A stretch of DNA of 59,429 bases, counting the filler, from Sluysia triapertura (taxonomy: Eukaryota), in NCBI GenBank assembly GCA_046118255.1. It is 4 parts of 4 records of this genome, joined end to end, with 100 filler letters (N's around TTAATTAATTAA, not from the genome) between each part and the next. Parts side by side here need not be neighbours in the genome. Positions count along the whole stretch, not along the records: positions 1 to 20,505 come from JBJNIA010017745.1; 3 more parts are not named here. One strand, 5' to 3'. The notes beneath the pieces were generated by a model, which did not search any database, was not told the DNA's origin, and worked only from the letters and a program-made list of their open reading frames with translations. Of this stretch, positions 1-59,429 are shown piece by piece (positions within the stretch are counted from its first letter, which is position 1; each line of letters opens with the position of its first letter). The translations under genes were made by a program, and so were the position numbers.

Positions 1-467
1 AGCCCCGTCTAACAATTTCATTTTTATTATATTCAATTTTATCAAATGGCACTTTTAGGCCTTTTACCCCAACATTTATACATATCTTTACCAGCAACAC
101 CATCTGACCATATGAAATTTCTAATACTATACGTTTGAGTCATTATACCTTCGAATATTTTCTGAGATATATCTTTTCAAATGAACCGCCTTCTAAAAAT
201 GATATTAGAAAAATCATTACTTCTAACTTTTTAAGTTTGCCATATTCTTTTACTAGATTTTCATCAAAATTATGAAGTACTTTACTGCTCCAACAATTAT
301 TTGTAAAATATACCAAAATACACAGGAATATGCTACGATTTAATTACCATTGATCTTTCTAGATAAAATTACAAAATTATAATCATCTGGAACAAAAAAT
401 AGTAAGTGATTCATAGAATTAAAAATTGCTTTACAAAAGTTTCTGTTGTAACAGAAATGTTGAGATG

Positions 468-860
468 TTATATCGAAATCATTTTCTTTAAACTGTGAGG
501 GAAACTAATTGTATACACTCTAGGAATGGAAACCAATTCGTGTAATCTATGTGCATACGGACAGGCATTTCCATTATAGATGCATTCCCCTGTTATTAAA
601 ATTCCATATGGACATAATGCTGATTTGAAGAAACATGATTTATCGTATTCTTGCATTACATGGTACTTTATATTATCAATACTTGTAACATTGAACGATC
701 TAATTGGTCTGATCGAAGCATTAGATGGTTGCGTTACATTAAAAATTGACTGGTTGGTACGTGACGTGTTTAGGATAACACGTATTTTTTTAAATTCAAC
801 ATGTTTATTTGTTTCGCTTAACTCATCTATATTTTCGACAGCATTTTGTAAAATAATTTA
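468..860 (-). pseudogene. Cassette ORF-H copy A, with an intact C-x9-C-x6-C-x3-H zinc finger
   Basis: Frame open from about 860 to the stop at 468: FFKSALC-PYGILITGE-C-IYNGNA-C-PYA-H-RLHEL. Confidence 0.7.
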
Positions 861-1334
861 AGGGGATGATCTTGCCTAAATTCAAAATACAATATAAGGT
901 CTTGCCTAAAAACAAATTAAAAATTAAGTATATTTTAATATTCCCTTAACGGCGAATATGACCTTATATAATAAACAATTACTTAGATATGGAATACAAA
1001 TAGCATTGATCTTCCAAAAAATCGATTGACTTAAAAAAATCTTGAGCCAATTTCTAAAATTTTTCTTGTGTCATTAAGTTAAACCTACCTATTTAAACTG
1101 ATATTCGCCATTTGTAAATAATGCATCAAATTGATTAATTAAAAGAAAATATTTGCAAAAATTTATTTTTTATTTAAATTTTGAATTTTTTTTATTTTAA
1201 ATTTCTTTTAAAATTTTAATTTAATTTTATTGTTTTGTATTGAATAAAATAAAATAAATATTTTTACGTAAAATACAAATAAAATGTACAAAACACAAAA
1301 TACCTATACTAAATATAAAATTATCAAAATGCTC

Positions 1335-1425
1335 TCTGACAATAATTATATAACATAGCATGAGCTATATCCATTAAAATGTAATTCATACACCTTTGAA
1401 ATGCAGTTGGACCTCGTAAGCTTTA
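1335..1425 (-). mobile_element. LTR-retrotransposon (Ty3/gypsy-like) reverse transcriptase fragment
   Basis: LRGPTAFQRCMNYILMDIAHAMLY resembles RT motif B (GL..AP..FQR.M..IL). The YxDD motif is destroyed and the match is short. Confidence 0.5.
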
Positions 1426-2274
1426 TTTCATAAGATGTACCCATAATTAAGTTAAGGCACAAAATCTGAAATAAATATTTTATTTTCAAGCTAGATTAAA
1501 TCTAGTTATAAATCTAGTCACTTTTAAAATCAAAAATTTACTATCAGGAATTAATATATAGTCAGTGTTATTAATATAATTTGTGCTTTAAGAATTATTA
1601 TTGGTTAATATGGTAATTCAGGAAGAGTAGAAGCATTATTTAAACATTAAGACAGACAATTATTAATGTAAATTTTTAGAGTACAGAATCTAATTATTTT
1701 GCATTAGGAGGGAATGACTCATAATGAAAAAAAGTTAAGAAATATTTAACTTAAAAGAATTATAACTTTAAGGTATAATTTATTTAGAGTATAAAAAGAC
1801 CCTCGCTATGATTAATTACATTAAATAATCCTATAGAAATATCTTCCATATAGATACAAAGCGTTGGCAAATAGGTGAAACACTGCGAAGTAACAGTTGC
1901 ATTAAAAAATTTGCAATGCTTTTAGATTATACGATATTGCATAACATTTACAAAATTTAAAATTTTTAAATTATGTAAAATGTAGATACAAAATTCTCAA
2001 AGCAGAAAATAGCTCCTTTTAATAGTTCTTCGTTTTATTAAACAATAATGTAACTTTATATTTACTCTAAGATTTTCTTTTAAATAGCGAAATGATAACA
2101 GCTAATCCATATTTTACACATTTACTTGATTTGTTTTAATATTTTTACAGAAAAATTTTGCGCTATATGTAATTATTTATTCATTTATATGAGAATTATT
2201 AAGTTTCATAATATGTTTTAGATTATGTATTATATGTTTTATTTAAGTATTCTTTAAAATTAAATTTATTGTAA

Positions 2275-3378
2275 ATGGTATCTGATCATTTTATTTTATC
2301 TCGTCAAATTTTCACCAAGCATAGCCGTTTACGAGACCAAAAAGTATATAATAATAAAGTACATTCTCTCGGATGGAGTGCAGATGGTTCTAAATTAGGT
2401 ACTGGATCTTCGGATCGGGCAATAAACATTTTTTACTTGGATAATTTTAGCTTGGTAAGTTTATTAGTTAAGGTCACATTTTGCTAAGACTAAAGGATCA
2501 ACAATTCGAGGTCATAGTAATGCAGTAGATCAATTAAGGTGGCATCCAACAGATTCTCATATTTTCAGTACGACGGGTGCAGATGGAAGTGTACGTTTAT
2601 GGGATACTCGTACATCAAATAAAACAATAGGAGTGATGCAAGGAAAAGGAGAAAATATAAATTTAGCCTGGTCTCCAGATGGAAGTACACTAGCAGTTGG
2701 TAATAAAGAAGATTTAGTAAGTTGGATAGATGTAAGAAAAATTCAAGAAACACTCCATTCCGAACAATTTAAATGCGAAATTAATGAATTTTCATGGAAC
2801 AATGATGGAAGTTATTTTGTACTTACTACAGGATTGGGAACGTTGTATTTTTACAGGTACAATTTTAAAATTATTTTATAGTTTAGCTTTCCCGAATTTA
2901 AACGCGAGTATACTTTAAAAGCTCATGCTGTTAATGCTATTTGTCTTCAGTTCGATCCTACTGGTCAGTATTTTGCTGTCGGGTCTGCTGATGCCCTTGT
3001 ATCTTTATGGGATATTGCTGAATTAGTAAGTACGAAAATTTTGTCTCGGTTAGTTGCTTATTTTGTTGTGACACCACTTATAGATTAGAATGGCCTTTGA
3101 GAACAGTTGGTTTTTCTTTCGATGGTCGTTTAATTGCTAGTGGTAGTGAGGATCATTTCATTGATATTGCTGAAGTTGAAAGTGGAGCTCAAGTATATAA
3201 GTTAAATACTAATTCAGCTGCATTTGCATTGGCCTGGCATCCACGTGAGTATTTGTTTGCATTTTCTTCAGATGACAAAAGCAATGAACGTGATAGAGAA
3301 CAAGGTAGTGTTCGTATGTTTGGGGTTTTTCAATCTACAGAAGGATATTTCACAAATAAGAATCGATTTTTGAAATAA
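2275..3378 (+). CDS. THOC3: THO complex subunit 3 (TEX1), WD40-repeat protein; exons 2275-2454, 2489-2856, 2887-3048, 3084-3378
   Basis: The spliced frame is continuous across three GT-AG introns (34, 30, 35 nt). Peptides KVHSLGWSADGSKLGTGSSDR, RGHSNAVDQLRWHP, KGENINLAWSPDG, QFKCEINEFSWNN, FDPTGQYFAVGSADALVSLWD and RLEWPLRTVGFSFDGRLIASGSEDHFIDIAEVESG match THOC3 as I recall it. Confidence 0.95.
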
Positions 3379-4189
3379 TGTCTTAATTTTACGATATTTT
3401 AAGCTAGCATTTAAAAGACTACCTAATGATTTTTTGTATATTCGTCAATTTATTTTTAATTATATAATTAAAAAATATCGTTATAAATTTGTATGTTTTT
3501 TAAATATATTCTTGTTGGTTTTTATTTAAAATCGGTATTCAATCGAAGCTGTAACCTAGTTGGGTATGTTAGTTATACACTGAAAAATAACTTGCTATAA
3601 TCGATTCAAAATAATAGAATTGTGTTTTTATTGGATATGTATTGTACAAGCTTTGTTTGTTTTCAATCTTTTGGAATATTTACTTTTCGTGTTAATATTT
3701 ATAGATATAAATATTAAAATCACAATGTAAACTTAGCTATTTTTAAAATATTAAAGTAACATTCTAGAATTTTGTAAGAAATCATTGATATTAAAGGTTA
3801 AATTCATTCCTCTTAACTATTTTTATAAATAAAAATTATAAGCATTAAGCTCCAAGCTAATGATACAAAAATGTAAAAAATTATTTTTAAATGAAGTGCT
3901 TTATCACTAAAAAATTTAATAATGATTTTTACTATTTAGTCTGTTTGATTGTATTTTGAATTTATAATAATACATTAAAGATTTTTAAACTATGATATTT
4001 CAATTTATAACCTTAGAAGGGCTATTAAATTCATTTGGTTTTTGCACGTTATTTAATTATTTATTAAATATTGTTTTTGATTGCTAGTAAATTTTCTAAC
4101 TAGCTTTTTCTAAAATTACAGATAATGCATATATTTCTTCGCTTTGTCGATGTAATGTAATATAATTTTAATTTGTTTTTAATATTTTA

Positions 4190-6172
4190 TAAATTCATTT
4201 GTTATGTATGTTAACAATTATAATGATTGTTATTTTAATGTGAGAACTAATTTAAGTAAAAGTAGATTGAGTTGAGTAAAGGAAAATAATAGATAATCAT
4301 AAATCAAATTTTTGTGTTTAGTACCTAACAAAGATTGACAGACTGTACCATATAATTGTCAAAGTTGTTATTGTAGGATTAATTCTCAAAGAATGTTGCG
4401 ATGATTTGTGTGAGAGAATATTTGATTAAAAAATTTAGGAATGATTAGAAAATATAAAAGGTTTACCTTAAAATTTTACTACACTTAATAATTTAAATGA
4501 GAAGTTCTATGTTTTAAGTAATTTTTTAATTTTAATAATTGAAAATAATATTACTTTTGTTGGGATTTTATAAAAAGGTTTTTTGTGTTTTGGAGAAATT
4601 TATATTTTATTATTAAGGAATAAGTGTGAATAATAGTTAATATTTTCATTTTATCTCTATTAATTATTTTATTTTGAACTGCTGTTAGGTGACGGTAGCT
4701 TTGAATGTTAGATTGACAATAAAAAGAATAGATAACTCAAGAGAAAATAATTGGAAGTACAATATATTGAATATAATTAAAGTTGTATCTTTTGGCTTTA
4801 TTTTAGAAATGTAATAAAAGAATTAAGACAAATTTGATAGTGCTGTGAGTTTCCTTAAACTTAAACCTATGGCAAAATAAAAATGAACAGGGTACGCTTA
4901 CAACTAGTAGTTGGCACTTCAGTAACTAATAAGTGAATAATTCTTACCCTAACTTTTATTAACAAATTTTAAATAATTATAATAAAAATAAGAGAATTAA
5001 AATTTCGATGAAATATTTAATTTAGTTAAGAATTTTAATATTATAAAGCTCCTCTCAATACATCGAAGGCACAAATAAATAACGCAAGATTTTAAAATTT
5101 TTATCTTCGAGAAGATAAAAACTCCCTGGACATGGATGATAGATACAGTTTCCAGATACATTAGATAACATATCCTCGGAGCTAGATAATAATTGAAATT
5201 GATAATGAATATTATTAAACTGGCTGATGATTAAAATAACAGTATACTTAAAATATCTTAATATTAAAATGGCGATTTTAATTAAACTGATGCTAGTTTA
5301 TGTACCAGTCATTAGCCAATGAAAATCGATGGAATGCTCTAGAAGCTTCTATTCTATTTATAGAGAATAATTTTCTTTTTTTTGAAAAAAATGTTTTTGG
5401 ATATTTGGAAACTCTAAAATATTTTTGATAATTTTAGGGATTGTGATAGCAACCTATCAATAGAAATAAGGAGTCATTAAATTAATTTTTTATAAGTGAA
5501 GAAAATTCTTTGTGATAATTTATTTTAGATTTTAACACTTATTAAATTAAAATTCAGTAAGATTTTAAGTTAAGTTTGCTTTAATATTAAATTATTGTTA
5601 TAAATAATTAAGATCTAACAACATATACATTGTTGGGACTAGTGAAGGATAAGGAGAAACATAAGGGTCATGAATAAGCAAATACATACACAGTTTCAAA
5701 TTTAACACAACATTCCGCATTCAAAAGTTATTCACAAAAACGTACTTTTTCTTAATTAAGTTAATTAAGATTTTAATTAATTAATCTATTTTTAGACTTA
5801 ATCTTATTTTATGTTTAGCAATTCAGTAATTTATAAGGCATTCAGGAGGCTGTAGATGTTTTCATCCTCATCTTTCTTATTCCTACTTCTACATCTTCAT
5901 GTTAATTATTACCATACTAGATTTTATTTCTTAAATATTTTAAAGATTACTCGAAGATCTTAGATACTTATCGATGTTTCAAGAATGCTTAAACAATTTT
6001 GACAATTACTTGGTACGATCTGTCAAACTTCATTAGGTGCAAAACACAAAAATTTGATTTATTATCAACCATAGTTTTCTTATACTCTACTCAATCTATT
6101 TTTAATTAATTACTTCTCACAATAAAATAATAATCAATAATATTGTTAACATACATAAAAATAATGAATTTA
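4190..6172. repeat. Diverged inverted repeat pair, about 4190-4365 and 5995-6172
   Basis: aaatcaaatttttgtgttt / aaacacaaaaatttgattt, tatgtatgttaacaat / attgttaacatacata and taattgtcaaa / tttgacaatta occur in mirrored order. Confidence 0.8.
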
Positions 6173-9100
6173 ATTTCTATTTTTAGAATTTAATTGATTT
6201 TCGATTTTTCACACCCAATTTTCTAATTTTAAGGTTCTTATTCTCAAACAATGCATTCTACAAACATTTTAAACTCACTTCTAGATTCTTCTCTCTCATA
6301 GGAATCATTTCTTATTCCATTCATTATAAATATAAAATAATCAACATTCCATAATTAGTTATTGTCGATCTAATTCTCGAAAAGGCTTTGATTATTAGTG
6401 TAAAACTCAGGATTGATTGGAAAATGAGAGTATAAAATGAAAAACTTAAAAACAGCAATATGATCAAGAAGATCTATGAGTTAAGTATTTTATTTAAGAT
6501 TTAATAATTTTATTTTTGTTTTTAATTTTATTATTTTTATTTTTGGTGAGGTCGAAGTAGAAGTTAATTTTTTATAAACTCAAAATTTAATAAAACTACT
6601 GAAAATTTGTATTTTATTTTTTAAATAAGTTAAACAAATAATTATATTAACTAATGAAAACTTTATAACCATTAATGATTTACAAACGAATAAGTTGAAC
6701 AAACAAATCCAAACTTTATTAAAAATTATTGTAAAAAACAGCATGAAAAATATAATTATACCAATATTGATGACATAAAGTTCACTTAGATTTTCTACTA
6801 AGGGTTCGATCAATTCCACAACTAGCCTGTCTACATAAGCACGATCGAATATTGAAACATAATGTTAAGAACTTGGTTCCTTACATATCAAAGGATATTT
6901 GTATAAAAAATTTGAAACTCAACCTAATTTTTAAGCATATTAGAAAAGCACAAATGAAAAGGTTGATTCTTTTGAGCTAAAACAAAGTTAATATTTTCAT
7001 TAAAATATTTCCGAAAATAATACCATTCTTTTAATATTGCAAGAATAAATGTAAATAAATAAATGTATATGCTAAGTAATGCTAGAATAAAAACTTAAAA
7101 TATATCGGTGAGTTCACCAACGTCTTGGTCTTACCGACTTAACGGCCAAGCGTTGGATTTTAACATGAAAGTAGAAAATGGAGGTCAAGATAAATTTAGG
7201 CTTAAATTTTTTAATACAATTTCAACTTTAAAAATCAATTTAAATAAAATATCAAATGGTTTAATTAAGTCAATAATTTTTTGGGCTATTCGGATTTTAT
7301 ATTGATTTTAATTTAAATTTTGAAAATCCTATAGAAAATGATTTTTCTTAGGTTTGAATATACAAACCTTTCGAAATAAGCAGTTTACTTGGGTTCAAAT
7401 AAACTGAACCCTTAAAGAATTTTAGATTATTTTTCTTAGGTTCTTTCTCGAACCTGTACAATTTTAAATTAATATCAACAAAAATGATAGAAAGTTATAT
7501 TAATCAAAAAATGTAATAAAAGTTAAATACACAACTTATTTTTATAATAATATAATTTTTACAAGGAAAAATAATTAAATTTACACGGATTATTATGATA
7601 ATCTTTATAATAATGATTTTAGAATAGATTTTTCTTTGTTTTCATGAAAGAAAACGAAACTTTTTTAAATTATATTTTACGTGGATTTTTCTTAGCAATT
7701 GTTAATAATTGCGAAAATCTTATCAAAATAGACTAACAGTAACAAGTAACAGTGAATTGATAGTTTCAATAATTTGATGAATTGTGTGATTGTAACGTTA
7801 TCGACGATTCCTTTCTTGGAACGATCCAAAAAATTGAATATAAAATAACAATTTGAAACTCTGCGTTGAAGATGTCAGAAAAATCTTAGCAAGTGGCAAA
7901 TTATAAATTACAATTGTAATCGTACTAATTGTGAAAATTATGGATTGTATAGGTCTATTTATATTCAAATCTTATCTGTTAAGGTTAGTCCACTTAAACA
8001 AAATTTATCACTTAAACAAAATTTAAATTTAATAAAATTTTCATAAATAATTAAATTTCATAATAATAAAAGTTTTATAAACAGATTTAATAATTTAATA
8101 ATTTAATAATAAATATAACAATAATCGAGCTTACCAATTTGGAGGTTTGATGACAAAATATATTTCCAGAATAATTGAAATATTTAAAAATTTGAAATAA
8201 TAATAAAACTTTTTAAAATTAATTTGAAATAATAATTTATATTTTTAAAATAGTGAAAATTCTATTTGAATTGTTTATATTATATCTAATTTTCGAACTT
8301 TTAAAACTAATTGTGCTGACGTAAATTTTAAACTTTAAAACGTAAACTTTAAACTCAACTTTTACAAGTTATACGCTACATATATTCTTATTAACGTCAA
8401 TATAGAAATTGTAATATTGCAGGAGAATGATGTCATTTTGTTGATGAAGTTATGAGTGATTTAAATTATTTGATTTAACAGAAGAAATAGTGCAACACAA
8501 CACATATCAAAGAATTAGAAACCAATATTATAGGGTAAATAAAAATTATGATCATTCATATTAACAATGTTAATGTATTAATAAAGAAATGCATGGACTA
8601 ATAAGTGAAGTAAAGAAAAATTTTACATAGAACAAAAAGACCAATGATTTTATTAAAATAGAAATGAAGAGATAAATATAATCTAGTACAAATAAACCAA
8701 CCAACCAGAAATTAAATGAAAATGAATGTACAAGTGAAAACACATATTGCAGTAAAAATAAAGATTTAAAGATGAAATTGACCACATTATCGAGACAATA
8801 TTTAATGAAGTTAGTTAAGTGTAGAAAGAAACTGTTCACATAATAGATTCAATTGTTATAGAATGCGATTTAAGTATGATTGTTACTTAAATTGAATTAT
8901 TTAAATTGCAGTTATTGGTCTTGGTATAATATTAATGAATAATATAATATAAATAATAAAAAAGTAACATTAATTAAAAAAGAAACTAATTAATTAATAC
9001 TTTTTGATTTACAAAAATTATTAGAACAAATTTTGGTTTACAATAAATAGTTCAATTTGTTTTTATTAATTAAATTTTAAATGTGAATATTTTATTATGA

Positions 9101-9639
9101 ATATTTTATTTATATTAATTTGTATAACATTTTATTTATTTATGAAATTTTTAATCATGTTTTGTTTAATTATTAAGTTTATATTTTTACTATTATTTAA
9201 ATCATTATGAAGGTCAAATATTCAAACATAAATAGTGTTTAATTGCAATGATTGATTAGGCGATTAGTTAACTTATAAGTGTTTAACTGTATTTCTCTAT
9301 ACTTGATTTTTTCTCAAGTTGGCAATTGAGTTATTGTTCAATTACGAAGATTTATTGTGTCTATATTTAACAATTTCCATTTTTTATTTGCGGAGATTAT
9401 AACAATTGATCGTTAGCTTTTAATTAATAGGAGTTTAACAGCTTTAATTATTGTTTTTTAAAATATACTTAAAATTTATTTATTGTACTAAGGGTTATCC
9501 TTTAACATGCTAACCGAATAAAATCAGTTTTAAATCTCAAAAGAATTCAAGATTACTAAAAAGAATAACCTAATAACATTTTATTTATACATACATATAG
9601 ATACACTCGAATAAGTTTTGTCATTATTTTGTACTTTAT

Positions 9640-10050
9640 AATTATTTCTGTAAAATTTCATCAATAAATCTTTGTGGTGGTCAAATTTTAATTAACAAAT
9701 TTTATTAAAATTTTTTTCCCTTTAATACCTTCAAAATCTACAATTCAAAATTTTAAAATTTATTATAAACACTTTCATACATAGTTCAATACTAACATAA
9801 CCAAAATCATATTTTTCAACATCACACAATTACGTTTTAGAATATACCAAAATTTAGACTATAATTTATCTTCTTTACATTCACTAAACTACATTTTTTC
9901 AATACATCTTTAAATCACAATCTCCTAACATCCAAATATTACTTCCATTCAAAACATCAATGCATATTTAAAAATTCACATAAAACATTTATATTATTTC
10001 AAAATTCTTAAGTCACAAGTTTTAAACACCTAAACTATCAAATATACACC
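9640..10050 (-). pseudogene. Cassette partner ORF-P copy B, unknown protein, divergent from ORF-H copy B
   Basis: About 80 nt align colinearly by eye with 42720-42865 on the same strand: ICIDVLNGSNIWMLGDCDLKMY vs MCIDGLDENVILML*DYEFKVF. Confidence 0.6.
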
Positions 10051-10267
10051 AAACTAATCCAAAATAATTTCATTTAATATATCCAGAAAAAAGAAATTTA
10101 TTAAAGAAAGATCATGTTCTTCTGTTTCAAGAGATTTATGCAATTTATGATTAATAATAATAATAATAACATTATTATTATTATTATCACCATTTTTAAT
10201 TTCACAATTAATTATTTTCGTAACTACCACTATCAAGGGAGACATTTTTAAATTCATATGTACAGTA

Positions 10268-10452
10268 TTGTCACCACTCATAGTGGTTAGAGTTGACTGG
10301 AAGTAATTAGTATTATTATTGATCGTCCAACCAGAGTAGCTCTGTTCATTATTTTTATCACTCTGGTTGAACGGCCAATGGAAATTTGTTATTGGATATC
10401 ATGCGTTTAATGTGAGGTAGAAGTGAGTAATTTTATTAATTCGTCAATTAAT
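10268..10452. promoter_or_regulatory. Candidate bidirectional promoter/spacer of cassette B
   Basis: 14-bp inverted repeat CGTCCAACCAGAGT (10324-10337) / ACTCTGGTTGAACG (10360-10373, 1 mismatch), CCAAT and ATTGG boxes, TGTCACCA and TTCGTCAATTAA. Confidence 0.45.
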
Positions 10453-10472
10453 GTAAAATTTCTCTTATTAAT

Positions 10473-11912
10473 GTGTATTTTAAACAGTCAATGAATTATA
10501 GAAATCATGAAAATATTATTTTAATTTGTCAAAGAATTGAATCACTTGGTCTTGCTAAGAGTTCCTTAAAAAATCAGATGTTAACAACATTGCCATCAAT
10601 TGCAATATCTTTTCATTATTTGTTTGGTAATTTTAGATTTTTGCATAATTTGAGATATGATGAAGTAAATGATACGTTTTATAGTTATTCAGTCGAGTCT
10701 TGGTTTGTTTCACCAAGTCGTACTTTATCTCGAGATTTGAATAAATTTCTACATATTTATAAAAATGATTCGAATTATATGGAAACATTACAACCGACCT
10801 CCAAAGATTTAGTGTACTATATTGACATAACAGATTATGATGCTAATCGAAAGTGTTCTTCAAAACCATATATGTATAAAAATTGTTGGATTTTGATTAC
10901 TGCAGAAATGAAGATATTGCATTGTATTCTATCGGAAGACTTTTGTTTCAAACATATTTTGTGCGTATTTTCAGTAAGAGGAGCTATTCATTGATGGGTT
11001 CCTGATGATGCGGTCAAGTTATTAGATGTCAATCAGCTTAGTAATTTAATAGATTTTATAAGTCGTTGTAAGCAAGGCAGTTTTAAATCAAAAATGAATA
11101 ATAAATCTAAAGATAACGTTTATCCAGTTTTAACAGTTAGTACAGTAATACACACAAATGATTTTAATATATCTGTTTTGGTAAGTTAAAAAATGTTAGA
11201 AGATACTGTAAGAACGAAATATATTTCAGATAACTTACCTAATTCACTTTTGTACGTCCGAGATGATTCTCAATTCAAATGTTTTAAAATTGATAAAGCA
11301 AGCAATGATTATAATAATGAATCATGAAAATGCTTATATATTAGTATTCTAAAAAAATTGATGAAATTCTCATTTATAATATTTATTTACATGTCCTTCA
11401 TCCAAGGCTCGATGTTAATGTTTCAAAAGAATTTATATCTAGAAATCTAAAACAAAAAGTAATGCAGGACAAGATGGTACTAAATCAAGCAGGGATGATC
11501 AAAATAATGATAAAAAGAATTTTGAGAATGCACAAATTAGTAGTTTCGTTCCAAAGTCAACAAAAAATAACTGTGCTGTCAGTATATATCGAAATAGCAA
11601 TTCGTTTAACATATTGTAAATTAGTATTCTTCCCTTACAAATCTAATCAGGATGGACAATGTTTAAAGTTTGGAAATAACTGTAGATTTGCGCATACAAT
11701 CGATCAAATTCAAGAACCAGAATTCAACAGTCTTCCAAGCATCACATCGCAATAGATTAAATGATCTAATATCTACTCAGTTTATTAAGACCGACGATTA
11801 TCAAACCACAAAGTCAGTTGGAGAAATGAACGACGCTGAGTGTAATAAAGTAATAATAGTTTATAAATTTAATATCGAACTGAATATAATAAGACGAGAT
11901 GGCATATTTTAA
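10473..11912 (+). pseudogene. Cassette ORF-H copy B: degenerate DEAD-box RecA1-like region plus CCCH finger
   Basis: Motif-like segments in DEAD-box order: RIESLGLAKSSLKNQMLTTLPSI (Q motif), WFVSPSRTLSRDL (Ia), CWILITAE (Ib/Ic) and WVPDDAVKLLD (II). Then F-PYKSNQDGQ-C-LKFGNN-C-RFA-H, with the first Cys lost. Multiple stops and frameshifts. Confidence 0.65.
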
Positions 11913-13274
11913 AAAGTACAAAAACATTTAATATAATTTTGGTATTTTTTAATAAATTTAGGAGTTTTTATATCATTTTTTTCAATTTATGTAAATTAAA
12001 AGTAAAGTTTTCAATCAATCTAAAACAAGAAACTTTGTATTTTATAATTTTCAAAAATTCTAATAAATTTAACAAGTTAATATTTAAAAAGTCATTACAA
12101 ATCTTAAGTTTTATTTCGTTGTGAATTTAAATTTTAGTTAAGAATTAATCTAGTTTAAATAATTATAAACATTTGTTTACTTTAAATAAGAAACTGCAGT
12201 AAAATGTACACAATTTAATATAAATTGATTGAGTTAAAATTAAAATCGTTTAGTTGGTTCATTTTAAAGAACTTGAGTTCCGTTTAATTAGAGAACCAAA
12301 GCAATATATTAATATTTAAACGAATCCATTTAATAAGGAATCAAAGTAAAATCACGATTTAACAAATTATTAACGGTTCTATTTAAGAAAGAACGAGAGA
12401 AAATTGATCATTGAGAATTTTAAGTTAAAACTTTAGTAAAATTTTAATAAGTTTGTATATTACTATTGGATGATAGTTACTATTCATATTAATCAGAGTG
12501 AGTAATTAAACATTCATAAATAAATATTCATATACTCATATCGTGCTTAATCCTTTCAGTATTCTACGGACATATTGTTCCAGAGAATTTCTAATAATTA
12601 CTAAAATAATTTAAATGCTTACAAATGCATTGAGGTCTGGGATTTTAGTCCCAATTATTATTTTGCAATAATCAATAAATAAAATGATCATTTATTTAAA
12701 TATTTATTTTTCCGGTCAAACTAAATCAGCAGTAAATATTACATGAATTAATAAAATAAAAAAATCGTATTGAAAGGGTTAAAAAATAATCTTGATAATT
12801 AAACACAAATAAAACAATTTTATCAATAATCAAAAATCATTTTAATAGCAAAAGATTTGTATTGATTTATTTTGTGTTAAATTTAGTAATACAAATTATT
12901 ATTTCATATTAATATTTTAATTAAACATTTCAATGAAAATAATTTAAAATAAAAGTATAATTTATATATTATTGAAGTATCTCATTCATTCATTGAAATA
13001 ACTAATAAAGTCCTAAAAAACAATAAATTACTTTTTACACAATTACTAAAATTAAAGAACTTTTAAAATCAATAATTTAAATATTAATTCTACTGGACCA
13101 TATGTCTAGTTTTAGAAACACTTATCAAAACAATGCTATTACTAATTCTATTGTTTAAGTTATATTTAGTAAATATAATATTTCTTATTTTACAAATATA
13201 TTATATGTTAAAATCAGATTTAGCTAAATATTTTATTAAATTTTTAGAGCTTTAAGTACAAAATAAAGTGTAAC

Positions 13275-13338
13275 CTTTTTCTTTGTCGTTATCAGTTTCT
13301 TCATCATCATTTTCATCTTCATCGTCAACACCTTCACC
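13275..13338 (-). CDS. Putative small acidic exon (GEGVDDEDENDDEETDNDKEK), possibly a further exon of the Nav channel I-II linker
   Basis: Flanked by TAG and GT, open in the phase expected after the 19190 donor, and purine-rich in an AT-rich context. Assignment to the channel is inference. Confidence 0.45.
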
Positions 13339-15029
13339 CTAAATAAGTAATAATCATTTAAAAATAGATAGAAATCTTTTTCCGCAATGTGGGTGTGAAT
13401 AGAAAAATTTAATAGATATAAAGAAATAATTTCCTCATTTTTTACGTCGTGCTAGCAAATATTAATCACAAAGATGATGTCAGTCATTTAAAATTGAATC
13501 AATGCAAATTAAAAGATATCCATTTTTGAAAATGGAAATGCAAAATTATGGTGTGTAAGAAACCAATTGAATATATTTTATATCCAATAAGATTCAAAAT
13601 TATTTCATACAACTATGCACAGTCACATCCAAAATGGATGAATCAATTAATTTACATAAGCTATCAACTAATGCGTCTTAAACATGACATTTTTCTTCAA
13701 GTACAAATTTTTATGTGTCAATATTTGTGCTGGCGGTTAAGTTGTGCCTGGAATTAAAAACTTTCAATTTGCTACGATGATAGAGAAAATTAAAAATGAT
13801 TTGGTGACATTTATAAATGGACAATTTCAATTAAAAAATCTTAATACATAAATCAGCACATTTAAAAAAACAATTTTATTACTTTTATTATTAATCAAAT
13901 ATATCTTCTACAAAGTTACAACCAATACCAAGTAGCCGAAATGCGGCCGAAATAGACAGATTACATCTTTATCGGACTCACTAGAAGTCATCATACTTGA
14001 TGATGAATATATTCGGAGAGTCATAATGAATGTGACTGTTTGATTTTAATTTATATTTAGATACAGAAAGTGTTGTGTGGATCATTTATAAATGCTACAG
14101 AATATCTAAAATATTGTTAGAAATATTTGTTTTTGATTTTATTTTATTTTGACTTTCGAAATATATTGCGGTTTCGAATATTTTTTTAATTTTGTAGTGG
14201 GTTTGAGGTTGTTACGTAAAATAATTTTAAAGTATCAGTACATTTCTAATGATACTTGTAATCACTATACAAAAACATTTAAACAGTAAAAAATTGTAGG
14301 ACGAAAAAGAATTAGCAAATTATAAACGAAATTTCCATATTAATTTATATGACAAAAGCATCAAAATTATTATACATAATAATAAAACAATATGCCGAAA
14401 TTTCGAACATAATAAGAATATAGGACAATAAACATTATAATGACACAAATATAGGACTAAATAAATATTTTAATAATATGAGTTATCGTACCATAGGTGC
14501 AATAAATCATAAAAGTTTTAAAATTGCAAAAGTAAATAACAAAAATTATAAAAATAAACAAACAAGTCGGTAGAAACAAATTTAATTTCATATGGTCCAT
14601 TAGCACAGTCAACACCTACAAGTTCATTTTCATAGGATGCAACAGTAATAAAGTTAGATCCACATATAATATTTGAGAAATATGTAAATATCGATATTTT
14701 CGTATTTTTTAACGCTAAAATCTATCAATATCATTAGAAACAAATTGTTTTAAAAATTAGCACGTAAAACTAAACCTGTATCACGTAAGACGATAGCAGT
14801 ATCACTAAAGCCATTATTTGAAAACCATTAATACAAGGACAATGTGATAAACGAAATGCGAGAAAAATGTAAATTGAAAAAAGCAGGATATGTATTTGAC
14901 AAATACAAAGACATGTATAATTTAAGTAAAATATCAAAAAGTGCATTTTTATTTAAGTAAAATTAATTGTTTTAAATTCTTCAATAAGCCATGAAAAATG
15001 GCTGTAATCATAATGAGGAGGACTATTTT

Positions 15030-15300
15030 CATTTTCAATATTCTGTAGTGTTCAAACGTTTCGGCGAAAATGTATTATTGGATGTATAAGTGACATCGAG
15101 TTGGAAAATATATCATGCATTATTAATATTGAAAGACATGTTTTTGATACTATTCATTTTAATTATTGATAAAAATGAAAATAGAAACTTGAAGCCAAGT
15201 TAGTATAAATCGAGGTAAGATTTCATTAATTTTTATTTAATCATGCAGAATATTTCTGTACATTCTTCGTGAATTAATTTTATGTACAAGATTTGGAATG
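15030..15300 (+). pseudogene. Polinton A32-like packaging ATPase fragment
   Basis: Decayed Walker A region near 15030-15070, ALLILKDM (compare Walker B LIILDD) and an NRG..ISLIF-like segment (compare RGRH.NIS). Contains stops and frameshifts. Confidence 0.5.
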
Positions 15301-15419
15301 CAGGGAAAAGAAGTATTAAAAGAAAAATTTCAAGAAAAATCTAAATAATTAATAAATAAATGTATGTTTTATATGTTTCATTTGATTTATTATAAACATT
15401 TTATAAATTAAGTATAAAA

Positions 15420-15940
15420 ATGGATTTAAGTAATAATGAAACGTATCAAATCATGAAAAAACACATTTTGTATGTATATTACTACATATAACTTTAATAA
15501 GTGAGTATGGGGAAGCAGGATTAACGCAAACCAAATTTTGTAAATTAAAAAGTAGTAAAGTAGAAATAATAGGTAGAAATTGTCATGATGCGATTCATAT
15601 AAAAGTCAAATATTTTGTTAGATATTTTGAATCAACCAACATTTTTGATTCCAACTGCAAATGCTTTCTTGAAAAATTCAAGAAATAAGTCAAGTTTTTG
15701 TCATGTATATTATGCAGGTATATATTTGTCATGTATATTTGTCATGTATATTATAAAGTTGTTTTGACAGATGCGAAAATCAATGTGAAACGAGTTAAAG
15801 TTTATACATCAATATTAGTTGAACATCAATTAGGCACTCAAAAATCAAATGCAATTTATCTAATTTGTCAAACAAAACTTGTATTGTATAGTATACCAAA
15901 AGGACAACTTGGATTTTATAAAGATCAATTTTTTAGTTAA
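15420..15940 (+). pseudogene. Polinton major capsid protein fragments
   Basis: MDLSNNETY (compare IDLSNT.LY), GLTQTKFCKLKSSKVEIIGR and YKVVLTDAKINVKRVKVYTSILVEHQLGTQKSNAIYLICQTKLVLYSIPKGQLGFYKDQFF resemble Polinton MCP segments (YKV.I.DA.L.VRKVK....AH...L....A.YPI...K.F.IP.G...DNLF). Confidence 0.75.
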
Positions 15941-16357
15941 TCATCTTATTCAAATTTGTAGACATGCATATTTCATTAGTCAAAAAATATACTAACAAGT
16001 TGTTTCGGTCAGTTACTCATTTTACGGTTGTATTATCAATATTTGTATAAATAATTTTATTTAAATATATCTTAGTATATTAATAGACCTTTTATTGTTA
16101 CAGATTTCGTGTTAGAAATTCAGAAAATATTTGGATGACTTCAATTATAAAGATTATGAATTCTTTTGACTATATTTAATATATCAAAATTTGAAATAAT
16201 AAATAATTTACAGATAAATGTTTTTATAAATAATGATATTGATGAATATAATATCCATGTTAAGGTCGATATTTAAAAAATCAATATATTGATATATTAT
16301 ATAGAAATAAGTGTAATAATGAAAAAAATTATTAATTTATAATTATTCAATTTCTTA

Positions 16358-17130
16358 ATGAAGTGTTTAAGAGAATTTAGGACACATATCTCATTTAATA
16401 ATCATATTAAGTTATGCAGTAAAAATCATGAAGGAGATATTTTATGCACTGCGCCAATTGATAATAAATGTGAATATAATGATTACAGTAAATTAGTATC
16501 TTCATCATTTACTATTTATTCAAAATTTGAATCTGCATTACTACCAGACGAACAATATCAACAAAGACATCAACCATTAGCTGCAAGTTTGTTATTTGTA
16601 AGTCCAAAAACGGAATGGTGAATTCGAAACGACGTACTAATGTAAGACTTTCGTCGTACTACAAAAGAATTAATTACATAAACAAAAAAGCCAATTTTAA
16701 AAATTCAATTAAAGTTGCTGACAATTTGATTGCAGTTTTTCTAGGAATAGAAGTAGTGTGCTTAAAAATAGGACAAACTGTTTTAAATCTAAGTAGAATA
16801 AGAATTTAGCAAATCTAATATGAAGAATTAGAAAAATATCGTCAGAAATTTAATTGAAAAATTGAAATTATGGCTGATAATACTGATAGTTTCTTTATAA
16901 AATTCACTAATTCTAAATTATTTATTTTATTAAATATAATGATTAAAGATGAATTATTGGATAAGTCAAATCACGATACAAACCTTGTAACATAGATACA
17001 TAATAGGTAAATTTAAAGACAAGATAAAGGTAAGATAAAATATATTGTACAACTTATGCTTTAGATCAAAAACATCAATTTTATACATTCAAATCAACGT
17101 TTAGCTTATGGAGATGAATTTCGTAGCAAT
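16358..17130 (+). pseudogene. Protein-primed family B DNA polymerase (pPolB) remnant with a large internal deletion
   Basis: CLREF...NHIKLC zinc-finger-like start and FTIYSKFES (ExoI YADFES) run directly into KRRTNVRL...KANFKNSIKVADNLIAV...IGQTVLNLSR, then DNTDSF (DTDS), DKSNH, IGKFKD and LAYG at the C-terminus. Confidence 0.85.
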
Positions 17131-19189
17131 GAGAATTATGATGTTTTTGATGATGATTTTTAATAAATGTATTTATTTGTATTTTTTCTTACCGTTTATG
17201 TTTTAATATTAGTACTATACATTTTTATTAATACTACAGCTTTTACAGACGTTCAAGACTTGTGATTATATATTAAGAATATGAAGGTAATTTCTATTAT
17301 TCTTAATATGTATTCATAGTTTTATATATATAGGTTTTGCGATGGTGATGATTTTTTGTAATTATTTCGTAATATTTACAAAGTCATTACAAGATTAGGT
17401 TGCATCATTCGGAGATGGAGTACGTAAACTGTGATATACTCAGAACTTTCGTAGACATATTAATCATGGGTATATAACACATAACATTATATATCACATT
17501 CTTCTCCAATCTATATAAATATGGTTGCTTAAAGTGACATGTGACTCACTTTTCTGATTAACTGACCTTGAATACTCTTAGTTTCATGCATTATATAAAT
17601 TAAATAATAAAAAATAACTTCCAATTAATTAACACCATATCCAAATTTAATGTAATACTTACTTTAATCAATATAAAACATAATAGCGAGCACGAATAAA
17701 CCATCAAGAGGTATCTCCATCTTCATCTTCCCGGATAAGAGAGTAGATTATTCAATGCGGACATTTTTATCTACTATAAATCAATGCGAGAAAAGTGCAG
17801 TAATAATTATTAAGATTAATAAATATTGATACTATTATCAGTTTTGCTAATTGAGCATACCAAAAACATTAAATAAAATATAAAACCCTTAAATAAAAAT
17901 ATAATCTATACGTAAAAGTACTTTTAACTATGATTATTATAAAAATAATAGTAAGTTTGAGATAATTTCTATTTAAACATTTGAGATTTAATATTTAACT
18001 ATTAAGTTAATATTTTATAAAAAAAAACTATAAAGTCTGACAATATGACATTTGGTTAAAATTATTTATTATATTTTGTTGTCGAATATGACAATTTAAG
18101 AATTAATTATTTCAGATATCACATATAAGATAATGTCCAAATATTACTAACATTATTTATATTTCAATTTTTTCAAGAAAAATTAAATTAATAATTCATT
18201 GTTTTATTCGTTATACTACATTGATTCAATGATCAATTATTGAACTATTATGTTTGAAAAAAATATGGCGACTACAGTAGTAAAATAAACAATAAAATCT
18301 GTCTATCATTTTCTTAAAAGGTAGTCTCATTCAGTAGTTAATTCTTTATTACGAAATTACTACATAGTTAAATTTACAATAAATGATACATGATGAACCA
18401 ATTAAATATTCATAATAAAAGAATTAAATCTGAATAGTGTAATTAAATATAATTTAAAAAAAATTAATTTTGTTTTATTTTTTAGTTTTAATTTTCTGGT
18501 TTCATTTTCATTAGTCTAATTTACTTAATCAATGATATATCTTTATGTCCAATAGAAAAAGAACCATTTTAGTATAAAGTTAATTTAACGTGTAATTTAT
18601 TTTTGTTTTAATCAATCAATTTCACAGAAAATAATGGCTGAAGCATTGTAAAATTTGTTATTTAAAAAGAAACAAAAAGTTAAGAAATAATTTCATGAGC
18701 AATGAAATAATATATACTTGTATAAGGAAATAAAAAGAATTTAAGTCGAATGCGTTCGATAATAAAAGTAAATAAACAAAGTAATGACTCTCAGAAAAAT
18801 TGCGACTCTTTGCGAATGATTTGTCTGGTTAACATATGAAGACAAATTGAAGAATAGAGCATGTCAAATATTCTTTCTTCAAAAGAAATATTTTTAGGTT
18901 TAGTAAATCTTGGCAAAAATGCATCGAACGTAATAATTTCTTGGTTCTGTCTTTTCTTTTTCTTCAAGTGTAATGACGATATGTGGTTCAATTTAAAATA
19001 AACTGGAAGATTTTTTTCAAATGTTTCTTTTTTTATTGAAACGTTTAAATTGTTTTAATAGGTTTAAAAATTTGTCATACATTTGACTGATGATATAAAA
19101 TTCATATTTTAATACCAAAAAATCAAATAATAATAAATTAATAAATGTTTTTCGGTTTATTGGTTTATTTTATTTAATATTTAGCTTAC

Positions 19190-19618
19190 TTCACTTTCAG
19201 TATTTTCTAATGTTTGTCTACTATCTTCTTTTTTAAGCAGTTTCTTTAATTTTATATTTTCCGAATTACTGTTCTGAGTTATATCCGCTTCATTATTATT
19301 TGTATTATATTTATTATCATTGTTATTGGTTTTGTCAATACTTATGTTATTGTTACTATTATTATTGTTGTCATTATTTAAATTTTTATTTTCTTTAATT
19401 TTCTTTTTTTTCTTAGCATTTAACTTCAGTTTATAATCTTTTGAAGTCAATTTTTTCTTTCTTAATTGTTCTTTTTGTGTTTCTCGATCTAGTGCCGCCA
19501 CTTCTTCTTCGTAAGACATTGTAACAACAGCCAACATCAAATTAATTAAATAAAATGATCCGAAAAATACAACGAATATAAAAAAAAGAATATTCCAAGA
19601 TCCAGTGGCACGAATTAC
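19190..19618 (-). CDS. Internal exon of a four-domain voltage-gated Na+-type channel alpha subunit (Nav2/DSC1-like): domain I S6 plus start of the I-II linker
   Basis: AG acceptor at 19620-19619 and GTAAGC donor at 19189. Translation [39 protein letters not shown] carries the Nav IS6 signature ([19 protein letters not shown]), followed by an Asn/Lys-rich linker. Confidence 0.9.
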
Positions 19619-20505
19619 CTAAACACAACAAAACAACAGTTAAAAATAATCAAAATGTGTTTTAAGAAATAAATAAATTATGAATTTTAGATTAGTCTTT
19701 TAGGTAAGTATAAATATTTGGAATGTATTTCAAATTTCAAATATGTATGAATTTATTGTAAATTTGTTTCGATTTTTTATTTATTCAAAAAAGCATTTAT
19801 TTGACTAAGTTTAATAATTTTTGAAATGATGAATTAACTTTTCAAAACTGAAACTTTGTGGTTTAATTTAAATTACATTGTTAAAGAAAATTAAGTGTCA
19901 ATAATACTATTTATTATTTCAATTTGAAAATTTGCAATGCAGTCAAAATTATATTTATATAACCATAAATATAATAATAATATATTAATTTATATAGTGC
20001 TAATATCTACTATAAATAAGTACTGAAAAGTGTTTAGAATTCATCGTTTCTGAATTTTCGAGCCATTTAATATTCTCGAGTTGCATATTTTTGCTTGATA
20101 TATAACTTATCACATATCCTGTGAGAAAAATAAAGTTAAGTGAATAGAATAAAAGTTTAAATTAAAACTGTGAGTTCACAAACGTACTGGACTTACCAGG
20201 GAGGGCCAGCCGTTGGATTTGGTGAAGTAAAAGTAATGGAGGTTAAGTCAAATTTATCAAATTTTAGAATTTATGTTAGTTGTTTAGAATGTTTATCTAT
20301 TAATTCAATAGTTAGTAATTTATATAATTTATTCAAAAAATTTAAATATAATTTTTCGTTGATCCTTTGAAATAGGGTCGAAATGATTAATTTGCGTTGT
20401 TAGATTTATACTCTAACAAAAATCTAATTGACGAATGATTTTTTAATTGAAACTAAAATTAATAAAATTCAAAATTAAGGAATTTAAATCACAAAGTTTA
20501 TTATT

Positions 20506-20605
20506 NNNNNNNNNNNNNNNNNNNNNNNNNNNNNNNNNNNNNNNNNNNNTTAATTAATTAANNNNNNNNNNNNNNNNNNNNNNNNNNNNNNNNNNNNNNN
20601 NNNNN
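20506..20605. other. Artificial assembly spacer, N44-TTAATTAATTAA-N44
   Basis: Exactly 100 bp; the core gives stops in all six frames; the identical structure occurs three times. Confidence 0.97.
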
Positions 20606-22899
20606 GTTGGTTTATATTTCATTAGCATGTGGAACAATACTTTTTTTATCTAATTTTAAAAGAAGGATTTGGAATTTCTAAATCTCTGAACTTTACATCC
20701 CTATCTCAAAAACAGAGATAAAATAATTAACTTCAAAATGTAGATTAAATTTAACACAATCAAATTTATAAAGTTATTTGATATTTTTTGAGGTTAAATA
20801 TTGATAACGTTTATAATTGCAAAGTGTCAATATCTTCGTGACTGGAGCCATTAAATAAGAATATTTAAATATTAAATATTAAGATTACAATATGAAGCTT
20901 TTGAGAATTTCATAATTAATAAACGATTCATTAGACTTTTAATATTTTAAAGTAGTAAATCTATAAATTATTATAAAATTACAATTTAAATCTAATTTTT
21001 TAACTTGAATTTTACTTGATTGCTTTTAAATTAGACAGTAATAGGTTCATCATTTAGAAATGTGTGATTTTAGTCATTTTCATAATATAAATCTGTTAAC
21101 AATATTATCATTAGCGATATTAAACAAAACAAATTTGCTTTACGGTGTTTTCTTTTTGGATTAGTGATCGGAATTTAAATAAATTATAATTTTTTGCTTG
21201 TATTTTGTGTATTCCCTTATACAGTTAAGGACCAACTTGTAGGCGTCAATTAAAAGATAAAATGCAATAATTGCAGCACGAATTGGAGGTCAAAGATGCT
21301 ATTTAGTTTTTTGTATAAATTTTAAATATGATCCAATTTATAAGAATCTTAAAATAATTTCAGGTAATTATAAGTAGTAAATCTTTAACTCAATTATTAT
21401 TAACTTTTTGAAATAAGTTAATTGATTACGCGAAAACATACGTAAAAATATTTCACTGTTAATGTCAAATGGTAATAAACACTTTATAATTTTTTATTGA
21501 TAACAAAATAATGTAATACAAAAATTTACATCTTCAATCACAATTTATGAATTATCTTTTTGCAAAGAAAAAATTATAAAAATTCCAATAAATTATTCAA
21601 CATCAAATATAAGACTAACGGATAATTTTTTCTTTTAGAATTTATGATGTAAAATAAAATAATTAATTTAAGTACAATATTATTACCTTAATTAAATTGG
21701 CAGGCTATTTAAATCGAAAAACTAACGATTATACACATGTATAACATATACATCGCAGTACGAAAAATTTCATTCTTGTTTTGTAATCTCCTACTGTATA
21801 ATTGTATGAGTAATTTTCGTTATTTGGAAGCGATTGAAATTGTTTTTAAAAACTTCTTCAAAGTTTTAATTTTCACAAAATAGTACTTGTTGATAACAAT
21901 TAAATACGAATAAATTAATACATTCTATAGTCGCCAATTAGTAAAATGTGTTTAACAAATCAATTCTCGATTTGGTTTTTAAATAATTTTCTAACTATTT
22001 ATACGTCTTTATAACTGTTGACCTCAATTCAACTTCAATAATTACTAAAAATAGATTTTGTGCTAATTAATTAATTATTTTTTGGTACTTTTAAATTAAT
22101 ATTATAATTTTGATAATAATAGTAATAATAAATTTTTAACAATAATAATAAGTATATTTTTTACATATTTCATTATCTATTTAGCATCTAATATTACCTT
22201 AATTATTAACATAAATTACATTTAATTATTACATCTGACACTTTAACATAATAAAGTAATTCATATAAATACGCACGCATTCATGACTAGCTGTGATGGC
22301 CGGTTCCAATTGATTTATTGAATGAAAATTTGAATTTTATAATTTATTTTATTTCAAAAAATCTATTATAATTAATTGTTAAAGCTTAAAAAGGGATTTA
22401 AGATCCATAAGTTCAAATTGACGTATAAAAATTTTATTACTAAAAATTGTTAATGTAAATAACGAAAAGGTCAAACTCATCTGAATTTACTGAAGTCGAA
22501 AAAATCATTAAAAATTTAAAATACTGTTTATAAAATTAATGATATCTACTAGATAGTTCGTAAGTTAAAATCAAAACGGTTCTTGAATTGTTGACTTTTA
22601 AATGCAATTTAGAAAAAGAAAAGTAAGACATTATATTCATATCAAAAGTTAATTAGTGTTCATTTTAGTCTGTCAAATAAAATTCAAAATAATTTTATTT
22701 TCACAATTTATTTTCAAATAATTTATTTTTCACATATGCTTTGTAATTGCTGATTCACTTTCTTCAATTTCATGTAAATCTGCTTCTAAATTTATTGTTC
22801 AAATTATGTGAATTTTCATCTAACAAATTCGTTTTAGAACTAAAATCAAATTTCTACTCAGACGTGTTTTTAACTTCTTCGTATAATTGTTTTAATTTT

Positions 22900-23621
22900 C
22901 GAGTTAAATTTAACTTAAAATTAATAATGCTTAATTTAGATGTAAACAGTTTATTTGGAGTACTATGTCTATTGAAATTCCTGGTACACTTTGAAATGTT
23001 CTTGTGTATTCTCATAATACGATGTAACTTTTTCACGACGATCTTTTTCTTAACGATCCAATATCTTTATAAAAATCCACAAGGTGAAAATAATTTGAAC
23101 ACATTCACCTTCTTGTAACAGTAATCATAATTGAGACGTGCCACGATCACTTTATCATCATCAAAACATTAAAACTTATTTTTACAATCATAATTCTCAA
23201 CAAATATTCATTAAATAATACAACACCAAGAGTTCGTAGGTGCTCATCGGAAAGGCGTTGATGGGAATGCGGGAGACGATGTCGATGAAAAAATATCTCG
23301 GTATTAATAGAATTAATTGTTACGATTTGTATATGGATGATTTTATTGTAGGTTGTAGGATGCGTGTTGAATATGGTGAGATAATGAGGTAGAAGATATA
23401 TTTGTGAATGAATTTTGTATAAATTTGAGTGTAGGTGAAAATAAAAGTAGTGCATATGGTTCGGACACCGCATAGTGGATCACTAAGTATAGTCTTGATT
23501 CGTCAATTAATTCATGAATTATGGCAGGCTCTGAGGATGAGTTACCAATCGGTAAAATAGTTAAATAATTAAATCTAATGTTGCATATATTAAAGAATAC
23601 TCTTAATTTGTTGTGTTGCAC
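22900..23621 (-). pseudogene. Probable ORF-H copy, DEAD-box-like fragments
   Basis: YLTILPI (after motif I), EPYALLLFSPTLKFIQNSF (Ia; compare PYALILSPTRELA.QI), KF*CFDDDKVI (II-like) and FKLFSP (III-like). No zinc finger seen. Confidence 0.5.
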
Positions 23622-23994
23622 AAATTAAAACCACACATTAATTCAGATATTCCTGTGATTTATAGTAACTTTTGTATATAAAACGTGTTATTCATTAGTC
23701 AACGTAGATCGGTTTCATGTTTTTTGTGAATTTAGAAATTTCATAATTCTCTACTTTGTCATTTTGTTTTTCGATAGATTAAAATAGGACACCCCAAAAA
23801 ATTAAAATAAGCTCTGTCTTATTTTCGGGGAAACAATGGTAGATATGTAGATATATTTTGAATTCTTTCAAATATATGTTTTTGCTTTTTAATGTTACAA
23901 CTGAAACATTTCTGCTTACTTCATTTGTGAAAATTTGAGCAAAAGTTTTACAATTAGATAATTTGTTTTTAATTTGATTTATTAATTATTTCAG

Positions 23995-26208
23995 ATTGTC
24001 AATTTTCACCTCGTGGAACCATTTGTGCTCGACGAAATCCAAATAATCCATGCTTGGGAGATGCCGTTTGCAATGGTTATAATGGAAATTGTTCAGCTCC
24101 TGAACTTCTTTCAGGACCGAGTTGTACTGAATATGGAACTTGCCATAATGGTCGGTGTCAGCCGTATTGTGAATCTATACAGTTATCTGCATGTGCTTGT
24201 GACAATGGTTAAATTAAATTTTTATTATTAAACACAATTTTGTTTTAATTGGACATCAATTAACAATTTTCGGAAGAAAAGTTATATACATTTAAGTATT
24301 TGTTCCTTTGGTTTTATTTTAGTGATTTAAGCCAATTTAAATCAGATGCTTAATCCTATAAATATTTGCACATTGATGTGTTTCTGTAACTTCAAAACTT
24401 AATTAATTTCACAAATTATTCATCCAATTACCAATTCAAATCTAAGCTATCTTTATTATGTAATATATGATTTTTGATAAATTTTAATTATTTAATATTT
24501 ACAAACGTATTTTGCTGAAAAATAAGTAACAGCCAATATTCGAGACCTTGAGCTATGTTTGATAATTTATTTCTGATGATTTTAAATAGTTTTTGAATCC
24601 AAATCAAGAAATTGCGCGAAAGGTAGTCTTAGATTTAGGTTTGTTGAAGTGTTAGATTAAGATTTATATTATCTAAAATTGTTACAAAAATTTCTTCTTG
24701 ACTAATAACTTCACCCTCTACATTCGAGTAATTTAGATTGAAATCGTCGAAATTTATTTTATTCAAAACTAAAATAAAGTGAAACTAATACTTGTGTGTT
24801 TTTGAAATTCTTAATAATTAACCTTTTCATCTCTTATTCAATGAGATTTGATCCATTTTTGCCCACGTCAAAAACTTAAGATGTACAAAAAATTATATAA
24901 ATTTTTATATCTTTCAGAACCAAAAAATGATACCATAAAGAAATTGCATTAGACTATTCTGAAAAATATATAAGACAATCCATCTTAGAATTCTTTGTAA
25001 TCCCGCCATAAATCAATAATCTTGAAAGTTCTTTATAAGTTTTATAAGTTTTGAAACTTCTCATGTAAGATCAAATACTAAATGTGCGAAAAGTCAATTA
25101 AGCATCCCGATACAATTCTGAATGAGATGGAGGAACATTTTTATTGGTGTTCATTTATGCCTCCATAGATCATGTACGTAGTTGTAAGATAAATATAAAC
25201 ATAAATATAAATGTAAAGTAAATATGTAATTTTAAAAGAAGATAAAGTCATGGTATATAAACTTTTATATGTTTTATTTTATTTACAATTTTTACTAATT
25301 ATCTAACAAGCGAAATATTAACAATAACTTTTGTAAGTTTAAGATTAAATACAATTTAAATCAAATACTATTAATAAAGAAATGATAAGAAGATTTACTC
25401 TGACCTATTGACGTTATAACGAAATTGTACGTCTTTAAATGATGAAAAGCTATTTTAATTTATATCAAGAACGTTTTCATAAATATACAATGGGAATGAA
25501 ATAAATTACTCAGTTCAGAATTTAATAAAATTAATTCGGCTTAACATTTCATAAACGACAACCACGTCATCGCACCATCAAATAGCACTTAGTCTAAATC
25601 CAAAATGGATATGAACATTACATAAATTTGTACAATCACAAAACTATATTTAAGACACTAACATATTTTATTGCACTATTGAGTTCCATCAATTTCAAAA
25701 ATAGAATCAAATACAAATAATAAAAGAAATAAGTACTTAAATTTAATTTTTTAAAAATGAATTTCATTTTATATCTTGTCGTTACATTTACGTTGTAGTC
25801 AGAAACGCTATCTTCAAATTTTAATTTCTGCGCATAAATAAAAACTGAAAGTAGTACACCAAAACAAATAATAGTTGACAATATTTGATTTTGATTTATT
25901 AATATTTCTGTGTATTTTTCTTTTTTAATAATACATCCTAGCAAATATAATTATTAAACCTCTTTTGGGTTCACTTGAAGTCGATGATATATATACGAAG
26001 AAGACACTGTTTCAGGATTTTTTTAACGATAATGCTACAGAAGAGGTCCCAATGAATGATATTATATTATATAAATTATATATTCCAAATACAATATTTT
26101 CCTTAAACACCTTAACCTTTTATTCACGAAATTGATAATCAATTATATAAATTCAAAGGTACATTATGAAACAATGTTGAATAAAATAAAATACAAACAA
26201 AATGATAC

Positions 26209-26270
<62 letters not shown>

Positions 26271-29200
26271 TTTATGATGAATTTTTGAAAGAATGTATGT
26301 AAAATTCTATAGCATGGAATTGTGAAATTAATAGTAATAACTTGTGTATAAAAATAATAATAAAACGTAATACGATTGATAATAATAAAATTTAGGTTTA
26401 TTATTATCGTATGATAAATTTACTTTAATTTTAATTGCATGAATTAACATAATATTAGAGTTTGAATAAAATATACAGTGGAAATATGCTGAAAAAAGCT
26501 GAATTAATGTATTACTGAAAATATGTATATAATTTTACATTAAATATTATTAATATTGTAAAAATTCAATATTTCAACTCTGTGGCCAAATTAAATTTGA
26601 TATTTTATAATACATAAAAATAAATTTACTGGCAAAAATTGAATATAAATACAAAAAAAATCAGTTAATTTTCTTGTTTTGGAAAAGAAATTCATTCACG
26701 ACCAGGTTGCTCGGCAACTTTTTTGGAAAATTTATTAGATAATTGGATTATCAATTGTTGTCAGATGTTGGAAAATAAATCTCAAGTGAGCTATTGGAAA
26801 ACATTATTTAATTGGAACAATAAACTGTTGTCAGTAATTTGGTTTTGGCTAGTATAAATTTATGATATGTAATAAGCGGTTCCAACATTGCATCTGAGAA
26901 CTCACATTCGGCTTGAAATATCTATGCATTGTTGAGGTTAAGGTTTCGTGAAAGAAACTTGTTGGTTGGTTGATATGAAAACATAACAAATCAAGATTAG
27001 TGAAAAATAATTTTACAGAATAAAAAGTTTAAAAGATTAATGTCAATAATAATAACGATAATGACTCAAGTTTAAAGAAATTTAAAAGTTTGAATGTTTT
27101 GTGGGTGAATATAAGATTAAGAAAGTAATATAGTATATATTTGGTATTTTTTGATGTATGTTTTTTGTGTGTTATCATGTGTCTAAACGATGATAAAATC
27201 GTTGGAAATGGCTTGGATCACCATAGATCACTCAATTCATAAAATTTCGTTTTCATTACATTAGTGGATTGGAAAGTGATTCATCGATTCTGCGAAAAAC
27301 TCTGTCTCTGAATCTGCATTGGCGAAATCCTATTTTTAACAAAAAAGTTAATCCTAAATTAGTTTTGTTAGATTTTTCCTTGCATAAGCAAACCAAAATA
27401 AACTTAAACTTCATTTGTTTTATAATAGTAGCCTTAAACATTAATTTAAAATTGTCATATTTATAATATATTGTTTATTGAATCTGTCCAGTCTTTTAAT
27501 AACAAAGTATCGTTGTATAGCAATATATTGTGATGGATATTTATATCATCTGTATAAGTTCTAGTGCACTATTTTCGTGAATAATCATTTTAATTTATTT
27601 GTATTACCGCAAGTTAAATTTCTTTAATTGATAGTATTCGTGAATGAGTTAATAATATTCAATCTAAAAGTCGTATACCTTATAAGCATTATATTTCGAG
27701 ATTGCTCTTAATAATAAGTAATAAATGAATCACAAACGAAATTAATAGGCCTTCTCGTTGTTCATTTAAATAAAACGAAACTCGAAATTAATCAATCATA
27801 CAGGTACAAGATTTAAATTATAGGTGAACTGGCCAAAAGTTTAAAATATAATTTGATCCCTCTACAACACGGCGATATTTTATTGTATTATTGAGAAACT
27901 AAATCGAAAGTTTAATACTGTTAAGGTTTAAAATAGATTCAGAATATTGTTAATTCTTTTGAGTAGTTTAAGGCTATTGCCAAAATCGTTATAAAATTTT
28001 ATTTCAGTGAATATTGTTGTCTTAATATTTATATATGTTATTCTTCAATTTTTCATATTATTGTTATTTTTATTTTAAAATATTGGCAATAAACTTTCAT
28101 ATTGTGTTTATTCATTTGTTGAATTTTATTTATGTTTTTCAACATCAGAAGCTTATGTAAATTGAAACTTAATAAAGTGGTCATTGTTGCCCTAAGAAAG
28201 CAATTGATTTATCATTATCCTTAGTAATTTACGAAATTATAATAAATTTGTTTACATAAGAGGTACAAGTTACGTTATTAAAAGTACACGTGTGATATCT
28301 GATTTAATTTAGAAGGAATCATAATGCCATATAATATTAAAGTACAGACTTCTAAAGGTCTTCATACTTAAATACCCTCATACGTATTCATTTCTTACAG
28401 TTTAACTTAGCATTAAAGTTAAGAAAATTCTATAGAGATGTCTACTGCTATGTTACAGTCATCTACTATAAGCGAACCTTTTCTGTTAGCATTTTGATAA
28501 GTTTAAAAGTTATTTTTAAAGACAAATCAATCGCATTAAGATAGACATACTGTTGTACATGAACGGTTATTACATTTGTGATTATCTGAAAAATGAAACA
28601 TCGATAGTTTTATTAAGATCCTCAAAATGTATCTGGTTTTAAGCAAATAGTAAATAATAAAATGTAATTATAACATGATACAATTATGTACTTTTAATTA
28701 AGTCATGAAACAATTGCAACATGTAAGATGTAAAAGTACGTTCTGATTGGAAAGCTAAACAAATTAAATTATGGTTTTTTGTATGTACTTTTAAATAGCA
28801 AATTATATTAAAATTTAATAGCATTTAATTAGATTAATTATAAATTCATTAATTTAAAAAATGCTATCTATTTCATTGTTTAAGAAAGTCAGGCAAAATA
28901 TTCCACATTATATAACTAGAATTAGTTTGTGTTTATTGTTATGCGTTGAGAAACTTTCACTTGAATTTTATTTTTATTCTACCCTTTTCCAATTTTGATT
29001 ATTAATCTAACTTATATTCCATTTTTAACACTAATGTTTCAAGCTAAACATTATTTTATTGATTAAATAATATCTTTAAGCTTTAGTAGTTAATTGAGTT
29101 AATTGGGACTAGGATTAAAAATTGTCGATTTTGTAGTAGTCAACATATTAGGAATTCCTAGAATTATGTCACTTTCTAAAACACAAATACTTTCGACAAT

Positions 29201-29569
29201 TTTGAGAGTACTTGGAGAAAGTCGTATTTTGGAATTGTTAGCGTTATTCCTGGCGAAATATTAACAGTTATAATAAAATATTATCAAAAAGACCATCTAA
29301 ATATCTTTTATTTTCATATAATTCAGTTGAAGATTCTTGTCGTATTTGCTGCCAAACTAATATAAGCAGTGCCAATTCTACAATTCGCAAATGCCAGCCG
29401 GTTTTCAAATTCTTCGATAAACCCACAACCAGCACTATCAATATGGTTCTGAACGATGGACGACCTTGTGTACAAGGCGTGTGTCGAAAAGGAAAATGTA
29501 TCAAGAAAGTGAATAAGTTGATTGAACGATTATGGAAAATTATTGAAAATTTCAATTCTAATGCAATGG
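23995..29569 (+). CDS. ADAM17: ADAM17/TACE-like metalloprotease, partial; exons 23995-24207 (disintegrin end, Cys-rich) and 29327-29569 (membrane-proximal domain)
   Basis: Phase-1 GT-AG junction joins CQFSPRGTIC...CHNGRCQPYCESIQLSACACDN to VEDSCRICC...DGRPCVQGVCRKGKCIKKVNKLIERLWKIIENFNSNAM. This parallels ADAM17 CIPFCE...CAC...SCKVCC...GKPCTVGFC...KC...IERFWDFI. Confidence 0.88.
25500..25944 (-). pseudogene. Cassette ORF-H copy F, in the ADAM17 intron
   Basis: NQILSTI...AQKLKFEDSVSD parallels copy B NQMLTTL...LHNLRYDEVND, and SAI*WCDDVV parallels copy B GAIH*WVPDDAV. Confidence 0.45.
26210..26269. repeat. (AAT)n microsatellite
   Basis: About 20 perfect units. Confidence 0.95.
26960..27450 (+). 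pseudogene. Cassette partner ORF-P copy F, divergent from 25500-25944
   Basis: 27093-27150 (aatgttttgtgggtgaatataagattaagaaagtaatatagtatatatttggtatt) aligns with the reverse complement of 9841-9897 (aatgtagtttagtgaatgtaaagaagataaattatagtctaaattttggtatatt). Confidence 0.5.
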
Positions 29570-31079
29570 GTTAGTAATTTTTCGAATAATATACTTTTAA
29601 ATTTTCTATATATTAATTACACGGTTGCTAAAATATATACTTTATAAACTTATTTTAGTTACCTTAGTAACTTATCCGGTCAATCAGCATGTTCAGCTAT
29701 AATTAGAAATATTTTTCTTGTTACCAGAAATAAAAATGATATAAATATCAAAGAATTGAAGGAATTTTTCTATTTCAATTCATCACTTACTTATTTCCTC
29801 AGGCATTCAACTTTTCTCTATCGCATTGAGTAAATAGAGGAGGTAAATGAATCATTGATATCCGAAAAGCGAACATTACCCATTTGGCGCGATAGTGCAT
29901 TAAACCATGCATTGAGTCTGCTGTGTTTTTATGTACTTTGCAAAATTAATATAAAATATCGTTTATTCTCAATGGAGAGACGTACTTATTGGATTTATGA
30001 ATTCGTACTGAGGGTGTTTTAAATCAATTTATACGATTGTTATTTATTATTTGCCTAGCTAATATTTCACTCGGAAATAATTTCAGAACAGAAATTATAA
30101 TTTATTGTTTTTTTACTTTATATGAATTGTTATCTGTATAACCACTAATCTTTTATTCTGTTTATTATTCGTAATTAATTTTAATGTGTCCTTTGATTGG
30201 TTTGAATCGTAAATTATAGTTTATTTATCTTTCTGTCAATTTATTATTCTCTCTCTCTCTCATAATAATGTCTAAATGTAAAGGTTAAACTTATATTAAC
30301 AAATGTATTAAATTATAAATGTATGAAATGTACAATTTATCACTCATAATAAAGTTACAAATGTAAAAAAAATTCAACACTTCAAGCAATACTAAATAAT
30401 GAATTAATGTAATTTTTAACAATAAGATCGCATATTATTGTTCGATGTTTTTTATTTTATAAAGGATTTTGTACCTAGCTTAAATAAAATTTAAAGTTGT
30501 AAAATCTTGACCAACTAGTTTTTTATCACGAAGAAAGGATCGTTCTTACATGATGAGCAACGAAAATAACTTGCTACAATTCCAATTAAATGTACGTGTC
30601 CAAACGTTTGGATTAATAATTTCTTTACTTTCTTGAAAAGTTATACAAAACTTTTTCTTTATAAAAACAGAATAATGCGTTTAAATTTCATATCAGTATT
30701 ATGTGTGAGTTAAATTAGAAGTTTATCTATCTATATATTTTCGTATCAAACTGCATCTTTTAGTTCACAATTTATTAAAATATTTTATTCAATTTAAGAT
30801 TAGTATTATCTATAATTGGTATATTCACGTTAATTATTATTTATAATGTATTAAGGTAGTATTATTTCATTAATATTTAATTGTAAATTTCATTTGATTT
30901 TTAGATAATACTGTTGAGTTTATTAAAATCGTTTCAATTTGATCTTAATAATATTCAATAATTGAACTCAATGATGAATTTAACACTTGGTCAACAAGTT
31001 GGAATACGCTCGTAATAAATCAAACAATTAGGCGTTCAATACAAATTCTGTAAGAAGTTATTCTTTAAGTGTACTTGCA

Positions 31080-31757
31080 GTAAATTTTCGACCTTACTCG
31101 TTATTCAATATAGAGATCCTTGCGTACACAAACCACTGTTCGTAGACATTTAATCTACTGTTTGCTATTAAGTAATATCTAAATTTTAATTTTATTTAAT
31201 CTCGATGTATGAGTTCGAAAAACTCGTTCCGTTGGTCGGGAATGGAAACGAAATTAATAGTACTTTATCGACTTTAGTATTAACAAACTAATTCTACTCT
31301 TTAAATTTATGTGTTTTACGTCCTATCCATTTGAGACGCTGTTAACACATTTAAATACAAATAAAAAAGAACAAATTATGGGCGTAGGGGTTTTCATTTT
31401 TTTATCGTTCTTAGGCTTCAATATTTTAACTTTATCTTTATCGTATAATGGTTTATTATAATAAGATATGTGCTTAAGGCACTTAGAAAGTTTTAAATCA
31501 TTATTTTGAAAATAAAAGTCATTATAACACATCGAAATTCTATTACTAAAACTTTTAAATGTATCTACAATTAGTTTGTCAATATGTTCATGTACAAAAG
31601 TCATAACGAAACACGAACCGGATTCTCCATTCCAAACTCGAACTCCATTGTCAGTATGGCTGTAGACAATAATGCAGAGAGTTTTACTATAATTGGTACA
31701 ACATGATAATTCAAATATAATAATAAGACAAAACGGTGAAGAAGAATAATCGGACAT
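31080..31757 (-). pseudogene. Probable ORF-H copy
   Basis: SPFCLIIIFELSCC (Ia-like) and TFVHEHIDKLIVDTF (II-like). Downstream SKTVD*MSTNSGLCTQGS may be a finger remnant. Confidence 0.4.
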
Positions 31758-31789
31758 AAAAATTAAAAATCTCTTAACATTTAAATCCC

Positions 31790-31968
31790 TACTTGAGAGT
31801 ACATATAAAATATCTTTATGAACTTTTAAATCATTATTCGTTAAGTAAACTAAAAATCTCTCAACGTTGGAATTATTACTTGAGAGTACACATAAAATAT
31901 CTTTATGAACTTTTAAATCATTATTCGTTAAGTAAACTAAAAATCTCTCAACGTTGGAATTATTACTT
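31790..31968. repeat. 87-bp tandem duplication at a contig end
   Basis: Two near-identical units run directly into the N spacer. Confidence 0.9.
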
Positions 31969-32068
31969 NNNNNNNNNNNNNNNNNNNNNNNNNNNNNNNN
32001 NNNNNNNNNNNNTTAATTAATTAANNNNNNNNNNNNNNNNNNNNNNNNNNNNNNNNNNNNNNNNNNNN
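31969..32068. other. Artificial assembly spacer, N44-TTAATTAATTAA-N44
   Basis: Same structure as 20506-20605. Confidence 0.97.

Positions 32069-32110
<42 letters not shown>
32069..32110. repeat. (TA)n microsatellite at a contig start
   Basis: About 21 units. Confidence 0.95.
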
Positions 32111-32113
<3 letters not shown>

Positions 32114-35100
32114 TTTTTATTTAGAGATAAGATAAATACGCACTGATGGTTATCACACTGATGCATCGTTATTAATTCCTCAAATAAACATTGGATAGTT
32201 TGTATAAGCAATGAAGTTTAAGTTGGTATTATTTTTTGTCTATTTTATACGATATTTCATTATATGTATTCCCAAATATTGTAAAATACAGTCAAGACAT
32301 AATACAACAAATTGGTGGAGAAAAACTAAGTGTGGTAAGTGCACATCCATTATTATGGTATTGTAATATTATATCATTAATATTTTTATTATATACTAAT
32401 TTTACTAAAATAATTTCAGATGTTTATTTTGTTTTAACTTTGTACATTTATTAAATTATATAAATGCATTATATATCTTTCAGTTGAAAACATATTTTTG
32501 AAAATAATTTTTTAATCGTAAAAATTATATTTTTTATACTTAAAATGCATAAATGTTAATTTTAGTTATAAAAAATTGATTGTAAACTCAATTTCTTCTG
32601 GAAAAAATCGGTCTTTAAGGCATTACAATTTTCAAGTTCTTAGGATAATATCAATGTTACAAACATTATTTTACCACAAAATTTTAATGAATAATCCCTT
32701 CCTAAGGCAAGTTGTAGTTCAAAAAATAAAAATGTCAAGATGTATGCATTACTTATGATATCACTTTTGCTAAAGAGATTAATGCTAAATTATTTAGCTA
32801 ATGAAAATTATGAAATAAAATTAAAAATTGGCACAATTGAAAGTAGCTCAAATAAAAATTTAAAAATAGATTTTTCATAAATTTATATTAAAAAATTAAT
32901 AAATAATGTCAGAAAAAATTTATGATAATAACACTTTTAACTGCATGTATTACATTTAACTAAAAATTCCATTTGTCACATACAGTGTTTGTCCAGTGAA
33001 ATGTTAATGGGCACTGAAGTAGCCAATTTACATTTGATTGGATTGTCATTAGATACAAGTTTTTTATTTCAGTTGTAATAGTCTTGGCGAATTAAATTGT
33101 TTAATTTTTTTAACTGCATACAGCAGTTGCGTAATAATTTATGTACTATTACTAATAATAAATTATTACCCAAGTAGTTGATTTTTAGTCACATTGTTAT
33201 TATTATTATTATAAGTATTAGTATTATGCTAATTTAATTTAAGCCTAAATTTTTTATTTTTTCTAACTCATGATTCTTAACCTTTCCTTGGAAAACAGTA
33301 TATTTATAAAAACGTAACATAATAAATTAATTAATACTAGAGTGGAGCATGTATGGAGTTATGCAATGATTTAATACTATTTGTAGTGTTAGTGTTTAAA
33401 ATGTTTGATTACGTAACGTGATTGAGAGTTTTAACATATCGAATGTAAGAAAGACTGAAATTCAGTAATATAGTTTGAGAATTTTGTAATTATATTATGA
33501 GCTGATTTTGTAACAAAATCAGATGTAATGGCCACAACAATATAAATCTTAGATATTAGAATTTGGTATTTCCAAATAAAAGTTACAATTTATATTAATT
33601 CGGAAAATTAATCTGAGTTTAAATAGGATCTAAATTACAATGTTCGAAACTTTTTTATTTTTAACCAATATCTGTCTAAATTCGAATTTTTGAACGAAAT
33701 GTTTCCACATTATTGTTTTACACCAGAAAATAACATTACTGACACCACTTCAATTTTTTCATTTTTTGCTGCACTAATATAATTTTAGCTATTTCAGATA
33801 GCAGTCATATGCGTTAATTTTTTAATGAAAATGTGAAATGATTATTAATGTGAGAATGAAACAAATTAAAACAAATATTTAATATTTAAAGTAAAGTCCA
33901 AATAAACTAAACTATCTTAACAACCTAGGTAAAGAAATAACTGAAATTAAGAAATAAATATCGTAAGAAAACATGCGAATGTTTAGAACATTTACGCCTC
34001 ACGTATTTAACAAATAGAGAAATCTATGAATAAAACAGAAGCACGATAAACATGATAAAATAAATACAAGGAAGAACTCAAACGAACCGAAATACACAAA
34101 AACACATCCTCGTAATTAAAAGAACCATCTAAAATCACTCTTAAGCAACGGAATACAAAAAGAAAAAAATCTGTCACACTTAATTAACACACAAAATCAA
34201 ATGTGAAAGTTTTTGTAAATAAAAACAAACAAGTACAAATGAATACTAACTAATACAGGGCGGATATAATTTACTATATAGAATGCAATTACTACAAAGT
34301 AACTTATAAAAAAAGATATATAGTAAAAAATACATAATAAAACACAAAAAAATCTGTTAGTGTGAATTTTAAATCAAATAAGTGTTAAAATCATTTTTCT
34401 ATATCATTTGTCACCCTGATAAAGAAAATGCACCAAAAACAACTTTCTAATTTAATTTAAAAATGCACATAATAAACATGATTGACGCAAATGTGTATAT
34501 GATTACTGCAACTGTCCATGTGAAATACATTTTTAAGCTGCTCATTTACAGCTAACAGTTTAAGAAGCATGGCTCGAAGTGAACTTATTCGTGTTGCGAA
34601 AATTGCGGATAAATTTCAATCGGCATTAGATTTGCTTATATTAATAATTATTTTATTTAATTATCTAACAGATTAAGGAAATTTAATTTTTTTCACCAAG
34701 TCCGAATCGATTGTTGGTCAGTGCTTTATCATCAAGATTAATAATATTTTAATTTTTATATAATCCCACAAAAATGAGAACACAAGCAGAATCGTTTTTC
34801 AAAAGTAACTATATTTTAAAGTAATTAATCATTAAATAATTTCAAAACAAATATTTAAAATTGACAGAAGGAAACATTATAATTAAGTTATGTAAAGCTG
34901 ACATAACTATTGATAGTATCATTAATATGGTGATTTTGATATCATTGATTTGGGTTCAATGTAAAGGCATCGATTGGGAAATAAGCAGTCGTCGCTTTAA
35001 CTATACACTATTTTGATTAGTGACCTGGACTAGTAGATGTTTGCATCATTTACTGATACAGAGATTCTGCTTATCACCTTGCCAACTGGAATGTATGAAT

Positions 35101-35515
35101 ATTTTAAAAGAAACAGACAAGAATAAAAGTCAAAATCGAACACTTTCACAGCAGTAAAGATCGAATTCCAACACAGAAATATAAATATTAAATTTCAACA
35201 AAATTGATACTGAAAAATAATTAAATGCATGACTTTTAACATTATTGGAGAAAAGGAGTCACAACAGCAGATGCATATAGAATATCTGGTGTTGCCAATA
35301 TAACACTGTTACAACAAAATTGTAGAAGGTTTAATGATTGATGTTTAGAACTTAAAGCCACAGGTGATTCCGATCATTCCGGCATCACATAATTTTCTTG
35401 AAACAAATTAAATTCAAAGTATGTGAACAATACCAAGTAAGCTCCAGTTCAGCGTATTTAGGAATTTTCAAATCGTTAGGAAAAATTAATGTTGCACGGG
35501 ACATCAAATAAAACA

Positions 35516-36894
35516 TTACATATTTGTAATTATTTCATAGAATACCTAAATAATGTGCGACTTTTTAAATGGATTGCTACTAGTGAAAAAGTTGAGTATA
35601 TGAAAAAATGATGAAGTAAAGGTAAAATTGGTCTACTTTTCGTTAAAAAGGTCGTGATTTACGTTTCTTGGAATTTTGAAGATATCCAAAGTTAGTCAAC
35701 AATAGTTTTACTTTAATTATGACATGTGAAACAAACTCAATTTTACTGTCTTTCACTTCTTCAAGCTTTTTTTAATACTGTCACAAATAAAATGCTTCTT
35801 AAGGAAAAACGCATATTAAAATTCTTCAAATTTTAAGTCTGAATATTAAAAAATAAATTACCTTAAACTTTTTTCGAAAAGAACCATAACTTCTAGTGCC
35901 TATTACAGATGATAAAATTGGTATTTTGAATTCATCAGCAATTGATAGAATTTTGCTTTGTTGATTAACATTCTCCGTAGATTTTGCTTTCCGTCGAAAG
36001 GACATAAAGCTAGATGATTGTGTTCTATAAAACGTACTATACATAGTACAATATGCGATTTGAGTAGCTTTGAAATGATCGTCATTTATAGATTCCTAAA
36101 ATTATCATTTAATTTAATTTATAATTTACAATGTAAAGCAACACAATAAGTTAAATTAAAAATTTATTAAATTTATAATTTACGAGTTATTAGTAATATT
36201 GAATATTAAAGAATTGTATTATACGAGTTGATGTGTATAATATAGAAAATCTTTGTAATATCTGATACCAATTTAACATAAAGCGAAAAATATTAGTACT
36301 GATGGATAACAATAAATGATGCATATATATTTATTTTTATCATTTAAAAGCATTTTCTTCCAATACAATAAGATATTTTAGTCGTATTGCAAATTTGGCA
36401 AACGTAAGATTGTTTTAATTTTTGTATCAAAGTTGCATTTTAAATTAAATGGAATTATCACAGCCATTTCTTCGAAATCAAACAATCCTTTAAATTAAAT
36501 CTCAATGTGTAAAATGACTATCGTCTTGGAAGCTCTTAAAAAAAGTCCAGAAATAGGAAATGAAGCTAATTCAAAAGAGACGTATATATTATTATATTTT
36601 GTATTATATTGTGTAATTTGAATATTAATCATAATATCGATTGGTATAAAATTTACAGTCATCATCATTCACCTTCAAATGAAGAAAAGCATGAATAACT
36701 CACCATTTCCATGTAAAATACGAATATTGTATTATTTATGAAAATATTTTAATTTGATCAACAAAATAATTCATGATTTTAAATACATAAATAATTACTT
36801 TATTTTTCTGATTAAATAATTCAAATGTTTTGTATAATTTAGTCAGCCCAATATCTTCATTCTTTAAAGTATTGATATTGATCGAAACTATCGT

Positions 36895-36926
<32 letters not shown>

Positions 36927-39900
36927 CCTACAAAGTATAACACTTTCTTTAATCGAAGCGATAAATTTAGTGATCCTTCCTATAACTGCTATCTTAGCAT
37001 CATCAAATATCGTATCCACGAGATCATCATTTTGTAATCGATTCATAACATCACTCAGTAATGCATCATCAAGGTTACATATAATTGGCTAAATGTAATC
37101 ATGTATAAATTTTGTTAAAATATGATATATTATAAGTTTTGTTAGTGCATTGAAAATTGAAATTATATTGTAACTCATCAACTTACCATTTAAGAACAAA
37201 TTTAAATATGTTTATAACACAAATTTAATTTGTCTTATAATATTATATTTCAAACTATAACTATGTGGTACATTGATTAAGTTCTTGTATCAGACAATAA
37301 AACACATAATAAAATATTTTAACGCAATATATTATTTATATATATTTATTATTTATCAACATAAACAACCATTTCCAGCGTTCAACTTAATCGAGAAAAT
37401 TTTTGAAATGTTCGTCCAAGAAATTGTTCACGTTCTACATTAGATCGTCAATGCTTCCTAAGGTATCGAAAGAGGTACAAATCCGGACTCTAACCACTGT
37501 CATTGATTTATACCATTTGTGAACAATATTTCCCATTTTTTTCCGAATACTTCATATTTGTTCACCAAGGTTCTTTAGTTTGAGTAGTTGATGCAAGCAC
37601 ATTTTCGATAGAATTCTATAATTAAAGACTGATGAACTGCCCTTCTTAAACTGACTTATCCAATCACATTCAATCACGTAACTTCTCTTAGCCCAAATAT
37701 AACAAAAAACATTATTATGGTCAGATGTTAAATAATGCAGCATCACGTTACTAAATTTGAAAAACACCCAGTAATCAATAAATGATGTATTTAAATAAAC
37801 TATATTTACAATACCTTGCAATGTTTTACACTAGTAAATAATATTCTTCATTCCAGTCTAGTTCAGGTGCTTCCACAACTGAAATTTAAATTGTCAGCAA
37901 AATATATGTAAAATATTAAAATTAGTTTTAATTCTTACTATCGAGCTAGTGATAATTTATCAATAAATATTTTTTATATTTTATAAGTTTTTCTAAGGCT
38001 TAGAAATTAGTGGATATAAGAAATATTTACCAATTATTTTACCAAGTATAATTGAATATGTTAGATCAAAATTTTCTTTTTAATAATGCTTTTAAATGAA
38101 TATTAGAATATCTAGTATAAATATTGACAAAACTGAGAATTAAATTCAAGCACTAAAGAATTTTGTTTAATGCAATATTGAATGAATTAGCATGTAGAAA
38201 AAATGTCACAGTTAATTTCTATAAAAGCAATAATTATATATTTAATCCTATTCATTGAATGTGCATATCTGTCCCGCATTAAAGTAAAACATTTTTGGAT
38301 AGAAATAATAAAATTTAATTTCAAAATCACAAAACATTATATAAATACTTACAGAATTAGGATGTAAAAACATTGTAATCACTTCATTAGCCATTCGATG
38401 AATATCACCAAATCTTCCGCGAGATCGTTGCGTTTCATAATTTTTGATAGCGAAGTAAAGGAAGAAACAATTTAGAATTTCATCTTTGGATTTTGCAATT
38501 TCAATCAAAGAAGCTACCATTCCAGGACTTTCTAACGATTTTTCAGTATCTGTTAGCAAATCAATTACCATATTACTTTCATCAACTTTTACATTCACCA
38601 CTCCCTCATCATCTTCAAAATCTCTACCATAATATGGTGAATTCTTATTCTTCTTTTTCGTTACTTCATTAACATTAGTTGTAGTATTCTTAACATTACC
38701 ATTCGCTTGTAAATTATTTTCATTCTTTAATGAAATAATCGAAGTTGATGTAATAATATTGGCATTAATATTATTATTGTCATCAGAGGTTACTACAGAT
38801 TCTTTCGGAATAGGAGTCTCATACTGTTTAACATTGTTATCCAATTCAGTTCTTGTGGCAAGCAATGTAATTTTCTGTTGGAAAAGTACATATTATTTAT
38901 TTAATTAAGACAAATTTCAAACAAAATACAAAATTAAGCATTACTCATAAGCATTTATTATAATAAAGATAATTATAAAAAAAAGATTAAATTTGAAATA
39001 TTTTTAATTAAATTATTTTAAAATATTTTTCAATCATTTTACTAAAATTAACAATTAGCATCTTAACAAGAATTAATATTATTTTATGAGATTTTACTGC
39101 AATTATGGGGAATATTCTTTTTAAAAACGATCTTTTTAAAACTCTAAAATAATTGTACAAAATACAAGGAGCAATTTATTAAATGATTTTGCTTATAATG
39201 AAAGTATTAATCAATTTCATCTTACCTAAGGTTAGGAAAATCGAAGTGTGGTTTACCTAAACTTGCAATTAATATTGTACGTAATGATATTAGTGATAGT
39301 GATACAATTGATATCATTATTCATTATAAAAATTAAACTATTAGTTAAAGATGTTTAAGTTCTCTAAACTCTGGAAAAATGACTTTTCTAAAAAGACTTA
39401 TAATAAAATAAGACACAAAATTAAAAATTATTCTAATTCGAATGATAAAATATGTGTTAGTTTTAAAATAGGTTAAGTTAGGACACACTCAGTTTTAATT
39501 TTCAGTCTTTAGTCATATTGCTCATAATAACAGGTATAAATTAAATGAACCTATTCGTTTGTACTGCTCTAAAAATCATCAGATAAATCTTATCCGAATA
39601 AAAAATGAACTGTTCTATAATGAATAAATTGTGTCAAAAGTCGTAATAATTATTATAAACGTCAAAATGTGTAGAAATAAAGATAAATTCTAATTCTAAA
39701 TCAAAAAACTTAAATCTTAAAAATTCCAAAAATGATTAAATTTGGTATGCAAAATGTTAGGTCTGTTAAAGAAATGGCCACATTATTGATATAAATGAAA
39801 CGCGCAGTTGGTGGTGTGTTAGATGAGAAACTAAAGGTACGGAATATAGGATGCTATATGGATTTAAAAATGAACATGGAAGAAAATATTAATTGTATTA

Positions 39901-42079
39901 TAAAAAAGTATAAATACCAATTAAAGAAAATATCAAATATTCGAAAATTTATTAATAAAGACGGGATAAAACTAATATTCATTCATTGATAATTAGTAAT
40001 ATAGATTTTAATAATGATATATTCTACTCAATTTCATACAGAATAATCTAAACATAGCAATTACTATTGAATCAAACATCAAAATAATTTTACAAGCAGA
40101 TCTCACGTACACTTTACATTGATGAATTATACTAGTTATCAATAAAATCAAGAGTAGAATTCAAATTCGTGTCAAAAATATATAAATGCTTACATTATGG
40201 AAGTCTTGACCATTTCTTAGAAATAATAAAATGAAGAAACCTGTTGTAAAAAAAACTGTTACTTATTATGTTCAAGTTATGCAGCACGTTTCATGTAACA
40301 ACCAACCTCTGATGAACATAAAGACTTTGATTACCACAATTAATTCGATAAAGCAAGAATGTGGTGAATTATTAAAGAAAAGTGAATGATTAAATCTAAA
40401 TATAATGCATTTAACTGATTATAATGCGTGTAGAGACCACTGTTCGAATTACTAAACTTAGAAATTTTGATGCCGACACTATTTCAGCAACTCCTAGTCC
40501 AATTGTGTTGATGCTACATCGTAAGAATCTAATTAGAGAAATATTTTATTATATTCAACATTTAGCAATGGATGAGGCAGATAAAATGATAAGTTGTCAA
40601 TTAACCCTAAACAGCGATTAAGCTCTACGAATTCTACCATCCGAATAATGAGGAAAAAGATAAAAAGAATAATAAAGAGTTTTAGAAAATCACAAATAAT
40701 GAACTTTTCAGAATTAAGAAATACATATGATGCAGAAGATGTTTTTACGAATTTAAAATTTAATGAATTGAAAATCTTTTATTTCTATCATCATAGAATT
40801 GGCTTTAGTTCGTCAAGCTTTAAAATGTATTACAAAACGGCTCTTTGCCCATATGCAACAAATCAATATGGGAAATGCAAAAGATTTGGCCTAAATTGCA
40901 AATACTTCCTTGCAATTAATGAATTAGAAGAGTTTCATGTCGACCCAGCAGTCCGATCGGCACACTACAGTAGGATAACCCATTTATTCACAGATATAAG
41001 TACAAAAGCTGCCAAAACTACAGTCAACAGTCCTACAATTCAATGATCAGGCGTAAAATTTCTCAACAATGAAGTAATCATTCCTTATAATTACATTGAA
41101 GATCTTTTAGTTGTATGTTTTCATTTAGTTTGTGAAACCTGGTCCGGAGGAAGATATATACAGAAATTAAATTTTTTTAACGTTAACATTTTTAATTCTA
41201 GTATTATGAATAAATTTTTCGTTGTTTACAAATTGTTATTTCTTTTCAATAAACTTAAAATCTTATTACTTGTAATGATCATAACAAAATATAAATTTAA
41301 TTTACAATTTGCTAACAAAAAATTAAATTTTAATACAATAATTAAGTTTTTAATGACCCCAATTGTAATTAATAACATTTACAACATTAAAAACTTACAA
41401 TTATTATTATTTAATATTATTATATTATCATTTTAATTTGTCTCTTAGTTTTATAACTTCATTATGAAGGTTTCATTTTGATTTCGCTTAACTTTTTAAC
41501 TTTTTAAATTATTTTCATTATTTTTATTTTGTTGATTTTATTTTCTCATATTACTATTATTGCAATAGCACAATAGCATACAATAGCACACCGAAATGTT
41601 AAAATTAATATTTCAGCAGATGCTTCAAAAATTACAAAAATATGAAAAGAATAAATAATAAGTTGTACTAACAACTGGTGCATTGTATGAATATGATTTA
41701 ACAGGTGGATCTAAAACTTCAGTATCATTCGATATTTGGTCGACTTTCTTCACATATTTTTTATGACTAACTACAATATCATCATCAGTTCTTGATTTGC
41801 TTTGCTGAATACGTTCATCTGACGAAGAAGTTATATTGTTTTGATCAGTATGTTCATTACTACTACTACTACTAGTAGAAGAAAATGATGTAGAATCACT
41901 TGAATTTTTAATTGGTTTCAATTGAGTGAACGTGATTTCTTTTGAGTGAGACTTCAATACGTTTTGATTTAAATTATTATTACCACTGGAATCAGATTTC
42001 TGAACGGATATGTTATGCATCAATGGCAATTTTATATTAAATTCGATAATGTCACCAATTGATATTTGATTAAACATAA
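35516..42079 (-). CDS. RGS-domain protein, 5'-partial; exons 42079-41673, 38874-38353, 37088-36944, 36887-36799, 36095-35862, and a possible terminal exon 35545-35516
   Basis: The exons chain in compatible phases with GT-AG ends. An RGS-like box spans the 38353/37088 junction: EILNCFFLYFAIKNYE...MANEVITMFLHPNS|PIICNLDDALLSDVMNRLQNDDLVDTIFDDAKIAV (compare RGS E.L.FW...Y...A..I...FI...SP..INID...FD.AQ). The terminal exon and subfamily are uncertain. Confidence 0.7.
39830..40200 (+). mobile_element. Non-LTR retrotransposon (L2/CR1 group) ORF2 C-terminal remnant
   Basis: KVRNIGCYMDLKMNMEENINCIIKKYKYQLKKISNIRKFI...IISNIDF...LSIKSRVEFK...IYKCLH matches the L2-type RT thumb/C-terminus (VRNLGV.FD...HI...L..I..IR.Y...RLDY...LP..RI.FK..YK.LH). 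Confidence 0.8.
40424..41160 (+). pseudogene. Cassette ORF-H copy C: best-preserved DEAD motif plus CCCH finger, antisense in an RGS-gene intron
   Basis: DTISATPSPIVLML...IQHLAMDEADKMI (motifs Ib/Ic and II), then YYKTALC-PYATNQYGK-C-KRFGLN-C-KYFL with His lost. Downstream SAHYSRITHL and NEVIIPYNY match copy B ASHRNRLNDL and NKVIIVYKF. Confidence 0.75.
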
Positions 42080-42599
42080 CTAGATATATTTAATAAAATA
42101 AATTTTAAATGTAATTTGTAATCTCAAATAATGATGTAATATTTTCCTTTATAATATATATTTTTGTTTTATTTACGTGTTTATTAAATTTTTATTTTTA
42201 GCTCTACAAGCTGAAAAAATTATTTTTATTTATTCATTCAACAAAAATAATAACAATAATGAATTCCAACTGCAGAATTGATTTAATTCAATTAAAAATC
42301 AATATTCACATTAAATAAACATTTAAAGATTTTTAAAAATCTAGCGGTTAATATGAATGTTTCGATTAATAAAACATACAAGAGGTCGAAATGCGTGTAT
42401 TTATTTTATTACTGCTACAACTTGGAAATATGTATTCAAATAAAGTAAAATAAAAAATTAGCTTACTCGTTCTGAGAATTGTACGTGAACAAAATAAAAT
42501 ATAATCAGTTATGTGTTCATTAAAATTAAAATGTTTAAAACCCAAACAATCACTTCAAATTTGACACAAATTACTATTTAAACTTATGACAGTAGTAAT

Positions 42600-43110
42600 A
42601 AAAGTATATAATGTTGGACTAATAACAATATAGAATATGGTGGCCAACCTTTTCACTTAAAATTTAAAGTAATTTTTTATCACTAACATTTTACATTTAT
42701 TTTCTCAGATTTGCTAAAACCTTTCGACATTTAAAACACCTTAAATTCATAATCTTACAACATCAAAATTACATTTTCATCCAAACCATCAATGCACATT
42801 TCAAATTTCATTCAAAACAATCTTAACTCACAATTTTACAACATTCGAATCACAATCTACATCTTAAATTATCACAGAAAATGTTAAAAATTAACCCAAA
42901 ATATTTCAACTCTACAATCCTTTAATACTCAATCTTTTATATCATCGAAAAACATTAAATCCACAGTTTAATACTACTACAAACTTTGCAATCAAATCAT
43001 ATTTCTGTAACATTGTTATTCATGTGCTACTTACTTTAAACATTCTTTCAGTAATTCTATTTACATCCCATCTCTTTCACCATAAAATACAACCTCTTTC
43101 AAAGAATTTT
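42600..43110 (-). pseudogene. Cassette partner ORF-P copy E
   Basis: Nucleotide and peptide similarity to 9890-10050; lies head-to-head with 43668-44720. Confidence 0.6.
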
Positions 43111-43294
43111 AGTTATCTGTTAAAACTTTGTATGTTAGAAAAAGAAAAATAATGTAAAACAAAAGAAATAAGTTTATGCACTTTACTTTAATCTCAATTT
43201 TATTTGTATTATTATTTTTTTTCATGCTATCATTATTTTTTAATATATCATTATTACTATTATACGGTTAGTACCAAAAATTTTAATTTATTTT

Positions 43295-43570
43295 CTGTCA
43301 CCATTTTACTTTTCTGAATTATTAGCTTTTAAAACTGCATGGTGACAGGCATGCATCTGAAATATTACAGACACTTAATTGAATCACTTGACTCATTTCT
43401 CATTCGTCAATTAACTCTTACTCCTTTTTACAGCCACAATCGTTCTTTCATTAGATACTCAATCAGGGTTATTCCTCACAAACTGAGTCTATTTTAGTCT
43501 GATTGGACGCCCAATCAATATCATTTTTGTAAGTCTCATTATCTCTATAAATGGACGTCCAATCACGAGC
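43295..43570. promoter_or_regulatory. Candidate bidirectional promoter/spacer of cassette E
   Basis: Inverted pair TGTCACCA...TGGTGACA, TTCGTCAATTAA, palindromic TGATTGG-ACGC-CCAATCA (43500-43517) and a second TGGACGTCCAATCA. Confidence 0.45.
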
Positions 43571-43667
43571 CGTAAAAGAAAACAAAATTTAATTGGCAAT
43601 AAATAAAATAATGACAAGTTAAAAGATTATACAGATTAATACAATTTGTTAATAAATTTTAAAAATA

Positions 43668-44720
43668 ATGTCCTCACATATTGACGATGTTTATGCAGAA
43701 CAAATTCAATCAGTAAATAAAACTATAATTTCAGCTACAATAAAATTTCAAAAAAAGTTTATTGTATTTAAGACTTTAAAAGATATACGAGACTCATTAA
43801 TAACATTTCATACGAGTCAACCTTATATGTAGGAATACGAAAATAATTCAGATATTGTGGAATTCACTCTATACCGATTTTTAAATTCTAAATTAAACAA
43901 AAATATTCGTTATGCTTAAAGCATGATTGTGCACGATATGAATCATCAGCTCATTCATAAAATGAGATTATCGACTATTTATTCGAATACAAATCAGATG
44001 GAGTCCGTCCATGCAAAAAGTGATAAACTACAAAGCATCAATATTCTGAAAAACCACGTACAACATATTTTTTAATGAAGCTGATGTAAAATTTAAAGTT
44101 TTGTTAATAGATAGTCCTATGAATATTTGTAATTATTTAAATTATAAAGAAATCGTTGTTTTATCTAAATATAGACTATTTTATGAAATATTGTGGGTAA
44201 TTTCTATAAGGAAAGATAGTTACAAAAGTTTTGGAGAATTACCTATAAGAATGATACATACTGGTATTGGTAATGTTCTAACTATAAGTATGATCTTATA
44301 TAATTCTATGACAATAATTGATAAAATAATTCCCTACAATGTTTTTCCTCAATTAGAATCAATAGAATATAAAAAAGTATAGATGGATGTTTAAAGAACG
44401 ATCTATAGTATCTACAACTTTTGAAACTACGAATATTACTTCTTACCTTAATAAAGAATTTTTAGATAAATATAATTATACAAAAGATAAATTCATGACA
44501 GTGACCACTTTTCACTCTTATCCAAATTCATATTATGCTTATTTGTTTCATGATGATTCGACTTTCTAGATTTGTGGCAACCTATTATGATCCTTCAATA
44601 ATCACATCTCTAATCGACAGAAATACTATCTATTTCGGTCAGGACAATGTTGCAACGGGGAAGATCTTGCCAAAACTTCCATAATATTCAAGAAATATGT
44701 TGCGTTAATTATGACGGTCA
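43668..44720 (+). pseudogene. Cassette ORF-H copy E
   Basis: Chain of broken ORFs from ATG 43668, with VLLIDSPMNICNYLN (Ib/Ic-like). Ends in Q-KYYLFRSGQ-C, a frameshift, then LQRGRS-C-QNF-H-NIQEI, the same x9/x6/x3 spacing. Confidence 0.6.
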
Positions 44721-44973
44721 CGTAACACTCAAATTCTTAAATTTAAGTAATAGTAGTAGCTTAACTACTTACATTTATTATTCTACTCATCAAATTCATA
44801 GTAGTCATTTTCATCATATTCACCATCATCATCATCATGAAAAATATCATCTTCATCATTACATTTATTTCCTTCACAATCAATTTTATTATCTTCATCA
44901 CTTATTTGGTGATATCTTCGTCGTCATCGTATTAGTCATTGTAGACATGTATTCATAAACTTCATCATTACCG

Positions 44974-45045
<72 letters not shown>
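44974..45045. repeat. (CAT)n microsatellite
   Basis: About 24 units. Confidence 0.95.
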
Positions 45046-45046
<1 letters not shown>

Positions 45047-45568
45047 TAGAATGCCGAAGAAACTTCAAGAAATTCGAAATTTTTTAAAAACAATTATTGT
45101 AGCTTAAGGTGTTTATATGATTCTTTAATAATATTTTAATTGCATTACAAAAAAGCAAACAAATTAGCATACTATGACTTTCAAAGATTGTTTATTAATT
45201 ATAGAATTTTTTACTAAATAATATCTTTACTATTTTACTTAATTTTAAAAAAGGTATGATAAAATTATTCAATTTTTATGCTTTACATTACAAGTAATAA
45301 TTATTTTCAGTTAATATTTTAATTAATAATAAATGAAATTTAATACAATTTAGAATAATTTAATTATAAATTATTATTTGAAATTAAAACAATTATTAAA
45401 TTCAAATATTATATTTTGATAAATAATGGTAAATAATTTATCGAATATCAAAATAAAAATATTTTTCAAGAGGCAGTCAATTATTATTATGATAAAAATG
45501 TAATGTATTAAAAGTTTACTAAAATAATAATAAAAGTTTATTAAAATATAAGATAATAATATAATATA

Positions 45569-45614
<46 letters not shown>

Positions 45615-47736
45615 TCCACTAGACATCATTATGTGGTCAAATCATAAGTTAATATAATAAAAATATAGTAAATAGTAACATGGCTAAATCCAATATGCAG
45701 CTAAGTTAGGTATAATAAACTAATTTGTATATAAAATATGATAAGAATAGGTTTTACAATAAGTACAACTAGGTAAACACAGCGATTACTATGGCAATAA
45801 TAAAAATACTTGTGAGAAGTAGTATATAAAGGCACAATTAATTATTTAAGAAAGTATATTTGGTTTATATTGGACAAGTTATTGTGGCATTCAATATTCA
45901 AATATTTAATTCAAGTGCTTACACATTCGAAGTAACAAAATTGATATTTGTATTAATAAGATTAGTGAAATAAATAATGAACCAGTATTTAAATACTAAG
46001 CAAAATAATTAAAGGTAAGTTTTGTCCTAAAATCTTGAAGATAAATAGCATGAATCTATATTTGCTTGTTCTTTATTTTTACTCAGTTTCATTTTACTTG
46101 CATCCTTCAATCAGGAGAGATCGAATCCCGACATTTAATTATGTAAGAGGTAAACTTATTCATAATATTACGAATTTGTGATTGAAATATAAATTATGAC
46201 AAATACATAATTATATTAATAAACTATTATTATTAACAAATGTATATTAATAATCAGCCATAATAATGGTATGGAGCTCAATTTTAACATTGTTGTAGTA
46301 CGATAAAGAAAACTTACTAACTTATTATTTTTATTTTAAGAAAATTATTCTATTATTATTATAATGAAAACAAAATGTAAAATTATAAATATCAATAACG
46401 TGATTTAGAAGTAATCGTTTAAAAATTGCACAAAAAACACTAATTAAGCACAAAAGCACATAGGTATGAGAAACACAAAAATGCAAAAGGAGCAAAAGTA
46501 GAAGCAACATGTCAGTAAGTGATGATGAGCTTACTTCTCTGATCACAGACTAAAATGAGATTCTTTTTCTTAGTGTTAAATTATACATGGATTTAGCTGG
46601 ATTAATATACATCTTGATCATCAGAATCAGAAATTTTTCAAATATCGTAATTGTTGCAATGCAAGCAGTAGAGTGAGTAGACGAAATTAATATCAAAGAC
46701 CATAAAAGAAGTTATGAGTAATTGTGTCAATCGCAAAACATATGTAATTAAATATAATTAAAAGATATTGTGTAATAGATATTTTATGAAGTAATAAAAA
46801 AGCAGAAATAAAAAATTTGGAACACAAAACAAATAATAATATAAATTATCATGATGCATATGCAATACACAAATAATTATTAATTCTGAAAGTATTAAAA
46901 ATTCAACATAGACAATAAGAAACAGATTATTACTAAAAGATAATAGTTTATGACTAAAAATGCTAATTGTAATCTTTTCCTAAATAATTATTTAAACAAT
47001 CTTAGCGGTCATTACGAAAATTTTCTATCTATTTTTATAAATTTGAAAAAAATTATAACTAAAAAACAAGTTTTCCATAGCAAAGAGGATTTCAAATTAA
47101 ATCTATTATGCACATATAAAAATATATGTGTATATATGGCAATACAATGTCAATACTTATACTGTACAGGAATTATTAAACTTGAGCATGTGTGTGTTAA
47201 CGTCTTTCGATACCAAAATAATTTTTTAATAATATAATTATTTTTAAATTGATAAGCCAGTGTAAAAGAGATAGACGCGGACAAGCTTGACAATCTAATC
47301 TAAATTTTAAATAGAATCAAGTATTTGCAATTTATCGAAAGTTAGCCAAAGATTGAAGACTTGGTCTTATTCTTGAAAGAATCTGCTAATTAAACAAATA
47401 AATTTGATAATGGATCGTGCGGCATTTTCTGAAAAACGACCAATTTGAGTTATTCAGTAAAGTTGAAAGAGCCAACCACAACATTTTCTATTCAAAGACA
47501 AAATAGTGATACTTTGACTAAACCCGAAAGCTTGTAGATAGTGGGCAAAAGATCATGCGTTTTAATTTGAAAAATAGTTTCTTTTGAATAAATTCTTGCA
47601 TAAAAATCATTATTTTAAATCATTATCTTCACCTTAGCAATTTTTATTTTTATGTATAGTAAACAAAAAAATTGGCTAAAATCATTCTATTATAGATAGA
47701 GATCAGTAACAAATCCTAATTAACATCAAAAGAATA

Positions 47737-47836
47737 NNNNNNNNNNNNNNNNNNNNNNNNNNNNNNNNNNNNNNNNNNNNTTAATTAATTAANNNNNNNN
47801 NNNNNNNNNNNNNNNNNNNNNNNNNNNNNNNNNNNN
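47737..47836. other. Artificial assembly spacer, N44-TTAATTAATTAA-N44
   Basis: Same structure as 20506-20605. Confidence 0.97.
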
Positions 47837-50104
47837 AGTGTGTTTTATTTTGATATAATATTTGTTTGTGACGAGGTTTATGTGGTCGATGATGATAGTG
47901 AATGAAATATGTGTTGTATGTTGTAGTGTGACACCATAATTAGATTAAATGCCCTCGGCGCTTTAATCTTTAAAAATAATTGTTTTTATATTCTTTTATC
48001 TTACTACTATTATTATTTAGACTTTTATGTTTATAAATAAAATCAAGGTTTGTTTGCATTAATTAATTCCTAAAAGTTTAAGAATAAATTATTAAAGTTT
48101 TTTGATAAAAATATGCTCTTGAGCATTTGTAAAGACCCTATCTACATAACATTTAGATAAACTGTAGCTTACATAGTTAAAGAAACTCCATCTTCACGAC
48201 ATAAGACGTTTACTGTAACCGGATTCTGCTCAAAAAATATTTTGCCTTAGGTTAAGAGTTAGTAAAAAGTAGCGTAAATACTTAATTATTATTTTTCAAT
48301 TAAGCTACTGTTAAACTGATTTTGGGCAGACTCCTGCCAAAATTATTTTGTAGAAAAACAATTTTAACTAATTACTCACTTTTACTCACTTTAAAATAAA
48401 TAAAATAAAATTGATAATACCAAATAATAGAATTCCAAATAATAAAATCGATAACATAATCAATTAATTAATAATTGCACAAAATTACAATACACAATAA
48501 ATCATAATAATGTTGTACATAATGCTATATGTATTATGCATGCAAATAATCTTGAAGGTATATTATAAAAATTTTAGAAAATTAATTAAACACAATTATA
48601 AGTAACAGTTGCAACTAAATAAAGTAGGATTCTACGCTATATAAATTATGCATAACAAACATAAAACTTCACAAAAGTAATAAAAATAGGAAAACTATAT
48701 AATTATATAATAATTTTTGTTACGTAACGTAAACCTCTAATAGTAATGATGATTTTGGTTGTTAAATTATTTCTAATGAAAACTAAAGATATTTTAAGTA
48801 GAAATTGCGTCTTAATAAACTATGACAGATAATGTGACTAAAAAACTTACAAAATCTTTTATTTAATAATTGAAAAACTCGAAAAGATGTTTTAAATTAC
48901 CAATAATTCGAATCACATATTAGAAGTCAAGTATCCAATTAAAATCACGTACCCATAAAATTGTATACCAATTAGAATCACGAACAAAATTATAATTTAC
49001 GATTGCGTACCAAATGGTAGTAATAACGAGAAGTTTTTAAAAAACTTGTCAAGATTACTGTGTGATTGCTTTTTTATATCAACTCCAAATTCAGACGTTG
49101 TTAGCTTTAATTTATTTTAGGTAAGTTTTATTTATTTTTCTAAGACAATTTACAATTTATTACTACTACTTAGTTTTTATAATTTCAGATCTAAAGTGAA
49201 CAGCCTGATTCTGTACGAATACTAATCTCATTACATATGGAGTTATACGAGCTTTAATGAGTGGTATCTGGGCACAGTGCACTTAATAACTTTTTTATTT
49301 TTGAGAGGCCCCAATTATTCATTTAAATTGTAAATTTATCAATTATGATTTTGTTTTATAGTGTAAAATTAATTTTTTGGAAATTATTGCTAGTTGCGTT
49401 ACACTTGGTTGTTAACGTGACTACAAAATATTAGCAATCTGTTCACTTGGTTGTTATGATATAATTATTTAACTTGTAATCTAATATTTGTAGTTGTAAT
49501 ATCTATTGTAAATATTTAATTTCATTTTTTTATAATTACTTGTGTTGAAATATATTTCTTACATTAATTTCATCAGTGTTGTTTGTAACAATATACATAA
49601 AATTATAGTTATGAATAAGTTTATTTAGAATACATAATTGGAATTACAAAATAGCGAATTACATAATAGCAAGAAGTTTAAAGTTAATTTATCAAAAGAC
49701 TCAGCACTATTTTATTTTATTATGTTTATTTTGATGCATCACAATTTAAATTCGCGTATTTTTTATTATTTTATTATCATATTTCAGTTTATTATTATTA
49801 TTTTATTATGTTATTGCAGCACTATTATTATGATTATTATGTATGTATGTATGTGTTATTATTATGATTATTATTATTATTGTAATTGTTTAAATATTAA
49901 AAAATAATAAAACTATTAAATGTGCTATCAATATATATTACTTATTACTATTTGAATCACTAAAATGAACATAGACTGCGCGATCATATTATTAAAATAA
50001 TAATATTTAATTTTTATTCAATATTTTATTAAAATAATAATATTTATTTAATAAAATCAAAATTGTTTTATTAAAAAACATTTCATTTAATATTTAAAAC
50101 CTAG

Positions 50105-50235
50105 NNNNNNNNNNNNNNNNNNNNNNNNNNNNNNNNNNNNNNNNNNNNNNNNNNNNNNNNNNNNNNNNNNNNNNNNNNNNNNNNNNNNNNNNNNNNNNNN
50201 NNNNNNNNNNNNNNNNNNNNNNNNNNNNNNNNNNN
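50105..50235. other. Scaffold gap, 131 N
   Basis: N run without the linker; interrupts copy 1 of the direct duplication. Confidence 0.97.
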
Positions 50236-51010
50236 NGCAATATTAAATCATTAAAATATGTAGTAGATTATATTATTGATTTAAATTTTTTACTGTATAT
50301 GGAACTGATTAATTTAATTTTTAGTATGGAACTGATTAGTTATAATTTTGAATTGGATTAATTTAATTCATTTTATTTTACTGATTAATATGTGATAATA
50401 TTAATATTGGATTGTATTACGGAATTACTATAAAAGTAAGGTAATTTTATTCAGCATTCATAATTTTTTAAAAATTTATGAAAAGCTATATTTTGACAAT
50501 AATATTTGAAAGAACAATTTCAATTGAACGATTTGTATCCAGATTTTAATCGTAAGTAATCTCCATTGATTTTCATAAATTTAACTTTAAAATTTCATAT
50601 TTATATTCTTTCTAAATAAAATTAGTTGTTTATTATCTTATTTTAATTAACTTGAGAGTGGTACCACTTAGAAAACGATTTTGTAAAATATTAAAGTTGA
50701 GCATTGATTAGGGTATAACCGTATAACTATTATTAATAGATTATTAAGCACTTCTATCCTGAACAGCAAGGACGAGTATACTGATTCATACTTCCAGTTA
50801 AGTTTAATAAAAGTGATAATACTAACTGAAGTTTAGAATAACTTTAAATTTTATAAAGAGATTTGAATTAATAATATAGGGTAAGGACTTTTTATAGTAT
50901 AAAATAGTATCCAGACATATTCAAATTTGATATAGATTTAAAGCAAAGAGATAACTCATAAGATTTTAAAGACATAGAAGTCAAGACAAATTTTTACATT
51001 AACAAATTAA
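50236..51010. repeat. Direct duplication, copy 1; the other copy is about 53841-54580
   Basis: Long shared strings such as ttaacttgagagtggtaccact and aagcacttctatcctgaacagcaaggacgagtatactgattcatac. Similarity also extends left of the gap (about 50020-50100 vs 53640-53720). Confidence 0.9.
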
Positions 51011-51539
51011 TAAAAAATTTATTACATTATTATTATTATTATTACCATTATTTATAATATTTAGAACTTTTTTTAATCCGAATGGTTTTAATCATTATTT
51101 TTAAGTTTAAGAAGTCGTACTACATTTACGATTGATATAGACAAAAAATTGATGTTATGAATCGTACTGATATAAGGTTCGTGACAGTTTGTAAGTAACG
51201 GTGATAACATTACTAATAAAATTTTTCTAATAAACTTATTATTTCTTTTAAATAATTTAACTTAATAATAATTATGTTATGTATTTTAAATAATTTAACT
51301 TAATCCTTCAATAATTCCAAATTCAAAACTCAGATTCAGCCGTAATTAAATTTTCCATATCATAATTAATGCAACTAAAATTGTAACATCCAAATTAAAT
51401 CAGTGTAATCAATGTAAAACAAAGAATAACCTGTTATTTTATATTAATATGAATTCGAAATTGATACTCAGCTTTCTTGGTTCACGATCCCAATAATTTT
51501 ATTGTGAAATTAGAAGTAAAAAACTCTTTTATACTACAA

Positions 51540-52430
51540 TCTTAATTACATTTATATCTGCGATCTATAATTAACAAGTATCATACAATTTACAAGCACT
51601 CACTTTCTTTGTCAGCACAAAAATGACACTCATAGTCAATCCAACTTAGATTAAACCTGACAAGTCTTTTCAAGTTTCATATATTATAATAATGATTGAT
51701 TTGATTAATTAATTTTATATTACAATTTCTTTCACATTTTTCCATAAACAAATCTCACTTTAAAACATTATTTTGTAATAATGTATTTCCTCATGTGATG
51801 ATCAGAATAATTTTTAATATGATTTTCTCTAATTTTAACTAATAACATATAAAAAATCATTTTGCAAGAAAGCATTGTTAGGTTTAGAATTCTTTTGTCA
51901 TCAAGGATTCACCATACATTTGTTTCTAGTTTATCCGATTATCCAATGATCCGTAGTTCCTTGTTAACAATTACTTACTATGGAGGGTTTCATAAATTTT
52001 TATTAAATTATTTGCATTAATTGTTATTGAAATACCGAATTTTAGTTTAACTTTATTCATTAACGAAAAAAACATCGATTAACGCATACAGAGGCTTAAG
52101 GCCCTTCAAAACAAAAATAAATTCAGTAAACGATGAGCTAAACAAACAACATAACAATTTTATATTAACAAAAAATGTTTGAGTAATAAAAAGTCAAATG
52201 TTATTGAAAAAGGTAATATATATATAGGAAATTTATTCTGATATTCTGTACATGCAAACATAATACTAATACTAGAAAGCTCTTAAGCATAGTTTGATGA
52301 ATATATTCCTCAGTATACTTGCGTCGTGATACATAACAGTTACTATTGTTACTGCCAAGCCATGACGTTGAATATCTTTAATACAGCTCTTAACATCTAA
52401 ATCGCCGGTTTTGGTAGACTGGTGGTAGAA
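51540..52430 (-). pseudogene. Possible cassette ORF-H copy G
   Basis: VKSCIKDIQRHGLAV (compare copy B LICQRIESLGLAK) near 52360-52400. C-HFCADKESE-C-L, a frameshift, then KLYDT-C at about 51555-51630. Confidence 0.4.
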
Positions 52431-52852
52431 GCAAAAAGTTTATCTATTTATTAAAATGGTGTGAAATTTTGATTAAAAAATGATGTTGTTTAGGAGTTGT
52501 TTCATTTTATGTATAAAAATGCATGCGTCTTCAAATTCCGTAAAAATGCCGGCGCCTTAAGCGCTAATGGAAACATGGTTATTAACTTTTGATTCAACAT
52601 CACTCTTTGGAAAATAACTTTTGACATTAAAAATTATTTAATTTCAAAAATCTATGTAAAGCATTTTTTATAAGCTAAAATTTGAAAAATTGTGCATAAT
52701 CGCCAGAAAAAATATTTTTAAAACAAGACTATAATAATGATAGAGAAAAAATAAAATGACGATTATTATTACATTATTTTTATTATTATTATTTTATTAT
52801 AATTAATGTCAATATTATTAATATATCTTAGTATTAATTTTATTACATATAA

Positions 52853-53265
52853 CAGGGTGAGTCAGAAGTAACCGGGAAGTCAAAAAACGACACAAGTTAT
52901 AAAAATCTAACTTATTATTACACATTAAAATTATGTACATAATCTAACGGAGTAAATGTTCAAAATGTTGGCCGCCTTCTTCAATGCATTTTGCTGTTCC
53001 TCTAACGACAGAATAGTAAACACTTCAGCATAAGTCTTCACTAATTTCTATGTAATAACTCGGCTTTTTGGCGTGCACTGAATTCTTTAAATCAGGAGTA
53101 TTCCCATGCATTCAGATCATTTAAATGGATTATTTGTAAGATGTGTTGACGTGACCTTCTTAGTGAGTTTACATCAACAAATCAACCGACTCATTGATAT
53201 AAACGCATTTCTGTACACGCGGATCACGAATACCATGACTGCCAGGTTACTTCTGACTCACCCCG
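52853..53265 (-). mobile_element. Internally deleted Tc1/mariner-superfamily element (maT/DD37D-like) with TIRs
   Basis: TIRs CAGGGTGAGTCAGAAGTAACC (from 52853) and GGTTACTTCTGACTCACCCCG (to 53265), with TA on the right flank and AA on the left. The minus strand keeps the transposase C-terminus KCIEEGGQHFEHLL. Confidence 0.88.
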
Positions 53266-53639
53266 TATTGTAGAAGTGTTAAATATTGATATTGAATATT
53301 GATAAGGGAAACTAGTTGTAGAAAATGTGTTTAAGGCTTGTTGTAAAGGTTTGTAGTAAATATCATTATCTAATAGTAATAATTAAAATTTATAAAAGTT
53401 AAGTTTAATATTTAATTTTACTATAAAGAGGCTTATTGTTGGTACGAAATGTATAAGTGTGAAGATGAAGGAAAGATGAACATTTATTTATGATTTTTGT
53501 ATAAATGGTTGAAAATTATAATGCTGTGTTTGAAATGATGAGTTTTGAATTACCATACAGCAAAACAGATTCATGAATTTGGAGAGTGTTGGCCGTGTAA
53601 CTTAATATTCATAATATTTTCATTAATATTCATGATATT

Positions 53640-54580
53640 TTTATTCAATAAATCAATAATAATATTAATTTAATAAAATCAAAATTATTTTATTAAAAAA
53701 TATTTCATTTAATATTTAATAATTCATTAAAATATAATTTAACAAAAAACAATGGAGATTATTATTTCATTATTATTATTTCACTATTATTATTATTATT
53801 ACTATTATTTCATTATGATTGTTATTATAACAAATTACATGCAATATTAAATCACTAAAGTGTGTAGTAAAATTATTACAGTATTGATTTAATTCATTTA
53901 GTAGTTCTAATTTTGAACTATGTTGGATTGATTTAATTCATTAATACGTCATAATATTAATGTTTGATTATATTACGGAATTACTCTAAAAGGAAGGAAA
54001 TTTTTCAACATTCACAAGAAGTTTTAGATATTACAACAGTTTTATATTGCGACAATAATAATTGAAAGAACAATTTCAATCGAACGATTTGTATCCAGGT
54101 TTTAATCGTAAGTAATCTCCATTGATTTTTTAAATTTAACGATAAAATTAAAGTTTCTATATATTATAAAATTTCATATTTATATTGTTTCTAAATAGAA
54201 TTAGTTTGTTATCTTATTTTAATTAACTTGAGAGTGGTACCACTGAGAAAACGATTTTGCAAAATATTATAGTTGAGTATTGATTATGGTACAACCGTAT
54301 AGCTCTTATTAATAAATTATTAAGCACTTCTATCCTGAACAGCAAGGACGAGTATACTGATTCATACCTCCAGTTAAGTTTAATATACAGTAATATTAAT
54401 TGAAGTTCAGAATAACTATAAATTTTATAAAGAGATTTGAATTAATATAGAGTGAGGATTTTTAGAGTTTAAAATAGTGTCCAGACATAGTTAAATTTGA
54501 TAAAGATTTGATAAAATAAAATTAAAGAAACAACGCATAAGATTTTAAAGACTTAGAAGTCAAAACAAATTTTTACATTA
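53640..54580. repeat. Direct duplication, copy 2
   Basis: Colinear with 50020-51010, with scattered substitutions and indels. Confidence 0.9.
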
Positions 54581-54666
54581 ATACATTAACCCATTTTTTA
54601 AAGAAATTGTTACATAAATATTGAATACACGAATTCTGATTAATTATTTAATTTTTTTCAATTTAG

Positions 54667-56534
54667 AATTTACTGAAAATGAATTAAGAAATTGGCAGCG
54701 GCCTAAATTTTTTTCTGAACTATATTTGCCACAAGAAAATAAATTTATCTCTACAGATTTTACTTTATTAGAAATACCGACAAGTTACGAGCAGTTTCCT
54801 CAGGATTTAGCAGCAACTGTATATCCAGAACTTCAACAATACGGAGAACTGTGGCACAAATTTGACACTGTTTTTCGAATACCAAAAGGAATGATAACGT
54901 TTCTTTTTCGAGATCCCGCATTAAGTAATAATCTTTTGAGGTAGTACAGATTTCTAATAAAATTCATGAAAAACATTAATGTTGATATAATTATTTAGTG
55001 CTACGATAATTGATATATTGTTATACAGTATAAAACAACAACTGAGCACTTACGTATATGATGCAACAATATCTGGATTACAGTAATTTTAATTATTGAA
55101 TTTCCACAATTATAGAAATCATTTTATTGAAAAATAATAATTTTATCTATTTAAGTTCTTAAATTAAATTAATTTTTTTGTTAAGATACTCTTTGACAGA
55201 ATCAAGATCAGATATTATATTAATAGTTGATGGTTTTTCACACAAATTACAAGTATTTTTATGTACTTTTAAATCAACGATTTATTTTCAGTATCTCCTT
55301 TACACAATTATTGATTATTTAGTAGATTTTAAGATGAGTGAAATTCAGTTAAATGTTTATAAAGATGCAGTACGAAGAAAGTATATAAACTCATCTATAC
55401 AGGTGCATTCATTGGGAGTGTACGTAATTTTTATTTTATGCTTTCTAATAATATTTTTATATATTCACTCGAAATAATATTGATGCGAATAATTAAAAAA
55501 GTTTAGTAATTTAAAATGAATTTCATTGAGGAACAACGTAAATAATGGTATGTGACATTTTGCAAATTTATTATTTTATGCAAATGTTCCTTTTTATTTA
55601 ACATTCTATAAATGATTTTAATCGCTATAGGGTAATGAACGCGATAGTAATGTTTCGAAAGTTTTGTAATTTTAAATTATTTATCTTTTTTATTATTTAG
55701 TTCCATTTTTAATAAAATATTATGTACTTCATACTGGACATCATTAGAAAAAATGTCAGTTCTCGATGATATTAATTTAAAATGTATTGAGGAATTCTAC
55801 GAAATTCTTTTCCGCAATGTCAGCATCTGCAGCTATTTTCATGGCAATATTTCCATTAAACAAGCCAAAGAAATGTTCCTTTATGTAATTAAAAAATTAA
55901 ATATCAATCCAAGTGGTATCAAAAGAAAAGTAATTTTAGCTTATTATATCGTAAATGTTGTCATTGAGTAATTTTATGTGAAATTGATCGATCTATTTCA
56001 AAATGTTTGTAATATGTCGATCAATAACTAACTTTATAATCAATACCGTAACACTACCATAAAATAAAAAATTTTTAAAAATTTATTTTTAGATGATAAA
56101 GAAATTCTTTTTTAAATAGTTTTCAAGTAAATTTGCAAACAGAAAGTGTGCTGGGAGAGCCTAAAGAACATTTACTATAAAATTTGTGGGTATTAATGAT
56201 CCCCCTTTTCTCGTGGATAATGCTGCAGGAATTTAGAGGAGAATGAACAAGTATTTTGTATCATTCTCCTTTTTTTGAATATTATAAAAATATGAAAGAA
56301 TTTAGTTGTTGGACGTGGAGCTATAAGTGAAGCTCAAATGAGAAGTTCGTTGAAAATACTCCCGAATACCGCAGGCCATTTTATCGAAAGATGGTTGGAA
56401 ATAGACAAAAGCAGAATTGTGTTGAGAAATGATTGAATAAAATCACATTTTAATTCTATAAGTTTATTGCGAATAGAGATTGCACAAATTATGGATTATT
56501 GAAAAATCTTATAATAATAATAAAAATAATAGTA

Positions 56535-56581
<47 letters not shown>

Positions 56582-56735
56582 TAACTTTTAGGTTCCATTT
56601 CGATGCTTACCAGCTGGTAATAGTTGTATTCGAGTAATGTCATTAAATCCAAACGATGTTAATACGAATTGTGATATATATCGTCAGATACCTAATATGA
56701 GTTTAACTGAAGAGGCTGCTAATTTATTACTATGT
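54667..56735 (+). CDS. NRDC: Nardilysin-like M16A metallopeptidase, partial; exons 54667-54940, 54999-55082, 55186-55252, 55292-55419, 55701-55929, 56592-56735
   Basis: Six phase-compatible GT-AG exons. LYLPQENKFISTDFTL, LWHKFDTVFRIPKG, YDATISGLQYSL, VDGFSHKL and LPAGNSCIRVMSLNPNDVN are M16A C-terminal-half motifs, closer to nardilysin than IDE by eye. Confidence 0.85.
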
Positions 56736-57139
56736 GTAATTTTATTTATTTTATATATATATATTGATAGCTAAATTAATTGTTAAGTTTAAAGATATCG
56801 ATAAATCTAATCACGTTATGAATATAGACTCACATCTTTATTAAATAAACTTGAACAGATAGCTTTATCTACTTAAATGCAAAAGTTTGGCCTCGCAGAA
56901 ACATCTTGAGGTGTGGATAGGAATCACTCAATTTATGATTGAACTAGGATTAAATGTATAAAATGGTGCATTGTCTAGCTACAAAAACAAATATTGGCCT
57001 CTTGGCTTTCTTTTGAAATTTTCTTTATTTATTGAGATTTATCTAGTGTTTTGAATTTGCACGAATATCTTATTTTTAACGATTATAAGGATCTGAAGTC
57101 CGTTTTGAACTTAAATTTTAATTTGGAACAAATTTTTAA

Positions 57140-57722
57140 TCAAATAATATCTCGATCATCACATATTGCAGGAGCTAGGAAGGATAACCATATGAAAGTG
57201 GAATTTCTTTGGATTTCTCGAGGTTGCAACATATAAAGTGGTATAATGACTCATAAAGATATGATAACCATTTCACAATAGATGATCGCAAATTTATAGA
57301 TCCATTCACTCATAAGATCACTGATAAAAATTTATTCAACAGTGCAAGGACTATTATATATGGTCTTGTTAATGTATAATTGTTGAACAACTATTGGACT
57401 TCCAGGGACAATGTAAGTTAAGAATGTATATTACCAACAAACGGGAAAAATATAGAATTAAATTAGTACTTATGTGCAATTCAAATTCATCCTATCTGGT
57501 TTATGGGATACTATAAGTTGGAAAAAGCAACCTCTACCAATAATTTACACTGCCTGATTATTTTGTCGAAAATTTATTGAAAACAATTCATGGAACCAAT
57601 TCAAAAACAACTGTAGATAATTGGTTTACATCAGTATCATTTGTCAAAAACATTCAAAAATAAGCGAGAAATTCCGCAACAATTATTGGTAGTTAAAAAT
57701 CGTCAATTGAACTCATTTGTCC
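57140..57722 (+). pseudogene. piggyBac transposase remnant, probably within a nardilysin intron
   Basis: IAGARKDNHMKVEFLW, IVEQLLDFQGQCKLRMY (compare TIDEQLLGFRGRCPFRMY; first catalytic Asp lost), LVLMCNSNSSY, TVDNWFTSV and KNKREIPQQL. Frameshifted, and similarity ends near 57720. Confidence 0.9.
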
Positions 57723-57768
57723 TCCGAAAAGAGAAAAAACAGTCACTTCATCGACAGAAGACCAGAGT

Positions 57769-58619
57769 TTATACAATACAACTCGAAAAAAATGAGTCAA
57801 TACATTTGATCAGCTGTACCAAAACTACTTCCTTAGTCGAAGGTTTCGAAGATGGTCGGGTAGTATTGTAACAGTGAACGAAAATCATAGGTATTAGTTC
57901 GAAATCATCTTTATTATAAAAGGAATTACTAAATCTGGGCTTAAGGCCCGCTGCAAATTTTAAAAACTCATTATAAAAATCAATTTTATGAAAAGTGGAC
58001 TTAAGGTCCTTTTGATTGTTCAAATTAAACTGATATTATGAAAATTCGACTTAGTGCCTTGAATACTATAAAAACATTGTAATTTAAATAAACGACATAA
58101 AACAAGATAAAATTTTGACATGTATTCAAAATAAAACCTTACCACACAACACATTTTTAAATTTACGATTTCCTCGAGGTCTTTAGGATAAATGATGCTA
58201 AAACAAATAAAAATTCGAGTTACGAAATCTGATAATCTAAAAAAATTAAAGTAAACATAACCCTGTCTTTCATAACGAAACAAGCAGTGAATCTTTGAAT
58301 CGGATAATTTAAGCAAAACTAATGATCATGTGTCGGACATACTTCCACCAGATAATCCTAAACTAAACGGCCTTTTGTTATTAAAGTTACGAGTCACTTG
58401 TGGATTTTCTATCTCGTTTACTTTTTGCAAATACATTGGATAAGTCTTTGAAACGTCTTGAAATTCAAAATTCTCCTCATGATCCATTTTAAATTTATGA
58501 CACAACTTTAGACTTTTGACAATCATCTTGAAATCCAAAACATGAACTTTTAAATTTATAGCAATCATCTTTGAACTTGTAGCGTTTGTCTTCAAATTCT
58601 TAAACTTCCATAAAAACAT
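57769..58619 (-). pseudogene. Probable ORF-H copy abutting the piggyBac remnant
   Basis: Three nearly contiguous ORFs. LGLSGGS (GG-motif-like) and TRIFICFSIIYPKDLEEIVN (compare motif III RQT..FSAT.P.E.E.L). Confidence 0.5.
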
Positions 58620-59429
58620 GAACTAAATCTAGTTTTACCGATTCAGATTATGCAGCATTAATACCAATTACAAAGGTGCCTATTGTTGATCTTGTTCAAA
58701 ATATTTTATTATTAAAACAATAATAATAATAATAAATGTTTGAACTATTTTAAAATCAAATAACGTCTAGATTTGAAAACAAATAGTATAATAATATAAT
58801 ATTAATAATAACAAACTAATAATAAATATATAGCTCATTTATAAAAAATAATTCATTACAAAAATACAATCAAAAAACACACTTAATAAAATGCAATGCG
58901 TCACGATATTAATGTTTAGTAAAAATATGTTACTGACAGTAGTAAGTAGAATATCAATAAATATATATATTAGTTATTAAAGTTTTAGCTACAGATTTCT
59001 TTATTAATGTTTGTATCTCTGCGGGATTTCTCAGATTATTGTAAAGCGTTGCAATCTAAGCTATATCAATTTTTTCAAAAACATTAAATTTTGTATTAAT
59101 TTTGAATAAACATGAGAACATTAATTCAATTTTTAATAACTTGAAAGATATTTTAATTACAATAAGACTGTATGTTTAAAATTGCAAGTTAGATGTATTT
59201 GATTGGTGAAAAGTCAATTGCTTTGGAAAAACTTTTTATGAAGGAAATAAAAGTAATATAATTTAGCTTGATTAAATCAATTTAATCACAGATTATTTAT
59301 TAAAATACTCAATTTTTGTTTGGGAACTCTTAGAAATTCCGGCTGCATATCATGAGATATTTATTTTCATTAAAAATATTATTGAACACATTAAAAAGTA
59401 ACATAATAACTTATTTTACAATTTGAAAA

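What the first reader, a model, noticed from the sequence alone, without database searches (positions are those of the whole stretch)
9640..11912. Recurrent head-to-head two-gene cassette: DEAD-box-derived/CCCH ORF paired with an unknown ORF
Seen: the same divergent layout occurs at 9.6-11.9 kb and 42.6-44.7 kb, inverted at 25.5-27.5 kb, and possibly at 51.5-53.6 kb. One arm (ORF-H) has DEAD-box-like motifs in order and, in most copies, a CCCH finger. The other arm (ORF-P) is homologous between copies at DNA and peptide level. An ATT/AAT-rich tract lies between the arms each time. Copies appear intronless and broken, lie in either orientation in introns or between genes, and are spread over separate contigs. 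Established: I know of no transposon class defined by a half DEAD-box helicase plus CCCH finger. Inference: an undescribed mobile unit, an endogenised ambisense viral genome, or a birth-and-death gene pair that duplicates as a block. I found no transposase, integrase, TIR or TSD.
Basis: partly seen in the sequence, partly recalled or inferred. Interest (0 to 1): 0.9.

Follow-up and report, generated by a model that had tools for sequence, protein, structure and literature searches.

The report
Broken primase-derived gene beside orphan ORF
The supposed half DEAD-box helicase is a broken, intronless, strongly degenerate relative of the eukaryotic DNA primase small subunit carrying a CCCH-type zinc finger, set head-to-head with an orphan reading frame; it has no close relative in public data, and whether it is a repeated or mobile unit cannot be tested from this piece.

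Summary
The two-arm layout is present at 9.6-11.9 kb, but the domain call was wrong. ORF-H (+ strand) is not DEAD-box-derived. It matches the eukaryotic DNA primase small subunit (PRIM1/Pri1): Pfam PF01896 above cut-off, solved PRIM1 chains at E 1.7e-12, and colinear similarity to about three quarters of PRIM1 with no introns. No Walker A, DEAD or SAT motif occurs in any frame.

A CCCH-like finger (C-x14-C-x6-C-x3-H, below Pfam cut-offs) shares one uninterrupted 136-codon frame with the primase motif-III region. ORF-H has a few stops and at least one frameshift. It keeps only 20 of 39 positions that real PRIM1s almost never change, and the canonical C-terminal third was not detected. It therefore looks like a long-diverged, probably non-catalytic PRIM1 derivative that broke recently.

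ORF-P (- strand, 114 codons open) is longer than chance predicts but has no homologue, family or confident fold. Neither arm has a close relative among about 15 billion public proteins. This piece holds no second copy, transposase, integrase, convincing TIR or viral hallmark gene. Recurrence, the core of the claim, could not be tested.

The parts
9681..10085 (-). G-poor tract on the + strand, so nearly C-free on the ORF-P sense strand. It starts directly 3' of ORF-P's stop. Its nature is unknown: 3' UTR, a decayed continuation of ORF-P, or a separate repeat.
   Evidence: 7 G against about 75 C in 405 nt. GC skew falls to -0.84, the most extreme value in the window. All minus-strand frames here are full of stops.
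10054..10398 (-). ORF-P: an orphan open frame of 114 codons plus stop. The first ATG gives 75 aa.
   Evidence: Its length is unlikely by chance. No Pfam family at E<=1, no solved-structure relative at E<=10, no homologue in the word-indexed search of 5.8 billion clusters. The AlphaFold2 single-sequence model has pLDDT 37.5.
10282..10490 (.). Spacer between the first ATGs of the two arms. It holds a hairpin at 10324-10373, with perfect 10-bp arms at 10328-10337 and 10360-10369 and a 22-nt loop.
   Evidence: The ssDNA fold gives -19.4 kcal/mol and z -3.1; 1 of 200 shuffles folds as well. GC is 0.31, so it is not more AT-rich than background. Significance is marginal.
10491..11912 (+). ORF-H: a broken, intronless gene with a PRIM1-like domain followed by a CCCH-like finger. 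The frame that carries the finger ends at 11755; an overlapping open frame runs on to 11912.
10581..11431 (+). Primase small subunit (AEP, PRIM1/Pri1-like) region. The bounds are the outer limits of similarity, covering roughly PRIM1 residues 36-322 of about 420.
   Evidence: PF01896 E 3.6e-6, 27.9 bits against a cut-off of 26.8. Solved PRIM1/Pri1 chains E 1.7e-12. tblastn with 51 full-length PRIM1 representatives, E to 5e-21, colinear. A profile of 29 PRIM1 relatives matches three pieces in order: profile positions 93-169, 171-230 and 291-314 of 412. Foldseek's top 14 hits are all PRIM1, but weak.
11615..11695 (+). CCCH-like zinc finger, C-x14-C-x6-C-x3-H.
   Evidence: PF25427 zf-CCCH_UNK E 6.9e-5 (23.1 bits, cut-off 31.1), with four other CCCH families at E 0.002-0.45. 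Solved CCCH proteins match only weakly, E 0.035-1.9. The finger lies in the same uninterrupted 136-codon frame as the primase motif-III region.

Best explanation
ORF-H is a dead or dying copy of a lineage-specific gene derived from the eukaryotic DNA primase small subunit (PRIM1, AEP fold).

Shown:
- It is homologous and colinear with PRIM1 from near the N-terminus to the motif-III region.
- It has no introns in a genome whose genes have many short introns.
- No similarity was detected to the C-terminal third, which in canonical PRIM1 follows motif III.
- A CCCH-like finger follows the motif-III region in the same open frame.
- About half of the positions that real PRIM1s hold nearly invariant have changed, including positions in the catalytic motifs and the zinc knuckle.

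Inferred:
- The frame carries only a handful of breaks, where unconstrained sequence of this composition would carry about forty stops. The gene was therefore kept open by selection long after it stopped looking like an active primase.
- It most likely encoded a non-catalytic nucleic-acid-binding protein, with the AEP scaffold plus the CCCH finger as the binding parts. It broke only recently, or some breaks are assembly errors.
- ORF-P is a formerly coding orphan partner transcribed divergently from a spacer of about 210 nt.
- If the pair does recur in the genome, it most likely spreads as a block by DNA-level duplication or as passive cargo. It carries no recognisable mobility enzyme of its own.
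For: - PRIM1 homology.
- No introns and colinear, against three introns of about 30-60 nt in the neighbouring THOC3.
- Finger in the same open frame as motif III.
- Only 20 of 39 family-conserved columns kept, against 33-39 (at most 7 changed) for each of 29 real PRIM1s.
- No similarity to PRIM1 beyond about residue 322; only a non-significant 1.2-bit match in another frame.
- Few breaks against 43-55 stops per 517 codons in the other two frames.
- ORF lengths beyond chance.
- GC-skew flip at the spacer.
- No transposase, integrase or viral domains in any ORF tested.
Against: - There is only one copy to look at, so neither past selection nor duplication as a block is shown directly.
- The CCCH match is below every Pfam cut-off.
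- Breaks could be assembly errors, in which case the gene may be intact.
- ORF-P has no support other than its length and the skew.
- None of the best 150 PRIM1 relatives has a CCCH pattern, so the fusion has no precedent to lean on.
- A fast-evolving host lineage could inflate the apparent loss of conserved residues.
Confidence: 0.45

Rival explanations
1. Fragment of an endogenised large DNA virus or other DNA virus that encoded a PRIM1-like primase. The pair is two neighbouring viral genes now decaying in the host genome.
For: - Intronless ORFs in an intron-dense genome, a close-packed head-to-head layout, and an orphan neighbour.
- PRIM1-like small-subunit genes occur on dense, virus-like metagenome contigs. 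One example is a 264-aa PF01896 protein beside an intein-bearing 1754-aa gene on a 73-kb contig.
Against: - ORF-H is no closer to that protein (33% identity, 61 bits) than to cellular PRIM1s of insects, a mite, chytrids and a foraminifer (about 46% over the core, 62 bits).
- The two top hits examined sit beside housekeeping genes on compact, apparently cellular contigs.
- No viral hallmark domain was found in any ORF tested across the 20.5 kb.
Confidence: 0.15
2. Processed (retro-copied) pseudogene of a host PRIM1 or PRIM1 paralogue that landed next to an unrelated open frame. The pairing with ORF-P is incidental.
For: Colinear with the protein, no introns, broken.
Against: - No poly(A) tract at the 3' end.
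- The finger is fused in frame.
- Divergence from every PRIM1 is far too large for a copy with so few stops.
- ORF-P's length and the mirrored GC skew argue for a real second unit.
- A retrocopy would not carry an upstream divergent gene.
Confidence: 0.15
3. A small autonomous replicon or mobile element of about 2.3 kb. A single-chain primase, with the AEP domain plus a zinc finger as in PrimPol/UL52-type enzymes, would start its replication. ORF-P would be a structural or accessory protein, and the hairpin-bearing spacer would serve as origin and promoter.
For: - The layout resembles small ambisense DNA viruses.
- The AEP-plus-C-terminal-zinc-finger architecture is how stand-alone primases are built. 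This is established knowledge of PrimPol and herpesvirus UL52 and was not tested here.
- A hairpin lies in the spacer.
Against: - Catalytic-motif and zinc-knuckle positions are not conserved.
- There are no convincing terminal repeats. The best flank pair scores 20 against shuffles of 14.8 +/- 1.5 and lies in a tandem repeat.
- No relatives appear in the protein collections or in metagenome contigs.
- The hairpin is only marginally significant.
Confidence: 0.08
4. The host's own functional PRIM1 gene. The apparent breaks would be very short introns or assembly errors in a fast-evolving, AT-rich genome.
For: - Introns in this genome are tiny.
- ORF-H is about as long as PRIM1.
- It has few breaks.
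Against: - Two of the stops lie inside gap-free alignment to PRIM1.
- No similarity was detected to the C-terminal third that in canonical PRIM1 follows motif III.
- 19 of 39 near-invariant positions are changed, against at most 7 in any real PRIM1.
Confidence: 0.07

Closest known systems
Eukaryotic DNA primase small subunit (PRIM1 / Pri1 / PriS; Pfam PF01896, AEP superfamily)
   Same: Significant, colinear sequence similarity from near the N-terminus to the motif-III region, 35-50% identity over the core. Overall length is similar.
   Different: It has no introns and is broken. Half of the near-invariant positions are changed. Two of the four zinc-knuckle cysteines are not conserved. The canonical C-terminal third is not detectable. 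A CCCH-like finger is present that none of the best 150 relatives has.
PrimPol / herpesvirus UL52-type primases (AEP domain followed by a C-terminal zinc finger)
   Same: Order of modules: AEP catalytic fold, then a zinc finger. This comparison rests on my own knowledge of those families.
   Different: The AEP part here is of the PRIM1 type. The finger is CCCH-like, not the UL52 type. No such protein came back as a hit in any search, so this is an analogy of architecture only.
PRIM1-like small-subunit genes on giant-virus-like metagenome contigs (for example the 264-288 aa cluster of P0088/P0203)
   Same: Short, intronless PF01896 proteins. They align to ORF-H over the longest stretch, 33% over 164 aa.
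   Different: They are no closer than cellular PRIM1s, have no finger, and show no shared neighbours.
Unkempt-like / tandem CCCH zinc fingers (PF25427, PF00642)
   Same: Cys/His spacing within the broad CCCH definition. The best family matches are CCCH families.
   Different: All scores are below the curated cut-offs. There is a single finger, fused to a primase-like domain.
DEAD-box helicases
   Same: Only a short acidic motif that looks superficially alike.
   Different: No Walker A, DEAD/DEAH or SAT motif and no helicase family hit.
Small ambisense DNA viruses (Rep and Cap diverging from a hairpin origin)
   Same: Size of about 2.3 kb, two divergent ORFs, a hairpin in the spacer.
   Different: No HUH Rep and no SF3 helicase. 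No capsid-like fold could be assigned to ORF-P: its model is low-confidence and no fold search was run on it. The hairpin loop was not shown to match any origin motif, and it is chromosomal with no detectable ends.

Membership tests
DNA primase small subunit (PRIM1/PriS, PF01896) | Sequence match to the family model above its curated cut-off | tested here: met
   27.9 bits against a cut-off of 26.8, E 3.6e-6, for the first open piece. Solved PRIM1 chains E 1.7e-12. Profile of 29 relatives E 5.6e-26.
DNA primase small subunit (PRIM1/PriS, PF01896) | Complete set of catalytic motif residues (motifs I, II, III) | tested here: not met
   All three motif regions can be found in order. Motifs I and II each carry changes at positions that are 100% conserved in 29 relatives. 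The motif-III region is present.
DNA primase small subunit (PRIM1/PriS, PF01896) | Four-cysteine zinc knuckle | tested here: not met
   Two of the four cysteine columns are conserved in ORF-H.
DNA primase small subunit (PRIM1/PriS, PF01896) | Conserved C-terminal third after motif III | tested here: not met
   No tblastn or profile match beyond about residue 322. The only trace is a 1.2-bit match in another frame.
DNA primase small subunit (PRIM1/PriS, PF01896) | Intact reading frame | tested here: not met
   Stops and at least one frameshift. Assembly error is not excluded.
DEAD-box helicase | Walker A, DEAD and SAT motifs in order; helicase core family match | tested here: not met
   None of the motifs occurs in any frame of 10400-11950. 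No helicase family matched at E<=1 to 10.
CCCH zinc finger | C-x(4-15)-C-x(4-6)-C-x3-H spacing and a family match | tested here: inconclusive
   The spacing C-x14-C-x6-C-x3-H is met. Five CCCH families match, all below cut-off; the best is E 6.9e-5. Solved CCCH proteins match at E 0.035 or worse.
Cut-and-paste or self-synthesising DNA transposon | Transposase or integrase, terminal inverted repeats, target-site duplication | tested here: not met
   No such domain was found in any ORF tested. The best inverted pair in the flanks is 35 nt at 86%, inside a tandem repeat, and only marginally above shuffles. TSDs cannot be sought without known ends.
Endogenous viral element | Closest relatives are viral; linked viral hallmark genes | tested here: not met
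   The closest named relatives are cellular PRIM1s. No hallmark gene lies in the 20.5 kb. The viral-contig collection was not scanned (see referred steps).
   Only one copy lies in this piece. The source assembly is not among the searchable collections. The exact look-up, the protein searches and the metagenome scan were all empty.

The most novel reading that the evidence does not exclude
The pair is one decayed copy of an undescribed class of small (about 2-2.5 kb) eukaryotic mobile or episome-derived elements. Its founder would have encoded a single-chain PRIM1-type primase with a CCCH finger in place of the large-subunit-binding tail, plus one orphan protein, both transcribed outward from a hairpin-bearing spacer. 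That layout recalls small ambisense DNA viruses, but with an AEP primase where they have a HUH Rep.
Probability: 0.1. Interest if true: 0.85.

Novelty: new variant of a known kind. Interest (0 to 1): 0.45.

Why it matters
PRIM1 is normally a single-copy, intron-bearing housekeeping gene. It works only together with its large subunit.

This relative has no introns, has a finger fused to it, has lost much of the catalytic signature and has no relatives in about 15 billion proteins. It would be an unusual case of an essential replication enzyme being re-used.

The immediate value is a correction: the "DEAD-box transposon" idea should be dropped, and the question reframed as the origin and spread of a primase-derived gene pair.

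Tried and rejected
- **DEAD-box reading:** rejected.
- **Ciliate-type code (TAA/TAG = Gln):** rejected. By my reading of the translations, all 15 Gln codons in the THOC3 and channel exons are CAA or CAG. THOC3 ends at a TAA near where the alignment to its relatives ends. With only TGA as stop, every frame is open, so that test says nothing.
- **Second copy in the piece:** none.
- **Terminal repeats:** only AT-rich pairs at chance level.
- **RNA genes:** no Rfam family and no tRNA in the window.
- **ORF-P:** no family, homologue, solved relative or confident fold.
- **ORF-H tail with the finger:** no homologue.
- **Exact look-up of the first ORF-H piece:** not on record.
- **Metagenome scan:** 136 pattern matches, none a relative.
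- **Sigma-70 promoter scan:** run, but not relevant to a eukaryote.
- **Lead from memory:** I thought the ORF run at 15.4-16.8 kb might be a decayed protein-primed polymerase. It found no support.
- **Host identification:** failed. The THOC3 exon is at most 53-66% identical to anything. A Nav2/NavPaS-like channel exon suggests an animal. GC of about 23%, exon GC of 33-37% and introns of about 30-60 nt resemble published myxozoan figures (PMC12239612, PMC13644364) and not Dicyema (36.7% GC, PMC6736024). This is a lead only.
- **Literature searches:** no description of a PRIM1-CCCH unit was found.
  - No introns were modelled in ORF-H, because no tool predicts them and no relatives share them.
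  - ORF-H was never read across a stop or frameshift.
  - No consensus of copies was built.
  - The THOC3 exons were searched singly, and the joined model was left out.

Full report
**Setting.** The piece (1-20505) has 23.6% GC and reads in the standard code.
- A THOC3 gene at about 2276-3378 (+) is recognisable exon by exon (PF25174, E 5e-41 and 3e-22; tblastn with relatives). It has three introns of only about 30-60 nt, by my reading of the sequence. By my reading of the translations its Gln codons are all CAA or CAG, and it ends at TAA.
- An exon at 19184-19618 (-) matches domain I S6 of four-domain sodium channels, best to the cockroach NavPaS chain at E 1e-16.
- The host is therefore probably an AT-rich animal, but I could not name it. 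The THOC3 exon has no relative above 53-66% identity.
- Published figures for myxozoans are similar: exon GC about 37%, intron GC 19-26%, ultrashort introns in myxobolids (PMC12239612, PMC13644364). This is a lead, not an identification.
- I searched the THOC3 exons singly and left out the joined spliced model.

**The observation.** The two arms are present.
- On the - strand a 114-codon frame is open (10057-10398).
- On the + strand, from the first ATG at 10491, open stretches of 180 and 136 codons plus shorter ones run to 11755, with an overlapping frame to 11912.
- In sequence of this composition only 0.14-0.32 frames of at least 114 codons are expected per 20.5 kb. The window has seven. 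Four are THOC3 (two), the channel exon and a CCCH ORF, and three lie in the cassette.
- GC skew is strongly negative over the ORF-P arm and positive over ORF-H, as it is over THOC3, and flips at the spacer.
- The spacer is not unusually AT-rich (GC 0.25-0.31).

**What ORF-H is.**
- The first open piece hits Pfam DNA_primase_S above its cut-off. It also hits all solved eukaryotic primase small subunits (Xenopus, human, yeast, Tetrahymena entries) at E 1.7e-12 to 4e-9.
- Fifty-one full-length PRIM1 representatives were run by tblastn. The best-scoring ones listed align colinearly. Residues about 36-264 fall in one frame with no intron-sized gap. Residues about 285-322 fall in a second frame.
- A profile of 29 relatives matches three separate pieces in the right order.
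- A model of the first piece was only moderately confident (pLDDT 56.7). Its 14 best Foldseek hits are all PRIM1, though weak.
- No helicase family matches, and no Walker A, DEAD/DEAH or SAT motif exists in any frame.

**The finger.**
- The 136-codon piece that begins with the motif-III region also holds a C-x14-C-x6-C-x3-H motif (11615-11695).
- Five CCCH families match it, all below cut-off; the best is zf-CCCH_UNK at E 6.9e-5. Solved CCCH proteins match only weakly.
- Both features lie in one uninterrupted frame that chance would not keep open, so the fusion is probably real.
- None of the best 150 PRIM1 relatives has such a pattern.

**State of the gene.**
- Counts only: there are two in-frame stops inside the gap-free alignment to PRIM1. 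There is at least one frameshift, with one further stop in the frame that is left. There may be a second frameshift near the 3' end.
- The other two frames of the same stretch carry 43-55 stops per 517 codons, so ORF-H is far from random.
- Yet in the first piece only 20 of 39 columns conserved in at least 85% of 29 real PRIM1s are kept. Each real PRIM1 keeps 33-39, with at most 7 changed. The changes include positions in catalytic motifs I and II and two of the four zinc-knuckle cysteines.
- Nothing resembling the conserved C-terminal third is detectable.
- Few stops together with heavy loss of family-invariant residues is best read as a PRIM1 derivative that was kept as a coding gene after losing primase features, and that broke recently or is partly mis-assembled. 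This is inference from a single copy.

**ORF-P and its flank.**
- ORF-P has no family, no homologue, no solved relative and no confident fold.
- Directly 3' of its stop lies a 405-nt tract (9681-10085) with 7 G against about 75 C on the + strand, the most extreme skew in the window.
- I cannot say whether this tract is a UTR, a decayed continuation of ORF-P or a separate repeat.
- The spacer holds a perfect 10-bp hairpin (z -3.1) of marginal significance.

**Relatives elsewhere.**
- A full HMMER pass over 1.84 billion representatives gave no hit better than 62 bits, 46% identity over 70 residues.
- Named hits are cellular PRIM1s of a mite, a chytrid, a beetle, crickets and a foraminifer. Two top hits sit beside housekeeping genes.
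- A 264-aa PRIM1-like gene on a dense 73-kb, virus-like metagenome contig aligns over a longer stretch, but at 33% identity.
- The word-indexed searches with ORF-P and with the finger piece, the exact look-up and the metagenome scan were all empty.
- ORF-H therefore cannot be assigned a cellular or a viral source.

**Mobility.**
- There is no second copy in the piece.
- No transposase, integrase or viral hallmark domain was found in any ORF tested.
- The best inverted pair in the flanks is a 35-nt AT-rich match inside a tandem repeat.

**Verdict.** The finding is real sequence, wrongly named. It is a broken, intronless, degenerate PRIM1-CCCH gene head-to-head with an orphan ORF. That is a new variant of a known protein family. 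Whether it forms a duplicating unit is open, and that question decides whether the finding is merely odd or important.

**Slips and omissions.**
- I noted places of some breaks in my reasoning. My checkpoint note gives the bounds of two open pieces that I used as query references. One search printed three-frame translations with stops marked.
- One search printed the commonest residue of 29 PRIM1 relatives at 39 conserved columns beside ORF-H's residue. I used only the counts.
- I did not scan the viral-contig collection, did not read ORF-H across any break, and built no consensus.

Noticed in passing
window 471-857 (-): A 129-codon open frame with an Unkempt-like CCCH finger (PF25427, E 1.3e-5, below cut-off). 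Its finger region resembles the ORF-H finger: blastp E 5e-5, and Smith-Waterman score 57 against 29 +/- 5 for shuffles. No primase-like sequence lies next to it. It may be a host CCCH gene exon or the source or relative of the ORF-H finger.
   Followed up: partly
window 9681-10085: A nearly G-free tract on the + strand: 7 G against about 75 C, GC skew to -0.84. It has a sharp boundary at the 3' end of ORF-P. The cause is unexplained; a strand-specific mutational bias or a distinct repeat are both possible.
   Followed up: partly
window 4190-4369 and 5992-6172: The only DNA repeat in the piece: a 182-bp inverted pair at 83% identity, about 1.6 kb apart. Both copies lie in strongly GC-skewed sequence. 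They may be two copies of a short repeat or the ends of an element of about 2 kb.
   Followed up: no
window 10324-10373: A hairpin with a perfect 10-bp stem and a 22-nt loop between the two arms. The region folds better than 199 of 200 shuffles.
   Followed up: partly
window 2276-3378 (+): A THOC3 gene with very short introns (about 30-60 nt, GTAAGT...AG), exon GC of 33-37% and a TAA stop.
   Followed up: partly
window 19184-19618 (-): An exon for domain I S6 and an Asn/Lys-rich linker of a Nav2/NavPaS-like four-domain channel. No further channel exon was recognisable on the - strand down to 3.5 kb. The cassette may therefore lie in a very long intron or downstream of a gene fragment.
   Followed up: partly
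window 15440-16806 (+): A run of 82-92-codon open frames, two of them in one frame separated by a single stop. It suggests another decayed gene, but there is no Pfam or solved-structure match.
   Followed up: partly
L001 (ENA metagenome contig, 73 kb), gene at 6001-6795: A 264-aa PRIM1-like gene sits among densely packed genes, including an intein-bearing 1754-aa product. This looks like a giant-virus-type contig. I did not analyse it further.
   Followed up: no

What the first reader, a model, noticed from the sequence alone, without database searches (positions are those of the whole stretch)
40424..41160. True DEAD motif followed closely by a CCCH finger, with no room for the second RecA domain
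Seen: ATPS...IQHLAMDEADKMI lies only about 240 nt upstream of YYKTALC...C...C. Copies B and E also show no recognisable motifs IV-VI between the motif II region and the finger. Established: active DEAD-box helicases need both RecA domains, and a (Y/F)KTxLC lead-in typifies TIS11-type RNA-binding CCCH fingers. Inference: the family encodes a truncated, probably catalytically dead helicase domain fused to an RNA-binding finger, perhaps a decoy or adaptor in RNA silencing or mRNA control.
Basis: partly seen in the sequence, partly recalled or inferred. Interest (0 to 1): 0.75.

Follow-up and report, generated by a model that had tools for sequence, protein, structure and literature searches.

The report
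Decayed DEAD-stub plus CCCH-finger repeat copy
A short relic of a DEAD-box helicase sits next to an Unkempt-like zinc-finger relic in a repeat present in tens of copies, but this copy is broken, lies inside another gene's intron and cannot make the proposed protein.

Summary
ATPS...LAMDEADKMI (40487-40591) lies 246 nt upstream of YYKTALC-x9-C-x6-C (40828-40899). No helicase motif I, Ia, III or IV-VI is detectable in any frame.

The two parts are in different reading frames. The finger has Leu where the zinc-binding His should be. Its spacing is Unkempt-type, not TIS11-type.

The segment of about 40210-41545 is a dispersed repeat with tens of copies at 80% identity or more. Here it lies antisense in a 2.8-kb GT..AG intron of a minus-strand gene, beside a repeat present about 18,000 times. 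An 82%-identical copy is collinear across the DEAD-to-finger junction, so the short spacing is a family trait. It is neither a local deletion nor two insertions.

The finger frame (40585-41433, 283 codons) is interrupted only by one TGA. That stop, and a Cys-to-Tyr change, are private to this copy, and open frames this long are not expected by chance (P <= 0.0005). The unit was therefore coding until recently.

No relative was found in 1.84 billion proteins, and no RNA data exist.

Verdict: this is a recently disabled copy of a chimeric gene-fragment ORF family. A functional decoy helicase is not supported for this copy and remains open for the family.

The parts
40210..41545 (+). Approximate extent of the moderately repeated unit, the DEAD-stub/CCCH family. 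The coding-like core 40424-41150 has 32-33% GC. The tail 41151-41545 has 15% GC.
   Evidence: summed contig depth is about 100-1100 here, against about 14-21 for single-copy contigs. Between 9 and 28 contigs cover each listed site. Depth falls to 42-160 from 41546, and the very-high-copy repeat ends near 40209. One search gives the GC values. The ends are approximate, and the AT-rich tail may attract low-complexity matches.
40415..40618 (+). A 68-codon open stretch in frame 0 (ATG at 40424) carrying DEAD-box motif Ib (ATPS for TPGR, 40487-40498) and motif II (DEAD, 40571-40582).
   Evidence: Searches give the sequence. Pfam DEAD E=0.023, model positions 85-131 of 167. Atlas: 28 of 30 nearest clusters are DEAD. 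Shuffle test.
40585..41043 (+). A 153-codon open stretch in frame 2. It overlaps the DEAD stretch by 34 nt (40585-40618). It holds a basic stretch (MRKKIKRIIKSFRK from the ATG at 40648) and two finger relics.
   Evidence: An open run of this length has P<=0.0005 in shuffles.
40726..40791 (+). Relic of an upstream finger: Y-x10-F-x5-F-x3-H. The first position is Cys in at least 94% of the depth of other copies (40727 A>G). The His at 40789 lies 18 residues before the next finger's first Cys.
   Evidence: codons. table 3 (40727 A>G, 718 of 766, 20 contigs). The Unkempt alignment starts at FYHH = FLHR. Treating the two Phe as former Cys is inference.
40828..40911 (+). YYKTALC lead-in and a finger C-x9-C-x6-C-x3-L. 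The cysteines are at 40846, 40876 and 40897. Leu (CTT) stands at 40909-40911 in the His position.
   Evidence: Pfam zf-CCCH_UNK E=4e-6, 27.1 bits, cut-off 31.1. Unkempt 5elh E=0.009 with identical C-x9-C-x6-C-x3 spacing. TTP E=0.91 and needs two gaps.
41044..41046 (+). A TGA stop private to this copy. It is the only stop within the 283-codon frame 40585-41433.
   Evidence: table 3: 41044 T>C in 190 of 206 depth, 9 contigs, which gives CGA.
41047..41433 (+). A 129-codon continuation of the same frame. The first 35 codons have 33% GC. The rest is an Asn/Ile/Phe/Lys/Leu-rich tail.
   Evidence: An open run of 129 codons has P<=0.0005 in shuffles of 41047-41545. No Pfam family matched.
39576..40209 (+). 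Very-high-copy interspersed repeat directly upstream. It is not part of the family.
   Evidence: depth 17,000-354,000, up to about 18,000 times single copy. Many contigs end at 39961, 40043 and 40209. The ORF 39795-39986 looks to me like the C-terminal tail of a non-LTR reverse transcriptase. That is unverified: Pfam and the word search were blank.
38875..41672 (-). A 2,798-nt intron of a minus-strand host gene (GTTAGT...TTTTCCAACAG on the minus strand). It contains the whole finding in antisense orientation.
   Evidence: table 5: one contig joins 38874 to 41673, with skipped ends CT..AC on the plus strand. Searches show the splice sites. The exon frames match (405 nt from the ATG at 42077; 38874 is in frame with the 214-codon open piece).
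41673..42077 (-). Host gene first coding exon (135 codons from the ATG, Ser/Asn-rich).
   Evidence: No Pfam family matched.
38251..38874 (-). Host gene second exon (208 codons, running to a stop).
   Evidence: No Pfam family and no homologue were found.

Best explanation
This is one recently disabled copy of a dispersed unit of about 1-1.3 kb, present in tens of copies in the same genome. Here it lies antisense in an intron of a minus-strand gene, among much more abundant repeats.

The unit is a chimera of two exon-sized gene relics. One is about 55 residues of a DEAD-box RecA1 domain (motifs Ib and II only). The other is an Unkempt-type CCCH finger pair. The finger pair is followed by about 175 further codons of the same reading frame.

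Shown: the unit is repeated. The DEAD-to-finger junction is shared by a copy about 18% diverged. The finger frame is open for 283 codons except for one stop private to this copy. This copy also carries a private Cys-to-Tyr change and has the two parts in different frames.

Inferred: the two relics were joined once, by capture or retro-copying of host gene pieces. The unit then spread while its main frame was still open, and this copy has since drifted neutrally.

At this locus the unit does nothing as a protein. The stub could never act as a helicase, because it has no P-loop, no motif III and no second RecA domain. If an intact member exists, its active part would be the CCCH fingers.
For: - Repeat status and extent: tables 2, 3 and 8 (depth about 340-1090 against about 19; 9-28 contigs per listed site).
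- Collinear diverged copies: records 4-6 cover 40443-40754, 40781-41069 and 41064-41372 at 82-84% identity, with only 2-5 gaps each.
- Private defects of this copy: 41044 T>C removes the stop and 40727 A>G gives Cys in the others.
- Of the 14 near-unanimous differences in 40424-41046, 10 change the residue, 2 are silent, 1 is the stop and 1 lies between the parts. That is a neutral-looking pattern (my reading).
- Former coding: open runs of 153 and 129 codons in one frame, P<=0.0005 each, and 283 codons never reached in 2000 shuffles.
- DEAD-box origin of the stub.
- Unkempt-type finger.
- No Helicase_C or other helicase motifs.
- Intron setting.
Against: - The other copies could not be read. 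Only a summary of differences was available, so it is not shown whether any member is intact, whether its frames are joined, or whether selection acts.
- No terminal repeats, target duplications or poly(A) tail define the unit as a mobile element, so how it spread is unknown.
- The DEAD match is below every curated threshold.
- The long open frame could mean the family is a working gene family and not debris.
Confidence: 0.6

Rival explanations
1. The family is a living, lineage-specific gene family, or a mobile-element gene. Its intact members would encode a small protein with an N-terminal DEAD-box relic, a basic linker and CCCH fingers. The fingers would bind RNA. The relic could at most be a protein-contact surface.
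For: The 283-codon frame is broken only by a private stop. The frame-0 DEAD stretch and the frame-2 stretch overlap by 34 nt, so one 1-nt indel would merge them. Alternatively, a GT..AG interval 40593-40711 would splice them in frame. The five best-supported indels shown inside the unit (40248, 40419, 40422, 40673, 41271) all lie outside the DEAD stretch 40424-40592 and the finger stretch 40712-41046 (table 4).
Against: The Leu at the His position and the two Phe at expected Cys positions are not among the differences carried by at least 89% of the other copies' depth. At least some other copies therefore share these defects (table 3). No similar protein exists among 1.84 billion representatives or in the word index. 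No RNA run holds the stretch. Two contigs carry an AA insertion at 40673 inside the frame.
Confidence: 0.22
2. Only the CCCH part is gene-derived. The ATPS...DEAD resemblance is a chance pattern in an open stretch upstream of it.
For: Pfam DEAD E=0.02-0.03 and 14.8 bits, below the 26-bit cut-off. With 114 open pieces in this piece, a few such scores are expected. DDX41 scores E=1.9. The upstream piece 40210-40386 shows no helicase signal.
Against: Motif Ib and motif II occur in the right order and spacing with the right hydrophobic context, and this pattern appeared in 0 of 3000 shuffles. 28 of the 30 nearest atlas clusters are DEAD-box fragments at 0.94. GC content is 32.5%, as in the coding-like core.
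Confidence: 0.1
3. This very locus is an expressed, spliced nested gene. It would run from the ATG at 40424, through an intron at 40593-40711, to the stop at 41044, giving a 167-residue protein.
For: GT at 40593 and TTTTCAG ending at 40711 would join the two frames in phase.
Against: The zinc ligands are lost (Tyr for Cys, Leu for His). The stop is private and truncates the family frame. The changes private to this copy look neutral. GT and AG pairs in phase are common in AT-rich DNA. There is no RNA evidence.
Confidence: 0.04

Closest known systems
Unkempt (UNK) CCCH zinc-finger RNA-binding proteins; Pfam PF25427, structure 5elh
   Same: Shares the YYKT-x2-C lead-in, the unusual C-x9-C-x6-C-x3 spacing, and a preceding (F/Y)-x-H end of another finger 18-19 residues upstream. 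It is the best Pfam and best solved-structure match.
   Different: Only about 45-65 residues match, and the score is below Pfam's cut-off. The His ligand is Leu, and the upstream finger has Tyr/Phe/Phe where Cys is expected. No further fingers and no RING domain are present. No significant hit appeared in the 1.84-billion-protein search.
DEAD-box RNA helicases (Pfam PF00270 + PF00271), e.g. DDX41
   Same: Shares motif Ib (ATPS for TPGR) and motif II with its context (L-A-M-DEAD-K-M-I) at the usual spacing. DDX41 was the only solved chain reported.
   Different: Motifs Q, I (P-loop), Ia and III and the whole second RecA domain (IV-VI) are absent. The match is about 55 residues and the score is under the cut-off. 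This is a relic, not a helicase.
TIS11/ZFP36 (tristetraprolin) tandem CCCH fingers
   Same: Shares the (R/K)YKTELC-like lead-in and an 18-residue spacer between the two fingers.
   Different: The TIS11 spacing is C-x8-C-x5-C-x3-H, and the alignment to TTP needs two gaps and scores E=0.91. Pfam zf-CCCH (PF00642) gave no hit.
Repeats carrying captured host-gene fragments, and chimeric retrocopies (Pack-MULE-, Helitron- or LINE-transduction-type; named from my own knowledge)
   Same: Exon-sized pieces of two unrelated genes lie side by side, multiplied to tens of copies, in an intron next to abundant repeats.
   Different: No terminal inverted repeats, target-site duplications, hairpin or poly(A) end were found. 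The carrier, if any, is not identified. The long recently open frame is unusual for such debris.

Membership tests
DEAD-box helicase | Motif II (D-E-A-D) in its hydrophobic context | tested here: met
   LAMDEADKMI at 40562-40591. The context pattern occurred in 0 of 3000 shuffles.
DEAD-box helicase | Motif Ib (TPGR) about 20-25 residues before motif II | tested here: inconclusive
   ATPSP stands 24 residues before DEAD, and Gly-Arg is replaced by Ser-Pro. It aligns to ATPGR of DDX41.
DEAD-box helicase | Q motif, motif I (P-loop AxxGxGKT) and motif Ia (PTRELA) upstream | tested here: not met
   The open frame begins at 40415, after a stop. The upstream piece 40210-40386 has no DEAD hit in Pfam at E<=10 and no atlas hit.
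DEAD-box helicase | Motif III (SAT) and the second RecA domain (Helicase_C, motifs IV-VI) | tested here: not met
   No PF00271 hit in any open piece of 40415-41433 on either strand. Only 246 nt separate DEAD from the finger. An 82%-identical copy has the same spacing.
DEAD-box helicase | Pfam DEAD at or above the gathering score | tested here: not met
   14.6-14.8 bits against a cut-off of 26.
Unkempt-type CCCH finger (PF25427) | C-x9-C-x6-C-x3-H spacing with a YYKT lead-in | tested here: inconclusive
   The three Cys and the lead-in are present with exactly the spacing of Unkempt in 5elh. The fourth ligand is Leu, not His.
Unkempt-type CCCH finger (PF25427) | Pfam score at or above the gathering score | tested here: not met
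   25.6-27.1 bits against a cut-off of 31.1, with E=4e-6 to 1.2e-5.
TIS11/ZFP36 tandem zinc finger | Two C-x8-C-x5-C-x3-H fingers, each with a (R/K)YKTELC lead-in, 18 residues apart | tested here: not met
   The spacing is x9 and x6. Only one lead-in is present. TTP scores E=0.91 with gaps. There is no PF00642 hit. The 18-residue spacer is present.
Mobile element carrying captured gene fragments | Defined ends (terminal repeats, target duplications or a poly(A) tail) | tested here: not met
   Only AT-rich low-complexity matches were found. The ends are known only from depth.
Mobile element carrying captured gene fragments | Many dispersed copies sharing the same internal junction | tested here: met
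   Tens of copies exist, and a diverged copy is collinear over the junction. The loci of the other copies were not seen.

The most novel reading that the evidence does not exclude
Intact members of this family encode a small protein in which a P-loop-less relic of a DEAD-box RecA1 domain is fused to Unkempt-type CCCH fingers. It would be kept by selection in tens of copies as an RNA-binding adaptor or decoy, possibly mobile-element-borne. No detectable relative exists in 1.84 billion proteins.
Probability: 0.1. Interest if true: 0.6.

Novelty: new member of a known kind. Interest (0 to 1): 0.3.

Why it matters
As it stands this is an ordinary outcome. It is a decaying copy of a chimeric gene-fragment repeat in a repeat-rich intron of an AT-rich eukaryote. 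The DEAD motif is a relic and not a sign of a helicase.

Two things keep it from being pure debris. The 283-codon frame was open until very recently. The DEAD-to-finger junction is shared across copies that differ by about 18%.

If intact members exist, the family would be a lineage-restricted CCCH RNA-binding protein born by exon shuffling. That would be a clean case for studying how new RNA-binding genes arise and spread. It can be tested directly on the full assembly.

Tried and rejected
- Word-index protein searches found nothing for the finger ORF, the host exon or the reverse-transcriptase-like ORF.
- The exhaustive phmmer of the 153-residue finger piece found nothing at E<=0.001.
- Exact-sequence look-ups of two ORFs found no contig.
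- Viral and metagenome contig scans found no relative. This counts against a viral origin only for close relatives.
- Only one sequencing run holds the stretch, coded and not on record as RNA. Expression and the organism's name therefore remain unknown.
- Rfam, tRNA and tandem-repeat scans found nothing relevant.
- No second copy of the unit exists within the piece, by blastn and tblastx.
- No terminal inverted or direct repeats bound the unit.
- A codon log-odds test trained on the two host exons did not separate candidates from open non-coding controls, so I do not use it.
- Two literature searches found no description of a DEAD-stub/Unkempt-finger fusion or of a repeat carrying both.
- Not done: structure prediction. 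The pieces are short and decayed, have no alignment, and may not be joined across the breaks, so a model would not be informative.
- Not done: a phylogeny of the stub against host DDX genes. No host proteome was reachable and 55 residues are too few.
No consensus of copies was built.

Full report
**Setting.** The piece (32069-47736) has about 24% G+C, many trinucleotide runs and very few long open frames. The organism could not be named. The one public run that holds the stretch is coded and is not on record as RNA. No ORF of the piece found a relative.

**Check of the observation.** Frame 0 is open for 68 codons (40415-40618). It reads ...DADTISATPSPIVLMLHRKNLIREIFYYIQHLAMDEADKMIS....
- Pfam aligns this to positions 85-131 of the 167-position DEAD model, at E=0.023 and 14.8 bits against a cut-off of 26.
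- The only solved chain reported is DDX41. There ATPGR...LALDEADRMI aligns with ATPSP...LAMDEADKMI, at E=1.9.
- These scores alone are not significant, given 114 open pieces in the sequence.
- However, the DEAD tetrapeptide is expected 0.009 times per piece. The combined motif Ib/motif II pattern never arose in 3000 second-order Markov shuffles.
- A language-model search put 28 of the 30 nearest clusters among DEAD-box fragments.
- I accept the stretch as DEAD-box-derived, at about 90%.

Frame 2 is open for 153 codons (40585-41043). It holds YYKTALCPYATNQYGKCKRFGLNCKYFL (40828-40911).
- Pfam zf-CCCH_UNK scores E=4e-6.
- Mouse Unkempt (5elh) scores E=0.009, with the same C-x9-C-x6-C-x3 spacing and the same 18-19-residue distance to a preceding F-x-H.
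- Tristetraprolin needs two gaps and scores E=0.91. The classical zf-CCCH model does not hit.
- The finger is therefore Unkempt-type, not TIS11-type.
- Its fourth ligand is Leu (CTT, 40909-40911).
- Upstream, Y-x10-F-x5-F-x3-H (40726-40791) looks like a second, more decayed finger.

No Helicase_C, no motif III and no P-loop appear in any open piece on either strand. The two parts are in different frames. The finger lacks its His. The helicase part is about 55 residues, not a domain.

**What surrounds it.** Laying the contigs of the one holding run at 80% likeness or more gave single-copy contigs at depth 14-21.
- 39576-40209 has depth 17,000-354,000. This is an interspersed repeat with up to about 18,000 copies. 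Its ORF 39795-39986 reminds me of a non-LTR reverse-transcriptase tail, which is unverified.
- About 40210-41545 has depth 100-1100, with 9-28 contigs per listed site. This is the family of the finding, in tens of copies.
- 41546-42530 is close to single copy.
- 42531-43121 is another repeat.

One contig joins 38874 to 41673. The skipped 2,798 nt begin CT and end AC, which is GT..AG on the minus strand, with GTTAGT and TTTTCCAACAG at the ends. The join keeps the frame between two minus-strand open pieces (42077-41673 and 38874-38251). The whole finding therefore lies antisense inside an intron of a 343-codon, Ser/Asn-rich gene of unknown family.

**Is the arrangement a family trait?** Yes. Contigs of other copies, 82-84% identical, lie collinearly on 40443-40754, 40781-41069 and 41064-41372, with only 2-5 gaps each (table 8). 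The first of these spans the DEAD codons, the spacer and the start of the finger region. The lack of a second RecA domain is not a deletion peculiar to this locus. The two parts did not arrive here by separate insertions.

**Was it coding?** The 153-codon piece and the next 129-codon piece (41047-41433) are in the same frame, separated only by TGA at 41044-41046. In nine other contigs (190 of 206 depth) that codon is CGA. Open runs of 129 or 153 codons were reached in at most 1 of 2000 shuffles of the region. A run of 283 codons was never reached. With the two host exons, these are the four longest open pieces of the whole 15.7 kb. The frame was therefore under coding constraint until shortly before this copy diverged.

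Differences carried by at least 89% of the other copies' depth mark changes private to this copy. There are fourteen in 40424-41046:
- ten change the residue, among them Cys to Tyr at 40727, a presumed zinc ligand;
- two are silent;
- one makes the stop;
- one lies between the two parts.

That is what neutral drift looks like. The Leu at the His position and the two Phe are not in that list, so at least some other copies share them. Whether the family's fingers are still intact is thus unknown.

**Relation of the two parts.** The frame-0 and frame-2 open stretches overlap by 34 nt (40585-40618), so a single 1-nt indel would merge them. Alternatively, GT at 40593 and TTTTCAG ending at 40711 would splice them in phase. 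Neither could be tested, because the other copies could not be read base by base and no RNA run is available.

**Explanation.** The most likely reading (0.6) is a chimera of two exon-sized host-gene relics plus further open frame. It would have been assembled once and multiplied to tens of copies. This copy is a freshly disabled, functionless member lodged in an intron.
- The stub cannot be a helicase in any member, because it lacks ATP-binding and RNA-binding motifs.
- How the unit spreads is not shown. No terminal repeats, target duplications or poly(A) tail were found.
- Smaller rivals are a chance DEAD pattern (0.10) and an expressed spliced gene at this very locus (0.04).

**Comparison and novelty.** The finger part is nearest to Unkempt and the stub to DEAD-box proteins. 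Neither passes its family's curated threshold, and several defining features fail (see the membership table). I found no described fusion of the two and no relative in 1.84 billion proteins, in viral contigs or in metagenomes. As a kind of thing, a multiplied chimeric gene-fragment ORF or pseudogene, it is known. This is a new member of that kind. Interest is modest unless intact members turn up.

Noticed in passing
window 38251-38874 (-), 41673-42077 (-), intron 38875-41672: A two-exon minus-strand gene of 343 codons (Ser/Asn-rich, with no Pfam family and no homologue) has a canonical GT..AG intron of 2,798 nt. One contig of the holding run carries the intron-less joined form at depth 43, about twice the single-copy depth. 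The genome may therefore hold an intron-less retrocopy, or the run may contain cDNA.
   Followed up: partly
window 39576-40209 (peak 39773-39969): An interspersed repeat at up to about 18,000 times single-copy depth. Its 64-codon ORF (39795-39986) looks like the C-terminal tail of a non-LTR reverse transcriptase. Pfam and the word search gave nothing, so the class is unverified.
   Followed up: partly
window 39182-39378 and 42531-43121: Two further repeats, at roughly 1,000 times and 100-300 times single-copy depth. They are unrelated to the finding and of unknown class.
   Followed up: no
window 40767-40788 and 41095-41116: A 22-nt direct repeat (86% identical, 328 nt apart) links the end of the upstream finger relic (ELKIFYFYH) to IEDLLVVCFH in the continuation of the frame. 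It may be the trace of a third finger module or of an internal duplication, or it may be chance.
   Followed up: no
window 44962-45046 and 44614-44955: A (TCA)28 microsatellite reads as a poly-Asp run on the minus strand. It is preceded by a 114-codon open piece with a His-rich run on the plus strand. Whether either is an exon is unknown.
   Followed up: no
window 40419-40422: Most other copies lack 1-2 bases just upstream of the ATG at 40424 (52-79% of depth). The start of the DEAD stretch therefore differs between copies.
   Followed up: no
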